Source of the DNA: an uncultured delta proteobacterium
GTDB lineage: Bacteria; Desulfobacterota; Binatia; UBA9968
Reading direction: 5' to 3'
DNA: 64,000 nt
Assembly (NCBI GenBank): GCA_963760795.1
Contig: CAVXEP010000004.1
Span: forward strand, 192,001-256,000
The translations under genes and the position numbers were made by a program. Shown here piece by piece: positions 1 through 64,000 of this stretch. The first letter of the stretch is position 1; each line of letters begins with the position of its first letter. The notes beneath the pieces were generated by a model. It had not been told where the DNA came from and did no database searches. It was given only the letters and a program-made list of their open reading frames with translations.

Positions 1-32
1 TTCGACATAAATTGCTCCCAGTCGTTCTCGCC

Positions 33-756
33 CTACGGCCGTTGAAACGCCAGCACGAAACGATCGTCTCTATTGCGTTCTTTGTTGACGTTGAAGTCGC
101 GCTTGTCCTCGGGCTTGCGCAGCATGGCGCCTTCTTTCGCCAGCTTGAAACCCGCCCCGGTGACCTCTTTGATGACCAGTAACTTGTCGATGCGATGCAA
201 GGTTTTCACCGCCTCATTGCCACTACCGTCCTGAGCCGAATGGTCGACCACGCCGTAGATGCCGCCGGGTTTGAGCGCGGCCATAACTGCCTTGTTCAAT
301 GCCGGACGCGCCTCGATGGCGACATCGTGATAGTTCAAGTGAATCAACACGAAATCCAAAGAACCGTCCCGCGGCAAGGCGAGCTTATCGAACGCGCCGT
401 CGGCGATTCGCACGTTGGCGAACTTCGCGATTCTTCCAGCGTTGATTGATTTCATCCCGTGTACTGGGATTCTGCGAATAGACAACACCGCTAGGACCGA
501 CGACTTCGGAAAGGATCGCCGTGTAGTACCCGCGCCCGGCCCACAGATCCGCAACTTTGTCGCCGCCTTTGACGCCGTAGAACGCCAACACTTCGCTCGG
601 TTTGCGAGCTTCGTCGAGCTCGCGCTCGTTGGCCGGCCGATCGGGATTGGCAACGACTGCCGAATAGTTTGGCAATGACGCCGCGCAGGCGGCGAAACCC
701 AACATCGACAGGGTCAAAAGCATCCAACGTAATGGTTTCACTGTGCAACGATTCAT
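33..756 (-). CDS. Exported class I SAM-dependent methyltransferase (COG4798-like), split by a +1 frameshift near 430
   Basis: ORF 385..762 gives a signal peptide, DEARKPSEVLAFYGVK and the SAM motif VADLWAGRGYYT. ORF 33..653 continues with LNYHD, ALKPGGIYGVVDH and DRFVLAF. GGAGGAG RBS lies before the ATG at 756. Confidence 0.8.
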
Positions 757-862
757 GAGCACTCCTCCCGGAAGTTAAATAGTGGTTCAACTCTAGTGAA
801 TGGAAAAACAAATGCAAGGAAAGGATGAGGGTTTAAAGCCCGCTCTAGTTTCGTGCAGCGTA

Positions 863-891
863 TTTTGCGCCCTTTGCGTTCTTTGCGGCCA
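863..891. repeat. Family A repeat (TTTTGCGCCCTTTGCGTTCTTTGCGGCCA), solo copy
   Basis: Identical to 1819-1847; same core as the inverted repeats flanking the GxxExxY gene. Confidence 0.85.
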
Positions 892-909
892 TGAGGCTTT
901 CGATTTTCA

Positions 910-1686
910 TCACGGCCGGCCGCGATCCAGCGCATGTACGACGTCGTGCTTGAGCAGGTTCCAGATCTTGTCCATGCAGCTGGCGAAGTCTGGATCGCGC
1001 ATGCTCTTCATCGTGCGCGGGCGCGGCACATCGACGGTGACGATGCTCTTGATCAATCCCGGCCGGGCGCTCATCACGGCGATGCGGTCGCACAGCATCA
1101 CCGCTTCGTCGATGTTATGAGTGACCAGAATGACGGTTTTCTTGTCGCGCTCCCAGATGCGCAAGAGCTCCTCGCGCATGAGCAGGCGCGTCTGCGCGTC
1201 CAAGCTGGCGAACGGCTCGTCCATGAGGATGACTTCAGGATCGTTGGCGAGGGCGCGGGCGATGGCGACTTTTTGTTTCATGCCGCCGGAGAGTTCGTGC
1301 GGCTGGGCGCCGGCGAAGTCTAAGAGATTGACGACTTCGAGAAAGAACCGGCTGACCCGTTTGTAAACCGACGGTTCTTCCTTGCGAAACTCGGCGCCGA
1401 GCGGGACGTTCTCTTCGACGTTGCGCCAGGGCATCAGCGCCGATTCTTGAAACACCATCGACACCGGCGACTTGCCGCGTTGCGTGCCGACGAACTGCAC
1501 TGAACCGGTATCGGGCTTTTCCAGTCCGGCGATGATATGCAGCAACGTCGTCTTGCCACAGCCGGTGGGTCCGATGATACCGAAGAATTCCTGATCGCGC
1601 ACCTCAAGATTGACACCGCCAATCGCCCGCGTCGTGCCTTGAGCGGTGACGAACTCTTTGGTAACCCCGTGAACGACGACTTTCAT
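910..1686 (-). CDS. ABC transporter ATP-binding protein, SsuB/TauB/NrtD-like
   Basis: Walker A GPTGCGKT, signature LSGGMKQK, Walker B ILMDEPF. Start MKVVVHG chosen because the upstream extension is repeat-derived. Confidence 0.92.
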   Translation of the reverse strand: MKVVVHGVTKEFVTAQGTTRAIGGVNLEVRDQEFFGIIGPTGCGKTTLLHIIAGLEKPDTGSVQFVGTQRGKSPVSMVFQESALMPWRNVEENVPLGAEFRKEEPSVYKRVSRFFLEVVNLLDFAGAQPHELSGGMKQKVAIARALANDPEVILMDEPFASLDAQTRLLMREELLRIWERDKKTVILVTHNIDEAVMLCDRIAVMSARPGLIKSIVTVDVPRPRTMKSMRDPDFASCMDKIWNLLKHDVVHALDRGRP

Positions 1687-1704
1687 TTCAAACACCTCGG
1701 AGAA

Positions 1705-1848
1705 TTGGCCGCAAAGAACGCAAAGCACACATAGATAGGAGTTTCACAATCAGGATCGCCTATGATTCGCATACTACGCATCCTCACTTTGTCATTTCGA
1801 GCGCAGCGAGAAATCTCATTTTGCGCCCTTTGCGTTCTTTGCGGCCAA
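1705..1848. mobile_element. MITE-like element bounded by family A inverted repeats, with an internal GTCATTTCGAGCGCAGCGAGAAATCT repeat
   Basis: TTGGCCGCAAAGAACGCAAAG (1705) pairs with CTTTGCGTTCTTTGCGGCCAA (ends 1848). No ORF inside. Second repeat at 1790-1816. Confidence 0.7.
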
Positions 1849-1853
1849 TCTTC

Positions 1854-3273
1854 CTATCCGAGAAAATCCTCCAGCCTGACATTGACCAGCCCCTGCGGCT
1901 TCACCGGTTCGAAGTAATTGCGCAGCTCCTCGGTCAGCGCCGGACCCTTGGTGGCGTCGATCAGCATCTTCGAACCGATGCGCGGATGAAATCCCATATG
2001 GTCGCCGGGATTGGGCAGCAGTTCGGCGGTGAGATCGCCGGTATGACAGAGCGTATCGGGAATGATGAAGACATCGGATTTGGGATTCACCCGGGTCGAC
2101 ATCGCGTACATGATCGCTTGGGCGTTGTGCGGGTCGATATCTTCGTCCACGGCGATGCCGATCTTCGGGTGTAGATACGGACTCGACAAGAGCGCCATCA
2201 GCGTGCTGCGCACTTCGCCCATCTTGCGCGGCGTCATCTGCACGACGATGATGTGGCTGCCGCCGGCATAGGGCAAGGAGACGACGTCTTTGACATCGAT
2301 GAAGCCGCCGACATCTTTGATGCGCGCGTAGAGAACCAATTCCATCGGGAAAACCGTCCAGCGGCTGCGATTCGGAGATCGGCCGCCCGCCTTGGAGCGC
2401 GTAGTAGATCGCGTTCTTGCGCATGGTGATGCATTTAACGTTGATGATCGGGTGCTGCAGCGTGCCATGGGTCATGCCGGCATGCTCACAAAACGGCCCT
2501 TCGTCTTCCATGTAGTTGGGCGGCACCTCGCCTTCGATGACGATCTCGGCATCCGCCGGCACCATGACGTCGATGGTCTCGCAGCGCACCACGTTGGCCG
2601 GCTCTTGCAACAAGGCGCCGGTAATATCGATCTCATCGGTTTCGTAACCGGTCGTCCAGGTCGACGCGATATAATAGGCCGGGTGATGGCCGATCACGGT
2701 GGCCACCGGCATCGGCTTGCCCTCTTTCCAATACTTTTGCATGCAGATATCGGTGTGGCGCTTGGGGTGAACGAAGATGCCCATCTTCCTCGGCCCTTTG
2801 ATGTGATCGCGCTGCAAGGCGATATTCTGCGTGCCGGTCTCAGGATCCTTGACGAATTGCATCGCCGAGCCGATGAACGGCACACCGCGGTCGCTGTCGG
2901 AATGAACGTGAATCGGAATCCGCCCCAGGTCGGCGTCGTCGCCTTTCCAGATGATTTCTTTTACCGGCCCGTCTTCGACGATCTTCGGTTTGATCAAACC
3001 TTTAGCAATGCGTCCGCCCAGCTCCGTCAACGCTTTGTCCTTGGTCGTGCCCAAACCGAGCGCCATCTTTTCCCGGCTGCCGCACATGTAACTGACCGCG
3101 GACCAGTTGGGATAGCCCTTGAGATTGTGGAACATGGTCGCCTTGCCCTGCTCGTTCTCGCCGCGATAAGCGAGGCCGGCCAGGTTGGTCAGCGGGTCGA
3201 CTTCCTTTTTAATATCGAGCAGCAGTTTGCGCTCGCGAATTAAATTAATGTAACTGCGCAGGTCCTGGGACAT
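1854..3273 (-). CDS. UbiD-family (prFMN-dependent) decarboxylase, +1 frameshift near 2350
   Basis: MSQDLRSYI, DVMVPADAEIVIEGEV, EGPFCEH in ORF 1816..3336; AVDEDIDPHN and SKMLIDATK in ORF 1854..2468. The break lies in a GGGAAAA run. Confidence 0.9.
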
Positions 3274-3414
3274 CGGTTCAGCACTCCTGATTGAATTTGT
3301 AGAATGGTTGTAATGCAAGCCGGCGGTTAATTGCAATCAACCAAGGTTGGGACAGGTCGAATGTTGGCGGCGCCGGCAATTTGTTTCCGAAAGCCGAAAG
3401 CCGCGCTGCGCGCG

Positions 3415-4440
3415 CTATCTCCCGCCGAAGACCTCATGAAAGGTTTTGGCGTAGCCCTCGAAGTTCTCCAGCACTTCAGCCGGCGCGAAGGCGGGTTTGA
3501 TGCCTTCGATGAAGCGCGCTTGCTCGGGCGGCGTGTCCGTGCGGTCGGGGATGCGGCTCATGCCGCGCACCAACTCCTGGCCGCGCTTCGACAGCACGAA
3601 GTCGATAAACAGTCTGGCGGCGTTGGGATGAGGCGCTTTGGCGGAGATGCCGACGGGGTGAATGTTGGCGAACACAGGATTCAAATAAACCCAATCCACC
3701 GGCGCGCCGGCCGGTTTCATCGTTTCGAAGGTTTGCGAGTAGGCGCTTAACGCGCCTTTGAATTCACCGGCGGCAACCAGCTGAGCAAGGATCGTCCGGC
3801 CATTGCGCAGCCCGACCTGTTTGGCGAGCTCGCGCATGAAAGCGAGCCCTTTCTCTTCGCCCATCGCTTTGATCATCGTGCCGAACCACTCATACGCCCG
3901 CGTATCGATGCCGATATTGCCCTTCCACTCTGGCTTCAGCAGATCGTTGTGCGTCTTCGGAATGCTCGCCCGCGGCACGTTGCGCGTGTTGAAGCCGAAG
4001 GCGGAATAGTTGGTGTAGATCGAAGTCCAGGTCGCCTGCGGATCTTTGTAGCCGTCACGATAGAACTTGCGTTCGGGCGAATCGTAAGTCGCCAGCATGC
4101 CGCGCTTCTTGAGATTGTAACCGTAGAAGCTCGTGCTCATCACCACGTCAAACAAACCGCGCCCGGCGCGTCCCTCGGTCAAGATGCGCTCCATCAACTG
4201 CGCGTCGGTGGCGCGATAAAAAGTCGCGTCGATCTTGGGATAGAGCTGCTTGAAGCCGTCGGTCAGAATTTTCGTATCCGTGGCGTTGAAGGCCGCGTAA
4301 AACATCATCTTGCCTTCCGCCTCGGCGAGAGTTTTCACGTCCTGCGCCCACGTCGTACCGGCGCTGATGAATAGCGATGCCGCCACCACCAAGCGCGCCG
4401 CAAACCTTGAACTTTGAACTTTGAACCTTGAACAAAACAT
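3415..4440 (-). CDS. ABC transporter extracellular solute-binding protein (Fe/thiamine/polyamine-type)
   Basis: Signal peptide ending AWA-like TTWAQ; DLLKPEWKG, LVAAGE, APHPNAARLFIDFVLSKRGQ. Its ATG overlaps the TGA of the upstream gene (TGATG). Confidence 0.85.
   Translation of the reverse strand: MFCSRFKVQSSRFAARLVVAASLFISAGTTWAQDVKTLAEAEGKMMFYAAFNATDTKILTDGFKQLYPKIDATFYRATDAQLMERILTEGRAGRGLFDVVMSTSFYGYNLKKRGMLATYDSPERKFYRDGYKDPQATWTSIYTNYSAFGFNTRNVPRASIPKTHNDLLKPEWKGNIGIDTRAYEWFGTMIKAMGEEKGLAFMRELAKQVGLRNGRTILAQLVAAGEFKGALSAYSQTFETMKPAGAPVDWVYLNPVFANIHPVGISAKAPHPNAARLFIDFVLSKRGQELVRGMSRIPDRTDTPPEQARFIEGIKPAFAPAEVLENFEGYAKTFHEVFGGR
4405..4432. repeat. Four tandem 7-mers (CCTTGAA/CTTTGAA) inside the 5' end of the SBP gene
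   Basis: ccttgaa ctttgaa ctttgaa ccttgaa read directly from the sequence. Confidence 0.8.
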
Positions 4441-5163
4441 CACGGCATCTCCGCCAACAGCCGCCCATAGCCCTGCAACAGGTTCGTTGAGATTGAGAAT
4501 CTTCTTGGTCGCCCATACCTGCGCCGGAATGCTCGACAGCACCGTGGTCTTCAAATCCTTCTCCAGCATCTCGATCACCGGCAGATTATGCCAGCCGGCG
4601 CCGAGCATGTAGATGCCGTCGGCCCCGCCGCTGTCGAGAAACACTTTCTTGGCGAAGTTGTAGATCGCTTCCGGCGATAGTTTGCCGGCGTCCTTGAACG
4701 GCACCTCGATGCCCTCCATCGCCTTGACGACAAAGCCGTCGTCTTCAAGAAATTTGGCAAAGCGCTGATTCATTTCGCCGGTGAAATAGGTCACCCCCAC
4801 CAGCTTCTTCATACCCAACGCGCGAAACGCGTCGACCTGCGCGATGGTCGCCACGGTGACGGGAATTTTATATTTCGCAGTCAGCGAATCGGCGATCTGC
4901 CGGTCGGCGCCATGGCCGCGCACCATGGTCGGCGGCGCGCCCATGATCATCACCACGTCGGCACCCAGCTCAGCCAAGCGCGCAACTTTTTTCTCGGCGA
5001 CTGTCAATGCCTCCTGAAGCTCCTTCTCGTTGCCCGCGCGAACGCCGGCGTGCGCGGGTATGAAGCCGACCCCTTCCGGCATCAGCTTGATAAAACTCTC
5101 CATCGACCCCGGCCGATAAGTGGGTTTGACCAATCCAACAATTCCGCGTGATCCGTAGTACAT
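4440..5163 (-). CDS. Maleate isomerase / arylmalonate decarboxylase (Asp/Glu racemase superfamily) protein
   Basis: LGADVVMIMG, AFRALGMKKL, ADGIYMLG, IEMLEKDLKTTVLSS. Removing one G near 4471 restores the family-typical end EPVAGYGRLLAEMP-stop. Confidence 0.8.
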
Positions 5164-5352
5164 AGTTTCGCAGCTCGCTTTCTTCTCTGATTAACCGCTC
5201 GAATATCCTAGTCACAAGTTCTTATCAAGCGGTCAGCCCGCGATCGACGCGCCGCCACCAAAGTGAGATCCGATCGACGCCGACGACGATATGAATTCAC
5301 AAGATGATGAGTTGGCGGATTGCGATCGCAATCGTTTTACAAGGCCGCGTCG

Positions 5353-6411
5353 TCAGCGCGGCGGCATTGGGCGATGGTCGGAGAGGTGCTTGTATAGCGC
5401 GATCGTTTCGGCATCCCGCGGCAGGTTCTTAATTGCCGATTCTATCGCTTCTGACGTTATCGGCGAGGGCTCGACACCTGTGAGTTTTTTAAATTCTTTG
5501 GCAAAGCCGGGATCTTTGAATGATTTCACCATGGCGTCGCGCAAAATATTTACCAGCTCTTTTGGCGTACCGGCCGGCAAGATATAGGGCCAGCGCGGGT
5601 AGTCGAACGCCCGATACAAGTTCAGTAACCGATGCTCCTTGTCGTTCTTGGCAAAGCTGTCGATTTCGGCAATGTCCCGCGAATAGGGTGAAATGTATCG
5701 GCCCTTGGGCACGGTGATGATCGTGTGAAAATGCACCTTTTCCATTAGCGATGGATTCTGCTGGATGGTTGCGCTCGACATCGAGCCGCCGTCGACCTCG
5801 CCCTGGAGCAAAGCCACGTCGCGCTCCGGCGATGAATAGCCGACGACGAATTTGGGCTCCGTCAATCCGATTAAGTAAGCGGCGATGCGGCCATTGATGT
5901 AGGTGATATGTCCCACCGAATTAGCGCCGATACGGATTCCCGCAGCGGTGCGGAGCTTTTCTATGCTGGAGAATCCCGCCTCTTTTCGGGTGACGAACGC
6001 GGTGGGACTGCCGCTTTCCGTGGAGCCAAGGTAGATGAGCTTGTCCAGATCGTAGTTAGTTCCCGCCAAGCCCAGGATCGGCCCGGCTACCAGGACGTTG
6101 CCGACGGCCCCGATCGTCAGCCCATCCGGTTTAGCGCCGGAGTAAATGTAGTTTATCGCTGTTCTCCCAGCGGCGCCCTGCTTGTGCTCCATAATGAGGG
6201 TAGGTTCGCCGGGGATATATTTTTTCAAGTACGGCATCAGCGCGCGAGCCTGCAAGTCGCCGTACCCACCCGGCGTGCCAGCGCGCAGAATCGTCAGCGT
6301 CTTCCCTTGGTAATAGCTCTCCGCCCAGGCTAATCCCGGCGCCGCGATGGCATGGATCAACAGAACAACCGCAACAAACCCCAGGGATGAAAGACTATTT
6401 CTTGCCGGCAT
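5353..6411 (-). CDS. Bug/TctC-like tripartite tricarboxylate transporter substrate-binding protein
   Basis: YYQGKT, TPGGYGDLQAR, IPGEP, AKPDGLTIG, LPAGTPKE motifs and a signal peptide. Confidence 0.85.
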   Translation of the reverse strand: MPARNSLSSLGFVAVVLLIHAIAAPGLAWAESYYQGKTLTILRAGTPGGYGDLQARALMPYLKKYIPGEPTLIMEHKQGAAGRTAINYIYSGAKPDGLTIGAVGNVLVAGPILGLAGTNYDLDKLIYLGSTESGSPTAFVTRKEAGFSSIEKLRTAAGIRIGANSVGHITYINGRIAAYLIGLTEPKFVVGYSSPERDVALLQGEVDGGSMSSATIQQNPSLMEKVHFHTIITVPKGRYISPYSRDIAEIDSFAKNDKEHRLLNLYRAFDYPRWPYILPAGTPKELVNILRDAMVKSFKDPGFAKEFKKLTGVEPSPITSEAIESAIKNLPRDAETIALYKHLSDHRPMPPR

Positions 6412-6598
6412 CGAATTGTCCCTCTTGACGTTGAAAATAATTAACCGAAGGATCGGCTGATTAGCGCTCAGATCGCCTAAGCGAAGCTATCAATGGGATT
6501 CGCGGCCAAGTCATGCAATCCCACGTTATCGCAATGCCCTACGTGACTTCACGAGCCCAGGACCAATGCGCAGAAATGAATTCGCTTGAAACTGAGCC

Positions 6599-6647
6599 GA
6601 AACGGGCAGGATGAACTTGACTTCATCAATTTCACCCTGCCCGTTTC
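6599..6647 (-). terminator. Hairpin, probable intrinsic terminator
   Basis: GAAACGGGCAGG ... CCTGCCCGTTTC just downstream of the 6672-6947 gene. Confidence 0.55.
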
Positions 6648-6671
6648 AACAAACGCGGTCTTGATCAGGAA

Positions 6672-6947
6672 CTAGCGCGCATCGAGGGTCTTTACCCTGA
6701 CGTCGCCGCCGCCCCGATCGTCGAAGAGAACTTTGACTTTGGTTCCATCTTTTAGAAGGTCGGCCTTAGCTTTTGCATCTTCACTGCTGACCTTGGCCTT
6801 TTGCTCCCAATCTTTCCCCTTCACGGTCAGCATTCTCGACTCTTTATCATAACCCGAGACCGTGCCGTTTTTATCCTGCGCAAAGCTTATTGCCGGGATT
6901 AAAACCAAAGCTAATAGAAGTCCGAGCACTTGTCTGTTGAATGTCAT
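6672..6947 (-). CDS. Small secreted protein, probably OB-fold (DUF1344-like)
   Basis: Signal peptide ending SFA; GTVSGYD...LTV...LKDGTKVKVLF pattern; GGAGG RBS. Confidence 0.7.
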   Translation of the reverse strand: MTFNRQVLGLLLALVLIPAISFAQDKNGTVSGYDKESRMLTVKGKDWEQKAKVSSEDAKAKADLLKDGTKVKVLFDDRGGGDVRVKTLDAR

Positions 6948-7308
6948 GCTTTTTCACCTCCCTTCTTTTATAATGGCTCACCCTACCGCCGAATAATTCA
7001 GTCAGAGCCCCGTAACCGACCATCGAGGAATCCCTCGGGGAATCTAGACGTCGTAGCAAGCTGCACCTAAATCGAATTTTGTAGCATGTAAAATCAAATT
7101 GGCAAGCGCTGCCCCACAATGGGCTTTGTCGTAGTCATGTCGCGCGACTGCCGCGAACAAGCGCCTGAAATAAAACTCTGCCCCGGCCCCGAATAATGCG
7201 TATTCAGCGGTTGTCACGGCAGCGCTAATCTTGTTATTGGGATAATTGCCGGTACACGAACCGGACCGAACAAACCGCGATCCGAATGGCGACTCTAGGG
7301 GGAAACCA

Positions 7309-8302
7309 ATGAATATCCAGTTAAGCGCCGGCATGGCGCCGAATCCGCGCACCTGGCCGCTATTTGACGGCAGGGTGAAAGCCGATGGCATCGAGCTGAT
7401 CATGTCGCCGGTTCACGCTTCCGAGTTATTTTGGCGCCAGCTCCGCTTTGCCGATTTCGACCTGTCCGACATGTCGTTCTCGTCACTGCTGATCGCCATC
7501 GCCCACGGCGACAAACGTTGGGTGGGTTTGCCGATCTTCACCACTCGCCGCTTATTTCATACCGGCATTCTGGTCCGTCGCGATGGCGGGATTGACGGTG
7601 CCGGCCGACCTCAGAGGCAAACGCGTCGCCGTCCCGGAGTACCAGCAGACGGCAGCGTTATGGACACGCGGCGCGCTGCAGCATGAGTTCGGCGTCGAAC
7701 CGAAGGACATGGAATTTTGGATGGAGCGCAATCCCGAGCACAGCCACGGCGGCGCCACCGAATTCACCGCGCCGCCGGGCGTGACGGTTCATCAGATCCC
7801 GCTCGGCAAAGACATCGGCTCGATGATGCTTTCAGGCGAGCTCCAAGCCGCGTTGCATTACCTCGTCAACGAGAATCTCGTCGACCGCAGCAGCGCCGAC
7901 CTGTGGCACCACCCAGCGATAAAATACCTATTCCCGGACCCGAAAGCTGAGGGCGTAAGGTATTACAACAAGACCGGAATCTATCCGATCAACCACTGCG
8001 TCGTGCTCAAACGGGAAATCGCCGAGCAGCATCCCTGGGCGATTCTCAATATTTATAAGGCCTTCGAGCGCGCCAATGCCATTGCCGACGAACAACGAAT
8101 GGAACATGTCAATTACTACCTCGAGACCGGCCGGCTGCCGGCGCAAGCAAAAACTGCCCTTGCGACGACCTTGGTCCAATACGGCATCAAGGCCAACCGG
8201 CAGGTGTTGGAAACCGCGGCGCAGTATTCAGTCGAGCAAGGATTGACGCCACGGCTGCTCAAGCTCGATGAAGTATTTGCCCCGAGCACCATGGAGCAGT
8301 AG
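7309..8302 (+). CDS. 4,5-dihydroxyphthalate decarboxylase-like (periplasmic-binding fold) protein, +1 frameshift near 7598
   Basis: PLFDGRVKADGIEL, ELFWRQLRFADFDLSDMSFSS, PADLRGKRVAVPEYQQTAALW, TGIYPINH. Confidence 0.8.
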
Positions 8303-8318
8303 CCGCGCAGGTGACGCG

Positions 8319-9266
8319 ATGATTCTAATCACCGGCGGACTTGGTTTTATCGGTCTCCATACGGCCAGGCGCTTTCTAGATGTGGGAGAGCAGGTCGTGC
8401 TGACGCAATTTCGCGTCCGGCGCGAACCCGATTTCATCAAAGCCGAGATCGGCAAACGAGCTTTCATCGAGACCCTCGATGTCACGGCGGGTCACGACGT
8501 GATCGATATCGTGCGCAAACACAAAGTCACCGGCATCGTCCATCTTGCCGTGCCCGGCCTGGGAGTTTTATCGGCGGCGCAAGATTACCGGATGAACGTG
8601 ATCGGATTTTTGAATATCCTCGAGGCCGCACGGTTGTCCGGCGTGCGTCGGGTAAGCTTAGCCAGCTCCGTGGCTGTCTATGCCGGTCTCGCCGAAGGCC
8701 CTTTCCGCGAAGACGCGCTCGTTCCCGTGGATTCCGGCAATGCCACCGAGACATTCAAAAAAGCTCTGGAAATTCTCGGCCTGCACTACGCCGCGCGAAC
8801 CGGTCTTGAAGTCGTGGCACTGCGCATCGGCACACCGTTCGGGCCGCTTTATCATAGCCTCGCCGCGCCCACGAGCCGGATCGTTCATGCCGCTGCGAAA
8901 GGAGTGCCGGCGGATTTTTCCGGCGCCCGCGGCGGCGCGCCGCATCAAGAGGACGACAGCGGCGCTTTTTACGTCAAGGACTGCGCCCTGGCGATCCAGC
9001 TCGTCCAGATGGCTGATCAATTGTCGCAGCGGATTTTCAACATCAGCAGTGAAGCGCCGATCAAGTACCGTGAATTTGTCGAGGTGGTGAAAAAAATCAT
9101 GCCCAGCGCCGCAATCGATTTGCCGCCGGGTCACGGCCCGCGCCACCGGCCCAACGCGTACCTGGATATCACCCGGCTCAAGCAGGAAGTCGGCTATCGG
9201 CCCGAGTACAAGATCGAGCGCGCGCTGGAAGAATACCTCGACTGGCTGAGCAGCCATCCCGAATAA
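8319..9266 (+). CDS. NAD(P)-dependent epimerase/dehydratase (extended SDR)
   Basis: ILITGGLGFIG, IVHLA, ASSVAVY; FYVKD; LDITRLKQEVGYRPEY. Confidence 0.9.
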   Translation: MILITGGLGFIGLHTARRFLDVGEQVVLTQFRVRREPDFIKAEIGKRAFIETLDVTAGHDVIDIVRKHKVTGIVHLAVPGLGVLSAAQDYRMNVIGFLNILEAARLSGVRRVSLASSVAVYAGLAEGPFREDALVPVDSGNATETFKKALEILGLHYAARTGLEVVALRIGTPFGPLYHSLAAPTSRIVHAAAKGVPADFSGARGGAPHQEDDSGAFYVKDCALAIQLVQMADQLSQRIFNISSEAPIKYREFVEVVKKIMPSAAIDLPPGHGPRHRPNAYLDITRLKQEVGYRPEYKIERALEEYLDWLSSHPE

Positions 9267-9376
9267 TTATCCAGCCGCTTTGTTTGCATAGCGTGAAGGC
9301 TTATCGCGGCGAAGGTCGAGTCGAGTCGTCCAATGCATTCTCCATAACTAGCGGCGGATCGGCGCGGCAAAAATGA

Positions 9377-10762
9377 TTAAGCCTTAATTTTGTATTCTTC
9401 GAGCTTACGGTAGAGCGTTGTTCGGTCGACACCAAGCATCTTAGCGGCTTCGCTCTTGTTGCCTTGGGTCGACTCTAACACTTTGCCGATATATTCACGT
9501 TCGAGATCGGCGAGCGTAAACTGTTTGGCGATGCCCTGAACCATGAGAATTTCTAGTTCAGCTTTTTTAGCCATGGCGGGCGGCAAATCGTCCATCCCGA
9601 TCATAGCTCCTTTTCCCAGAAGTACCGCCCTTTCGATGGTGTGTTCGAGTTCACGGATGTTACCCGGCCATTCGTAAGCCTTTAACGCCGCCATGGCATC
9701 GGCGCTAACTCCGTCGACTTGATGTGTGGCGCCGGCGGCGAACTTTTGCACAAAATGATTCACCAGCAACGGAATGTCGTGGCTGCGCTGGCGCAGGGCC
9801 GGCAATTCGATGCGAATGACGTTGAGCCGATAATAAAGGTCTTGCCTGAACTTGCCGCTTTGCACCTGGTCGACAAGGTTGCGATTGGACGCCGATACGA
9901 CGCGGGCGTCGATCTTTTCGCTTTGATTGGCGCCCAGCGGACGGACTTCCTTATCTTCCAATAGGCGCAGCAGTTTTGCCTGTAGAGCGAGGGGAATTTC
10001 GCCTATTTCATCCAAAAATAGCACGCCGCCGCTGGCCTCCTGAAACAAACCGCGACGATCTTTTCGGGCGTCGGTGAAAGCGCCGCGGACATAGCCGAAC
10101 AATTCGCTTTCAAGCAAATTTTCCGGAATCGCCGCGCAGTTCACCGCGACAAACGGCCCCGTCGCTCGCGAGCTATTCTGATGGATCGCGCGGGCAATCA
10201 ATTCTTTGCCGGTGCCGCTTTCCCCTTCGATCAATACATTAGCGGGCAGGTCAGCCACTTGCGCGGTGATTTCCAAGACCCGCTGGATCGCCTCGCTCTG
10301 GCCGATGATATTGCGAAAGCGATCGCGCGCCTGAACCTCGGTGCGCAGCCTTTTGAGTTCGGCGCGAAGTGCCGTCTGTTCCAATGCGCGCTTAACCTGG
10401 ATCAGAATCTCGTCATTATGGAAAGGTTTAGTCACGTAATGAAATGCGCCCGCGCGCATCGCCTCCACGGCGCTTTCGATGGTGCCAAATGCCGTAACCA
10501 ACAGCACTAGCGCGCCATTGTCGATCTCGCGCAAACGCCGCACCAGCTCCGTGCCCTTCATTCTTGGCATCATCAGGTCGGTAATCGTCAAGGCAAAAGA
10601 ACTGGTTTGGAATTTCTCGATGGCCGTGTCGCCGTCGTTAGCCACCTCGACCGCATAGCCGTCATCGCACAACAAATCCGTCAGCAGTTGACACATCGCG
10701 GCATCGTCATCGACCACAAGAATACGCGCCAATGGATTCTTCAGTGCTTGATTAGCCTTCAT
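9377..10762 (-). CDS. Sigma-54-dependent response regulator (NtrC/AtoC family)
   Basis: Receiver ILVVDDD, GESGTGKE, ELFGYVRGAFTDA, WPGNIREL, Fis-type HTH AAKMLGVDRTTLYRK. Confidence 0.95.
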   Translation of the reverse strand: MKANQALKNPLARILVVDDDAAMCQLLTDLLCDDGYAVEVANDGDTAIEKFQTSSFALTITDLMMPRMKGTELVRRLREIDNGALVLLVTAFGTIESAVEAMRAGAFHYVTKPFHNDEILIQVKRALEQTALRAELKRLRTEVQARDRFRNIIGQSEAIQRVLEITAQVADLPANVLIEGESGTGKELIARAIHQNSSRATGPFVAVNCAAIPENLLESELFGYVRGAFTDARKDRRGLFQEASGGVLFLDEIGEIPLALQAKLLRLLEDKEVRPLGANQSEKIDARVVSASNRNLVDQVQSGKFRQDLYYRLNVIRIELPALRQRSHDIPLLVNHFVQKFAAGATHQVDGVSADAMAALKAYEWPGNIRELEHTIERAVLLGKGAMIGMDDLPPAMAKKAELEILMVQGIAKQFTLADLEREYIGKVLESTQGNKSEAAKMLGVDRTTLYRKLEEYKIKA

Positions 10763-12300
10763 GCGACCATTTCCCGCTGTACCCCCACCGGGGCGATGGT
10801 TTCGGTCGGCAGGACAATTTCAAACCGGGTATAGGCGCCGAGCCGACTGTCGACGCGGATCTCGCCCTGATGATCCTTGATTATGCCGTAAGCGACCGAC
10901 AACCCAAGTCCCGTGCCTTCGCCCACGTCTTTGGTTGTGAAAAACGGGTCGAATACCTTTGCGAGATGTTCGGCGGGGATGCCGGCGCCGTTGTCTTCAA
11001 AGTTAATCCGCAGCTTGTCATCGTCAATCATGCCGTTGTCATTGGCGCTCTGATGGCGAACCAGCTCTGCGGTGATTTCGATAGTTCCACCGGGTGGCAA
11101 AGCGTGCAGCGAATTGAGAAACAGGTTGATAAACACCTGCTGCAGCTGATGCGGATCACCTTTAATACTGGGCAGCGTTGGGGCTATTTTGACGTGGACG
11201 GCAATATTCTTTTCGACGATTTTAAGTTCCAGAAGGCCGGTCACGGTAGCGAGCAGTTGTACTAAATCGACGCTGCGAAAGGCCGGTTCGCGGCGCCGGG
11301 AAAACTCCAAAAGCTGGCGAACGATCCCGGCGATCCGATCGATTTGCGATCGAATGATCTGCAAATTGTCGTCGATTTCCTCGGCGCTTCGCTGTCGCCG
11401 CAACAAGAATTCGGCGCGGCCGCCGATAATACCTAAAGGCGTGCCGATCTCATGAGCCAGGCCGGCGGCGAATTGACCGACGGACGCGAGCTTTTCCGAT
11501 TGCCGCAGGTTTCGCTCCAGAGTCAACCGTTCCTGCTGCTCTTCGATCAGTCGGCCGTACAAGTCCTGAAGACGTTCGCACATCCGGTTGAATTCACCCG
11601 CCAACGAACTGATTTCGCTTTTCTCCTGGATTTGAATTCGTTCCTGCCAGCGTCCATCGCCGATGGCTCGAATGCGCTCGATGAGCCCGTCAATCGGCCG
11701 CACGACGTTACGCCGCACGAAAAACAAAATGAGCAGCGAAAGCAGCGCGATCATAATCGAACTCGTGACGATGATGCGATTGCGTCGGGTCTCGAGGATT
11801 AGGCTGGAGTCTAAGCCGCGCCGCGCGAGCACGAACGCGCCAATGAGTTGATTGTCATGATTTCTAATCGGACCGATCCGGTAATAAATCGGATAGGCGG
11901 AATTTTCGACAAGCCCCTCCGATTCCTCACCGGTACGGAGCACCTCGCGTGGAGAAATACCCAGCACTGGAGCCGGATCGAGGTTGGGGTATTCCTGAGT
12001 GCGGGTCAGAGACACCGACAGCGCCACTGGGTTGGCCGATCGGTCATAGACGACGAGGCCATGAATATTACCCTTCCTGCCGACACCATCGATAAAATCC
12101 TTCGTCGCTTGAACATCACCGGCATCGCCATAGATGAAACGCAATGCGGCTTGAACTGAGCGGGATAGTCCCACCATCCCAACGCGCATTTCCCGCAAGA
12201 TATTTTCTTCATCCTGACGAAGGCTCAAATATCCATGTACCAGCATGATGATGACAATTGTCGATATCAGAGAGACAACGAGTTTTGTTCCGAGCCTCAT
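10759..12300 (-). CDS. Membrane sensor histidine kinase with HAMP domain
   Basis: Two TM segments, HAMP, AHEIGTPL H-box, QVFINLFLNS, DNGAGI, FFTTKDVGEGTGLGL. Confidence 0.95.
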   Translation of the reverse strand: MRLGTKLVVSLISTIVIIMLVHGYLSLRQDEENILREMRVGMVGLSRSVQAALRFIYGDAGDVQATKDFIDGVGRKGNIHGLVVYDRSANPVALSVSLTRTQEYPNLDPAPVLGISPREVLRTGEESEGLVENSAYPIYYRIGPIRNHDNQLIGAFVLARRGLDSSLILETRRNRIIVTSSIMIALLSLLILFFVRRNVVRPIDGLIERIRAIGDGRWQERIQIQEKSEISSLAGEFNRMCERLQDLYGRLIEEQQERLTLERNLRQSEKLASVGQFAAGLAHEIGTPLGIIGGRAEFLLRRQRSAEEIDDNLQIIRSQIDRIAGIVRQLLEFSRRREPAFRSVDLVQLLATVTGLLELKIVEKNIAVHVKIAPTLPSIKGDPHQLQQVFINLFLNSLHALPPGGTIEITAELVRHQSANDNGMIDDDKLRINFEDNGAGIPAEHLAKVFDPFFTTKDVGEGTGLGLSVAYGIIKDHQGEIRVDSRLGAYTRFEIVLPTETIAPVGVQREMVA

Positions 12301-12405
12301 GGGAATAGTCGATCCAGTCGATTCAATTCAGCCAGCCTGAGCCGATAGAACGGTCCGCGTAAATTCGACATTACCGAGACAGCCAAGAGTCACCGTTGCG
12401 GCCCA

Positions 12406-12442
12406 TGTTGCAAAATGCCTCGGTCTGTTGAATTTTACAACA
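12406..12442. promoter_or_regulatory. Tandem putative enhancer (bEBP-binding) sites
   Basis: TGTTGCAAAATGCCTCG and the palindromic TGTTGAATTTTACAACA, 20 bp apart, ~140-180 bp upstream of a sigma-54 promoter. Confidence 0.6.
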
Positions 12443-12582
12443 AATTTCTAATTGCTTTGTCGATACAGTAAGTTTCTGCGCGCTAGGCTCAAACGACTTC
12501 GCAATGTTTCAATTTGCCACACTTTTCTCAGCACCATCGTTCGGAGTTACCCGTTTTATCTGAGATTAAATCGCGCGATTCA

Positions 12583-12598
12583 TGGCATCGCAATTGCT
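12583..12598 (+). promoter_or_regulatory. Sigma-54 -24/-12 promoter
   Basis: TGGCATCGCAATTGCT matches GG-N10-GC with the TGGCA and TTGCW consensus. Confidence 0.75.
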
Positions 12599-12659
12599 GA
12601 ACCAGCGCCTGCGGCATGTGCAAAAACATGTCGACAAATTTAACGGAGGAAAACTGACG

Positions 12660-12779
12660 ATGTTGAAAAAACTCTGGGGGGCGATGCTAATAGTCGCACT
12701 ATTCGCGCTTGCGGGTTGCCCTGAGGTTTCACAACAGGGCAGCGGCGGATCGTCCGAAAAATCGGGCCAGCCAGATTAA
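12660..12779 (+). CDS. 39-aa small lipoprotein
   Basis: GGAGG RBS; MLKKLWGAMLIVALFALAGC with lipobox LAGC followed by a short polar tail. Confidence 0.75.
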   Translation: MLKKLWGAMLIVALFALAGCPEVSQQGSGGSSEKSGQPD

Positions 12780-13060
12780 CGCCGACTTTCAATCAACCCA
12801 CTTCGACGCGCGGCAACGTCATTACTTCAATGGGCTGCCGCGCGTCGACGCATCCGACCACAGCTTTCTGCGCTGTCTTGGGGAAATATCATCCCCAACG
12901 ACCCTAGTTTCGCCGCGCAGTTCTGCGGTTCCGCAAATTCCGCCATCGCACTTGATCAAGATTAAGCTTTGATATTCGGCGGCACTCCGCCTTCCAGTGC
13001 CGCAAGAGGGCACGCTGCGCAACCCATAGCCATCACATCCGCTCAGCCATTAGCGACTGG

Positions 13061-14506
13061 CTATGGGGTTTTCAGCCCAAGCTCATTGGCCACCGCTTGC
13101 TCGACGACGGTGCCCTTGAAGAAGCCTGGATTGTTGCGCGTGTGCAGCTGCGCGGCGTTGGTGAAGGTGAACTCGCGGAAATCCTGCGCCGTTACGAAGC
13201 CCTTCTCGACCATTTCAAACGCTTCAGGAATCACCTCCCTGAAATCGGGCACGTCGAAATGCGTGAAGTCGGAGCTGAAGACCGGCCGAAGGCGCACGCC
13301 CATACGCGGATCGAAGGCCCACATGGTTGCCCGATCGTCGGCCTCGCAGCCGAAGTAGAAGTTGCCGGAGAACACTGCTCGAACATCCTCTTTTGAGTTA
13401 ATTCCTGCCGCTTCAAAGTCGTCGGAAACATGCTCAGGCCGCGCGAGCTCTTCAAGACTGCACTCCGGGCGGAATGCGTCCAGGCTGTTCATGATCGCGT
13501 CGGCGTTGGCTTTCAGTCTCTGATCGCCATACTTGCCGATCAGCTGATGCATCTCGGCGACGCTGGTTGCGCCCGGGTACTGCAGCCCGGCACGGCGCCG
13601 CTTCTCCCAGTGTTCGATCATATCGGCGCACATCTGACAGGCCCAGCTCACGCCGCCTTCCATGAAGCCGAAATTGAGGCTCGGGTAGCGTCGCACCAGG
13701 CCGCCGAGGAAAACGCCGCGCGCAAAGGCGTGGTTCGATTCAGCGAAGTGGCCAACGTGGTTATAAGTGAAGTTGCTGATCGACGCGCGATCTTGCCAGC
13801 GGCCGCTGCCCGAGTGTTGGGTCACGGCCACACCGAGGTCGACGCAGCGCTGCCAAAACGGCTCGTAGTCATAGGGGCTGTCCAAGGCGATGGTATCGCA
13901 GTACCATTCAGCCCTGCCCCGCTCATCGATTCCTTCCGCCGCCGCTGGAATCGTCCGTTCCTGGTTTCCCCGCAGCATGACCGCTTTAAACCCCCGCTGC
14001 CTGACCGCGTATTCCAGCTCGTCGAGGGCTTCATCCGGCGTATGCGAAGGAATGATCGCTACCGGCGCAAACCTTGCGACATACGGCGCGAACATGTCAG
14101 CCGTCATCATGTTGTAGGCACGGACCGCGGCCCGGTGCAGTTCGCCTTGGGCCATGCCATTGATGCTGAGCCCGAAGCTCGGATAGATCAGCGCGAAGTC
14201 GATACCCAATTCGGGCAGCCGCTCATTCAGCAAGGCCGGCAGCAGCGCGGTTGCCTTGTCGAGCGTATTGCTGGTCACACCCCACCAGATGGCGCGGCGC
14301 AAGCGATGGTGCTGCCGTTCCGGCCAAGTGGCCCGGTACCACGCGTCCCGCGCGCGCCAGAGCGCCCTCATCTGGTCGACAGATTTAGGGCCGCCCACTT
14401 CGCTCAAGTATTCGAGGAAGACCGGAATCGGCTCCATCCAATGGCCGTCGCCGTCGATTACCGGATGCTTCAGTTCGGCGTGTATCTGTGCAGCTCGATT
14501 TTCCAT
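13061..14506 (-). CDS. Amidohydrolase family protein (Amidohydro_2)
   Basis: HPVIDGDGH, GFMEGGVSWA, FYFGCEADD, FSSDFTHFDV. Confidence 0.88.
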   Translation of the reverse strand: MENRAAQIHAELKHPVIDGDGHWMEPIPVFLEYLSEVGGPKSVDQMRALWRARDAWYRATWPERQHHRLRRAIWWGVTSNTLDKATALLPALLNERLPELGIDFALIYPSFGLSINGMAQGELHRAAVRAYNMMTADMFAPYVARFAPVAIIPSHTPDEALDELEYAVRQRGFKAVMLRGNQERTIPAAAEGIDERGRAEWYCDTIALDSPYDYEPFWQRCVDLGVAVTQHSGSGRWQDRASISNFTYNHVGHFAESNHAFARGVFLGGLVRRYPSLNFGFMEGGVSWACQMCADMIEHWEKRRRAGLQYPGATSVAEMHQLIGKYGDQRLKANADAIMNSLDAFRPECSLEELARPEHVSDDFEAAGINSKEDVRAVFSGNFYFGCEADDRATMWAFDPRMGVRLRPVFSSDFTHFDVPDFREVIPEAFEMVEKGFVTAQDFREFTFTNAAQLHTRNNPGFFKGTVVEQAVANELGLKTP

Positions 14507-14723
14507 AGTCGCTACTCCTCTGAGGAATTTACTTCCTCTATAATCGCTAAGCCGGCGCGTCGTCAATCGCAATCGATGGCACGAGTGTTCGGGTAAAATA
14601 TGACGGACAGGGCCGGCACAAGGTTGGAGTTTCACCCGCGATTGCTGCAATCATCGACTGGACATTCACTCGACCCTGACATATGAAATCGCTATTCCGT
14701 CAAAACCGCAAGGGAGTTCTGCC

Positions 14724-16208
14724 ATGGCTTTTAATATTCTCGAAACCACCATCGACCAGGTCCACGCCGCCTATAGATCCGGCGAGTTGACCTGCCGTCA
14801 ACTGGTGCAAATGTATCTCGATCGCATCGCCGCCTATGACAAAAATGGCCCGGCGATCAATGCGATCATTTCGCTCAATCCCGACGCGCTCACAGAAGCC
14901 GACCGTCTCGACGCCGCGCACAAGGCCGCGGGTCCGGTGGGGCCGCTGCACGGCATACCGATCGTCATGAAGGACCAGGGCGACGCGACGCCGATGCCGA
15001 CGACTTTGGGCTCGTTGCTGTTCAAAGATTATTATCCCGGCCGCGATGCCTTCGTCGTCGCCCAGCTCAAAAAAGCCGGCGCCATCATCATCGGCAAAGC
15101 GACCCTCGGTGAACTCGGCGGCGGCGACACCCATGGTTCGTTATTCGGCTCGACGAAAAATCCCTATGCTCTCGACCGCACCGCCGGCGGCTCCTCGGGC
15201 GGCTCGGGCGCCAGCGTGTCGGCAAACTTCTGCACGGTGGCGGTCGGCCAGGAAGGCTTCGCGTCGATCCGCCGGCCATCGACGTGGAATTGTGTCTCGG
15301 GCATGCGCCCCACCGCCGGCCTGGTGAGCCGCGGCGGTGTTTACGCCGGCTGGCCTTCGGTCAATGGTTCCCTAGGTCCAATGGCGCGCACCGTCACCGA
15401 CCTGGCCAAACTGCTCGACAACATGGTCGGCTACGACCCCGACGATCCGGTGACCGCGCGCGGCGTCGGCCGGATTCCGGAGAGTTTTACAAAATTTCTC
15501 GATCACAACGGTCTCAAAGACGCGCGCATCGGCATCCTGCGCGAGTCCATGGGTTACGACGCCGAGCCGGGCTCGGAGGATTTCGCGAAGATCACCGAAG
15601 TGTTCGACAAAGCGATAAGCGATCTTAAACGCGCAGGCGCTGTCGTCGTCGATCCGATCGTCATCGCGAATCTAAAAGCGCTCCTAGCCAAACGCGCCGG
15701 CAGCTTCGCCGACGATGAAGAATCTTTTAGAGAATACTTCGGCCGCGGCGGCAAACCGCCCTACGCCTCGCGCCAAGCGGCGATGCAGTCGCCGGACTTC
15801 CAGAAGGTCGTCAAAGGTTCGCGCGAACGCTGGTCGCGCTCACCTTCCAATGAAGCGAATTACGAATATTTGAAAGCGCGCGAAGAACTGATGATCAACC
15901 TCTTGCAAGTCATGGCCGAGCACCGCCTCGATGCCATCGTGCATAAGGCCGTGGAACATCAGCCGACGTTGATCAAGGACGGCGTCAATCCGCCCTACGT
16001 CGATCAAAAGGGCGCGCCCCATATCAATACGTTTTTAGTCTACGTGCCGTCGGTGGTGGTGCCGGCGGGATTCACCCGCGACCAGCTGCCCGCTGGGATT
16101 ACCTTTCTCGGCCGCCCCTACGACGACGGCAACATGATCAAGTTCGCCTACGCCTACGAGCAGGCGACCAAACATCGCCAACCGCCGTCGAGCGTGACAC
16201 CGCTGTGA
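14724..16208 (+). CDS. Amidase signature family protein
   Basis: GPLHGIPIVMKD, GGSSGGSG, SIRRP, GPMARTVTD, YAYEQAT. Confidence 0.92.
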   Translation: MAFNILETTIDQVHAAYRSGELTCRQLVQMYLDRIAAYDKNGPAINAIISLNPDALTEADRLDAAHKAAGPVGPLHGIPIVMKDQGDATPMPTTLGSLLFKDYYPGRDAFVVAQLKKAGAIIIGKATLGELGGGDTHGSLFGSTKNPYALDRTAGGSSGGSGASVSANFCTVAVGQEGFASIRRPSTWNCVSGMRPTAGLVSRGGVYAGWPSVNGSLGPMARTVTDLAKLLDNMVGYDPDDPVTARGVGRIPESFTKFLDHNGLKDARIGILRESMGYDAEPGSEDFAKITEVFDKAISDLKRAGAVVVDPIVIANLKALLAKRAGSFADDEESFREYFGRGGKPPYASRQAAMQSPDFQKVVKGSRERWSRSPSNEANYEYLKAREELMINLLQVMAEHRLDAIVHKAVEHQPTLIKDGVNPPYVDQKGAPHINTFLVYVPSVVVPAGFTRDQLPAGITFLGRPYDDGNMIKFAYAYEQATKHRQPPSSVTPL

Positions 16209-16267
16209 GCCAAGCGCGTAAGACCACATCCGGTTGCCATGCCAGACCCGCCTGCTATAGTAGCGAG

Positions 16268-16573
16268 ATGCGCAGGTTACTGTTCATTTACTTGCTACTG
16301 TTACCGCTGCTTTTGGCAAGCTCACTGGGAGTTGCCGCGGCCATGAGCGACTCCGGCTCAAGCTCGCCGTGGAGCAACCCGTTCGTTACCACGAGCGAAA
16401 TCATCGACGAAGACAACGGCGTCAGCGTCGGCAATCTGTTTACCGCCGCGCCGAGGTTTGACTCAGTGGCATCTTGCATAGTGGCTATTCTTGGACTGGC
16501 CCCTTGGACCGATCGTGCCGATGGATTCGTTCAACCGCCCATGTTCCTGCTCAACCATATCTTTCTGATTTGA
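16268..16573 (+). CDS. Hypothetical protein with N-terminal hydrophobic segment
   Basis: MRRLLFIYLLLLPLLLAS start; ends PPMFLLNHIFLI. Confidence 0.5.
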   Translation: MRRLLFIYLLLLPLLLASSLGVAAAMSDSGSSSPWSNPFVTTSEIIDEDNGVSVGNLFTAAPRFDSVASCIVAILGLAPWTDRADGFVQPPMFLLNHIFLI

Positions 16574-16682
16574 CCAAATCTCTCCTGGGTCTGCTTTCCA
16601 CAAGCATTACTAACCGTTCCAGCTGTGGCTGCCTGCTCTTTCGGCAACCAGCCGGCAACGCAACTAGTCGAGGAGAGATTTT

Positions 16683-16787
16683 ATGGGAGATTTTCCAATC
16701 GCGATGAAACTAGCTGTTTGGGGCATTATCGGCCTGACAATTTTGTATAGCCTCTGGGGCATCTATCAGTCATTAACGCGGGTTTGA
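16683..16787 (+). CDS. 34-aa single-pass membrane peptide (not in ORF track)
   Basis: GAGGAG RBS then MGDFPIAMKLAVWGIIGLTILYSLWGIYQSLTRV-stop. Confidence 0.6.
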   Translation: MGDFPIAMKLAVWGIIGLTILYSLWGIYQSLTRV

Positions 16788-16970
16788 TCGACCAACGTGC
16801 ATGAGGCAACGGCCGTGAATCGACTCGCGGTCGTTGCCCCCACAGGCCTGACAGCTTTTTGCAACAAATCCGCCGGCAACGATTACCGCTAAAATTTGCA
16901 TCCTATCAGTGCTGGCGCCGCCGACCCGTTTGGTGCTAAAAAAGCTCCAAACGTTTCCCGGGAGGCAGCG

Positions 16971-17297
16971 ATGCAATTCTACCGACTCCACGCCGGCGCC
17001 GACGGCCAATCTCATTTCGAACCATTGGACAGTAACAAGGCGACCTACTTCAACGACACCAAGCCAGCCACAAGCCATCTGTTTCGCGACGACTTCGCGC
17101 CTCATATCGTCAACTTCCACCGCGCTCCCCGACGCCGCTGGGTGGTGACACTGACGGGCAGTGTGAAAATCGGCTTGGGCGACGGCAGCAGTATGACTTT
17201 TTATCCCGGCGATGTTTTCCTCGCCGAAGATACTACCGGCCAAGGTCACACGGCGACACCAACCAATTGGACCAGGCTGTATGTGAATCTCGACTGA
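16971..17297 (+). CDS. Small cupin-domain protein
   Basis: GGAGG RBS; GADGQSHFE, FHRAPRRRWVVTLTG, PGDVFLAEDTTGQGH. Confidence 0.85.
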   Translation: MQFYRLHAGADGQSHFEPLDSNKATYFNDTKPATSHLFRDDFAPHIVNFHRAPRRRWVVTLTGSVKIGLGDGSSMTFYPGDVFLAEDTTGQGHTATPTNWTRLYVNLD

Positions 17298-17305
17298 GTA
17301 TAAAT

Positions 17306-17390
17306 TGGCGTGATGGAATTGGAGTAACGGAATGTTGCTTACTCCGAACCCCATTACTCCAACACTCCACTACTCCATCACTCCAATCCC
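17306..17390. repeat. Family B 8-bp-periodic inverted repeat (TGGAGTRW / WYACTCCA)
   Basis: tggcgtgatggaattggagtaacggaatgttg ... ccattactccaacactccactactccatcactcca. Confidence 0.8.
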
Positions 17391-17396
17391 ACTGCC

Positions 17397-18884
17397 ATGA
17401 ACCAAGCGAGCCCCAGCGGCAAAGTTTACTTCGTCGACACCACCTTGCGCGATGGCCAGTTGAGCCTTTGGGCGTCCAACATGCGCACTGCCATGATGCT
17501 GCCGATTGCCGAACACCTCGATCAGGCCGGCTTCGAAGCCATCGAGATCATGTCATCGGCGTTTTACAAGAAATGCGTGCGCGATTTAAGAGACGATCCG
17601 TGGGAACGGATTCGCCTATTGGCGAAGCTGATCAGGAAAACCCCGCTGCGCTCGATTCGCAGCCGCTCTATGCTGGCGTTTCAGTTGACCGCGCCGGCGA
17701 TCACCGATCTGTGGCTCGAACGGTTGGCCGCCAACGGCATCCATGAACTGCGCACCTCCGATCCGTCGAACACGCCGAGATACTGGCGCGAAGCGGTCGA
17801 CGGCGCCAAGCGCGTCGGCCTGAAGACGATCTTGAATATTATTTATTCGATCTCGCCCAAGCATACCGACGAATATTTTATCCAACGCAGCCGCGAAGCG
17901 GCCAAGCTCGACGTCGAACGGATCTGCTTCAAAGATCCCGGCGGTCTGTTGACCCCGGAGTCGACGCGCCGTCTGGTGCCGTTGATCCAGCGCGAAGCCA
18001 ATGGCAAACCGGTGGAGTTTCACACCCACTGCAACACCGGCCTGGGCGCGATTTGTTGCCTCGAAGCGATCCAGCTCGGCATCACGTCGATTAACACGGC
18101 GATCCCGCCGCTTGCCGACGGTTCGTCGAATCCATCGCTTTTCAACGTCGCCATGAATGCCCGCGCGCTGGGTTATCAGACCAGGGTCGACGAGGAGATG
18201 GTCAAACCCGTACGCGACCATTTCATGATGGTAGCGAAGCAGGAGAATCTGCCGATAGGGCGACCGTTGGCATACGACGCGTTGCATCCATTGCACCAAG
18301 TGCCCGGCGGCATGATTTCTAACTTTCGTTTTCAGCTGGCTAATCTGGCCAAGCTCGACCAGCTGCCCGCGGTGCTCGAAGAAGTCACACGCGTCCGCGC
18401 CGAGTTCGGCTATCCGATCATGGTGACGCCCTACTCGCAGTTCTTCGGCGTCCAAGCCGCGATCAACGTCATGGTCGGCGCGCGCTACCAAGAAGTCACC
18501 GATGAGGTGCTGCTTTACGCCTTGGGCTACTGGGGCGAAGAGGAAGCGGAGTCCATCGACGCCAATCTCAGGGATCGCTTGGTGAGCAGTGCGCGCGCCA
18601 AGGAATTGGCGAAGGTCAAAATCCCCGACATTGGCTTGGCAGAATTTCGAATGAAATTTGGCGGCGACAGCGTCAGCGACGACGACAAGCTGCTCAACTT
18701 CTTTGCCGGCGCGGAAGCCCTGGCGGCGTTGAAAGCCGCCGGTACGCCGAAGGATTTCGCCAGCCCGGGCACCCCGCTCGTCGCCTTGATCGAGCAACTG
18801 AGCCGGCGCAAGGACTCAAAGCAAGTGTATATCAAGCGTGCGGGATTTAGTTTGCGAATGGCACGACGACGACCGGCTGATTAA
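17397..18884 (+). CDS. Pyruvate carboxylase B / oxaloacetate decarboxylase alpha-like carboxyltransferase, with no biotinyl domain
   Basis: DTTLRDG, DPWERIR, CFKDPGGLLTP, FHTHC, HQVPGGMISN, GYPIMVTPYSQ. Confidence 0.88.
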   Translation: MNQASPSGKVYFVDTTLRDGQLSLWASNMRTAMMLPIAEHLDQAGFEAIEIMSSAFYKKCVRDLRDDPWERIRLLAKLIRKTPLRSIRSRSMLAFQLTAPAITDLWLERLAANGIHELRTSDPSNTPRYWREAVDGAKRVGLKTILNIIYSISPKHTDEYFIQRSREAAKLDVERICFKDPGGLLTPESTRRLVPLIQREANGKPVEFHTHCNTGLGAICCLEAIQLGITSINTAIPPLADGSSNPSLFNVAMNARALGYQTRVDEEMVKPVRDHFMMVAKQENLPIGRPLAYDALHPLHQVPGGMISNFRFQLANLAKLDQLPAVLEEVTRVRAEFGYPIMVTPYSQFFGVQAAINVMVGARYQEVTDEVLLYALGYWGEEEAESIDANLRDRLVSSARAKELAKVKIPDIGLAEFRMKFGGDSVSDDDKLLNFFAGAEALAALKAAGTPKDFASPGTPLVALIEQLSRRKDSKQVYIKRAGFSLRMARRRPAD

Positions 18885-18931
18885 GTTACGGCGTTACTCG
18901 CGGCGGCAGAGCCGCAATCAAAAAGAAGAAT

Positions 18932-18957
18932 AACCGCAAAGAATCCAAAGGGCACAA
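18932..18957. repeat. Family A repeat, degenerate solo copy
   Basis: AACCGCAAAGAATCCAAAGGGCACAA. Confidence 0.6.
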
Positions 18958-19059
18958 TAAAGCCTCGGGAGTTGTTGGGGCGGCCCGGTGCACCTCGTTC
19001 AGGCCATGCCTCGGCTAGCCAGAGTTGATTTAGTGACTAATCCGAGGCTAGCTGAGGCC

Positions 19060-19725
19060 ATGCTCTGGTGGCGACCACTGTTACCGTTGGGCTTGGCGGC
19101 AATACTGCTCTGTCTTGCAGATCGGCTCGCTTACCCCGAAGCCACCCCGCAGTGGGCTTGCACGGATAGCGAATCGACGTGTAAATCCGTCTCCATCGTG
19201 CACAACTCCTGGCACGCCGCCATCGTCCTGCGCAAAAGCGATCTCGTAGAAAAAACCATGCCGGAGCTGGCGGATTTTCCCGCGGCCCAATTTATTGAAT
19301 TCAGCTGGGGCGACAAGGACTATTTCCCCGATCCGCAATCGGGAGTCTTCGGCGCCATCAAGGCGGCGTTGTGGTCCAGTGGCAGCGTGATTCACCTTGT
19401 CGGATTTACGGACACAGTCGAACATTTCTACCGCGGCGCTAATATCGCGGAACTGCGCTTGAACCCGACCGCCTACCAACGCATGGTCGATTACATCGAC
19501 GAAACTTTCCTACGCGAACAGTCACCTGGCCGTGCGCGCGCGGCTCCGGGGTTGTTTTCCTACAGCCGCTTTTATTCGGCAAGCCGCAGTTTTAGTTTGC
19601 TGCGTACCTGTAACACCTGGGTTGCCGCAGCGCTGGAACATGCAGGCGTCCCGATCTCGGCTACTTTTGTCATCACCGCGGGGAATCTTCAGAGCCAATT
19701 GGCAGCTATCCTGCCGACGCCTTGA
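19060..19725 (+). CDS. DUF2459 family protein
   Basis: HNSWHAAIV, EFSWGDKDYF, ALWSSGSVIH, FSLLRTCNTWVAAAL. Start is uncertain. Confidence 0.8.
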   Translation: MLWWRPLLPLGLAAILLCLADRLAYPEATPQWACTDSESTCKSVSIVHNSWHAAIVLRKSDLVEKTMPELADFPAAQFIEFSWGDKDYFPDPQSGVFGAIKAALWSSGSVIHLVGFTDTVEHFYRGANIAELRLNPTAYQRMVDYIDETFLREQSPGRARAAPGLFSYSRFYSASRSFSLLRTCNTWVAAALEHAGVPISATFVITAGNLQSQLAAILPTP

Positions 19726-19875
19726 GTGCTGCGATTTGTCCAGGCAGGCCGGTGCCATCGCACCGCGCGTTAACCGAAGCTACCGAATCGTTACGAGGTT
19801 GTCACAACAGCCGCCGCCGCGCAGCCTGATCGTTTGCGGCACCGCCGGCGAACGCATCGCAGCCCAGGGTAGATA

Positions 19876-20916
19876 ATGCTAAACTCGCAACTAGCTATGA
19901 AGCGGCCCAGAATAATTATAACCAGCATCGCTCTAGCGCTGCTCGCCAGCGCCTGCCAATCGCCGGCACCGCTGCCGAAACCGCAACCGCCGCCGGAACT
20001 GGCTCAAGAAGTTCACAAGCCGCCGGCGCCCGCTGCGCCGGTGGAAACCGCCAAGTTGCAGAAAAAGACTCAAGAGGTCGTCAGCAAAGCGCCGATCGAT
20101 CGCACTTTGCCGGAGTCGCTCATCGCCGCGCCGGCCAAGGACCCAGCGTCGCGCAGCATCAACTACGGCACGATGCTGTCGTCCCGCGCAGCGAACTCGA
20201 AACTCATGAATAACTGGCAGTATCGCCGCACCCGCCAAGGGCAAATTGTCGGCTTCGAATTTTCCAATCATGGCGGCAACCCGATTCTCACGCCGCGCCG
20301 GGATGCGACCAAGAATCAATTTTTCACCCGCGATTTCCAATTTCGCTTCGACGACCGGGCGCGCCAGGACATCCATCTGATGATTTCCGACTGGGTAGCG
20401 TCGCGCGACCGGATGTTTCGTCTGAGCGGGTTGATGCACAGCTTGATGCATTTTTTCCCGCGCAGTTACCTGCCCGCCATCGTCAACGCCGGCGATAACA
20501 ACATCGTAACCCTCCCCACCGGCGAGGAAGTTGAGTTCAACGCGGTCACCAAGGAAATCCGCGGCGGCGTATTGGCGGAGTCGCCCGTCGATCTCAGCCC
20601 CGACCGCAATGGCAGTAAATACCCGGCGGTAACCTACCAAGGGCAAGGCGTGCTGGTGCGCGCCGACGCGCGCGGCGCCGATCCCCGGCTCGGCACGACA
20701 GCGACGATCAGCGCTGGAACGCCGCCATCGAGCTGCGATAAGCCCGAGGGTTGCCGCCAGTGCGAAGTGCCGTCCAAAGAACTTTGGGAGCAATCCGGCG
20801 CCGTGCGCTTCAAGTTTCAAACCGACCAGGAATTCGATCGTTACCTCACCGCCCGTTGCGGCTTCGGCCTGCCGCGGCTAGGCACGGAATTCGCCGTCGC
20901 CGCGCCGCAATCGTAA
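19876..20916 (+). CDS. Hypothetical lipoprotein with Pro-rich linker
   Basis: Lipobox-like LASAC, Pro-rich N-terminus, 346-aa open frame with coding-like composition. Confidence 0.7.
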   Translation: MLNSQLAMKRPRIIITSIALALLASACQSPAPLPKPQPPPELAQEVHKPPAPAAPVETAKLQKKTQEVVSKAPIDRTLPESLIAAPAKDPASRSINYGTMLSSRAANSKLMNNWQYRRTRQGQIVGFEFSNHGGNPILTPRRDATKNQFFTRDFQFRFDDRARQDIHLMISDWVASRDRMFRLSGLMHSLMHFFPRSYLPAIVNAGDNNIVTLPTGEEVEFNAVTKEIRGGVLAESPVDLSPDRNGSKYPAVTYQGQGVLVRADARGADPRLGTTATISAGTPPSSCDKPEGCRQCEVPSKELWEQSGAVRFKFQTDQEFDRYLTARCGFGLPRLGTEFAVAAPQS

Positions 20917-21028
20917 TCTTACTACTCTGATGGCGCGCACAGAGCGCTCTGCCGATTCATTCGAGTTGCAATTCAGCCGCAACCCGATTAGGTAAAGATT
21001 AAATCGCTTTACCGACAAGGAGATCTTT

Positions 21029-22171
21029 ATGGCAGATTATCTAGTCGTCGATGCCGACGGCCACTGTTACGAACCTGACAACGACCTTGCGAAATGGATG
21101 CCCAAAGAGTACGCGCATCTCGCGCCCAATCGAGTCACCGACAGCTCGGGCTACGGCCACCTGATGCTCGAAGGCCGCTTGAGTTCACGGCGGCGCTGGG
21201 GTGGCGGCGCGGACCGCGGCGAAGTCTTTGCGTCGCACATCGAAAGAAGCCGTCCAGGCATGACCGATCCGATCAAACGCTTGCCGGATATGGATGAAGA
21301 AGGCATTGACGTCGCGGTGATCTTCGGAACGGCGATCGCACTCTCGGTGAACGGCATGGCGGACAAACCGCTCGCCGCGCTGATCTGCCACGCGGTCAAC
21401 CGCTGGCTGGTTGAAGAATATCTCGCGCCCGATCCCAAGCGCCTCAAAGGTGTCGGCCTGATTCCGGTGCAAGATCCCCAAGCCGCGGTCAAAGAGTTGG
21501 AATACATCGCACAACACCGCCAGGTCGTCAGCGCCATGCTACCGACCAATGTCTACGGCATCAATCTCGGCCACCGCATGTTCGATCCGGTATACGCCGC
21601 GGCGCAGGAGATGAACATTCCGCTGTCGGTCCATCCGCAAACCGAACATGACGGCCAGTATGGCGTCTGGGGCGTAATGGGCGCCGGCAGCGAGCGCATG
21701 GAAAAATACAGCTACGTGCACATGACGTCGTTTCCCTTCGAGCTGATGATCGCGCTCATGCATATGATCGGCGAAGGCGTCTTCGACCGCTATCCCAAAC
21801 TCAAAGTCGCGTTCATGGAAGGCGCCTGCGGCTGGCTGCCCTTCTGGTCCGAACGGATGGACGAGCACTATCACAAACTGCGCCCGCAGTGGCCGCTGCT
21901 CAAACGCAAACCTTCGGAAATTGTCCGCAGCGGCCAGGTCAGTTTTACCTGCGAGCCGGAAGAAACCATTCTGCCCTACGTACTCGACGACATCGGCATC
22001 ACCCAGGTCATGTACGCCTCGGACTACCGCCACTGGGATTCCGAATTCCCCGACTCCGTCAAAGAAGTGAAAAAAATCCCCGGCATGACCGACGACAAGC
22101 TGCGTCATGTGCTGGGCGAGAACGCGCGGAAGTGGTTCAACCTAAAAGATAGCGATTTGCCCGTGCGGTAA
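21029..22171 (+). CDS. Amidohydrolase family protein (Amidohydro_2)
   Basis: VVDADGH, DMDEEGIDVAVIF, VFDRYPKLKVAFMEG, MYASDYRHWD. Confidence 0.92.
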   Translation: MADYLVVDADGHCYEPDNDLAKWMPKEYAHLAPNRVTDSSGYGHLMLEGRLSSRRRWGGGADRGEVFASHIERSRPGMTDPIKRLPDMDEEGIDVAVIFGTAIALSVNGMADKPLAALICHAVNRWLVEEYLAPDPKRLKGVGLIPVQDPQAAVKELEYIAQHRQVVSAMLPTNVYGINLGHRMFDPVYAAAQEMNIPLSVHPQTEHDGQYGVWGVMGAGSERMEKYSYVHMTSFPFELMIALMHMIGEGVFDRYPKLKVAFMEGACGWLPFWSERMDEHYHKLRPQWPLLKRKPSEIVRSGQVSFTCEPEETILPYVLDDIGITQVMYASDYRHWDSEFPDSVKEVKKIPGMTDDKLRHVLGENARKWFNLKDSDLPVR

Positions 22172-22650
22172 TAAAAAGTAAAAATTAACACCGCAAAATT
22201 GAGATCGGCAATAGGATTCCGTACAAAAATCATGACACCTTAACCGGTCTGTTTTGCACGGAGAACAATCGTAGCGAGATACGGCAAATTCGTCTGCTTC
22301 TCGGCGCAATGGGTTGAGCATTTCACCCTGATAAAGCCGGCGCATCCAAAATCCGCAACCAATAGGCGTCTCTCGGCATTCTTTCAACGCGATCGAACAT
22401 TTGCTAAAAAATCAGCCTTGCTTGACCAGCTTGCGCTTCTTCGACGTTGGCTCCAACCGAGGTGCCAGAGCGAAGCAGCTGCCGGCTCAACGTCCGCCTT
22501 ACCCCAGGCTGCAAATCGAGCACTTGGCAGATCTCAACAACGTTAATTGCAAAGCCAAACGTTCTATCGGAATTTTGCTCGGCGTCGATACACGCGGCAT
22601 ATCTTGCTCCTGCTTCAAGTTAATTTTTACTTTTTCATTTTGAATTTCTA
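22169..22650. mobile_element. Putative insertion unit: 7-bp-periodic inverted repeats enclosing a four-helix-bundle gene remnant
   Basis: AAAAGTAAAAATTAA (22174-22188) versus TTAATTTTTACTTTT (22620-22634). Located between two convergent genes. Confidence 0.6.
22240..22600 (-). pseudogene. Four-helix-bundle protein (23S rRNA IVP-like, TIGR02436) with several frameshifts
   Basis: Manual translation across frames: DRTFGFAINVVEICQVL...RTLSRQLLRSGTSVGANVEEAQAGQ / SKADF / SKCSIALKECRET / YWLRILDA / LATIVLRAK-stop. Confidence 0.85.
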
Positions 22651-23642
22651 GTTTTTCCCCAAAGCTGAGCAAAGAATCCACTGCTCTCCATCTCCGCCAA
22701 ATAGCGCCGGTCCATCATGTCCTGGGGTTTGATTTCATTGGCGCGCGGGTTGGTGCGGGCGACCTCTTCGATCATTGGCTGGAGCGCCGGCGCTTTCATT
22801 TCCAGCCGCGGTTCCATGACTTTCATCTCGATGGCGTAACTGGCTTCCAACACCGCGCGATCTTTGATTCGCAGTTGCTTCTCCATCACCCGGAAGACCA
22901 ATTCCTTATCGCGGTGCATCGCTCTTGAAGCTTCGGCCATCGCGCGCATGAATCGGCCGATCACAGGGCCGCGCTTGGCCATGAGGGAGCGACGGGTTGC
23001 AATGGTCGAGGCGGCGTAAGGAATTCCAATATCCGGACCGAACACGACATAGCGAAAGCCCAGCGCCAGCGCCCTGCCGTCGCTCGGCGGCAACAACGTC
23101 GCGGCATCGATCCGGCCCGCCATCAGCGCGCCGACGGTTTCCGCTTCGCCGCCGGTCTGGATGAACATGATGTCCTTGTCCGTGTTCATGCCGGCGCGGC
23201 GAAACGCCTGGACCGTGAAGTAATGGGTGTTGCTGCCGATGCGTGTGACGCCGATACGCTTGCCACGCAACTGTTCGAGCCTGGTGATCTCCGGCTTGGC
23301 GAGAATACTCTGGGTCATGATGTTCTTGATGCTGCCGATGAAAGCCAAGTCCGTCGCGCCGCTAACGAAGGCATTGACGATACCGACGCCGCCCAAGAGG
23401 CCAATTTCCACATTGCCGCCGAGAATCGCCGCGGTGGCGGTTGAAGATGAAGGAATATAGACGAAGTCGAAATCGATATCCTGTTTCTTGAATAACCCGA
23501 GCTCTTCGGCCACCCAGGGCATCGAATATGGCACCGCGTGGGCCGAGTACAGCGCCACCAGCTTTTCCGCTGCCGGCGCGCCACCAGGCACAATCAAGCA
23601 GCCGATTAAGCCAAGGGTGAAGAGAACTGCGCGAATCTTCAT
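22635..23642 (-). CDS. ABC substrate-binding protein, SsuA/NMT1-like
   Basis: Signal peptide, PWVAEELGLFKK, LRGKRIGVTRIGSNT, ALMAGRIDA, SGFFAQLW. Confidence 0.88.
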   Translation of the reverse strand: MKIRAVLFTLGLIGCLIVPGGAPAAEKLVALYSAHAVPYSMPWVAEELGLFKKQDIDFDFVYIPSSSTATAAILGGNVEIGLLGGVGIVNAFVSGATDLAFIGSIKNIMTQSILAKPEITRLEQLRGKRIGVTRIGSNTHYFTVQAFRRAGMNTDKDIMFIQTGGEAETVGALMAGRIDAATLLPPSDGRALALGFRYVVFGPDIGIPYAASTIATRRSLMAKRGPVIGRFMRAMAEASRAMHRDKELVFRVMEKQLRIKDRAVLEASYAIEMKVMEPRLEMKAPALQPMIEEVARTNPRANEIKPQDMMDRRYLAEMESSGFFAQLWGKTRNSK

Positions 23643-23670
23643 CTGATGGTCTCGCTACCGGCGATGGCCG

Positions 23671-24714
23671 TTACAAGTTGAATAGCTGTTTGGCATTGCT
23701 GTAAAGAATCTTCTCTTTGTCCGTATCGCTAATGCGCGGATGATTGCGCAAGGCATGCAAGTTTCCGGGAAACTCATTGTCCCAGTGGGGAATGTCCGAG
23801 GCGTAAAGAAAATGTTCGGCGCCGAGGTAACTGACCGCCTCCGGCAACAGCGACTCACCGGATTCCAGGCTGAACCACATCTTCGACTTGCGCACGACAT
23901 CACTGGGTTTTTCTTTGAGCAGCGGCATCTCGTGCTTGGCGCGTTTTTCCCAGTGTTCATCCAATCGGTCCAAATAATACGGCAGCCAAGTGGCGCCGAT
24001 CTCCAAGAAGGCCAATTTCAAATTGGGAAAACGAATCGGCACACCCTGGCAGACGACATGAGTAAACTGCAGCAACAGGCCGACGGTAAATGCGTATGAA
24101 TGCACTTCGGCAAAGGTGGATAACTTGTCGGCCCCAAGTTCATGGGAGTTGCTGCGCGAGCCGTGGATACCGATGACCGCGCCGAGCTTTTCCGCCTCGG
24201 CGTAGACCGGATCGTAAAATGTACTGCCCAGCGCCATCGGCAATCCCATCGGTAGAATCTCGAACCCTTTCAAGCCCAGCTCGGTCACGCCGCGGCGCAG
24301 CTCCTCTGCCGCCGCTTGCGGATCGCGCAGCGGCAGCACGCCGACGCAACTGACCCGGTTCGAGTGCGCGTTGAACTCCTTGGCGAACTGCGTGTTGGAA
24401 GCGCGCGCGATGGCCAGGGCAAAATCCAACTCTTGGAGTTTCGAGACGTTTCCCGACCCGGTCGGGAAACAGATCGCGTACTCCATGCCCTCGCGATCCA
24501 TCGCCGCATGCCACTCGTCGATCTGCTGCTTGGGCGACAAGTCTTCCCAGCGCACCGCCATCTCGAAACTATCGAACAGATTGGCATCCCAGGGTTGATC
24601 GCGCGTGCGCAGCGCCGTCGAGCGCTTATCCCAGGGCTTTTCGAGATACTTGCGGATATATTTTTCTTTCTCCAAGACATGCCCATCGGCGTCGATCACC
24701 GGACCACTGTACAT
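23671..24714 (-). CDS. Amidohydrolase family protein (Amidohydro_2)
   Basis: VIDADGHVLE, RFPNLKLAFLE, LYASDIPHWD, KILYSNAKQLF. Confidence 0.92.
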   Translation of the reverse strand: MYSGPVIDADGHVLEKEKYIRKYLEKPWDKRSTALRTRDQPWDANLFDSFEMAVRWEDLSPKQQIDEWHAAMDREGMEYAICFPTGSGNVSKLQELDFALAIARASNTQFAKEFNAHSNRVSCVGVLPLRDPQAAAEELRRGVTELGLKGFEILPMGLPMALGSTFYDPVYAEAEKLGAVIGIHGSRSNSHELGADKLSTFAEVHSYAFTVGLLLQFTHVVCQGVPIRFPNLKLAFLEIGATWLPYYLDRLDEHWEKRAKHEMPLLKEKPSDVVRKSKMWFSLESGESLLPEAVSYLGAEHFLYASDIPHWDNEFPGNLHALRNHPRISDTDKEKILYSNAKQLFNL

Positions 24715-24881
24715 AAATACCTCCTTGCCTGATTGGCGTATATCCGGTCATTGCGATGCCTGTCAAGGAAACCAGTCGAATGTTGGGATTATGCACCAGC
24801 CCGGACAGGGCCGGTCGCCAGAAACAGCAACGCCGCTAACAGCAGCGCTGCTAACGGCGTTGATCAGGATCGAACAAATGT

Positions 24882-25713
24882 CTACGAAGTAATCTCCCAC
24901 CAGTTCCTACTGATATCGCTCAAGAGAAAATGCGCGCGCCCGTTGGTTTGCAGTTCACGGACATCGTGGATGCCGAGTTCCTTGCCGTTTTTCGAAAACT
25001 CTTTATGCGCATCTTCGACTGCTTCGGGGCTGGCCACTTGCAGGGTGAAACGGTTGGCCTCGGACAGATAGTCGCGGTGCGTCGTCGGCAGGACCACCAC
25101 GTACCACGGCCCCATGTTCGGCACGCTGATATAAGCTCGACATGCGCCCGCCGCCGATGATATCGAGACCGAGCACGTTGGTGAGAAACTGATCGCTCTT
25201 TTCCTTGTCGTCGCAATTGAGCGTGCCATGGGTCATCGCCTGGGGCACATAGCCTCTGCCGGGAAATTTTTCTTCCGGCAGCGGCGTGGTCCAGTGCGGC
25301 GCGGCGATGCGCCGGCCCTGTTTGATCGCCGCCGGATTGTAATACTCCAGCTCCAAATCGTTGCCGCCGGGTTCTTTGAAATAGATCGAGTAAGCAAAAT
25401 GCGCTTCGTGCGGCGGCGTCACGCTCTTGATCTTGTACTGCGCCTTATGGTCGGAAATATATTGGAACGCTATCGGGATTTCCTTCGGGCTGCCGACGCG
25501 AAAACCATAGTGATTGGTGTGCGGCTTATTTTTGGTATCCGGCCCGCCTTCGTGAATCACCAGACGCCACTTGGTATTGGGATGTTTGACCACCGCCTGC
25601 TTGTCGGTGCGTTCGATCACTTCGGCGGCCAGCAACTCGGTAAAAATCGGCAGCGTCTCGTCTAGCGAGCGGCATTCGTAATGCCCTTCGGTCATTCCGA
25701 TCGGTTTCAGCAT
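24882..25713 (-). CDS. Two-domain VOC (glyoxalase/dioxygenase) family protein, +1 frameshift near 25135
   Basis: GMTEGHYEC, NHYGFRV, YFKEPGGNDLELEY, MTHGTL; continues in ORF 24882..25229 to LSDISRNWWEITS. Confidence 0.8.
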
Positions 25714-25775
25714 GCGTGTCTCCTTGAGAAAGCAACTAACTATGTAGGTATTATTAAGAAAGACCCTGACGCTTG

Positions 25776-26876
25776 TCAATTGGCCTTGGGCCGTACCGGC
25801 GGCATCCGCACTTCGGCCCCCGACTTGGCGCACTCCTCGTCGAAGATCTGGCGAATAAGCGGGTCTTCGTCCTCGTACTCGATCTGCCAGCCGCCAAAAG
25901 CCAAGGGCACGTCGGACTGGATCTTGCCGGGCTGCAACTTGTACTTGCGGCTGAGAATCTTCAGCGCCAGGTATCGCGACGGCACGGCACCGGAATTAAA
26001 ATGCTGGTGGAACCAGCCCTCCGGCGGCACGACAATCGATCCGGGCTTCCAGTCCACCCGGGTCATCTCTTTGCCCTCGGGCCAAAGCAGCGAATAACCC
26101 TTGCCGGTGAGGATGAAGACATGGGCGCCGGGACCGTGGCGATGGGCTTTCTTGTAAAGACCGACGGGAAAGCGCGAGACATGGGAACCCATCATGCTCT
26201 CGGACATTTCGAAAAAGATCGTCGCGTTGCCCTTGCCGCGCTCGCTCCACTCCACCGGTTCGATATTGACGACGTCGGCGACGAAGTTGGTCTCGACCAC
26301 CCGGTCGCTATAGAGCTTGCCGCCGCCGGTGAAGAAACCTTCTTCGCCCTTGAACCGCTCGGTGAATGAATAGGGACAGTTGGTGACGAAATCGGCGCTG
26401 CGGAACAAATTAAAAATCAGCGGCGCCGTGGTCACCGACAACAGCCGGGCTTCCTGATCGCCCTGGCCGTTGAAATGCTGATACCAGGCGTTGAGCGGCA
26501 GGGCGAACAAGCTGCCGGCTTGCCACTCGAAAGTCTGCTTGGCGCCATTGTCCTGCCACACCGTCGTCGCGCCGCGGCCGGCGAGCACATAGACCAGCGC
26601 CTCGTAAATATGGCGTTGTGGGTTGAGGCTCTTCCCCGGCGGGATGCCGATGACATAAGCGTCGTCCATATAGCCGGCGCCGTCGAGCATGATGCAGACG
26701 CCGTTGCCGCCGATGCGGTCCCACCATTTGAGCGGGGTCGTGTATAGATCCTCGACAAAAAAGCCGCGCACGATATCGATCCCCTGGGACGCGATCCAGC
26801 GATCGTACGGCGTGTCCATGATTTCGACCTTGGTGTCGACCGATTGATAGGATGGACGGTTAACTGCTTCTGCCAT
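25776..26876 (-). CDS. Bicupin protein (gentisate 1,2-dioxygenase-like fold)
   Basis: PQRHIYEALVYVLAGRG...WYQHFN and KAHRHGPGAHV...WFHQHFN; GGAGG RBS. Confidence 0.82.
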   Translation of the reverse strand: MAEAVNRPSYQSVDTKVEIMDTPYDRWIASQGIDIVRGFFVEDLYTTPLKWWDRIGGNGVCIMLDGAGYMDDAYVIGIPPGKSLNPQRHIYEALVYVLAGRGATTVWQDNGAKQTFEWQAGSLFALPLNAWYQHFNGQGDQEARLLSVTTAPLIFNLFRSADFVTNCPYSFTERFKGEEGFFTGGGKLYSDRVVETNFVADVVNIEPVEWSERGKGNATIFFEMSESMMGSHVSRFPVGLYKKAHRHGPGAHVFILTGKGYSLLWPEGKEMTRVDWKPGSIVVPPEGWFHQHFNSGAVPSRYLALKILSRKYKLQPGKIQSDVPLAFGGWQIEYEDEDPLIRQIFDEECAKSGAEVRMPPVRPKAN

Positions 26877-27047
26877 CTGGCTCCCTCCTGAATGTGGTGT
26901 CTGTTGTTTAGCTGTAATCGCTCGCTGCATCAACCCTGCGCGCCCCGACCAACACAGCCGATGCCGCGGCTCAATGCCGGTTGACTTCGCGCTTCCATGC
27001 ACAGATAACCAGGGAGACACTTATTCTTGACGGTTGGAGAAAGACTC

Positions 27048-28321
27048 ATGAGCCGAGAGGCAATGGATGCAATGAACAAAGTTGTGGCGGCGCTGAAAAC
27101 CGGCGCGGGCCTGCAGGATGATTTCATCTACTACATGTCGTTCGACGACTACAAAGTTTTTCCCGATCCGTTTCCACGTACGCCGGTCATTGTGCGCGAG
27201 GTCCAAGAAACCATTCGCCGCTATCCGAATCCGGAAAAACCCGGCGAGCTGTTTCCGTGGGATATTCATGGCCGGCTGTTTACCCCGGCCAAAGTATCGA
27301 TCCCGGACACCGCCGTGGTGATGATTCATGGCGGCGCCGCCAATGAGTATGAGTTTATTTTCACTCCCGACGGCGCTGAAGAATATCCCGACTTAAGCCA
27401 AAGCCGACCCGAAGAAAGCGCGCGTCGGCGTCGCCCAGCATATTGCGTCGCTTGGGCATTCCCGTGCTGGCGATTTCCCTGCCGGGCCACTACAGTGCCA
27501 AACCTTGGGCGCCGATCGCCGTACGCCGGCCGGAATTTATCATTGGCCAGATTCCCAGCGATGCCGAACTGCGCAACCGCTTGGCCGTTTATACGTTTAG
27601 AATGTGCACCGAAGCGGTCAAGGCGCTGGTCGAGAAAAACTTGCAGGAAGCGATCTTCATGTGGGGCCACTCCACCGGCGGCGAATATTTTTATTTGATG
27701 GAACAGTACGGTCTCAAGAACAAACTCATCGGCGGCCTCGGCTATGGCACCGGCATGCCGGCATGGGTGCGCAAAGAATGGGATCTCGCCTGCGCCGACA
27801 AATCGCCGGAGGAGCGCGCCGCGCCGTTTCGCAATCTCACCGATCTGAGCCGGCGCTCGCCCAAAGGTTACGCCAAAAGCGGCTACGTCGGACCGAACCA
27901 ACCCTGGGGCAGCGTCGAGAAATGGTTCGAGCTGGAAAATCACCGCCGGCCGCAGTTCAAACCTTTCCTGCAAGACATCGAGCATAGCGCCCACGATGTG
28001 CTGATTCCGGAAATCAAGAAATTGTCAGGATTGACCGATGACGAACTGTTTATCACTTATCAGTCGCAGCTCGAACGCCTGCGCGGCAAAAAGCTGCTGC
28101 ACATCGTCGGCGAGTACGACAAAGGGCACTGGATTGAAGGTGGTGAAAGAGGCTTGGAGTTTCGCCGCGAAGTTTACGCCTTCAAGCGTTTCAAACCCTA
28201 CGCCGACGCCCTGCGCCTCATCGTGGTTCCCAATCTGACCCACTACGGCCATGTGGAAAGCTACAACGAAGGACTGGCGAATCTGATGGTGACGGGTTTC
28301 AAAGAATACTTTAGCGGCTAA
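27048..28321 (+). CDS. Alpha/beta-hydrolase-fold protein, two +1 frameshifts near 27420-27460
   Basis: VMIHGG, AISLPGH, nucleophile elbow WGHSTGG, VGEYD, THYGH. Confidence 0.7.
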
Positions 28322-28437
28322 CTTGCTGGCAATGCCGACAGTGACGAATTGCCCCCGGCCGTGCGAATTTCCTGCAGAACATGTCAAAGGCAGTCAGGAC
28401 AACTGTGCGGCACAATCTCACTCACTGACAGGAATGT

Positions 28438-28478
28438 AAAAAGCCGCTTTCTCCGGGTTGGCGGAGAAAGCGGCTTTT
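28438..28478. terminator. Bidirectional intrinsic terminator
   Basis: AAAAGCCGCTTTCTCCG-loop-CGGAGAAAGCGGCTTTT between convergent genes. Confidence 0.85.
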
Positions 28479-28504
28479 GCTACGCTATCGGCTACTGCAA
28501 CCGC

Positions 28505-28954
28505 TTAATTACGGCCCCACCACCAGCGGTTAAAGAATCCGCCATTATCGAAGCGGCTGTTGATTCGGTCGCCACGGTTGTCGTACCAGCGGTCGGCGCG
28601 ATCGCCACGATTGTCGTAACGGTCTTCAATCCTGTCACCGCGACGGTCCAGTTGGGCTTCGATGCGATCGCCTTTACGATCGAGCTGCTCGGCCAGCCGG
28701 TTTTTACCGTCCGCCCGCGCCTCTGCCGCCAAGGCGTCGAGCCGGTCGTTAATACGCTCGCCTTTAGCATCGAGCCGCTCGTTGATCCTGCTACCCCTGT
28801 TGTCCAGCCGGTTGTTGATCCGATCTCCTCTGCGATCCAGCCGCGCATCGATTCGATCCCCGCGTCTGTCGAAATGTCGGTAGTCATGCGCCATCGCCGG
28901 GACAGCGCTGCCGAGTGCCAATATACCTAAACCAATTACGATTGCTTTTTTCAT
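28505..28954 (-). CDS. Secreted protein with 11-aa tandem repeats (LDRRGDRIxxR)
   Basis: Signal peptide ending AMA; about 8 DxxGDRI repeats; AAGGAG RBS. Confidence 0.8.
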   Translation of the reverse strand: MKKAIVIGLGILALGSAVPAMAHDYRHFDRRGDRIDARLDRRGDRINNRLDNRGSRINERLDAKGERINDRLDALAAEARADGKNRLAEQLDRKGDRIEAQLDRRGDRIEDRYDNRGDRADRWYDNRGDRINSRFDNGGFFNRWWWGRN

Positions 28955-29006
28955 TGCTCAATTCTCCTTCTCATAATGTCTTGATTAAGGCGCCTTGACT
29001 CAGTTG

Positions 29007-29032
29007 GACGGCGCGCCTGGGCAAAGGTTTAC
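29007..29032 (-). promoter_or_regulatory. Putative ECF sigma-factor promoter
   Basis: GTAAAC-N16-CGTC on the minus strand, ~50 bp upstream of the 28954 start. Confidence 0.5.
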
Positions 29033-29165
29033 CTGGACGAGAATAATGATGAAATTATGCTGCCTTTGCGCGGCTTTGGCGGTTATCCAAGGCGATAAGA
29101 TTAATGGCACCGTAACTTGACAGACCTAGCGATCTAACCTACAGATTTCGTACAAGAAATCTTCC

Positions 29166-30191
29166 ATGAGCCAAATCGAAAAAATACTCGGACCGAGTTT
29201 CGCCGCGGCGCGAACCTGGATCGCCGTGGCCCTGATAGGTTTGGCCTGCGCCGCTCCCGTGGGCGCGCAAGCCTTGCGCATCGCCTACACGTCGATCGCT
29301 GTGGTATACGGCCCGCTCTGGCTGACCAAGGAAGCCGGCATCTTCAAAAAATACAATATCGAGCCCGAGTTCATTTACATCGCCGGCGGACCGCCGTCGT
29401 TGCAAGCGCTCATCGCCGGCGACGTGGCGATCTCGTTTACCGCCGCCGGCGCCACGGTGGCGGCCAATCTCCAAGGCTCGGATGTAGTACTGCTCGGCGC
29501 GACCATCGACGCCTTGCCATTCGAACTGTGGTCCGTGCCGAGCATCAAAACCCCCGAACAACTGAGAGGCAGCAAACTCGGCGTCAGCCGCATCGGCGCA
29601 ACCACCGATTTCGTCGCTCGCTATTTGCTCAAGAAATGGAATTTGCAGCCGGACAAAGACGTGGCGATTTTTCAAACCGGCTCGGGGCCGCAAATCTTCG
29701 CCGCGATCAAAGGCGGCTCGGTGCAAAGCGGCGTGCTCTCCACCGGCCCCGAAACCATCAGCGCCGAAGCCTCGGGCTTCGTGCGCTTGGCCGATGTCTC
29801 CACATCCGGGCTGGTCTACCCCTTCGGCCCGTTCGCCGCGCGCCAAGCGTTTTTGAAGAGCCAGCCAGATTTGGTAACGCGCTTCATGAAAGCCTATGTC
29901 GAGGGCATTCACCGCTTTAAAACCGACAAGACGGCGGCCTTGGCGGTGCTGGAAAAGTATACCAAGCAAAAGACCACGCCGGCCGCGGAGAAAATCTACG
30001 AAATCTATGCCGGCAAATATTTTAAGCGCGCCCCCGAAGCCACCGCCGCGGGCATACAAACCATTATCGAAGAATTGTCCGCTTCGCGCGCCATCCCGCC
30101 CGGCACCACGCCGGCGCGTTTTGCCGAATCCCGCTTCATCCGCGAGCTGGTCAGCAGCGGCTTTATCGACGCGCTTTACAAGTCGCGTTAA
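29166..30191 (+). CDS. ABC substrate-binding protein, SsuA/NMT1-like
   Basis: PLWLTKEAGIFKKY, ALIAGDV, LRGSKLGVSRIGATTD, SGFIDALY. Confidence 0.88.
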   Translation: MSQIEKILGPSFAAARTWIAVALIGLACAAPVGAQALRIAYTSIAVVYGPLWLTKEAGIFKKYNIEPEFIYIAGGPPSLQALIAGDVAISFTAAGATVAANLQGSDVVLLGATIDALPFELWSVPSIKTPEQLRGSKLGVSRIGATTDFVARYLLKKWNLQPDKDVAIFQTGSGPQIFAAIKGGSVQSGVLSTGPETISAEASGFVRLADVSTSGLVYPFGPFAARQAFLKSQPDLVTRFMKAYVEGIHRFKTDKTAALAVLEKYTKQKTTPAAEKIYEIYAGKYFKRAPEATAAGIQTIIEELSASRAIPPGTTPARFAESRFIRELVSSGFIDALYKSR

Positions 30192-30220
30192 TTTCCCATC
30201 GGCAAAGGAGAAAGTTAGCG

Positions 30221-30844
30221 ATGAACACCATCCTGCAAAACCACGTGCCGCACAACACCGGCTGGGCCGGCGAAATGAAACAAGGCCAGGTGATTCGCAT
30301 CACGGCGACCACCACCGTAGATTTTGTTTTCTTCAAATTGCAAAACTTGATTGAACGTTTCGACCAGCCGCGCACCAAGGTTTACAACATGAAGCTGTTC
30401 ATCAGCACCGGCGACAAGCTCATGGGGCGCAACAACCAGCATATGATGACCATCGTCTACGACGGCAATCGAGTCGGCACCCATGATTTACAGAAAGGCA
30501 TGTGCAGCGGCTACCGCTTCAAGCTGGCGCAGCAGGAAAATCGCCTGGCGGAATATTACCCGCGCGATATCAAGGAAATCCCCGATCACGGCTGCTATGA
30601 GAACCTGTCGAAAGCGGTGGCATCCTACGGCATTATTCCAGAAGATATACCCAGCCCGTTCAACTTGAACCAGCATATGATCATCGACGGCAAAACCGGC
30701 AAGATGGAACATACTCAAGTGCGCCCGCCGGAAGGCAACTATATGGATCTGCGCGCCGAGATGGATTTACTGGTGGCGCTGAGCGCCTGTCCCGATCTCG
30801 CCGTCGGCGGTAAACCGGTCGACGTCATGATCTACGAGGAATAG
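30221..30844 (+). CDS. Urea carboxylase-associated family protein (DUF1989)
   Basis: GQVIRI, HDLQKGMCS, HGCYENL, DIPSPFN, LRAEMDLLVALSACP. Confidence 0.9.
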   Translation: MNTILQNHVPHNTGWAGEMKQGQVIRITATTTVDFVFFKLQNLIERFDQPRTKVYNMKLFISTGDKLMGRNNQHMMTIVYDGNRVGTHDLQKGMCSGYRFKLAQQENRLAEYYPRDIKEIPDHGCYENLSKAVASYGIIPEDIPSPFNLNQHMIIDGKTGKMEHTQVRPPEGNYMDLRAEMDLLVALSACPDLAVGGKPVDVMIYEE

Positions 30845-30849
30845 GACGG

Positions 30850-30924
30850 GGAGTGATGGAATAATGGAGTATTGGAGTGTTGGTCTTTCCCCATCACTCC
30901 AGTACTCCAACACTCCATTACTCC
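30850..30924. repeat. Family B 8-bp-periodic inverted repeat
   Basis: ggagtgatggaataatggagtattggagtgttgg ... ccatcactccagtactccaacactccattactcc. Confidence 0.85.
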
Positions 30925-30982
30925 TTTTTTCGTTAGCCCGAGCGTAAAGGAGAACCCCCCCATTGCTATCGTGATCGTCGCC

Positions 30983-31609
30983 ATGCCTTACGGCGTCTTG
31001 AATCCACAGCGGTTGTCGCAGGCCTCGCGGTCATGCGTGGAGCGCGCTCTCGACTGGTGGCAAAAGTCGATGCAAACCACCAAGCACAAGACCTATTTGG
31101 TCTTGGCTGGCTATGACGTTGACCACGGGCAGGAAATCAAACTGCGCCGGGAACTCGTCGACGGCAAACTGCAAGATCCGGAACTCATCGGCAATATCGT
31201 CGAGGTTAGCGCCAACAACGAGGTTGGTTTGACGCAGAAGATCAGCCGTATCCGCGCCCTCCTGCCGGTGGAGACCATCACCGTATTCGTCGAGTCGCGC
31301 AACGCCATCAGCGTCAAAGCTATTTTTAAACGCAAGTTCGGTAAAACCTTGCAGATTAGAAAATTCAAAGCCGATTTTGAATTCAACCACCAGTGGATCA
31401 CGACTTCGACCTCGATCGCCTGGTCGGCGCGCAACTGGTCTTTACGGCTCTGGTTCGAATTGAAGAAACGGATGGGGCGTGGACTGCGCAAGAAAATCCG
31501 CTACTGGTTCAGATCAGAAATCTGTCGGGGCGAAAAATACTTTCGCCCCAGACCAGATTATTTTAGTCACGCGACTTTCGAGATCTTGGCGTTCACCTCC
31601 GCCGAATAG
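30983..31609 (+). CDS. Hypothetical protein (start uncertain)
   Basis: Open frame with coding-like composition. The 5' part of ORF 30872 is repeat-derived, and the 3' end overlaps the convergent gene. Confidence 0.55.
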   Translation: MPYGVLNPQRLSQASRSCVERALDWWQKSMQTTKHKTYLVLAGYDVDHGQEIKLRRELVDGKLQDPELIGNIVEVSANNEVGLTQKISRIRALLPVETITVFVESRNAISVKAIFKRKFGKTLQIRKFKADFEFNHQWITTSTSIAWSARNWSLRLWFELKKRMGRGLRKKIRYWFRSEICRGEKYFRPRPDYFSHATFEILAFTSAE

Positions 31610-32424
31610 CCTTTCTCCAGCCACCAGTGGGCGATCTCACTGCCGGTCGCAAACCACACGCCTTTATGGGACTTCATGTGACCGATGATATCGGACAAGG
31701 TCTTGGCTCTCCCGGCGCGGCTCGAGATATAGGGGTGAAATTGAAACGGACAAAAGGTCGGCGCCAGGCTCGACTCTTCGTAGAACTGGTCGAACATCCC
31801 TTTCCAGATCGCTAAGGTATCGTTGGGGTTGCCGGAATCGCGATGGCCGTAGGCGCGGCCGTCGCCGAATGGCTGGCGCGGCAGCTCGACGAGCTTTTTC
31901 TTGCCGTTCTGCCAGACAAACGGCAGATCGTGGGAGAACGAATTGCTGTTCCACAGATAACCCTGCTCCATCAAGAGCTCGATGCTATTGGGACTCTGGG
32001 TACAGGAACGCCAGCCCACCGGCCGCTTCTGCGCCCGGTTGACTATCATGTCGGTGGTGCGCTTCATGACGTCGCGCTCTTCGTCTTTGGTGAGATCACG
32101 CGCCACCTCGTGATGATAGCCATGGCCCGCCATTTCATGGCCGGCGGCGATGATCGCCGTGACGGCGTCCGGATAGCGTTCGGCGATCCCACCGCAGGTG
32201 AGGAAAGTCGCCTTCACTTCGTGGGATGCGAGTATGCGCAGAATCCGATATATGCCGGTTTGGGGACCATATTCAGCCTGGGTATACTCCTCGTGGTTCA
32301 TCTTGCCGTTCTTGTCCGGCCGGACATCTTCGCCGCCTTGAAAGTCAAAGCTTAACAGCACCGCGATGCGGGCATCGCCGGGCCACTGAATCTTGCCGTT
32401 GCTGTGCAATTCTTGCAGTGTCAT
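31567..32424 (-). CDS. Polysaccharide deacetylase family protein (PuuE-like)
   Basis: WPGDARIAVLLSFD, EYGPQTG, GHEMAGHGYHH, RPVGWR, FHPYISSR, VWFATGSEIAHWW. Confidence 0.88.
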   Translation of the reverse strand: MTLQELHSNGKIQWPGDARIAVLLSFDFQGGEDVRPDKNGKMNHEEYTQAEYGPQTGIYRILRILASHEVKATFLTCGGIAERYPDAVTAIIAAGHEMAGHGYHHEVARDLTKDEERDVMKRTTDMIVNRAQKRPVGWRSCTQSPNSIELLMEQGYLWNSNSFSHDLPFVWQNGKKKLVELPRQPFGDGRAYGHRDSGNPNDTLAIWKGMFDQFYEESSLAPTFCPFQFHPYISSRAGRAKTLSDIIGHMKSHKGVWFATGSEIAHWWLEKGYSAEVNAKISKVA

Positions 32425-32628
32425 AAACCCCTCCTTGGTTAGAACAGTGATAATGGGTCGCCAAGCCGTTGAACCCGGCGACACTATCCTATTGATATTC
32501 CACTGCATTGACTCTTGCAAGTTAAATTCAGCCTGGGTCCCTAATCGCTCATCGCCGGTGTGGATTCACGTTGTAGGCGGCGACGAAAGATTGTATAGAA
32601 AGGGCCGGACGATAAACGGAGGCATCTC

Positions 32629-33843
32629 ATGGCAGAGGGAAAATTCAATGTCGGCGGCGTCATGCTTGACCGGCCGTTCAAGATTCGCCGGCTCGGTCAC
32701 TTTGGTTTCAATCTGAATAACATGGAAGATGGCATGCGCTTTTATCGGGATCTGCTTGGCTTTCGCGTTTCCGACATCATCGACCACGCAAGTCGCGCCA
32801 AGGGTTCGGAATTAGCCGGCATGGTTAACACCAAAAGTTATTTCACCCGCTACGGCACGGATCACCACGCCATGGTGCTTTTCAATCAGCGGGCGCGCGA
32901 GGCATTGGGGCGGCCCAGCCAAGCCGGAATGACGATCAATCAAATCACTTGGCAAGTTGGCAGTCTGGTAGAAGTGGGCAATGGCATCCGCTGGTTTAAC
33001 GAAAAAGGCGTCAAGCAACAGCGCTCGGGGCGCGATATGCCGGGCTCCAATTGGCACACCTACCTGTTCGACCCGGATGGCCATAGCAATGAACTCTATT
33101 ACGGCATCGAGCAAATCGGATGGAATGGCCACAGCAAACCGCGCAACATGTACAACATCGGCTTCGAGGAACCGCCGCCGCTACCACAAATATCCGAGTT
33201 TGAAGAAACCCAAAGAGCATTAAGCAATGGGGCTGACCTGCTTTCAGGCTTTCGCCATGTGGAGCCGCTACCTGAAACCTTCGACGTCGACGGAATTCTC
33301 CTGCCGCGCCCTTTCAAAATCGTGCGGCTTGGTCCGGTCTATCTTTTCGTTGCCGATATCGAGTCGGCAGAATTGTTTTATCGCGACGCCCTGGGCTTTA
33401 CATTGACCGAGGAAGTTCTCTGGCATGGTCACCGCTGCTTATTTTTCCGTTGCAACACGGAACATCATTCGTTAGCGTTGTTTCCTCTGGAGCTCAGGGA
33501 GGTTCTCGGTATGAGTAATCATTCGACCTCCGCCGCGCTGGGACTTCAGCTCGCCAACTATCGCCAACTCAGGGATGCGGTAAAATTTTTTCGCCAACAG
33601 GGGAGCGACGTGACAGAATCGATCCCGTCGGAACTTCATCCCGGCATCGAATACTCTGCTACCGTGCGCGACCCTGACGGGCATACGCTCCAACTCTATT
33701 ACGCGATGGAGCAAATCGGTTGGCAGGCCCAATCTCGATCCAAAGAATCGAGAAAGCCGCGAAAACTGAGCGAATGGCCCGAGGTTTTAGAAGCCGATCC
33801 GAATGCGTATCTAGGCGAGCCCTACCTAGGCCCATGGGGATAA
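32629..33843 (+). CDS. Two-domain VOC family / extradiol dioxygenase-like protein
   Basis: RPFKIRRLGHFG, TDHH, GRDMPGSNWHTYLFDPDGH; second domain RPFKIVRLG, CNTEHHS, DPDGH. Confidence 0.85.
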   Translation: MAEGKFNVGGVMLDRPFKIRRLGHFGFNLNNMEDGMRFYRDLLGFRVSDIIDHASRAKGSELAGMVNTKSYFTRYGTDHHAMVLFNQRAREALGRPSQAGMTINQITWQVGSLVEVGNGIRWFNEKGVKQQRSGRDMPGSNWHTYLFDPDGHSNELYYGIEQIGWNGHSKPRNMYNIGFEEPPPLPQISEFEETQRALSNGADLLSGFRHVEPLPETFDVDGILLPRPFKIVRLGPVYLFVADIESAELFYRDALGFTLTEEVLWHGHRCLFFRCNTEHHSLALFPLELREVLGMSNHSTSAALGLQLANYRQLRDAVKFFRQQGSDVTESIPSELHPGIEYSATVRDPDGHTLQLYYAMEQIGWQAQSRSKESRKPRKLSEWPEVLEADPNAYLGEPYLGPWG

Positions 33844-33910
33844 CCAAAAATGGCTCCCAATAGGGATCTCGCAAGTTCTTTTATATGAGCCACATCCGCG
33901 CATAGACGAG

Positions 33911-35014
33911 CTATCGAAGGCGTGAATAATGTTCGCCCTTCGACACTGCCGGCAAGCCCGAAACCATCTTTGTCCATTTGTCGCCCTCATCAGCGCTGAA
34001 CAACAGATCTCCGTCGGTGGTGGCGGCGAACAAAGACAAGGAATTGTCGCACACCTCCATTGCCATCGCCTCGATGTTGCCGCGCAGGCGGCCCGGCAGA
34101 CCGCTGTCCAATGGTTGCCAGTTTTTTCCGCCGTCCCGACTTCGCGCGATTGTCGAATCCGCGTCATGGGTGGTCCGCCACGCGCGCGGATTTTCTTTGG
34201 CGCCACCGGCAAACATCAATGAGGGCTGTTGCGGATGCATCAACAGAGCATCCGGATAGCCGATTCGCATTTGCGGCGTGGTGAGATGCTGCCAACTGTT
34301 GCCGCGATCCTGACTGGAACATATGCCGATGCCGCTGGAAATAAATATCCGGTCGGGTTCCGCGGGCCGAACTAAAACCCGGTGTATATCGTCTGAGAAT
34401 GCGCCTTCCGGCAGCGGGAACGGTATCTGTTCGTCGAAGCCGTGCAGTTCTTTCCAGGTTACCCCGGCGTCGTCGCTACTCAGGAGACCGCCCTGTTCAA
34501 TACACACGTAGATGTTGCGGCTGTTGTCGGGATTGAAAGCGATGTTCTTCACGTGACCGACATGGGGCGGCGCGGGAAAGGTCCATTTCGCTACACTGGG
34601 AACCGACCGCAGCGACTTGATCTCCTGCCAAGTCTCGCCGAGATCCTCGCTTGCAAATAGATGCGCCGGCTCCGTGCCCGCGAAAAGTTTGGTCTTACCG
34701 TCTATGACCGCGCTGCTGAGGCAGTAGACATCCGCCGCGGTGAGTCCTTGATCCTTCTTTTCCCAGGTCGCTCCGCCGTCTTTGCTGGCGTGGATGGAGC
34801 CCTTGTGGGCGCCGGCAAATACCCGGCCCGACGACGGCTCGATCAACAACGCATGAATGTGCAGTCCCGCCAAGACCTTGGCATGAACCCGCCAAGTGTC
34901 ATCGATGTTTCGTCGCAAGATGGTAACTCCATCCACCGTGCCAACGAGAATTTCGGACGCCGGTGACTGGGTTCGATAGGTGGTCGTCCCGCCGTGGGAA
35001 ATACAAATCGCCAT
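33911..35014 (-). CDS. BNR/Asp-box repeat beta-propeller protein
   Basis: Repeated SxDGGxTW boxes (SKDGGATW, SEDLGETW, SDDAGVTW, SRDGGKNW); AGTEPAHLF. Confidence 0.85.
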   Translation of the reverse strand: MAICISHGGTTTYRTQSPASEILVGTVDGVTILRRNIDDTWRVHAKVLAGLHIHALLIEPSSGRVFAGAHKGSIHASKDGGATWEKKDQGLTAADVYCLSSAVIDGKTKLFAGTEPAHLFASEDLGETWQEIKSLRSVPSVAKWTFPAPPHVGHVKNIAFNPDNSRNIYVCIEQGGLLSSDDAGVTWKELHGFDEQIPFPLPEGAFSDDIHRVLVRPAEPDRIFISSGIGICSSQDRGNSWQHLTTPQMRIGYPDALLMHPQQPSLMFAGGAKENPRAWRTTHDADSTIARSRDGGKNWQPLDSGLPGRLRGNIEAMAMEVCDNSLSLFAATTDGDLLFSADEGDKWTKMVSGLPAVSKGEHYSRLR

Positions 35015-35186
35015 GTTATTTTCCTTTCTTTCGGAATCAAGCCGCTTTTTTTGGTAAATTCGTTCCTGGAACTATGTTCATAAAGGCCCAAACATTTATT
35101 CTTTTCGCTCTCCCAATGATTTATTCAGCTTGGCTCGCGGCGAAATTTGGGCAAAGTCCCGCGATAAACTTACGCGCCACAGCGAC

Positions 35187-36281
35187 TCAAAGTAAGACAT
35201 GAATCGCCGGGCGCGGGATTTCCACGGTCACTTGCTGGCCGGCCTCGAAGGTCTCAGATTTGCCGGCCTCGCCGCGAACCTTGATCGAGTTCACGATCAC
35301 CTCGCACTGCACTCTGCCGCCCAGGAAAATTGCTTGTTCGACGACCCCCGGGAAACTGTTTTCGCCGGGCGACGAATTGACAGCGCGCAAAATAACATCT
35401 TCCGGACGAAACATGATCGTCAACTTTTGGCCCGCCGCTGACGCCATGGGAAGCGTGCACTGCAGCGTCCCCATCGTGGTCGTTACCGAGCCGCCGTTAC
35501 CATTATTAGCCGGAGCAACGATCGAACCCGTCAATATATTTGCGCTGCCGAGAAAATCGGCGACCACCTCGCTTTGCGGCCGGCCATAGACTTGCCGTGG
35601 CGTGCCGATCTGGAGGATCTTACCTCCTCCCATCACGGCAATGCGATCGCCCAAGATCAAAGCTTCCTCCTGATCGTGGGTCACGTAGAGCGAAGTCAGA
35701 TTCAATCGTTTGATCAACTGCCGGAGCTCGATGCGCATCTCGGCGCGCAATTTTGCATCCAGGTTGCTCAACGGCTCATCGAGGAGCAAGACCTTGGGCT
35801 CGTAGGCAAGCGCCCGCGCGAGAGCGACGCGCTGTTGTTGACCGCCGCTCAACAGCGGCGCCGGACGATCGGCAAACTCTTCCAAACCGACCAGGGACAG
35901 AGTTTTGAAAACGCGCTCTTTCACCGCGGATTTAGCGATCCGGAATCGCCCATGCAGCAACGGATAGGCGACATTCTCAAAAACCGAAAGGTGGGGCCAA
36001 ATGGCGTAAGACTGGAAAACCATACCCACGCCGCGTTGGTAGACGGGAACGGCGATCTGTCCATGCTCGCCGAACATCACCTGTTCGCCTAAGCGGATTT
36101 CTCCTTCGTCCGGCGTCTCCAGTCCGGCGACACAACGCAGCGTAGTCGTCTTGCCGCACCCTGACGGGCCGAGCAGCATAAACATTTCCCCGGCAGCAAT
36201 CTCGACGTCGATCCCGTCCACCGCGGTGATCCGGGCCCCGTCGCTCCAATAATATTTGCGCAAATTCTTAATTTGAATCAC
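35187..36281 (-). CDS. ABC transporter ATP-binding protein (FbpC/PotA-like, TOBE domain)
   Basis: GPSGCGKT, VFQSYAIWPH, LSGGQQQRV, LLDEPLSNLDAKLR. Confidence 0.93.
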   Translation of the reverse strand: MIQIKNLRKYYWSDGARITAVDGIDVEIAAGEMFMLLGPSGCGKTTTLRCVAGLETPDEGEIRLGEQVMFGEHGQIAVPVYQRGVGMVFQSYAIWPHLSVFENVAYPLLHGRFRIAKSAVKERVFKTLSLVGLEEFADRPAPLLSGGQQQRVALARALAYEPKVLLLDEPLSNLDAKLRAEMRIELRQLIKRLNLTSLYVTHDQEEALILGDRIAVMGGGKILQIGTPRQVYGRPQSEVVADFLGSANILTGSIVAPANNGNGGSVTTTMGTLQCTLPMASAAGQKLTIMFRPEDVILRAVNSSPGENSFPGVVEQAIFLGGRVQCEVIVNSIKVRGEAGKSETFEAGQQVTVEIPRPAIHVLL

Positions 36282-38023
36282 GCCCCGCCGCCTGGGCCGT
36301 CGCTGGTCGGCCGGATGTTGGTCTTCAATAAAAAAAACATCAGCGCGCCCATCACACCGACCATCGTCACCGCCGCGGCCGACGCTTTACCGACGCTGCC
36401 GCCGTCCCAGAGCTCCCAAATAGCCACCGAAAGCACCTGGTTGTGAGGTCCGGACAAAAAGAGCGCCATGGTCACTTCCTGGAAACTCAGCATCGCCGTC
36501 CAAAGAACCAAATAGATCAGTGACGGCTTGACCAGCGGACAGACGATGCGCCACATGATGGTCGCGTGCCGAGAGCCGCAGACCTGCGCGCTCTCCTCAA
36601 GTTCCGGATGGACCTGCGCCAATGCAGCGTTGGTGATGCGGGTGCCGAATGGAAGGCGATTGATGATGTGCGCGACAACAATAACGGCCAAAGTGCCGGA
36701 GAGCGGCAGCGCGGGAAAATAGACGGAAGCTAAAATACCGATCATCGCCAGGGCAAAAGCGAAGGCCAGCCCGGGAATCGCATGGGGCAACATGGCTAAA
36801 ACATCCACCCATTTGCGAAACCTTGCCCGCGATCGCACCACCACCCAGGAAATCATAAAACTATTGAAGCAAACCAAAAGGGCCACCGTGACCACCACCA
36901 CGGCGGTATTGCGAATTACCGCAAGCCCGCCGATGCTTTCCAGCAAACCGTGGTAATTGCGCAAGCTGATTTTACCCAATGCCTCAAGCGAGGGAAGCTG
37001 AAGAATGGGCAACAAGGAGCTCCACACCAGGACACAGATCGGCAATACCGCCGCCAGCAGGAGATAGACAACGACGAACGCCGAGGCCGCCCAGCGATAT
37101 TTTCCCAGGTCGAACTCGCGCGGGCGATAGGCTTTGCCGGTAATCACACGGTAGCGCTCGCTGCGCGCCAAGATGCGCAGATAGAAGTACAGAGCAGCCA
37201 AGCTCGGCAGCGCCAACAGCACGCCATAAACTCCGGCGGCACCGTAGGCGAAGCTTGCGGTGAGCGGGCCGCCCGGCCGCACGGCGTAAAAAATCTCCGA
37301 TGACAAGACCGGGACCTTGCCGCTCGCCGCGCCCAACAACGCCGGCACTTCGAACATGGAAACCGCGGTCATCGACGTATAGATAAGCGCGCCGAGGATG
37401 CCCGGCCAAACCAACGGGAAGCTCACCTTGAGCAGTGTCATCCAGGGGGTGAATCCGGCCACCGCCGCGGCCTCTTCCAATACCGGATCCAGAGTGCGCA
37501 TGGGCCCGGCGAGCAAGAAAAAAATCGCCGGTGTCAGGATCACGCCAACCACCCACGCGATGCCAAAGGGACTATTCTTCACGCTCAGCGGAATACTCTC
37601 GACACCGAGCAATCCGCTCAGGGTCAAATTGATCAGACCGATGCGCTCATCGAGCAAAAGGATCCAGCCCATCGCCAAAATGAACCCTGGAATGATGCCG
37701 ATGACTGCGATGAGGGTCACGAACGTGGTCCTGAGCGCGATTGTCGTGCGGTTGAGAAGCCACGCGAGCGGCAAAGCGAAGAACGTCGAGACCAAGATCG
37801 CGCCGAAACCGACAACTACGGTATTAGGTACTACCGTGATCCACAGTCGTTCACTCAGAATAAGTTTCCAGTGATTCAGAGTGAACCCCGGCGCGGTCGG
37901 TAAACCGGGCACGAAGGTCATATAGAGAATAAAGAGAACCAGAACGACGATGCCGGAAAGCGCCAGTGCCGAACACGCCAATGGTAAAGCGGCCCCCGTG
38001 CGATTGCTGTTAGGCCGTGTCAT
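36278..38023 (-). CDS. ABC transporter permease (FbpB-like, duplicated domain)
   Basis: Many TM helices; two EAA loops (LEEAAAVAG, LEESAQVCG). Confidence 0.92.
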   Translation of the reverse strand: MTRPNSNRTGAALPLACSALALSGIVVLVLFILYMTFVPGLPTAPGFTLNHWKLILSERLWITVVPNTVVVGFGAILVSTFFALPLAWLLNRTTIALRTTFVTLIAVIGIIPGFILAMGWILLLDERIGLINLTLSGLLGVESIPLSVKNSPFGIAWVVGVILTPAIFFLLAGPMRTLDPVLEEAAAVAGFTPWMTLLKVSFPLVWPGILGALIYTSMTAVSMFEVPALLGAASGKVPVLSSEIFYAVRPGGPLTASFAYGAAGVYGVLLALPSLAALYFYLRILARSERYRVITGKAYRPREFDLGKYRWAASAFVVVYLLLAAVLPICVLVWSSLLPILQLPSLEALGKISLRNYHGLLESIGGLAVIRNTAVVVVTVALLVCFNSFMISWVVVRSRARFRKWVDVLAMLPHAIPGLAFAFALAMIGILASVYFPALPLSGTLAVIVVAHIINRLPFGTRITNAALAQVHPELEESAQVCGSRHATIMWRIVCPLVKPSLIYLVLWTAMLSFQEVTMALFLSGPHNQVLSVAIWELWDGGSVGKASAAAVTMVGVMGALMFFLLKTNIRPTSDGPGGGA

Positions 38024-38060
38024 CAGTTATCAACGTCGGTGAAGACGGGGAGACCCGCGC

Positions 38061-39272
38061 TCATTCGCCCCTGATAGCGCGCGTCATTCCGTCCAGATAT
38101 TTTCGTCCTTCTTCGCTCTGATACCATTTCAGCAACTCGATGGTCTTATCGTTATCGAGAAACCCCACGACCTTGGCTTTGGCATTCTGGATGGCGAGTT
38201 GATGTTCCTTGTCGATCTTGCTTTCGCCATGGGGCACCGCGCTGAACTCGCTCGACTGCCAGATTGCCTGCGCCTCGGCGGTCGTGATCCAGAGCGCGAA
38301 TAGAGTGGCGGCGGCCGGATGGCGGGCGCCGGTTCGCACGCCGTAATAATTCGAGTTTCGTTCGTTGTAATCTTCGAAATATTTAAACGCGATCGGCGCC
38401 TTCGGATCTTGCGCCATGACTTGGCGGAAATACGCGTCCTGAGCCAGGGCAAAGGCAAACTCTCCCAGCGCCACGCGCTGCACGCCGGTGGTTTCAGGCA
38501 GCACTGCGGCGGTATTCCTGCCGGCGCGGCGCACCACGTCGAGCCACTTCTCCCTGTCGAAATTGCTGAGCACCGCGGGCGCGATCTCCCAATGAGCGGT
38601 CCAGGGCGGTTGGGTAAACTTGCCTTTGTACTTGGCGTCGGCCAGGTCGCTGTGATTCTTGGGAAGCTCCGCCTCGGAGATCAGCTTCGGGTTATAGACG
38701 ATCTGCTTCACATTGGAATTGATCAAGAACCCCGACTGCCGAAACGGTCCGCTGGAGATCTGCTCGCGCCGAACTTTTCCTGAAGCAATCACCGGATTGA
38801 TCTCGGCGATCAAAGTTTCCCAATTGTCGACCTTTTGAATTCCGCCCGCGCCGATCAACTGCATCACCTCGGCATCGTCGCCCTGAACCACATCGTAGGT
38901 CGCCGGCGCGCGCGCTTGGGTCTCGGCGATGGCGACGGGAAAGTGTTGCGCCGACCTCATGTTTGCGATCGTCACCTTGATATTCAAACCGAACCGCTTA
39001 TTGAAACTCTCGCCGAGCGGCTGCGCCAGAGCTTTGTTCCAGCTCGACTGCACGGTAGCGATAAGCTCGCCCTCTTGCCGGGCCTTCTGAACCAACTCGT
39101 CGAGCAGCGCTTTACCCTTCCCCGGAGCGACCGGAGTCGCAGCCATCGCAGCTGAAGGAACCAAGACATGTCGCGAACTACGATATCCGAGGCCGAAGGC
39201 AACACTTATCGCCGCCGTTAATAAAATGACTAGAACGATGAGCTTATCTATGTAATGACTCTTGCTTCGCAT
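38061..39272 (-). CDS. ABC extracellular solute-binding protein (Fe-type)
   Basis: ARQEGEL, IVYNPKL, DLADAKYKGK, VALGEF, ARHPAAATLF; first gene of the SBP-permease-ATPase operon. Confidence 0.85.
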   Translation of the reverse strand: MRSKSHYIDKLIVLVILLTAAISVAFGLGYRSSRHVLVPSAAMAATPVAPGKGKALLDELVQKARQEGELIATVQSSWNKALAQPLGESFNKRFGLNIKVTIANMRSAQHFPVAIAETQARAPATYDVVQGDDAEVMQLIGAGGIQKVDNWETLIAEINPVIASGKVRREQISSGPFRQSGFLINSNVKQIVYNPKLISEAELPKNHSDLADAKYKGKFTQPPWTAHWEIAPAVLSNFDREKWLDVVRRAGRNTAAVLPETTGVQRVALGEFAFALAQDAYFRQVMAQDPKAPIAFKYFEDYNERNSNYYGVRTGARHPAAATLFALWITTAEAQAIWQSSEFSAVPHGESKIDKEHQLAIQNAKAKVVGFLDNDKTIELLKWYQSEEGRKYLDGMTRAIRGE

Positions 39273-39539
39273 CTGGAATAGCCCCCTTCTCGTAGTGGTA
39301 GTGCCACGCTCGACTTCGAAAACATTTTCAGTCCTGCGCCATCATAACAACTCAGGTCGCCTCCATTGTTTGCGCGGGCGGCCTTCTATCAGACTCCGAA
39401 GCTCTCTTTCCCAGATCTTACGGAGTTATCCCGTAAAACCTGTAAAAAGCACCGATTAAATCTGTGGTCACTCAATAACGCGATGCAAGGGACGATATAA
39501 CACATTAATTTCTTTGACAAATAAATTATTTATTAATCA

Positions 39540-39940
39540 GATATCGGATAAATATTTGCGCGAGATTGGAAACGCCACTGATAAATTCCAAAGCTTTTTG
39601 TCCGTACGGAAAACGATTTTGATCGGATCCTTCGATAACCCCAAAATCGACCTCATTATCCAAAATTCATTTCTCGACTTCATGGCTTCGCCCGTCTTGA
39701 TCGAAATTTCGGTATCCGGGTATTGTTTCTCAAAATGTCCCACCGCGAGTGGAACCAGCGGCTGTAAGATAAACGCGCCGGCCGAACCGCTCGAACAGCT
39801 TTACCTCCAAAGCATCTTCCAGGTTTTTGACCTGTATGGATACCGACGGCTGGCTGATGCCCAGTTTCTCCGCAGCTTTCGAGAAGCGCGCTCGCGCGCG
39901 ATACGCAGAAAGATTTTTAACTGATGGAGATTGATTTACA
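39540..39940 (-). pseudogene. LysR-family transcriptional regulator remnant
   Basis: Minus strand reads INLHQLKIFLRIARER / SKAAEKLGISQPSVSIQVKNLEDALEVKLFERFGR, then fragments FEKQYPDTEISIKTG and ILDNEVDFGVIEG, with stops and deletions. Confidence 0.8.
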
Positions 39941-40005
39941 TTGATGGTCGTCTATCGTCCCCATCAAAATATTATATTTGAATAACGAAACCAAATCCCG
40001 TATGG

Positions 40006-41055
40006 ATGACCCATCACCGTCAATTTCCAGTGAGGAACTCTATGCTTCTTCGGGTAGTTTCGATCGCCTGCATCGTGGCGTTGTTGCCGTGGAATTTGGC
40101 CGCGGCGCAGGAAAAGAAGCTCGAGCCGCTGATCGTTTCCTACAGCTCAGTCACGGGGAATCGCGCGCCGTTTTGGATCGCCAAGGATCTCGGCCTCTAC
40201 GAGAAGTACGGCTTGGACGTGAAGCTGGTCAACATCGCCGCCGGCAGCGTATCGCTGACGGCCTTGCTCGCCGGCGACGTGCATCTGACCACCGACTCGA
40301 GTTCCGGCGTGGTCGCCGCCGCCGGCCGCGGCGCGCCCATCGTCACGGTGTCCACCAACGGCGCCCTGCCCTATCAATTCGTCGCGCTCGCTTCGATCAA
40401 ATCGCCCGACGATCTCAAAGGCAAGATTGTCGGCAGTAGCCGCATCGGCGCCGGCACCGATTTTTTGCTGCGCCGGATTCTCGCCAAGATTGGCTTGACG
40501 CCGGGCAAAGACGTGAGCCTGATTCCAACCGGAGTCAGCGAATCGGATAAACGACTTCAGCTGATGTTTCAGGGCAAGATCGACGCCACCATTGGCGAGT
40601 CGGACAAAGTATTTCAAGTCACTGAAAGCGGCGCGCAAAAACTCACTATCTTGGGCGAGCCCAAAGACTTTGGCGTGGCCGCGCCGGGCAGCGAAATCAA
40701 CACCACCCGGCAGGTGATCAAAGAGTTGCGGCCGCGCTTGAAGGCGTTCTTCATGGCCTATAGCGAAGCGATCGCGCTGGGCCGAAAGAACCGCGAGCTG
40801 GCGTACCAAATATTCCGCAAGTACATGCGGCTGCCGAATAATCCCAAGCTCTTGGAGTTTACCTATCGAGCCCAACTGCTCGACGCGATCCCGGCCAAAC
40901 CCTGGCCGCGGGAAGATTCCGTGCAAGCGAGCATCGAAGACCTGCGCGGCACCATCGCCAAGCTCGAATCGATGAAAGTCGGCGATTTCGTCGACGCGTC
41001 ATTGATTCGGGAGCTCGACCAAGAGGGATTTTTCGCGCGCTTGGAGAAGCCATGA
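40006..41055 (+). CDS. ABC substrate-binding protein, SsuA/NMT1-like
   Basis: PFWIAKDLGLYEKYGLDV, ALLAGDV, DLKGKIVGSSRIGAGTD, EGFF. Confidence 0.88.
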   Translation: MTHHRQFPVRNSMLLRVVSIACIVALLPWNLAAAQEKKLEPLIVSYSSVTGNRAPFWIAKDLGLYEKYGLDVKLVNIAAGSVSLTALLAGDVHLTTDSSSGVVAAAGRGAPIVTVSTNGALPYQFVALASIKSPDDLKGKIVGSSRIGAGTDFLLRRILAKIGLTPGKDVSLIPTGVSESDKRLQLMFQGKIDATIGESDKVFQVTESGAQKLTILGEPKDFGVAAPGSEINTTRQVIKELRPRLKAFFMAYSEAIALGRKNRELAYQIFRKYMRLPNNPKLLEFTYRAQLLDAIPAKPWPREDSVQASIEDLRGTIAKLESMKVGDFVDASLIRELDQEGFFARLEKP

Positions 41056-41105
41056 AACGGCCATTGATTCTAACTAAACCCGCCTCATAGGCGGGCACAA
41101 ATAAA

Positions 41106-41167
41106 TGGGGTTTCCAAAGGGGGCGAGCATCCCCTTTGGTCGCCCGCGGGGTTCAAACCCCGCGGGC
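41106..41167. repeat. REP-like double hairpin
   Basis: CCAAAGGGG...CCCCTTTGG followed by CCCGCGGGGTTCAAACCCCGCGGG. Confidence 0.55.
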
Positions 41168-41175
41168 GAATTCAA

Positions 41176-42123
41176 TTGATTTTCCTGCTGATTTCGCTTT
41201 ACTGCTTGTGCGGTTACCGCGACGGCGCCGCCCAGGAAAAAATCCGCATCGGCATTTCCGCCATCTCGCTGGGTTTTTTGCCGACCATCATCGCTGAAAA
41301 AAAAGCCTTCTATGCCAAGCACGGCATCCAATCCGAGCATGTGCTGGTGCCCTGTGCCATCGCCACCAACGCGCTGCTCTCGGACGATCTCGACTTCGCG
41401 GTCTGCACCGGCCCGGGCATCGCCGGCGCCATCAAAGGACTGCCGATCAAATTGGTGATGACCACCCAGGACAAGCTCGGCTATCTGCTCCTGGTCAAAG
41501 CCAACGTGCAAAAGCTCACCGACCTGCGCGGCAAGACCATCGGCATCAGCACTTTCGGCAGCCAGCTCTACTTGACCTCGATAACTCTGCTGCGCCGTTA
41601 CGGCCTGGAACCCGGTAAGGATATCAATCTCATCCCCGGCGGCGACAACACCGCCCGCCTTGCCGCTATGGATGGCGGCAAGGTGGACGCGGCCTTCGTC
41701 TCCTCGCCTGCCGATATCTTCGGCGCCAAGCGCGGCTACAAGGTGCTGCTCTGGACCCGCGATCACGTGCCGCTGCTACAAAACGCCATGGTGACCACCG
41801 ACAAGCAGCTCAAGACGGCGCCGGACAAAGTAAAGCGCACGATCAAAGCCAGCATCGAAGCGCTGCGCTTCATTCGCGAGCAGCCCGAGGAAACCATCAA
41901 CATCGCCGCCAAGTGGTTGAAGCTCGACCTCGCCATCACGCGCGCGGCCTTTGAAAATTACCTGCCATGCTACAGCGCCGACGGCGCTCTGTCCGATCAG
42001 GCACTGCAGGATTTGATTCAATACGAATTGGATCGCGGCAATCTCAAGAAAGAGATTCCCTTGACCCAAGTGGCGAGCCGCGCGCTGTTGCAGCAAGCGC
42101 AAAAGGAACTTCATCTGCGCTAG
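41176..42123 (+). CDS. ABC substrate-binding protein, SsuA/NMT1-like
   Basis: IRIGIS, DLRGKTIGISTFGS, ARLAAMDGGKVDA. Start is uncertain. Confidence 0.85.
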   Translation: MIFLLISLYCLCGYRDGAAQEKIRIGISAISLGFLPTIIAEKKAFYAKHGIQSEHVLVPCAIATNALLSDDLDFAVCTGPGIAGAIKGLPIKLVMTTQDKLGYLLLVKANVQKLTDLRGKTIGISTFGSQLYLTSITLLRRYGLEPGKDINLIPGGDNTARLAAMDGGKVDAAFVSSPADIFGAKRGYKVLLWTRDHVPLLQNAMVTTDKQLKTAPDKVKRTIKASIEALRFIREQPEETINIAAKWLKLDLAITRAAFENYLPCYSADGALSDQALQDLIQYELDRGNLKKEIPLTQVASRALLQQAQKELHLR

Positions 42124-42127
42124 AACC

Positions 42128-43336
42128 ATGAACGATTCAACCACAGCCGCGCCGCTCGCCGGAGTTCGCGTCCTGGATTTTACCCATGTGCTGGCCGGTC
42201 CCTTTTGCACCAGGCTCTTGGCCGACCTGGGCGCGGATGTCGTGCGCGTCGAAAGCAGCAAGCATCCGGATCATCCCTGGCCCTCCGCTCATATCGGCAC
42301 AGACGGCCGCCACGCTTCTTATTTGAATACCAACCGCAACAAGCGCTCCATCGCCATCGATCTGAAACACCCGAGCGGCCAACAGACCGCGGTCAACCTC
42401 GCGGCGCGGGCCGATGTCGTGGTGGAGAATTTTAGCGCCGGGGTGATGGATCGGCTCGGTCTCGGCTATGAGACTCTGCGTTCGCGCAATCAAGGGATCA
42501 TCTCCGTGAGCATGTCAGGATATGGCCATGACGGCCCGAGACGCGGCTGGACGAGCATGAACATGAATCTCCAGGGCTACAGCGGCCTGATGACCGTCAC
42601 CGGCGCCGAAGGTGATCCGCCGACGGCGATCTCGAATTCTTGGAATGATTACATCGGCGGGCTGCACGCCTGCGTCGCGATTGTTCAGGCGCTCGACGAA
42701 CGCGGTCTGAGCGGCATCGGAACCCGGCTCGACCTGAGCCAGTTCGAGTGCAGCGTCGCGATGATCGCGCCGTTGCTCTTGGCCAGCGCGGTTACCGGGC
42801 GGAATCCGCCGCGCATGGGCAACCGCTCGGCGCGCTTTGCGCCCCAGGGGGTTTATCGCTGCGCCGGCACCGACAACTGGTGCGCCGTCAGCGTGCGAAC
42901 TGAAGACCAGTGGCGCTCCCTCGGACGAATCATCGGCAAAGATAGCTGGGCAGCGCAGGAGCGCTTCGCGACAGTTTCCGGCCGCCAGCAATGGCACGAC
43001 GAAATCGACGAGCAACTGAGTACGTGGACCAGACCGCTGTCAAACCTTGCAGTGGAGCAAATCCTCAAAGCCGGCGGCATTCGCGCCGAACGGGTGCGGC
43101 GCATTAATGATTTGTTCGACCAACCGGATGGCGCGACGATTTTTCGCTCAATGACGGAACCGCGTGTCGGCACCATGCTCACCACCGGATTACCATTTCG
43201 ATTTTCCACTGGCTCTTTCCCTGCGCCCTCTCCCGCCCCCGCGCTCGGCCAGCACAGCGACGAGGTTCTGCGCGACTGGTTGGGCCTCGGCCAGGAGGAG
43301 ATTCAGGCGCTCGACAACCAAGGAGCGCTTACCTGA
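42128..43336 (+). CDS. Class III CoA transferase (CaiB/BaiF), catalytic Asp present
   Basis: PLAGVRVLDFTHVLAGP, NRNKRSIAIDLK, ADVVVENF, SWNDYIGG, APALGQHS. Confidence 0.93.
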   Translation: MNDSTTAAPLAGVRVLDFTHVLAGPFCTRLLADLGADVVRVESSKHPDHPWPSAHIGTDGRHASYLNTNRNKRSIAIDLKHPSGQQTAVNLAARADVVVENFSAGVMDRLGLGYETLRSRNQGIISVSMSGYGHDGPRRGWTSMNMNLQGYSGLMTVTGAEGDPPTAISNSWNDYIGGLHACVAIVQALDERGLSGIGTRLDLSQFECSVAMIAPLLLASAVTGRNPPRMGNRSARFAPQGVYRCAGTDNWCAVSVRTEDQWRSLGRIIGKDSWAAQERFATVSGRQQWHDEIDEQLSTWTRPLSNLAVEQILKAGGIRAERVRRINDLFDQPDGATIFRSMTEPRVGTMLTTGLPFRFSTGSFPAPSPAPALGQHSDEVLRDWLGLGQEEIQALDNQGALT

Positions 43337-43872
43337 TGGCCGATGGCAGCGATTTGATCACCACAGAGATGTTGAACTGGATCGGCCGCGCCACGCCGCC
43401 GACTCCGTTGATCGTCATGACGCTGTCGGATGTCCGCCGCTATGTCGATGCCACAGGCGATCGCAATCCGCTCTGGTGCGACGACGACTATGCCAAGGCC
43501 GCAGGCTACCAAGGGCGCATTCTGCCGCCAGCTTTGGTCGGTTGGGTGCCGTTCAGCATCAGGGAAAATCCCGATGGCTCGAGCGCGGAAGCGCCTGATC
43601 TACGGCGCCAGATCCCGGTGCCGCCGCACTACACCAACGTCCGCAACGCCGGCTCAGAAACCGAATGGCTCCAACCCGTCTACCCCGGCGAGCCACTTTT
43701 AACGCAGAGTTGTCTGGTCGATATTATCGCGCGCCAGGGCCGCGCCGGGTTGGGCATCTATATTACCCAAGAGGAACAGATCCTGAATTCCGGCGGCGAA
43801 ACCGTCATGCGCCGGCGCCACACAATGGCGCTTTTTCCCGCAGCCAAACTCGCCGGCGCGGCGAAAGAATAA
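43336..43872 (+). CDS. MaoC-like dehydratase N-terminal domain (hot-dog fold) protein
   Basis: DVRRYVDATGDRNPLW, NAGSETEWLQPVYPG. Confidence 0.85.
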   Translation: MADGSDLITTEMLNWIGRATPPTPLIVMTLSDVRRYVDATGDRNPLWCDDDYAKAAGYQGRILPPALVGWVPFSIRENPDGSSAEAPDLRRQIPVPPHYTNVRNAGSETEWLQPVYPGEPLLTQSCLVDIIARQGRAGLGIYITQEEQILNSGGETVMRRRHTMALFPAAKLAGAAKE

Positions 43873-43873
43873 C

Positions 43874-45004
43874 ATGGCTCGGATCATCGAAGTTACCGAT
43901 CTCTCGGGAGCCTACGCTTCGCGCCTGTTCGTCGAAAGCGGCCATGAAGTGATCCGCGTCGAATGGCATAATCCGGACTCCTTGCGCTACCGAGAACCTC
44001 TGCTCGACAGTGGCAATAACGGCGAGAGCAGCGCTTACCATCATTTTCTCAACGCCGGCAAGAAAAGCTTGGCGCTCGATCTCGACTCCACCGCGGGCCG
44101 GGAGATATTCTTGCGCCTGGTCGCGCAGGCCGACGTTTTGATCGCCAACACACCGCTTGCCATTGAAGACGCAGCGCTGATTGCCGCCAATACTAAGCTC
44201 GTTTACAGCAAGATCGAAGACGAAGAACCTGACATCTGCGCCATGGCGCGCTCCGGATTGATGTCATTGACCGGCCAACCGGATCAGTCTCCCATGGTCT
44301 TGGGCGGCGATATCGCGGCATTGGCAACCGGCATCTATGTCGCCGTCGCCACGGCGGCGGGGCTGCGCAGCGCCACGAAAACCGGCAAAGGATTGATCGT
44401 TACCGTGTCGCTACGCGAAGCATTGGAGAGCTTCGCCGAGCAGGCGATGGTCGAATACAGCTTCTCCGGCGTTGTTACCGAGCGGCGCGGCAGCAAGGGT
44501 GCGATTACCGCCATTTCCGGCGCCCTGCCCTGTAAAGACGGCCATTGGGTCATCAGCCAGATCCATCGACCGGGACGTTGGAACAAATTCGTCGAATGGG
44601 TGAGCGATCCCGAACTCGCGGCCGACGCGTCACTGGCGGAAGAAGAAAACCAAATCAAACGACGCGATTTTATTCTCGACCGGGTGCTTTCGTGGGCCGG
44701 CCAACATGCCAAGAACGACCTGGTGCAGGAAGCGCAAAAACGCCACTTCCCCGCTTCGCCGGTATCGACGACTTTAGATTTAATCGACGATCCGCAACTC
44801 ATCGCGCGCGGATTTTTGCGGCGCATCGAGCATCGGCAATTCGGCACAATCACGTTTCCCCAGGGCGCCATCGCCACCATGCGCAAAAGTGAAATGGCAG
44901 CGGCGCCGCGGCTCGGCGAACACAACCGTGAGATTCTTTCACAGTTAGGCTACTCCTCAAGCGATCAACAAGCCTTTGCCGCAGCGGGAGCGGTCCGAGG
45001 ATAA
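43874..45004 (+). CDS. Class III CoA transferase subunit, probably non-catalytic
   Basis: GAYASRL, LNAGKKSLALDL, PCKDG, APRLGEHN. Confidence 0.88.
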   Translation: MARIIEVTDLSGAYASRLFVESGHEVIRVEWHNPDSLRYREPLLDSGNNGESSAYHHFLNAGKKSLALDLDSTAGREIFLRLVAQADVLIANTPLAIEDAALIAANTKLVYSKIEDEEPDICAMARSGLMSLTGQPDQSPMVLGGDIAALATGIYVAVATAAGLRSATKTGKGLIVTVSLREALESFAEQAMVEYSFSGVVTERRGSKGAITAISGALPCKDGHWVISQIHRPGRWNKFVEWVSDPELAADASLAEEENQIKRRDFILDRVLSWAGQHAKNDLVQEAQKRHFPASPVSTTLDLIDDPQLIARGFLRRIEHRQFGTITFPQGAIATMRKSEMAAAPRLGEHNREILSQLGYSSSDQQAFAAAGAVRG

Positions 45005-45009
45005 AACCC

Positions 45010-45465
45010 ATGGCACTGCACCAACCCGTCCGTTTCGAAGACGTGCATATCGGCGACACCATCCCGGAACGCCAGTATGGCCCGCTGACCATCATCGACA
45101 CGGTACGCTGGGCCGGCCTACAGGAAAATTCGCAACAACTACATTTCGACCGCGATCACGTGCGCCAGCACAATGGGCTCAAGACCTTCATCGCCAGCGG
45201 CGCCTACCGCCAGGCGCTGCTCATGCGCATGTTGACCGATTGGATCGGCCCCCAGGGCCGGCTCAGAAAAATCGCCGTGCGGCAGACCTATTCGACCTTC
45301 GAAGGCGATCTGATGTGCTTCGGTGCTAAGATCGTCGAGAAATCCGCCGATCCAACCGATCCATGGATCGACTGTGAACTAAATGGCAAGAATCAAGACG
45401 ACAAGCAGATACTTACCGGACATTGCCGCTTAATGTTGCCGTGCCGCGCTCGATCCGGGATTTAG
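45010..45465 (+). CDS. MaoC-family dehydratase (hot-dog fold)
   Basis: FEDVHIGD, LHFDRD, LTDWIGPQGRL. Confidence 0.85.
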   Translation: MALHQPVRFEDVHIGDTIPERQYGPLTIIDTVRWAGLQENSQQLHFDRDHVRQHNGLKTFIASGAYRQALLMRMLTDWIGPQGRLRKIAVRQTYSTFEGDLMCFGAKIVEKSADPTDPWIDCELNGKNQDDKQILTGHCRLMLPCRARSGI

Positions 45466-45571
45466 GACGAACCGAGTACGCGACGCCGTTACGGCCATGC
45501 ACCGACAACGACTCAATACAACCGGCTAGCCCTTTTCTCCAACCCCCGGCTTTGTTATAGACCAGGCTTGC

Positions 45572-46606
45572 ATGGGCGCGCTCACCAAAAACTCGCTGCG
45601 CTTTGTCGCGATCGCCGGGCTGTTGTGCACGACGGTTGCGGTGAGCGCCAATCCCTACCTGCCGAAATCAAATGAAGCGTTAACCAGCATCCGCGTCGGC
45701 ACCTGCGGCACCTCGGGCGGCTTCATTCATTTTTACACCGCGCTATCCAGCGGATTGTTCGAAAAGTACGGCATCAAAGTCGAGCATGTGACGCTGCGCG
45801 GCGGCGCCGTTACCATTACGGCGCTGGCCTCCGACGGCATCCAATTTTTATATTGCTCGGCCGACCCGCAGATCCCGCGCATGGCCGCCGGCGCTGAAGC
45901 GAAAATCGTCAGCTCGCTGATCGTCGGCTTGCCCTGGGTGCTGATGGGGAAGAGCGACATCAAGCGACCCGCCGATCTCAAGGGCCGGACCATTCCGGTT
46001 TCGCGTCCAGGGGGATTGACCGATCACCTCGCCAAAGCCGTGCTCAAGAAAAACAATCTGACCACCCAAGACGTAAAGCTCTTACACATTGGCGGCACCG
46101 GCCAACTGGAGCCGTACAATGCCCTCTTGCAGGGGCTGGCCGACGCCGTCCTACTGACGCCGCCCCTCGACGTGCGCGCCAAGCGCGATGGTTATCACTT
46201 GATCTTCAGCCTAAAAGAGTTGGACGTGCCGTCGATTTACAGTTCGATTTTAACCAACTTTAGAACCCTCAAAGAACGGCCTCAATTAGTCCAGCGCTTC
46301 GTCGCGGCGATGAGTGAGACGATTTATTTCGTCGAGAAGAACCCGGAACGCGCTACGCAAAGCCTAGGCAAAGCGCTCGCAATTAACGACCCAGAAATAC
46401 TGCAATCCGCCTATCAAGCTTACGCGCGCAACCTGGTCAACCGGCGCATGACCGTCCCCGGCAAAACCGTCGCCGACGCCGTCGAGTTGGCGCGCGAAGA
46501 AGTGGCGCAGATCCGCCGCAAGCCCGAAGAACTGTACGACAACAGTTTCACCGACAACTTAGTGAAGAGCGGTTTCTTGAAAGAACTGTGGGGCACTCTG
46601 CCGTAA
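45572..46606 (+). CDS. ABC substrate-binding protein, SsuA/NMT1-like
   Basis: GLFEKYGIKVE, PADLKGRTI, SGFLKELW. Confidence 0.88.
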   Translation: MGALTKNSLRFVAIAGLLCTTVAVSANPYLPKSNEALTSIRVGTCGTSGGFIHFYTALSSGLFEKYGIKVEHVTLRGGAVTITALASDGIQFLYCSADPQIPRMAAGAEAKIVSSLIVGLPWVLMGKSDIKRPADLKGRTIPVSRPGGLTDHLAKAVLKKNNLTTQDVKLLHIGGTGQLEPYNALLQGLADAVLLTPPLDVRAKRDGYHLIFSLKELDVPSIYSSILTNFRTLKERPQLVQRFVAAMSETIYFVEKNPERATQSLGKALAINDPEILQSAYQAYARNLVNRRMTVPGKTVADAVELAREEVAQIRRKPEELYDNSFTDNLVKSGFLKELWGTLP

Positions 46607-46738
46607 CAGGCTGCTGAAAAAGGGTGGAGAATGGTTCGACAAGCTCAGCATAAACGGAATTTTTTATCCTTCTCAGTTCCTCTCCGTTCGTCCTGAGACT
46701 GTCGAAGGACTCCGAGAGGGCTTTTTAGCAACCGGTCA
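46605..46738. mobile_element. MITE-like element with IS-type ends and an internal REP-like pair
   Basis: Ends CAGGCTGCTGAAAA ... TTTTTAGCAACCGG; internal TTCGACAAGCTCAG..AACGG versus CCGTTCGTCCTGAGACTGTCGAA. Confidence 0.6.
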
Positions 46739-46796
46739 GGGCGGGAACTCGCCGTAACCGCGCCACCAAGAACCAACAATTCACAAGGAGCAGAAC

Positions 46797-47675
46797 ATGG
46801 AAGAGAAAATCAGTTTCCAATCCGACGGATTGAAAATCGCCGGTCTCATCGACACCCCGGCCGAATACAAAACCGGCGAGCGCCGGCCGGCGTTCATCAC
46901 GCTGCATGGCTTTGGCGGCAACAAGGACGGCCAAGGCCAAAAAGTCGTCGCCAAGCAACTCAGTCAATGGGGCTACATCGCGCTGCGGCTGGACTTCCGC
47001 GGCTGCGGCGAGAGCGAAGGTGAACGGGGCAGGATCATATGCCTGGACCAAGTGGCCGACACGCGCAATGCGATCTCATACTTGGCGACAAGACCGCAGG
47101 TCGACCCCGCGCGCATCGGCCTTATCGGCAGCAGCTTCGGCGCCGCGGTGGCAGTATTTACTGGCGGCGCCGACAAGCGCGTCGCCGCGGTGATCTCCTG
47201 CGGCGGCTGGGGCGACGGCGAAAGAAAATTCCGCGGTCAGCATCCCGGCGCGGAAAAGTGGGCGAAGTTCACCGCCATGCTCGAAGAAGGTAAACGCCAC
47301 CGCGAACAGACCGGCAAATCCCTCATGGTGCCGCGCTACGACATCGTGCCGATCCCGGAAAAGCTGCGCAACCGCATGAGCGGCGGCTCGATCATGGAGT
47401 TCCCCGCCGAGACCGCCCAGAGCATGAACGACTTCCGCGCCGACGATCAGGTCGGCAACATTTCACCGCGGCCGCTCTTGCTCATCCACAGCGCCAACGA
47501 CTCGGTGACACCGACCTACGAGTCCATCGAGATGTTCAAGAAAGCCCGCCAGCCGGCCGAGCTGCACCTCTTGTCGGACGTCGACCATTTTACCTTCAAC
47601 GAAGAGAATCCGCGGCTGACCAATATCGTGCATGAATGGCTAGAGAAATATTTTCCCGTGGAGAACGGTAGTTAG
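46797..47675 (+). CDS. Alpha/beta hydrolase
   Basis: LHGFGG, DFRGCGESEG, GLIGSSFG, PRPLLLIHSAND, VDH. Confidence 0.9.
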   Translation: MEEKISFQSDGLKIAGLIDTPAEYKTGERRPAFITLHGFGGNKDGQGQKVVAKQLSQWGYIALRLDFRGCGESEGERGRIICLDQVADTRNAISYLATRPQVDPARIGLIGSSFGAAVAVFTGGADKRVAAVISCGGWGDGERKFRGQHPGAEKWAKFTAMLEEGKRHREQTGKSLMVPRYDIVPIPEKLRNRMSGGSIMEFPAETAQSMNDFRADDQVGNISPRPLLLIHSANDSVTPTYESIEMFKKARQPAELHLLSDVDHFTFNEENPRLTNIVHEWLEKYFPVENGS

Positions 47676-47689
47676 AAAGCAAAAATTGT

Positions 47690-48012
47690 TTCACCACGAA
47701 GGCACGAAGGACACGAAGGTTCGGAAATTACTTTTGTTAACTTCGTGCGCTTCGTGTCCTTCTTAGAAATTACATGTGAGAGGATGATATGCACAATGAA
47801 GAGCGTCCGGGCTCCGTCATGCCGGCGCAGGCCGGCATCCAGACCCATCATCCACCTGGATACCGTTTTTCAACGGTATGACGGACTCTGTCCGTCACCT
47901 GGATTCCGCCTGCGCGGGAATGACGAATCGAAAAATGAAGCAACTTCTAGGAATGCGAACCATGTTCATGGTCTGTAGGCGAGCGTAAGCTCATGGACAC
48001 TTCGTGGTGAAT
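47690..48012. repeat. Composite nested repeat (CACGAAG-periodic ends with GTCAT...ATCCAG REP-like pairs inside)
   Basis: tcaccacgaaggcacgaaggacacgaag (47691) ... cttcgtgcgcttcgtgtccttc ... cttcgtggtga (48000); internal ccgtcatgccggcgcaggccggcatccag, ctggataccg..cggtatgacgg and ctggattccgcctgcgcgggaatgacg. Confidence 0.75.
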
Positions 48013-48042
48013 AACGAATTTTCTTTAGACTAGGAAACAGCA

Positions 48043-49092
48043 GTGGCCAAAATCGATCACCAACAACTTCTAAGCTTCTGCAAACAACTCTTGGCCACCG
48101 GCGGCATGTCGCGCGACGACGCCGATCTGGTCGCTGAACTGCTGGTGCGCGGCGAGCTGCGCGGCTACGCCGGCCACGGCGTGCTTCGCGTCAATCCCTA
48201 TTTGAATTGGATCAAAGACGGCACCTATCAGATCAAAGACAAGCCGGCCATCGAGCGTGAAGGCAAGATCACCGCCATGGTCGACGGCAAACATTACATC
48301 GGTCAAGTCGCCGCCCACTTCGCCATGGAGCTGGCCATCGAGAAAGCGAATACCCATGGCGCCGGAATCGTCTGCTTGCGCCGCGCCGGCCATACCGGAC
48401 GGCTCGCCGACTACATGGAGATGGCCACCGACCGCGGCATGATCGGCATCGCCGCCGCCAGCGTCGGCTCGGCGGTCACCGCGCTCTACGGCGCCATGCA
48501 GCCGATCACCGGCACCAACCCGATCGCCTTCGGCATTCCGGCGCGCGGCGGCCGTCACATCATTCTCGATTTCGCCACCGCGTCCATGAGCATGGGCGAG
48601 ATTCAGAAACGCATCCGCAACAAAGAAAAAATTCCCGAGGGGGTCATGCTCGACGGCCACGGCAACCCGACCACCGATTTCAAAACCTTCCGCGGCCCGC
48701 CGCGCGGCGTGTTCCTGGCCTTTGGCGGCTACAAAGGTTCGGGCTTGGCGCTGATCACCGAAGTCCTCGGCGGCCTGCTTTCCGGCAACGGCTTGGGCAA
48801 ACAATACTGGGACAACCGCGCCCACGGCGTCAACGGACTCTTTCTTCAGGCTATCGCGGTCGAAGAATTTCAGGAATTGGAAATCTTTTACGACAAAGTC
48901 GACGAACTCATCGCATTCATAAAATCGACGAAGTGCGCGCCGGGTTTTAGCGAAATCCTTTTGCCGGGAGAGTCGGGCAAGAAACGCGAAGCTCACAATC
49001 GCCAACATGGCGTCGAAGTCGAAGCAGGCACTTGGGCCAATCTCACCGAGCTTGCAGCAGAATTGAAAGTTGAAGTGCCAACACCGCTGTAA
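48043..49092 (+). CDS. Ldh_2 (malate/L-lactate/ureidoglycolate dehydrogenase) family oxidoreductase
   Basis: LRGYAGHGV, HTGRLADY, GTNPIAFGIP, LDFAT, GGYKGSGL, ILLPGE. Confidence 0.92.
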   Translation: MAKIDHQQLLSFCKQLLATGGMSRDDADLVAELLVRGELRGYAGHGVLRVNPYLNWIKDGTYQIKDKPAIEREGKITAMVDGKHYIGQVAAHFAMELAIEKANTHGAGIVCLRRAGHTGRLADYMEMATDRGMIGIAAASVGSAVTALYGAMQPITGTNPIAFGIPARGGRHIILDFATASMSMGEIQKRIRNKEKIPEGVMLDGHGNPTTDFKTFRGPPRGVFLAFGGYKGSGLALITEVLGGLLSGNGLGKQYWDNRAHGVNGLFLQAIAVEEFQELEIFYDKVDELIAFIKSTKCAPGFSEILLPGESGKKREAHNRQHGVEVEAGTWANLTELAAELKVEVPTPL

Positions 49093-49110
49093 ATGAATTT
49101 GTAATCTTCA

Positions 49111-49185
49111 GCCAACTATGGCATGGTCCGACCGTCAGAAGAAACAATTTTAATCACAACGCCGACTATGGCATGGTCCCACCGT
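49111..49185. repeat. Two 25-bp direct repeats, period 50
   Basis: GCCAACTATGGCATGGTCCGACCGT and GCCGACTATGGCATGGTCCCACCGT (2 mismatches). Confidence 0.8.
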
Positions 49186-49237
49186 AGGGACGAAAAATTG
49201 CTCGCCTACACTATCGGAACACAGAGGAGGAACGCAT

Positions 49238-50059
49238 ATGGTTATCCGAGAACTCAAAGACGGCCGTTCGTATGTCAGCCTGCAAGAAGATCACGCTGAA
49301 CTAGCGGCGCAGTTCGCCGCCCACTGGGGCAACAGTCGTTTCTCCAAACTGCGCCCCTACGACACCATGGTGTTCGCGACCACCTATCACGACAGCGGCT
49401 ACCGCGAATTCGAAGGCAACCCGCCGATGAATGTCGAAAAAGGCCGCCCCTACGCCCACCGCGAAGAGGTGCCCAACTTCGAAGCGACGGAGCTCAAAGC
49501 GTATTCGAAGAATGTCGAATGGCTGCACGCGCAGGATCCCTACGCGGCTTTGATCGTTTCCATGCACCGCACCGGCTTGTGGCACAACCGCTACAATATT
49601 TTGACGGAACCAGCGGGACGCGTGCGCGAGCGCAGCGCAGCGGTCAAGGACGCCAAAATCAAGATGGAGAGCCAGCAAGCCGAGATCAAGCGCAAACTGA
49701 TGGAATTAGAGCCGGGATTCGAGAACGAGCTCGCCTACAACTACATGGTGCTGCAAGTGTTCGATTTGTTGTCGCTGTACTTCTGTTGCGACGGCTACGC
49801 CAACGAAAATGAATTCAAGGAATATAAAATCGCTCCCGTGCGGGTTTCCTACGACAGCGATGATACCGTAACGTTAACGATCAAACCCAATGGCCCCGGC
49901 TCGGTGATCTTCGATCCCTACCCCTGGGACATCAGCCCGCTCAAAGTCTCCGCCCGCGCCCGCATCGTCGCCCCGCCGGCGGAAAAAACCGAAGCCGCCT
50001 GCGCCGAAGCGTATCATAAGGCGGCGCGGCAACTGCTGACGTTCGAACTATCGGCGTAG
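49238..50059 (+). CDS. DUF3891 family protein
   Basis: QEDHAELAAQFAAHWGN, HDSGY, DPYAALIVSMH, FDLLSLYFC, DPYPW. Confidence 0.85.
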   Translation: MVIRELKDGRSYVSLQEDHAELAAQFAAHWGNSRFSKLRPYDTMVFATTYHDSGYREFEGNPPMNVEKGRPYAHREEVPNFEATELKAYSKNVEWLHAQDPYAALIVSMHRTGLWHNRYNILTEPAGRVRERSAAVKDAKIKMESQQAEIKRKLMELEPGFENELAYNYMVLQVFDLLSLYFCCDGYANENEFKEYKIAPVRVSYDSDDTVTLTIKPNGPGSVIFDPYPWDISPLKVSARARIVAPPAEKTEAACAEAYHKAARQLLTFELSA

Positions 50060-50074
50060 TATTTGAAATCGATT

Positions 50075-50132
50075 GTAGGGGCAGGCCCCCTGCCTGCCCT
50101 TTCGGAGGGCAACCACAGGGGGTTGTCTCTCC
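50075..50132. repeat. GTAG-type REP doublet (degenerate)
   Basis: GTAGGGGCAGGCCCCCTGCCTGCCC ... GGGCAACCACAGGGGGTTGTCTCTCC. Confidence 0.65.
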
Positions 50133-50291
50133 CGAATGAACGCCAGTTAGAATGCCGATATCTCCAACGCCTTCGCGCCCAGTTGCTGCAGCAAACCTGA
50201 CCGCGATTGATGGACTGTTATTTCCCAGGCGACATTACTGGCTCGCTTATTCGCCACGGTTTAGCCGCATGTCGTTAGGCCGTTTCACACC

Positions 50292-50672
50292 ATGCGAACA
50301 TTCCAAAATGTCCTCGTCATTATGAGCTTCCTCTCATTTCTCTTCGGCGGGTGCGGCAAGAAGTCTGCTTCACAGAGTCCAGTGAGTGGTGACGAGCCCG
50401 TCTTGAAGTTAGCGGTTTTTGCAGATGGCCGACTCACAGTGAACGGCACAGCATCCACGATTGAGGCAGTCCGAGCGTCTTTGCGAGGTTTGAGCGAGAG
50501 AAAGGGAGTCGTCTGGTACTATCGTGAGGAAGCACAGCAAGAGCCGCCACCGATTACGATGGAGGTGATGCAGGCAGTCATTGAGGCGCAGCTACCGATT
50601 CGTCTTTCGAGCCTTCCAGATTACTCTGATGCCGTTGGTGCGGACGGCAAACCAACAACGAGGCGAGTATGA
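50292..50672 (+). CDS. Cassette-encoded putative lipoprotein of unknown function (weakly ExbD-periplasmic-like)
   Basis: FLFGGC lipobox-like; KLAVFADGRLTVNG; codon usage differs from its neighbours. Confidence 0.7.
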   Translation: MRTFQNVLVIMSFLSFLFGGCGKKSASQSPVSGDEPVLKLAVFADGRLTVNGTASTIEAVRASLRGLSERKGVVWYYREEAQQEPPPITMEVMQAVIEAQLPIRLSSLPDYSDAVGADGKPTTRRV

Positions 50673-50682
50673 GCGAGACGCG

Positions 50683-50775
50683 GCCTAACCATGCGCTGCA
50701 AAGAACGGCGGCATCGCGCTGCTGTTCCGATTGGCGCGTCTCGTGGCCGCCGTCCCTGAGCTTGGGTCGTAACTC
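50683..50775 (+). other. attC recombination site
   Basis: GCCTAAC-catgc-GCTGCAAAGAACGGCGGC ... GCCGCCGTCCCTGAGC-ttgggtc-G/TAACTC. R'' and L''/L' boxes are recognisable; R' is non-canonical. Confidence 0.78.
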
Positions 50776-50866
50776 GGCGTCGAAACTTCCGCTTTCATCC
50801 GCGATCTCGACCCATCATGGCCACGGTTTTCCCAAACAGTATGCCGCCGTTTGCCTACCAAACCCC

Positions 50867-52060
50867 CTAACCTAGCAACTCCAACGCCGTCGCTGCATAA
50901 ATCCGCGCGGCGTCGCGCACTTCCTGCACCGACACAACTTCCTCATCGGTGTGGGCAAAGCGCAGATCGCCGGGCCCGAACATGATTGTCTCAATTCCGC
51001 GCTGATTGAGATAACCAGCGTCCAATGCCGCAGGCGAATAGAAGAGTTCGCCGTCTTGTCCGTTCAATGCCCGACTAGCGCGGCGCAGGGCTGCTGCAAC
51101 GGCACAATCGGCGTCAACCTCGGACGGGTACATAAACGCGCCGCGTGTGACTTCGACCGACCACGGCGGCAAATCCGCCACGGCATCTTGAATGCCTCGT
51201 AATGCGGTGTCTGGATTGTCGCCCGGCAACAGCCGCCGGTCGAAAGTGATCCGGCAAGTGTCCGGCACCGTGTGGCTGATCTCGGGGGCGCTCTTGATCT
51301 GCGTCACCGTCAATGTGGCTTTGCCAAGGCCAGCGTGTTCATTGCCAAGCGCGAGGCGATCGAGCCGCTCCAACACCTTGCGCGCGCCGTCGACGGCGTT
51401 GATGCCGTCCGAGGGCATGCTGCTATGCGCTGACCTCCCGCGCACGGTGATCTCCACATCGATCCGGCCTTTGTTGCCGATGCATATGCGATTGGCCGTT
51501 CCCAAACCGATGACACCGGCTTTAGCGGTAATTCGATTATTCTCAAGAATAAATTTAGCTGCGTCGTGACGGCCAGTCTCGCCGGCCAAGCTGACGGCGA
51601 GATACAACGGCGCGCGGAGCTTCACCTGTGATCGAGCGACAATCGCACTTGCATACATCATCGCCGCCAACGCGCCCTTCTGCTCGCAGGCGCCGCGGCC
51701 CGCCGCACAGGAGCCGGCAATGCCAAACTGCGCACCATCGACGATCGCGCCCGAGAACGGCTCTTTCATGCCGCCCGCCGGAAACGTCATGGCGTAGCCC
51801 ATGAGCAGCAAACCCGCTTCGCTGGCATTCGCACCTGACTGCCACAACAAATTCCCCATGCCGTCGAGCGCCGCTGCGCTTCCCGTCAGCGTTTCCAACC
51901 GCGGCGCGACGAAGTCGGCGACAAACTTTTTTAGATTGGGATCGGCTTCCTGAAGTCCCGTCTGAGGCGACGGCGCGCGGAGCAGGTCGACGAGCAGACT
52001 GTCGATCTCGGCATCATTGGCATACTGATTGACGATCTTGATCGCTTCTTCAGGAGTCAT
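50867..52060 (-). CDS. M20 family metallopeptidase (ArgE/DapE-like)
   Basis: GRGACEQKG, GNKGRID, GRSAHSSMP, DRRLLPG, FGPGD..AHT. Confidence 0.88.
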   Translation of the reverse strand: MTPEEAIKIVNQYANDAEIDSLLVDLLRAPSPQTGLQEADPNLKKFVADFVAPRLETLTGSAAALDGMGNLLWQSGANASEAGLLLMGYAMTFPAGGMKEPFSGAIVDGAQFGIAGSCAAGRGACEQKGALAAMMYASAIVARSQVKLRAPLYLAVSLAGETGRHDAAKFILENNRITAKAGVIGLGTANRICIGNKGRIDVEITVRGRSAHSSMPSDGINAVDGARKVLERLDRLALGNEHAGLGKATLTVTQIKSAPEISHTVPDTCRITFDRRLLPGDNPDTALRGIQDAVADLPPWSVEVTRGAFMYPSEVDADCAVAAALRRASRALNGQDGELFYSPAALDAGYLNQRGIETIMFGPGDLRFAHTDEEVVSVQEVRDAARIYAATALELLG

Positions 52061-52114
52061 GTGGAGGAAACTACCCAGAGCAATATCAATTGTTGGCGGA
52101 GACTAAACTCCAAT

Positions 52115-52199
52115 CCGTCATACCGGCGCAGGCCGGTATCCAGCGTTTCTGCCGCTGAATCACGTACGAAGATGGATGCCGGTCTTCACCGGCATGACG
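52115..52199. repeat. GTCAT...ATCCAG REP-like inverted pair
   Basis: CCGTCATACCGGCGCAGGCCGGTATCCAG ... TGGATGCCGGTCTTCACCGGCATGACG; same family as 47815-47925. Confidence 0.8.
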
Positions 52200-52245
52200 A
52201 ACACAGGAGACTCTCGTCTCGCGAGTATGCGAAAAATACCTGTAC

Positions 52246-53418
52246 TCACCACGCCGCCTCCAGCACCTCCAGCACCTGTTCCGCGCTACGCACCGGTTTG
52301 GGATTGGTGTGTATGCTGTAATCGCCCAGCGTATCCACCGACAACTGCTGCAAGCCATCGCGCGGCACGCCGAGATCGCGCAGTTTGAGCGGCAAGCCCA
52401 TTTTTTGATTCATGCCGTAGACATATTCCGGCACGGCGGCGGCCAATTCTTTTTCGTTCGCGGCTTCGATGCCGATCTCCCGCGCCATTCGCAGATAATG
52501 GCGCTGCACCACGTCCAAATTCCAGCGCATGCCATAGGGCAACATCAAGGCATGAATCTCCGCGTGCGGCGCTTTGTAGCGCCCGCCGATGACGTGGACG
52601 ATGGCGTGATGGATGCCGGTCCAGGCGCTATAAACACCCATGCCGGACAAACACGCCGCCACTTGGACCTGACTGAGCGCTTCAAGATCAGCGGAATCCG
52701 CAACCGCCCGCGGCAGATAACGCGCGATCAAACCGATACCAGTGAGACAATAAGCCTCCGTCAAGGGTTGCGTCTCCGTGGAGTAGACCGCTTCGACGCA
52801 GTGCGCCAGCGCATTCATGCCCGACGCCGCCAGCAAACGGCCGGGCGCCGTCGCTGCCGCTTCGGGATCGAGCAGCACTGTCTTTGGCGCCAGCTTGGGA
52901 TCGGCGACGATAAATTTCTTGCCGCCCTGGGTAATGCCGGCGGAATAACTGTACTCGCCGCCGGAGAGAGTGGTCGGAATCGCGATGTGAGGAATTTTCG
53001 GCGCCGGCATGGGCGTCACTTCTTTTTTGTTCGGCGGCGTGAACCGCACACCGAAACGCGGCAGCGATCCGCCCTCGGCCAACAGCGCCGCCACGCCCTT
53101 ACCGGTGTCGATGGCGCTGCCACCGCCGACGCTGACCAGAATGTCGATCTTCGCATCCCGCGCCAACTCCACCGCCTTTTCGATCGACTCCGTCGGCGAA
53201 TGCGGCTTCACCTGGTCGAACACCGCCACGCATTTACCGCCGAGCCCAGCTTTAACTTTGTCCAAGAGAAAGGTCTTCGCCACCGACGGCGATATGAGTA
53301 CAAGGACACGCGTGCCGCCCAGCCGCTCGACTTCCTCGGCCAACTTGCCCAACGAGCCCGGCCCCGATATCACCCGCTCGACATGGGGATTGTTGAAAGT
53401 AAAATTTGTACCCGTCAT
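52246..53418 (-). CDS. Iron-containing alcohol dehydrogenase family (maleylacetate reductase-like)
   Basis: VGGGSAIDTGK, IPTTLSGGE, SGMNALAHCVE, GIHHAIVHVIGG, PHAEIH. Confidence 0.9.
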   Translation of the reverse strand: MTGTNFTFNNPHVERVISGPGSLGKLAEEVERLGGTRVLVLISPSVAKTFLLDKVKAGLGGKCVAVFDQVKPHSPTESIEKAVELARDAKIDILVSVGGGSAIDTGKGVAALLAEGGSLPRFGVRFTPPNKKEVTPMPAPKIPHIAIPTTLSGGEYSYSAGITQGGKKFIVADPKLAPKTVLLDPEAAATAPGRLLAASGMNALAHCVEAVYSTETQPLTEAYCLTGIGLIARYLPRAVADSADLEALSQVQVAACLSGMGVYSAWTGIHHAIVHVIGGRYKAPHAEIHALMLPYGMRWNLDVVQRHYLRMAREIGIEAANEKELAAAVPEYVYGMNQKMGLPLKLRDLGVPRDGLQQLSVDTLGDYSIHTNPKPVRSAEQVLEVLEAAW

Positions 53419-53481
53419 CCCGCCTCTCACCGATCGCTGAGGCCGCGAATTTCCGTTCGCCACGAATGCACGATTCTTTTA

Positions 53482-53509
53482 TTGCGCCCTTTGCGTTCTT
53501 TGCGGCTAA
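53482..53509. repeat. Family A repeat, solo copy
   Basis: TTGCGCCCTTTGCGTTCTTTGCGGCTAA just after the stop codon of the DUF1989 gene. Confidence 0.85.
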
Positions 53510-53517
53510 ATCTCAAA

Positions 53518-54156
53518 TCACTCGTCGTAAATCTCCACCCGCATAGCCTGCCCGCGGCCCGACTCCGGACAAGCGCTGGCGGCCACCAGCAAATCCATCT
53601 CGGCGCGAAAGTCGACATGAGCTTCATCCTTGGGCCGGACCATGGTGTCGTACATCACGCCGGTGTCGGGGTCGATGCGCATGCACTGAAAAATATTGAA
53701 CGGGCTCGGCACATCGTCCGGCGTAATATTCCACGGCTTAACCGCCCCGCTCAAATTCTCCCAACAACCATGAGCCGGAATCTCCTCCGCCGTCTTGGGA
53801 TTGATATCGACGCCTTCGACGAACACCCGTTTCGACTGGCCCTGCGCCACCATTTCGAAACGCTTACGGCTGCACATGCCCTTCTGCAAGTCATGGCGCC
53901 CTTCGGTAAACGTGTCTGCAACGATGGTCATCATCGGAGTGTTTCTTTTCGAATAGAGAACATCGCCGGTGCTGATAAAGATCTTCACCTGGTTGGTCTT
54001 GGTTCGCGCCTGATCAAAGCGCTCGGTCAAATCGCGCAGATTGAACGCGACGAAATCGACGATGCTCCGCCCCGCGACCCGTATCCGCTGCCCCTTCAAT
54101 ACTTCAAACGCCGCGCCCGAGTTTTTCGCCACGACCTGACTCTTCAAGATAGACAT
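53518..54156 (-). CDS. Urea carboxylase-associated family protein (DUF1989), second paralog
   Basis: ERFDQARTK, HDLQKGMCS, HGCWENL, PSPFNIF, FRAEMDLLVAASACP. Confidence 0.9.
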   Translation of the reverse strand: MSILKSQVVAKNSGAAFEVLKGQRIRVAGRSIVDFVAFNLRDLTERFDQARTKTNQVKIFISTGDVLYSKRNTPMMTIVADTFTEGRHDLQKGMCSRKRFEMVAQGQSKRVFVEGVDINPKTAEEIPAHGCWENLSGAVKPWNITPDDVPSPFNIFQCMRIDPDTGVMYDTMVRPKDEAHVDFRAEMDLLVAASACPESGRGQAMRVEIYDE

Positions 54157-54221
54157 CGATGATCCTCTTGCTCACTCGAAAGTATGCGCAATTAGACTGC
54201 GACATGATCATGGAGCAAATA

Positions 54222-54313
54222 GAGTGATGGAGTACTGGAGTGTTGGAGTAATGGAGAAGACGCGGCCTCGCCACTATCCATCATCCATCCTCGATCCTCG
54301 ACCATCACTCCAT
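54222..54313. repeat. Family B 8-mer repeats with an embedded ATCCTCG 7-mer repeat
   Basis: gagtgatggagtactggagtgttggagtaatgga ... ccatcctcgatcctcg ... ccatcactcca. Confidence 0.8.
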
Positions 54314-54323
54314 TCTTCTCCTC

Positions 54324-55839
54324 TCATTTCACCTTCATATTCCACCCGAAGATCCGCTCGCTCGGCAGCGGCCGGTAGTCGATGTTCTTCGCCATGCCGA
54401 AGAGCAACTGATGGCGCCAGAGGAAATGCGCCGGGGCTTCGTCGGTAATGACGCTCATCACCTCGGCCAGGGCTTTCTTGCGCTTGGCCGGGATCGAAGG
54501 TTTGCCGTTCCTGCTTCAACAACTCGTCGACCTTGGGATTCGAGTAGCCGATGCGCGGCGAGCCGCCGGTTTCGAAATACTGCGCCAACGCCGCGCTGGG
54601 GTCGACCACACCGCCGCGGCCCATGTAGTAAAAGGGCACCTTGCCGACTTGCACATTGGCCCATAGCGTAGCCCACTCGGGCGTTGCCAGCTTGGCGCGA
54701 AATCCTCCGGCATTGAGCATCGGAATCATCGCTTCGCTCAACTGTTTGTCCAGAGTATAGCGGCCCACCGGAGTTTGCAGTTCGACGTCGACGCCGTTGG
54801 GGTAGCCGGCTTGTTTCAAAAGTTCTTTGGCCTTCTCCGGATTGTACGCATACTTCGGTTGGAGTTTGGGATCGTAGCCGTATTGGCCCTCGCCGATCGG
54901 ACCATCGAGGCGCGACGCCTCGCCGCGCAATATTGTCTTGATAATCGTATCACGGTCGATGGCGTAGGCGACCGCTTGGCGCACCAGCTTATTATCCCAC
55001 GGTTTCACTTTCGGCATCATGCCTAAAAACATAATCTCAGCGGAGTGAAACTTGACGATCTTGTGGTTGGCGCTACGCTCGACCCGCTCGCGCAGATGCG
55101 GCGGCACGAATTGGGCGATCTGGATTTCATTGTTCAGCAGCGCTGTCACCCGCTGCTCCGGTTCGCGCATGATGCGAAAAACGATTTCATCGGGCGCCTG
55201 CGGATACTGTTTCCACATCGGATGGGATTTGTCTTTGCCGATCACCAGACGCTGCCCGGGGATCAACTCGCGGAATTTGTACGGTCCGGCGCCGAAGGGA
55301 TACTGCTTGTCGGCCACTTCCGCGCCATGCTTGTCGTAGAGTTGCTTGCTGGTGACGATGATCCGGTCGAAGAGATAATCGAGCAACGGCGCCGTCGGAA
55401 TTTTCGTCGTGACTTGAACGGTGTAGTCGTTGAGCGCCTTCTCGCTCGCCACCGCCGATATGTTCTGCGTCTGCTTACTCTGCGGGTCGCTGCGCGTCCG
55501 GCCCATGGAGTGAACGATGTCGTGGGCGGTCACCGGGGTGCCGTTGTGAAACTTGAGCCCCTTGCGCACATGAAACAACCAGTTGTTGGGATCCTTGACT
55601 TCCCAGCGCTCCAGCACCAAGCCGACATGCTGGCTTTTGTCGAAATCATAGGTACCGAGACAGCCCAGCACCTGGCACCAGACGCTGTACATCAACGAAA
55701 CGCTGTCGGCGTAAGGATTAAAAGTGTCCATGGTCTCGGTCACACCGATGGAGATGCGCGTCTCCGCCGCGCCGGAATGGCGCAGCGTCGCACCAGTACA
55801 CACGCTCACAAGCAGCAATCCCAATAAGAGCCGTTTCAT
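54324..55839 (-). CDS. ABC substrate-binding protein family 5 (peptide/nickel type), +1 frameshift near 54490
   Basis: LKFHNGTPVTAHD, GAGPYKF, VRQAVAYAIDR, YNPEKAKELLKQAGYPNG. The shifted frame continues DPAKRKKALAEV...WNMKVK-stop. Confidence 0.9.
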
Positions 55840-55906
55840 AATCTATCCTCCATGGCGATTATCGACGTTCGCACCGCCAATTTCCAAATCCATCCTCGAT
55901 TACATC

Positions 55907-55942
55907 CCAACACTCCATTACTCCAACACTCCATCGCTCCAG
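55907..55942. repeat. Family B 8-mer repeat, single arm
   Basis: ccaacactccattactccaacactccatcgctcca, next to a stop codon. Confidence 0.8.
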
Positions 55943-55943
55943 T

Positions 55944-56931
55944 TCATTTCCACAGCTGTTTATAAAACCCTTGACTATCCAACTCGCGCACATACTTGTC
56001 GTCGTAAAAACTTTCCGGCTTGGCTTCCTTCGCCTTGGGATTGCGCACCGCCGCTTGATTTAAAACTTCCTGCACCGCCTCGCGCGAGTTGTAGGGAATC
56101 TTTTCGATGTAATCGATGGCGTATTGATAGACCACATCGACGATTTTCGCATCGCTGGTGCGCGCGTACTTGCGCACCGCGCGCTTGCCCGCCGCCGGAT
56201 CGGTGAACAAGCGGTGCACCCCTTCGGAATAGGCCCGGGTCGCCCTACGGACAAAATCTTCATTGCCGTTGATGAACGTGCGGCGCGCCATCAAGGCATC
56301 GTGCGGGAAATAGACACCGGCGGTGCCCATGTTGAGCAGCGAGCGGGCACCGGTCTCCTGCGCCCGTAGATTGGCCGGGCTTGAGAACGGCGCCGCAAAG
56401 ATCGCCTTGGTCTTGAGCATCGCCGCGGCCGCGTTCAAATCGCCGGCCTGGATCATCGTCACGTCACGGTCGGGATTCAGGCCATGCTTGCGCAGAAGAT
56501 AACGCATGGTGAAGTCGGTGGACGAACCGAAACGCGTCACCCCCACCGGCTTGCCGCGCAGGTCTTCGATAGTCTTGATCTCCGGCAGCGCCATGATGTA
56601 GAACGCCGGCACTTTAGCCAACACGCCGAGCATGACCATATCCGCGCCGGAGAGATTGGCATCGACAGCCGCATTGCCGCCCGCCGCCGCGAACGGCACA
56701 TCGCCGCCGAGCATGGCTTGCACCATCTTCGACGCCGAAGTGACCAACAGCAGCTCAGCCTGAATATTATGCTTGTCGAAAATCCCGGCGTCTTCCGCGA
56801 CCCAAAGCCCGGCTTTGATACCGGTGATCGCCGTGTAGCCGATGATCAGTCGATCCTTGGCAAAGGACCGCTCAGTCAACAATCCCAATAAGAAGCGCAA
56901 ACACAAAAACACCGACAGACTTAGCTTTCAT
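55944..56931 (-). CDS. ABC substrate-binding protein, SsuA/NMT1-like (probable +1 frameshift in signal peptide)
   Basis: LWVAEDAGIFDK, DLRGKPVGVTRFGSSTD, GFYKQLW. The RBS-linked ATG at 56931 is one base out of frame. Confidence 0.87.
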
Positions 56932-57237
56932 GCCATCTCCTTATTCGATCACGAATTTAGCTATACTTTATGATGCGCTACTGTCAATCAGGGGCGAGTG
57001 ACGCAACCAGAAAAGAATCACCAGCGGAGTGGTAGCCGCGAAGAATGCAACAAATCTTGAGGGACAGTCCGACGTAGGGGCGTATTGAGATACGCCCTGG
57101 AGTGGCGGAGTAGCGGTCTGGCAGGTAGAGGAGATAACCGCAAATCGACGGTTACAGCTCACTCGATCGCGAGCGTACGATCTTTCAGTGGCGCCGAGTT
57201 TGGTCAGGACTGACTGATTGGCTTTCAACGCCTTGCG

Positions 57238-57439
57238 TCATCGATCCATGTTTTCACATAGCTTGAGCGCGTGCGCTTCGGCTTTGCCTCTTGTCTTGAA
57301 AGTCTAGTTCGGCGCACTCCAATCTTTTAATCTCCGTCACTTTATCTGCGGGGTTAAATATCAAACCCCGGCAATGCCATTCTTTCCCCGCGCCACGGAC
57401 TCCAATCCCGTAAATGGGATGATCTTTGTATTGGGACAT
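57238..57439 (-). CDS. Small hypothetical protein, apparently frameshifted near 57300
   Basis: MSQYKDHPIYGIG...LECAEL, then TFKTRGKAEAHALKLC in the shifted frame. Confidence 0.5.
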
Positions 57440-57727
57440 GCATCAGCCTTTCGATAACCGTCAACAATTGCCGATAAGTAACTTCCTCGCGAACCGGCCG
57501 TTGTGGGCTATACCAAAACTATACGCAAGATTCGGTAAGAACTGTCTGTTCAATATTGGACGATTTCTGAGAATCGCCTGGCGGTTGCGAAATCAATAAG
57601 CCAGTCGGAATGAGTACGGCGTCTCGCAATGGCGCTCGGTCTATGACGATCTGGTTTTGCAGACAATGACTACTTGCACCAGATGACGTGATTGCCAGAA
57701 ATCAAATTCCGTATTTGCAGACTCGCC

Positions 57728-59023
57728 CTACTTCGTCGGCGGCCGAAGAAACAAACTCAACCCCGCTGAAACGATCAGCAGGCCGACGAAGATGCTAAAC
57801 GAGAGCATATAGCTTTGCGTGGCGTCGAACAGAAAACCGAAGAACGGCGGGCCGCCGGCGCTGAAGCCGTGGGTGACCAAGGAGCCTAGACCGCGAATTT
57901 TGCCGAGGGAAACGCGACCAAAATAGTTGGCCCAAATCAATTCAGCAAGAATCGACGTTCCACCCATGCCGATGCCATATAGAAAAAACCCGGCATAGAG
58001 GGAAACCAACCCAGGGTCAGAGAGAGCCCAGGAAATCCCGGCGGCTTGAATCACGAACTTGGCCATGATGACCCGGCCGATGCTGATGCGCTCGGCGCAC
58101 AACCCCCAGACGATCGGCGTGCTGAACTGCATGATCGCGATGGTGCTCATGACTAGAGCAGCCACCGTCGCCGGATGGCCTTGATCGCTGACGAAGGAAA
58201 AGACATGCAGATTGAGCCCGCTGACACCGATATGGGCGACGCCAAAAGTCGTGACGATGAGCCAGAAAGCCGGCGTGCGCAGCGCTTCGCGCCGCGTCCA
58301 CTCGACGTCGTCGGTTGCAGCTCGATTGGATTTCTTATTCTTGCCATCCGCTGTCACCCCGCCGCTGTCATTCTCGGCGGCCAATTTTCCGTCTGGAAGC
58401 AAACCCAGGTCCTCAGGACTGCGCCGCATGAACAGCAGCGACGGTCCGACCACCAACGTCAGGGTTAACAGGCCGAATACCACCCAAGTGCCGCGCCAGC
58501 CGGCGTAGGCGATCAGCGACGCGGCGCACAGCGGCATCAATACTTTGGCCAGGCCATGTCCCATGCCGGCGAACGCGAGGGCGCGGCCGCGCATGCGGAT
58601 GAACCAGCGCGAGATCGTCACGTTCACAACCATGTTGCCCATGAGCGTGTCGCCAGGACTGAGGATCAGCCAGCGGACCAATAGAAACTGCCAAAAATCC
58701 CGCACCTGTCCGAGCAGCAGCAAGCCCAGCCCCGCGATGACCCCGCCTGCGGCCATGAGTCCACGACAACCGTGACGATCCAGGAGCGTGCCGACGAGTG
58801 GCGCGGCCACGGCGCCGATCAGAACTTCGCCCGAGCGAACCAGGGAAAAGACACCGCGCGAGACGCCAAGATCGCTCGACAACGGTTTGAGAAACACACT
58901 GAGCGTGCTTGAAATCGTAAAAGCAGAGGCGATATGCGCGAGAAAACCGACGGCGACAATGGTCCAGCCGTAGAAAAACTTCGCAGGTTTGATGGGCGGT
59001 TCAGAGTCGGTCAAAGCTTGCAC
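57728..59023 (-). CDS. MFS transporter
   Basis: FFYGWTIV, GTLLDRHG, RWFIRMRGRAL, ALRTPAFW, NYFGR; about 12 TM helices. Confidence 0.92.
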   Translation of the reverse strand: MQALTDSEPPIKPAKFFYGWTIVAVGFLAHIASAFTISSTLSVFLKPLSSDLGVSRGVFSLVRSGEVLIGAVAAPLVGTLLDRHGCRGLMAAGGVIAGLGLLLLGQVRDFWQFLLVRWLILSPGDTLMGNMVVNVTISRWFIRMRGRALAFAGMGHGLAKVLMPLCAASLIAYAGWRGTWVVFGLLTLTLVVGPSLLFMRRSPEDLGLLPDGKLAAENDSGGVTADGKNKKSNRAATDDVEWTRREALRTPAFWLIVTTFGVAHIGVSGLNLHVFSFVSDQGHPATVAALVMSTIAIMQFSTPIVWGLCAERISIGRVIMAKFVIQAAGISWALSDPGLVSLYAGFFLYGIGMGGTSILAELIWANYFGRVSLGKIRGLGSLVTHGFSAGGPPFFGFLFDATQSYMLSFSIFVGLLIVSAGLSLFLRPPTK

Positions 59024-59120
59024 GCCGTCGTTTGTATCAAGCTTCGAAACAAAACGACAGCGTAGCGTTGTTGTAATCGAAGACGGATCGCGGAATCGGC
59101 CCTTCGACCGTCAGGGCGTC

Positions 59121-59356
59121 GGGCATAAAGAACGCAAAGTACACAAAACGGATTCGGAACATGTCGCGCCAATCAACCAGGGCGCGACGGCAGGAAAGTT
59201 CTGTCATTTCGATCGAAGGGAGAACGCTCTCTTCAAATCTTTCCAAGTCTCGGATGATGGGCCTCGGCCCGTCACTTGGCCCCCCTTCGAAGAGAATCAG
59301 GACCGCTTGGCGGGAAAAATGTCCGAGCGGACGAATGATTCATTCGACCATCTCAG
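59121..59356. repeat. Degenerate cluster of repeat remnants (family A, GTCATTTCGA and TTCGAC..CTCAG types)
   Basis: AAAGAACGCAAAGTACACAAAA (59127-59148, identical to the GxxExxY start-side arm); TGTCATTTCGATCGAAGGGAGAA (~59202); TTCGACCATCTCAG (~59343). Confidence 0.6.
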
Positions 59357-59369
59357 ATCAGCCGCGGAT

Positions 59370-60029
59370 TCAGTATTTCGCCAGCGCATCCAACAGTTTC
59401 TGCGTACTGGCCGGCGGCGTAATCTTGCCCTCAAGAATATCGGCCGGATAGACAGGCTTACCGTAAAACTCCTCGTTCGCTTCATAGCGGGTGGCAACCG
59501 CCGTGCCCTCCAGGGACACTCCGGCAAAAATTCCTTGGCTGCGGCTGTAAGTGTATATCGCGGCCTTCGGCGCGACACCGGCCTCGGCTGAACGCCCGAC
59601 CGGACCCACCGCGACGCTTAGATTGGCCCCGAGTGTAAAATTGGTGCCTTGTGTGAAAGCCTTGATCGCCTCTGGAGTGTTGAGAATAATCACGTGCTCG
59701 GTGACCTGCACCCCCGCTTGGAAGCCGACTCCGACGCCTCCTGTACCGATCGCCGAGGGACCGCTCCAACCCGTCGGTGTGCGCGCCAGGACAATCCCTG
59801 TTCCGCCCCTGCCGCTGACCACGAAACCGGCTTTGGTCATGGCGAAGATCGCCACACCCTTGGCGTCGCGCATGACCGCCGGCGGAATCGCCGACTCCGG
59901 TATCTCACCAAAACGCTCGATAATCGATAACGCCTGGTCGACATCGTCCTGCATGGTGGCATGCCCGGGAGAAGCCACAGAGAACAGCGCAAATATCGCA
60001 ACAGCAAACAAAATTAGTCGAGTTTTCAT
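59370..60029 (-). CDS. Lipid-binding SYLF (Ysc84-like) domain protein
   Basis: KAGFVVSGRGGTG, WSGPSAI, AVGPVGRSAEAG, YSRSQGIFAGVSLEG, NEEFYG. Confidence 0.92.
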   Translation of the reverse strand: MKTRLILFAVAIFALFSVASPGHATMQDDVDQALSIIERFGEIPESAIPPAVMRDAKGVAIFAMTKAGFVVSGRGGTGIVLARTPTGWSGPSAIGTGGVGVGFQAGVQVTEHVIILNTPEAIKAFTQGTNFTLGANLSVAVGPVGRSAEAGVAPKAAIYTYSRSQGIFAGVSLEGTAVATRYEANEEFYGKPVYPADILEGKITPPASTQKLLDALAKY

Positions 60030-60257
60030 TGTATACCCTCCCGCTGGCGACAACTTACAAGTATCGCAGGCGAAAAATCTTTCACTCTTAGAGTAAACTA
60101 CGGCAGGCGGTGCCACAAGAATGCCCCGCAATTGAAGTCAACTTTCTCTTTTGCGTCATTCACCAGCACGGGGGAATCCAGGTGAAGTGTTGATATTTAC
60201 TGCCGATTTGTTGATTACTATTTCAAACAGACATGGTATCAGCCACGGAGGCCGTTT

Positions 60258-61331
60258 GTGATCTCCAGACAGCTAGGTTTGAAAAGCCAGATTCTGGCCA
60301 ATTCCATCGCTTTCGTCACGCGTTCGCTCGGGCTGTCGCTGTTGCTCGCGAATCTTCAACCGGCTCTCGCTCAAGATTTCTACAAAGACAAAACCATTCG
60401 CTTCATCGTCGGCCAGGCGGCCGGCGGCGGCTACGATACCTACACGCGCACCATCGCGCGCTACATCGGCAAATATATACCCGGCGGGCCAACCACCGTG
60501 GCCGACAACATGACCGGCGCCGGCAGCTTGGTGGCGGCCAATTATATTTTTAATAACGCCAAGCCGGACGGCTTGACCGTCGGCATGTGGAACAGCGCGC
60601 TGGTTTTCAATCAGGCGATGGGCGATCGCAACGTCAAGTTCGATGCGCGCAAGTTCGGCTGGATCGGCGCGCCGAGCAAGAGCGTGCCGGTATGCTTGGT
60701 GATGGGTTTCGCTGGGCCGAAGACCATGGACGAGATTGTTAAATCGGCGAAACCGCTGCGCATGGGCGGCACTGGACCGGGCTCGCACAGCATCGACATG
60801 CCGCTCTTGCTAAATAAAATGCTCGGCAGCAAATTCGCCGTGGTATCGGGCTACCAGGGCACGGCGCAAATCAAGATCGCCTTGCAGCGCCGCGAGGTCG
60901 ACGGCTACTGCACCAACTGGGACTCGATCTTGGCGACGCAAAAGGACATGCTCGACGGCAAAGGCGACGACCGTTTGATTCCTTTCATCCTGCACGCCCC
61001 TGTGCCCGAGACTGAAGCGAAAGGCGTGACCCTCGTCAACGAGGCGATCAAAGACGAAAATCACCTGCGCGCCTATCGCGCCTACATGGCGCAGATGGAA
61101 TACTCGCGCCCGTTCACCATCGCGCCCAACACCCCGAAAGATCGCTTGGAAATCCTCCGGCGCGCGTTCAAGGCGACCTTGGCTGACGGCGATTTCCTCG
61201 CCCAAGCCGCTAAGTTGAAACTCGACATCAACTACGTGTCCGGCGAAGAAAGCGAAAAGTGGGTTGGCGAAGTGCTGTCGCTGCCGCCCAAGATGAAGGA
61301 AGAGCTGAAGTATTTATCGCCGGTGCAATGA
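60258..61331 (+). CDS. Bug/TctC-like substrate-binding protein
   Basis: FYKDKTIRFIVG, GGGYDTYTR, NMTGAGSL, AKPDGLT, ALQRREVDG. Confidence 0.9.
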   Translation: MISRQLGLKSQILANSIAFVTRSLGLSLLLANLQPALAQDFYKDKTIRFIVGQAAGGGYDTYTRTIARYIGKYIPGGPTTVADNMTGAGSLVAANYIFNNAKPDGLTVGMWNSALVFNQAMGDRNVKFDARKFGWIGAPSKSVPVCLVMGFAGPKTMDEIVKSAKPLRMGGTGPGSHSIDMPLLLNKMLGSKFAVVSGYQGTAQIKIALQRREVDGYCTNWDSILATQKDMLDGKGDDRLIPFILHAPVPETEAKGVTLVNEAIKDENHLRAYRAYMAQMEYSRPFTIAPNTPKDRLEILRRAFKATLADGDFLAQAAKLKLDINYVSGEESEKWVGEVLSLPPKMKEELKYLSPVQ

Positions 61332-61371
61332 AGCGTCAGTGAACCAAGGGGAATTGCCAAGGAGAATCGAA

Positions 61372-62491
61372 ATGAAGAACAGTTTCAAAGCGATGGATTC
61401 CGACATGCATGTCTTCGAGCCGGCCGATCTATGGCAGCGTTACATCGATAAAAACTACCTCGACCGCGCGCCCAAGGGACTTGAACCGCGCCTTCCGCGA
61501 TCTCGGCATCGAGGTCGACGGCAAAGTCCTACCGATCCCGCGCAAGCCGGAAAACCCCGCCCTGGCGAAATACCGTGAAGACTTCTTTGATGAGAAATAC
61601 GGTGAAGCCGGCAAACGCAACTTCGACGGCGTGTCGCAACTCCAAGCCATGGATAAGGAAGGACTGGATATCGCCTTTCTATTTCCAACCCGGGCGCTAA
61701 CCGCACTCGGCATCGACGGTCTCGACCCCGACTTCGCCACCGCCATCGCCCGCGCTTACAACGACTGGCTGCACGACTTCGCCCAGGCCGATCCCAAGCG
61801 CATGTTCGGCGTCACCATGGTCGCGCCCCATGATATCAGCGGCGCCATCGAAGAGATCCGCCGCACGGTCAAGGAGTACGGTTTTCGCGGCATCTTCATC
61901 CGCCCGAACCATGTCAACAACAAGAAATGGAGCGATCCCTACTACGATCCGCTTTGGGCCGAGTGCGAGAAGTTGAATTTACCGGTGGGCTTCCACGAAG
62001 CCGGCCGGGTCTATCTGCCCCAGCCGGCGTTCTTCCACATCTGCTCGACCTTCTCGATGTTCAACACCTTCGGCTTTCCGTTTGCGAATATGCTCGCCTG
62101 CGGCGACATGATCTTCGGCGGCGTCATGGAACGCTTCCCCAAGCTGAAAGTGGCGTTCTTGGAAGGCAACTGTTCCTGGGTGCCCTGGCTGCTCTGGCGC
62201 ATGGGCGAATACGCCGAGACCACCGGCGTGGCGGAATATCCGGATTTGACGATGACGCCGCTGGAATACTTCCAGCGCAATTGTTACGGCGCCGTGGAGT
62301 GCGACGAGGTCACCGCCAAACATATTCCCGAGTATGGCCTCGAAGACAACATGGTCTTCTCCACCGACTACCCGCACCTAGACGTAAAATACCCCCACGC
62401 CATCGACACCTTCCTGGAGCAACCCTTCACCGAACAAATGAAACGCAAATGGCTCTGGGACAACTGCGCGCGAATGTACAACTTCGAATGA
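61372..62491 (+). CDS. Amidohydrolase family protein, +1 frameshift near 61480
   Basis: AMDSDMHVFEP, AMDKEGLD, AYNDW, ERFPKLKVAFLEGNCSW, FSTDYPH. Confidence 0.9.
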
Positions 62492-62499
62492 GACGGGAA

Positions 62500-62994
62500 T
62501 GGCCGCAAAGAACGCAAAGTTCGCAAAATGGGATAAAGAATCGACGCCTCTCATCTGCCTTACGAGAGCGGTTGACGTTTAATGAATTGCGACCACGCGA
62601 ACTTACGAATTTCGAATTTGGACGAGCCAAAATTTATCAGCAATCCATGCTCGAGTTTCGCGGAGCGAAGGTAACCGAGAATTTGCGCTTCATGTTCAAG
62701 GGCTAGAGATCTGCCGGCCTTGACCTCGATTATCAGAACTTCCTCAACCAGCAGGTCCGCGAAGTATTCGCCGAGTAAAGTTCCATCTTCATCGAATACG
62801 TTCAGCGAATGCTGTGGTTTCACACTGATGTTAGCCTTGCGCAATCGATGGATGAGCGCAGTTTCGTAAACCCTCTCAAGATGCCCCGGTCCAAGATACA
62901 CATGAATGTCATAGGCGACTTGCCGCACTCGATCGCACAATTGCTTAACTTCAAGCTCTGTCATTTTTTGTGTACTTTGCGTTCTTTGCGGCCA
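62500..62994. mobile_element. Putative gene-carrying family A element: GxxExxY gene between ~29-bp inverted repeats
   Basis: TGGCCGCAAAGAACGCAAAGTTCGCAAAA (62500-62528) and TTTTGTGTACTTTGCGTTCTTTGCGGCCA (62966-62994). Confidence 0.7.
62560..62964 (-). CDS. GxxExxY protein (PD-(D/E)xK nuclease-like, TIGR04256)
   Basis: LGPGHLERVYETAL, YFADLLVE, IIEVKA, HEAQILGYL, GLLINFG. Confidence 0.93.
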   Translation of the reverse strand: MTELEVKQLCDRVRQVAYDIHVYLGPGHLERVYETALIHRLRKANISVKPQHSLNVFDEDGTLLGEYFADLLVEEVLIIEVKAGRSLALEHEAQILGYLRSAKLEHGLLINFGSSKFEIRKFAWSQFIKRQPLS

Positions 62995-63006
62995 ACCCAC
63001 CGAATC

Positions 63007-63768
63007 CTAAATCTCCACGATCACCGGCGCGTGGTCGGAAGGGCGCTCTTTGGCGCGGAAATCGCAGTCGATGGCGCAGCTCTTACACGTCTTCGCCAGT
63101 TCCGCTGAGAGCAGGATATGATCGATGCGCAGGCCTAGGTTGCGCTTGAAGCCGTTCATGCGGTAGTCCCACCAGCTGTAGGACTTGTCGACTTGGTCGA
63201 ACATGCGGAAACTATCGGTCAGGCCCAGGGCGGCAATTTCCTTGAACGCGGCTTTTTCCGGGTCGCTAAACAACACTTTTCCAGCCCAAGCCTTGGGATC
63301 GTAAACATCGCGGTCCTCCGGCGCGATATTGTAATCGCCCAACAGCGCGAGTTTGGGATGGGCCGCCACTTCCTGTTTCAACCATACGGTCAGCGCCTGC
63401 AGCCAGCCGAGCTTATATTTGTATTTTTCAGATTCGACCGCCTCGCCGTTGGGGATGTAGACGCAGATCACCCGCACACCGTTCACCGACGCTGCGATCA
63501 CGCGCTTTTGCAGATCTTCCAGGCTCGGTATACCCGCGCACACGTCGGCCGCAGCCGTCGGTGTCAGTATCGCCACGCCGTTGTAGGTCCTCTGGCAGGA
63601 GTACACCGCCTGATAACCTGCTGCGTTGATAGCCGCCAGCGGAAAATTCACATCTTCGAGCTTGAGCTCCTGCAAGCACAGCGCATCGGGTTTGTGCCGA
63701 TCGAGAAACTCCAAGACATGGGGCAGACGCACTTTAAGGGAATTGACGTTCCAGGTTGCCAGTTTCAT
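63007..63768 (-). CDS. xth: Exodeoxyribonuclease III
   Basis: MKLATWNVNS, LQELK, YNGVAIL, YIPNG, GDYNIAP, YSWWDYR, GLRIDHIL, SDHAPV. Confidence 0.96.
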   Translation of the reverse strand: MKLATWNVNSLKVRLPHVLEFLDRHKPDALCLQELKLEDVNFPLAAINAAGYQAVYSCQRTYNGVAILTPTAAADVCAGIPSLEDLQKRVIAASVNGVRVICVYIPNGEAVESEKYKYKLGWLQALTVWLKQEVAAHPKLALLGDYNIAPEDRDVYDPKAWAGKVLFSDPEKAAFKEIAALGLTDSFRMFDQVDKSYSWWDYRMNGFKRNLGLRIDHILLSAELAKTCKSCAIDCDFRAKERPSDHAPVIVEI

Positions 63769-63783
63769 GATTCTCCTCTGAAG

Positions 63784-64000
63784 CTATTTTTTTCCCGCTG
63801 CCGCCAAGGCGTCGTCGACGACTTTGAGCACGGGCTTCATCGCCAGCCATTGATCGGTGTCGAGATATTTGACGCCGTCGAGGCGCCGGCTCTTGGGATC
63901 GACCTCGTCCTTCGCTATATCGATGCGCAGTGAATCCGGCGATCCTTCGTCGGCCTTGCCCAGCGCCTTCTGAAAATTCACCTGGCCGTCGCGGGAGAGA
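63784..64000 (-). CDS. 3' end of a gene truncated by the window edge, probably an ABC solute-binding protein
   Basis: Frame is open to the window end: SRDGQVNFQK...DSLRIDIAKD. Confidence 0.55.
   Translation of the reverse strand, partial: LSRDGQVNFQKALGKADEGSPDSLRIDIAKDEVDPKSRRLDGVKYLDTDQWLAMKPVLKVVDDALAAAGKK

Follow-up and report, generated by a model that had tools for sequence, protein, structure and literature searches.

A GxxExxY gene boxed by inverted arrays of tandem 9-nt units, best read as one member of a widespread class of compact modules

At positions 62500..62994 of the window, that is, the whole 64,000-nucleotide stretch of DNA analysed here, a small GxxExxY gene is enclosed by a short repeat present in two inverted copies, and the locus raises the question of whether gene and repeat form a module that spreads, and by what means. 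The anatomy agreed with the original prediction of a gene set between inverted arms of about 29 bp with a 9-bp period, one of them abutting the ATG, within a pair of convergent host genes. Thus, the left arm (62500..62528, + strand; TGGCC plus three 9-bp units of the CGCAAAG type) starts 8 nt past the stop codon of an Amidohydro_2 gene (61409..62491, +) and stands in sense orientation to it, and the right arm, an inverted copy of 29 nt (62966..62994, − strand), stands in sense orientation to an xth-like Exo_endo_phos gene (63007..63768, −), being 12 nt from the stop codon of that gene at one end and 1 nt from the ATG of the boxed gene (62964) at the other. The two arms, each of 29 nt, are 93% complementary and 437 nt apart, and they are built of TGGCC followed by three period-9 units (GCAAAGAAC / GCAAAGTWC / RCAAAA); they are non-palindromic, consisting of arrays of three direct 9-nt units. 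The enclosed gene (62560..62964, − strand; 134 aa, PF13366 match) lies downstream of the xth-like gene in the same orientation, with no promoter-like or terminator-like site found between the two, and the whole unit including the arms measures 495 bp. It is located between protein-coding genes and not in an rRNA gene, and an Rfam search of 62300-63200 gave no match.

Searches of the boxed ORF against Pfam and NCBIfam returned the GxxExxY family only (PF13366 PDDEXK_3, E = 1.9e-31, 109.3 bits against a cut-off of 22; TIGR04256, E = 3.2e-33, 114.6 bits against a cut-off of 35) and no recognised transposase. The motif residues G27xxE30xxY33, D70, and E80-x-K82 are all present, and G27, E30, Y33, D70, E80, and K82 are invariant across 14 aligned sequences, the putative catalytic set being E30, D70, and E80-x-K82. 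An AF2 model (pLDDT 93.5) showed an alpha-beta nuclease core, for which the nearest folds in Foldseek were the Cas4 protein SSO0001 (4ic1; E = 4.7e-5, TM 0.54) and then MGME1 and Hjc (2wiw), and a sequence search against solved structures gave no match (best E, 0.69). None of the PADLOC defence-system models matched the boxed protein, and the second GxxExxY protein of the genome gave only weak Cas4 matches (E = 6.5e-4). Collectively, the boxed gene is predicted to encode a minimal RecB/Cas4-like PD-(D/E)XK nuclease, and the family match, D70 with E80-x-K82, and the modelled core bear out the fold that had been proposed for it. The protein has the fold and catalytic motif in common with the Cas4/RecB-family and Hjc nucleases, but is a bare core of 125–135 aa without an Fe-S cluster domain or a helicase partner. 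The family comprises 39,242 clusters at 50% identity, and in a 2012 survey of PD-(D/E)XK proteins PF13366 was entered as 'Unknown', with multiple transfers.

The repeat itself is by no means confined to the boxed gene. With GCCGCAAAGAACGCAAAG as a query (up to 3 mismatches; 100 shuffles as controls), 8 matches were found in the window against 0.19 expected, a number reached by 0/100 shuffles, and all 8 fall between ORFs, two of them being the arms of the boxed gene (62502(+) and 62975(−)). Gene-less arms of the CGCAAAG family comprise a solo arm at 863..889 (−; match at 872), an inverted pair with 84 nt between its left (1708..1734, +) and right (1819..1845, −; match at 1828) arms, a further solo arm at 53480..53506 (−; match at 53489), and degenerate arms with 3 mismatches at 18933..18957 (+; solo) and 59122..59148 (+). 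At the orthologous sites in two relatives, G019 and G003, the arm at 53480..53506 is conserved, with an extra CACGAAG-type palindromic unit beside it in G019; the arm at 18933 is missing from both together with the hairpin that follows it (about 100 nt), and at the site of the arm at 59122, different repeat modules take its place in G019 and the sequence has decayed in G003. The window also contains one arm of a second, CACGAAG family (47741..47765, −), whose cognate GxxExxY gene is on contig C7. In the 6.6-Mb genome, a 3-unit detector found 137 CGCAAAG-family arms, and the 16-nt core gave 224 matches with up to 2 mismatches, 75 of them exact, so that the predicted recurrence of the repeat without the gene extends well beyond the window. 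There are also 110 arms of the CACGAAG family, including about 20 gene-less arm-loop-arm pairs with a 24-nt gap, and most gene-less pairs contain no remnant of a gene. Periodic arrays of this general kind number about 460–600, and about a dozen distinct arm families coexist in the one genome. Among the genomic copies, the 7-nt cores are kept and the spacer dinucleotides vary freely, which resembles selection on each copy more than recent copying. A coding origin of the 9-nt period was rejected, since arrays in other lineages have periods of 8 and 10.

Boxing by such arms proved to be widespread among GxxExxY genes. Indeed, the other GxxExxY gene of this genome is also boxed, by the different 9-periodic arm of the CACGAAG family, so that both distinct genes are tightly enclosed, each by its own repeat family. 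When 603 periodic segments were scanned de novo, tight boxing (inner length below 550 nt) occurred only around GxxExxY genes and genes of one other family, PF05635; the wider arm pairs had inner lengths of 213 nt and 932–1514 nt. Twelve intervals of about 0.9–1.5 kb (11 wider pairs and one other) contained mostly ordinary host genes, with metabolic or transport Pfam families in 10, a PIN-domain ORF in one, and no Pfam match in 2. Flanking inverted repeats, which the original prediction had proposed to look for at other GxxExxY loci, were found both in relatives, where the inverted-repeat score was at least 14 in 22/27 loci against 7–9 in 24 shifted controls, and in more than 12 phyla, where it was at least 14 in 45/72 loci. 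A direct-orientation control for the 72 loci (at least 14 in 21/72) was uninformative because tandem arrays also match directly, and the controls relied on were therefore shifted or displaced windows. Moreover, at least three periodic C-R-C-type units were present in the 160-nt flanks of 49/93 loci, compared with 1/85 displaced windows.

The type of arm follows the protein tree and not the host phylum. On a tree of 89 proteins, the arm class changes 9 times (22–29 in shuffles), whereas the host phylum changes 21 times (28–32 in shuffles), and the protein from the window falls, in a clade supported at 100, alongside one congener and three sequences from Verrucomicrobiota that have the same arm type. 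Identical arm-plus-gene types are thus seen in unrelated phyla. Gene and repeats also co-occur across genomes, contrary to the independence that would have told against the original prediction: among 41 related genomes, all 22 with PF13366 have at least 5 matches to the 3-unit pattern (5–295), whereas of the 19 lacking PF13366 only 4 reach 5 matches and 11 are free of them, although these genomes are kin and the counts therefore overstate independence. Of two members of one genus, G029 contains 80 repeats along with 5 PF13366 matches, and G025 contains neither. The type-specific link, as assessed for the CGCAAAG type, is loose: dimers of this type are numerous in G023 (201) and G007 (78), in which no cognate gene was found, G003 and G021 are also rich in them without having a gene of that type, and G033 has 56 repeats and no PF13366.

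Genes for PF05635 proteins ('23S rRNA IVS protein'; four-helix bundle) were found, in this genome and its relatives, to be boxed in the same manner as the GxxExxY gene, by arms of other unit types that are likewise dispersed without a gene. The arm grammar differs by family, with C-R-C-N-R-A-N units in threes around GxxExxY genes and different units, at most four in a run, around PF05635 genes. Since PF05635 proteins have no nuclease motif, the nuclease fold is not what the boxed genes have in common, and a restriction-fold nuclease acting as the mobiliser, as had originally been suggested, cannot be a general principle; nuclease chemistry may be irrelevant to the logic common to both families.

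Comparison of orthologous sites revealed a considerable turnover. At the amidohydrolase-xth junction of congeners, the cassette alleles are only 56–86% identical, compared with 89–98% for the flanking genes, and cassette divergence is greatest between the species whose flanks are closest; two of the cassettes are inverted (G013 and G018 against G000), one is an internal-deletion remnant (G002), and one site is without the repeat. Alignment of this junction, suggested earlier as a check, thus revealed different, inverted, internally deleted, and absent alleles. The boxed gene is syntenic at this locus in at least nine congeners, which is among the outcomes named beforehand as telling against the original prediction, but its tree conflicts with the trees of its neighbours; alleles could be swapped through the conserved flanks by ordinary homologous recombination. 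The same turnover was observed at a kinase/response-regulator junction, and decayed or frameshifted cassettes with persisting arms were found in G019, G018, G011, and G002. In G029, 15 sampled copies of a gene-less element of 111–150 nt, with unrelated flanks, have a mean pairwise identity of 86% (maximum, 98%), showing a recent amplification in this one relative. Inspection by eye revealed no direct repeat next to the arms, taken at their provisional ends, in either element of this genome, metagenome contigs yielded no joint indicative of excision or of an empty site, and the genome contains no identical copies of the element. Metagenome joints skipping 434–448 nt were rejected as excision products, their sides of 20–30 nt being arm pairs of other loci or organisms. 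A search of a phage collection gave no match, and only 7/72,556 plasmid records matched, all typed as non-mobilizable, so that no vehicle was identified. Mobilisation by the nuclease, as first envisaged, was therefore not upheld, with neither target duplication, excision joint, nor identical copies to speak for it and with boxed PF05635 non-nucleases to speak against it.

The unit is best read as a member of a widespread class of compact modules, undescribed as far as the literature was searched. We estimate at about 0.5 the probability that these are modules of a small reader protein and its cognate tandem-unit arms, spreading horizontally in a REP/RAYT-like or IVS-like manner. Such a module would consist of a small gene inside terminal inverted arrays of tandem 7–10-nt units private to the gene lineage, the same arrays also existing without the gene as solo arms or palindromic pairs, and it would stand directly behind a host gene of the same orientation, read-through from which would transcribe it. 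Its protein product would bind the units of the cognate arm type, perhaps with one subunit on each, and this recognition would keep gene and arms together and let arm-bearing DNA be copied, retained, or processed. In the transcript, the arms could also pair with each other to give a stem of about 29 bp, similar to that of 23S rRNA intervening sequences. The arm binding, any cleavage, and the mode of spread are what we infer here, and the functional likeness would be to an autonomous element with non-autonomous relatives. When such an element with derivatives was originally proposed, the specific gene-arm unit and its dispersed gene-less arms were rightly foreseen, but most of the latter turned out to be solo sense arms and not MITE-like pairs.

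This predominance of oriented solo arms is equally what a post-transcriptional regulon would produce, in which the arms are cis-elements of 3′ untranslated regions and the boxed protein is a trans reader binding or cutting RNA at the tandem units; the arms round its own gene would serve autoregulation, and a reader useless without its sites would travel jointly with them. Thus, 71/137 CGCAAAG solo arms have the end of a sense host gene no more than 60 nt upstream, 15/18 arms of the CACAAAG family lie in sense orientation just downstream of a host stop codon, and 68/103 of the TTGAACG family lie just after host stop codons, on the strand opposite to TTGAACG, each against 9% at random positions. 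With so strong an orientation, an RNA-level or host function fits at least as well as mobility. Conservation of the 7-nt cores with drifting spacers, retention of the solo arm at 53480..53506 by three species at an orthologous site whose surroundings have changed, and a predicted RNA fold of the unit in which the arms form a long terminal stem (z = −3.86) point the same way, as does a boxed gene that follows a co-oriented gene and has no promoter-like site of its own. Among 88 GxxExxY loci, the upstream neighbour was co-oriented in 40, opposed in 4, ambiguous in 35, and without a call in 9. Such co-orientation and the terminal stem also speak for the module proposed above. Hairpins of −20 kcal/mol or below were in weak excess downstream of CGCAAAG arms (45%, compared with 26% upstream and 36% at random), and coverage of the locus in an RNA run was limited to part of the amidohydrolase gene. 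We nevertheless consider a regulon rather unlikely, because the gain and loss of arms between close species at orthologous sites, the decay of cassettes whose arms persist, the dozen arm families within one genome, the identical arm-plus-gene types in unrelated phyla, and the burst of near-identical gene-less copies in G029 are typical of selfish DNA and not of a host regulon.

Invasion of the homing type, with arms that spread otherwise and whose palindromic pairs are cut by the nuclease and receive the gene by copying into the break, would place the gene exactly between two arms, as observed, and would permit either orientation at the same site, as expected of a symmetric target and seen in the inverted cassettes. 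PD-(D/E)XK homing endonucleases exist, and gene-less arm-short loop-arm units, mostly free of gene remnants, are common. This process is nonetheless improbable, given the identical boxing of PF05635 proteins, the presence of only two distinct GxxExxY genes against about 250 cognate arms in the genome, and the G002 remnant, which indicates that derivatives can arise in situ from the gene-bearing form. That two unrelated protein families hold the same position, and that the catalytic role of the boxed proteins is a prediction, would also suit small genes carried as cargo between arms that serve an unrelated mobiliser, such as a RAYT-like Y1 transposase, Xer, or host replication and repair. The genome does have three PF01797 (Y1_Tnp) matches, but all of them are at other loci where a periodic repeat is absent for 3 kb around, and a RAYT was rejected as the mobiliser on this ground. 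At least a dozen unit sequences per genome, each matching the arms round a boxed gene here or in a relative, could not all be read by a single mobiliser; the split of the arm grammar by protein family and the tracking of the protein tree by arm class also make a cargo role scarcely probable.

The reading of a cognate protein with its arms may tentatively be carried further, to the speculative proposal that GxxExxY proteins and the four-helix-bundle '23S IVS proteins' are readers of private tandem 7–10-nt codes, which would act as oligomers on single-stranded DNA or RNA with one unit per subunit (the arms of GxxExxY having three units, and those of the pentameric four-helix-bundle protein as many as four or five). 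The modules would then be new transposase-less selfish elements of 3′ untranslated regions, and the origin of 23S rRNA intervening sequences would be explained. GxxExxY (TIGR04256/PF13366) and 23S_rRNA_IVP (PF05635) are large families without an assigned function, and if each lineage has its cognate arms, dispersed by hundreds, both gain a testable hypothesis, that of sequence-specific arm reading. If true, it would account for many of the short periodic repeats found between genes across numerous environmental phyla, and proteins that read 7-nt units modularly might be used as programmable nucleic-acid binders. Bacteroides finegoldii and Chromobacterium aquaticum DSM 19852, identified as cultured carriers, make the idea testable.

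In the literature searched, no paper contained the repeat strings and none dealt with repeats around GxxExxY/PF13366 or PF05635 genes, and comparison was accordingly made with better-known systems. The intervening sequences of 23S rRNA, as described in PMC4990558, are similar in size (about 430–490 nt), in enclosing a small ORF by inverted repeats of about 28–29 nt at their ends, which form a stem in the transcript, and also in their sporadic occurrence and horizontal spread; according to the same paper, their origin has been open since 1990 and a role of the ORF in mobility has already been proposed. The present unit differs in being located outside an rRNA gene, in encoding a PF13366 nuclease fold instead of S23p/PF05635, and in having arms made of tandem units with hundreds of gene-less copies. 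MITEs and insertion sequences likewise combine short dispersed inverted-repeat elements with a rarer gene-bearing form, and the internal-deletion derivative in G002 and the amplified 111–150-nt element in G029 resemble theirs, but the present unit shows neither a DDE or serine/tyrosine transposase nor a target-site duplication visible by eye, and many arms are single. In REP/RAYT systems, a single-copy gene is flanked by inverted short repeats that are also dispersed extragenically by hundreds, the cognate repeats differing per lineage. The unit described here has a PF13366 or PF05635 gene in place of the HUH Y1 transposase (PF01797), tandem 7–10-nt units in place of GTAG-headed hairpin palindromes, and mostly solo copies oriented relative to host genes, but, as in these systems, its gene is flanked by a repeat in inverted copies that is also scattered outside genes, and the original analogy with RAYT/REP is apt as a statement of what the unit works like.

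We found that the window carries a GxxExxY gene enclosed by a pair of inverted repeats, as the original prediction had claimed. The 134-aa ORF (62560–62964, minus strand) matched PF13366 (PDDEXK_3, E 1.9e-31) and TIGR04256 ('GxxExxY protein', E 3.2e-33), and was boxed by two inverted 29-nt arms (62500–62528 and 62966–62994; 93% complementary, 437 nt between them), each composed of TGGCC followed by three period-9 units (CGCAAAG-NN), with the ATG located 1 nt from the end of the right arm. This unit lies between two convergent genes, Amidohydro_2 (61409–62491, plus strand) and Exo_endo_phos/xth-like (63007–63768, minus strand), and the interval from xth to the boxed gene showed neither a promoter-like site on the minus strand nor a terminator-like site. 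In the predicted RNA fold of the element, the two arms pair with each other as its terminal stem (MFE, −178.4 kcal/mol; z = −3.86). The gene-less copies of the repeat predicted elsewhere in the window also held up, the core matches falling where these copies had been placed: allowing 3 mismatches, the 18-nt arm core had 8 matches in the window against 0.19 expected, a number attained in 0 of 100 shuffles.

Throughout the genome of the window, which spans C4:192001–256000 of a 6.58-Mb assembly in 35 contigs (57% G+C, 89% complete, 6% contaminated), the core CGCAAAGAACGCAAAG occurred in 224 copies with up to 2 mismatches, 75 of them exact, and a detector requiring three 7-mers at period 9 gave 464 arms in eight unit families, namely CGCAAAG (137 arms), CACGAAG (110), TTGAACG (103), TTGGAAC (70), CACAAAG (18), CGCCAAG (14), CACAGAG (11), and CGCAGAG (1). 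The consensus of the CGCAAAG family is gaagatTGGCCGCAAAGAACGCAAAGnnCgCAAAa, in which the second spacer dinucleotide is free, and many CACGAAG copies are palindromic, consisting of two arms with a 24-nt gap. For 71 of the 137 solo CGCAAAG arms, a sense ORF (≥100 codons) ended within 60 nt upstream (9% at random), and for 16 of 137 an antisense gene ended past the 3′ end of the arm.

Other short sequences accompany the arms. A recurrent module, GTCATTTCGA(G/C)CG.AG.GAGAAATC, adjoins arms at window 1785–1812 and 59198–59225 and recurs in the same genome at C4:54331, C4:98704, C8:29286, C11:52646, and C12:245057 (contig:position), often with an inverted partner ('...CTCGGGATGACA'). A small hairpin-like motif, (C)CTAGCGCGGCA.AGCCGCAACCGAAA, is often found 5′ of CGCAAAG arms (for example, at window 18895–18925 and at C1 ~230880–230920 of the related genome G003), and a GC hairpin (GTAGGGGCGGGTTTGAAACCCGCCC) is often found 3′ of them, motif, arm, and hairpin making up a mosaic unit of ~110 nt. 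Periodic arrays of the AATCCAAA/TTTGGATT type stand on both sides of three ABC_sub_bind genes and one NMT1 solute-binding gene (C13:239485, C15:122245, C32:27968, and C25:175208); the analysis turned up no small gene boxed by arrays of this family.

A profile search of the genome gave three PF13366 matches, at the window locus and on C7 and C23. Since the regions C7:949–3749 and C23:35000–37521 are 96% identical over ~2.5 kb, including the cassette (the small gene with its two arms), the latter two were treated as a single gene represented on two contigs; the duplicate may represent strain heterogeneity or duplicated assembly, in agreement with the 6% contamination estimate. This second gene is boxed by another 9-periodic inverted repeat, TTCACCACGAAGGACACGAAGGGCACGAAGG ... 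CCTTCGTGTCCTTCGTGACCTTCGTGGTGAA, which is that of the 110-copy CACGAAG family.

Boxing was then scored in 41 genomes, that is, this one and 40 relatives, by taking for each GxxExxY locus the best-scoring inverted repeat that links its left and right flanks. PF13366 was found in 22 of the 41 (20/24 in the same genus, 1/5 in a second family, and 0/11 in a third); the set includes the genome G004, which gave 2 of the 27 scored loci and on which the conclusions do not depend. The score was at least 14 in 22 of the 27 loci, and 26 exceeded all 24 shifted controls (scores 7–9). The arms in relatives consist of 8- or 9-nt units, CACGAAG, CGCAAAG, GCGCAAAG (period 8), CACAGAG, CACGGAG, CGCAGAG, and CACGAAA. 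A scan with one genome per species yielded 80 GxxExxY loci, including ones in Verrucomicrobiota, Chloroflexota, Acidobacteriota, Planctomycetota, Bacteroidota, and Myxococcota; with loci at contig ends left out, 45 of 72 cross-phylum loci scored at least 14, with periods of 10 (19 loci), 9 (14), 8 (6), 6 (3), and 11 (3), the direct-orientation control being uninformative because 21 of the 72 also attained 14. By a stricter test, at least three periodic C-R-C-N-R-A-N units within 160 nt were present at 49 of 93 loci, on both flanks at 41 of 93, and in 1 of 85 control windows displaced by 320–480 nt. The preceding neighbor was co-oriented with the GxxExxY gene at 40 of 88 loci, opposed at 4, and ambiguous at 35, with no call at 9. 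The architecture is also present in a cultured, annotated organism, on Bacteroides finegoldii plasmid 50, where a 'GxxExxY protein' gene, flanked by radA and a gene for an FAD-dependent protein, is boxed by TTCACCACAGAGGACGCAGAGGACACGGAGG / CTCTGTGACCTCTGTGTCCTCTGTGGTGAA.

Genes of an unrelated fold are boxed likewise. PF05635 (23S_rRNA_IVP, a four-helix bundle) matched six places in the genome of the window, two of them weak or partial, and the best four genes lie between inverted arrays of tandem units that belong to other families: GTTCAA-core units at C32:416180–416593, TGGAGTNN at C31:29990, GAGGAT at C31:40487–40876, and AGGGGT at C25:182751. Exact triple units numbered 54 (period 8) and 42 (period 9) for GTTCAA, 63 for TGGAGT, 7 for GAGGAT, and 11 for AGGGGT, the reversed sequence giving 0 for each. 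Four units per arm are common in the PF05635-type families (44, 47, 12, and 24 cases), and three are, as a rule, the maximum in the GxxExxY-type families (four in at most 3 cases). When 603 periodic segments were scanned de novo, inverted pairs enclosing <550 nt were found only around two GxxExxY and three PF05635 genes, one 213-nt pair being left aside; 12 checked intervals of ~0.9–1.5 kb contained mostly ordinary genes (ECH, NMT1, Rieske, ABC_sub_bind, Amidohydro_2, and HMGL), with a PIN-domain ORF in one and no Pfam match in 2. PF05635 carriers numbered 23/24, 5/5, and 0/11 genomes by family. Among 28 of 30 loci (a G004 locus and a 65-aa fragment were omitted), 21 scored at least 14, the maximum of 25 shifted controls being 12. 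The unit types in relatives were AGGCAAT, GAGGCNTG, AGGGGTNA, GTTCCAANN, CGTTCAANN, and ATTCCAA/CAAATT; thus, the families without a boxed gene in the genome of the window, TTGAACG (period 9), TTGGAAC, TGGAAT, and AGGCAA, match arms boxing PF05635 in congeners. A weak, sub-cut-off PF05635 match with an in-frame TAG (E 3.8e-4) at window 22404–22559, minus strand (C4:214404–214559), may be a decayed four-helix-bundle cassette.

Arm type follows the protein. In a quick maximum-likelihood phylogeny of 89 GxxExxY proteins, 49 of which carried one of seven arm-class labels (four loci stayed outside, the G004 ones and rows with stops or a length outside 100–170 aa), arm class changed 9 times against 22–29 in 200 shuffles, and host phylum 21 times against 28–32. 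The window protein falls in a five-member clade (support 100) with that of G003 and the Verrucomicrobiota loci L047 (71% identity), L050, and L051, all with arms of the same CGCAAAG/CACAAAG type; the CACGAAG-type gene groups with same-armed Planctomycetota and Desulfobacterales genes, and period-8-type genes with those of Verrucomicrobiia, Pirellulales, and Myxococcota. Moreover, the pattern CRCRRAGNNCRCRRAGNNCRCRRAR, whose reversed control gave 0 in each of the 41 genomes, had 5–295 matches per genome in 22 of 22 PF13366 carriers; among the 19 genomes without PF13366, there were 0 in 11, 1–4 in 4, and at least 5 in 4 (G002, 15; G010, 5; G031, 8; G033, 56). These genomes are kindred, so the counts do not amount to a statistical test. 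Within one genus, G029 had 80 matches and 5 PF13366 matches, and G025 had zero of both. The link is loose when broken down by type: G023 has 201 CGCAAAG dimers and G007 has 78, neither genome having yielded a CGCAAAG-type gene, and such dimers are also common in G003 and G021, which carry CACAAAG-type cassettes. The 56 matches in G033 (81% complete, 640 contigs), where no PF13366 was found, are CACGAAG-type triple units with very uniform spacers; either the gene is unassembled or a gene-less family was amplified without it.

The sites themselves turn over. At the amidohydrolase–xth junction, inspected at 12 loci (L004–L015), the flanking amidohydrolase is 89–98% identical among congeners. G006 and G008 have the cassette type of the window (proteins 85–86% identical), G003, G021, and G022 a CACAAAG-armed cassette (63–68%), G019 a decayed one (56%, one in-frame TGA), and G013 and G018 an inverted one, frameshifted in G018; G011 is apparently inverted, judging from coordinates alone. 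G002 retains both arms and both gene ends, as the remnant of an internal deletion. G007 lacks the repeat and shows only a hairpin starting with the same GAATGGCCG, and G014:C4 (L015) holds an unrelated, repeat-free insert of 366 bp. Cassette divergence is greatest in G019 and G003, the species closest by flanks. Equal variability is seen at the histidine-kinase/response-regulator junction, site of the second GxxExxY gene, with the CACGAAG type in G000 (the genome of the window) and G029, a variant in G007, a period-8 type (by inspection) in G006, G018, and G023, PF13366 genes placed from coordinates only in G013, G014, G005, G024, and G011, a decayed gene with mixed arms in G019, 133 nt with a solo CGCAAAG arm and hairpin in G003, and an unrelated inverted pair of AATCCAAA in G010. 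At this site, the GxxExxY cassette has a PF05635 match some hundreds of bases away in G018 (C11:223391–224636) and G019 (C27:90187–91478), so cassettes of both families pile up at one site. As for gene-less arms, that at window 18933 with its hairpin (~100 nt) is missing from the syntenic stretch in both G019 and G003, that at 53489 is kept in all three genomes, G019 having gained an adjoining CACGAAG palindromic unit, and that at 59122 has given way to other repeat modules in G019 and has decayed in G003. In G029, 15 sampled copies of a 111–150-nt gene-less element, with two CACGAAG arms whose outer ends are 11 nt apart, had a mean pairwise identity of 86% (maximum 98%) and unrelated flanks. 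Allele replacement at a conserved site within the genus could occur by ordinary recombination through the flanks; the hot-spot turnover counts as evidence for horizontal exchange but not for transposition.

The window protein gave a confident AlphaFold2 model (pLDDT 93.5, pTM 0.85), for which Foldseek found Cas4 SSO0001 (4ic1; E 4.7e-5, TM 0.54) as the top PDB match, followed by MGME1, Hjc, AdnAB/AddAB nuclease domains, and lambda exonuclease; a sequence search of solved structures found no relative. Residues G25, G27, L29, E30, Y33, Q51, D70, E80, K82, H91, Q94, Y98, L109, and N111 are kept in fourteen aligned sequences. The family comprises 39,242 clusters at 50% identity (E ≤ 1e-3), and 32 of the best 150 matches are two-domain GxxExxY fusions of ~250–295 aa, a possible sign that the protein works as an oligomer. 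The parallel with PF05635 speaks against nuclease chemistry as the principle common to the modules.

Collectively, these genomes contain a cognate module, in which a small gene is accompanied by private inverted tandem-unit arrays and by arrays of that type scattered elsewhere without the gene, and which is common to several phyla and turns over at intergenic sites. The boxed protein is pointed to as the putative reader of its own arms, because a dozen arm types in one genome are each tied to their own boxed gene and because the two protein families differ in their arm 'grammar'; one host or transposase activity alone could not read every arm type. Such a reader might cut DNA and so move the module, might cut or protect RNA, or might do no more than mark the DNA for processes of the host. 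We consider a selfish module to be the best explanation, with a probability of about one half. The conservation of cores while spacers drift and the sense orientation of solo arms to host genes leave room for an RNA-level or host function, and reading the arms as a post-transcriptional regulon is a tentative alternative of lower probability; a homing variant is unlikely, and a passenger model quite unlikely.

In the accessible parts of earlier reports, GxxExxY appears as the annotation of a gene beside an RT (PMC8934634), PF13366 is listed as of unknown function (PMC3424549), and PF05635 genes are noted inside cas loci (PMC3936711) or, in a figure legend, in CRISPR-cas loci (PMC10910872), flanking repeats going unmentioned in those parts of the latter two. 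The repeat strings themselves had no literature match, and no description of the boxed tandem-unit architecture was found in the openly accessible main texts searched. The analogy to RAYT/REP systems drawn in the original prediction stands in part: the module is functionally alike, but two defining features of REP/RAYT, a Y1 transposase and a hairpin REP, are absent from it. The ~110-nt mosaic of hairpin-like motif, CGCAAAG arm, and GC hairpin resembles BIMEs. The 23S IVS elements, as described in PMC4990558, are alike in size, 28–29-nt terminal stem, and small ORF, whereas the window unit lies outside rRNA and carries another ORF family.
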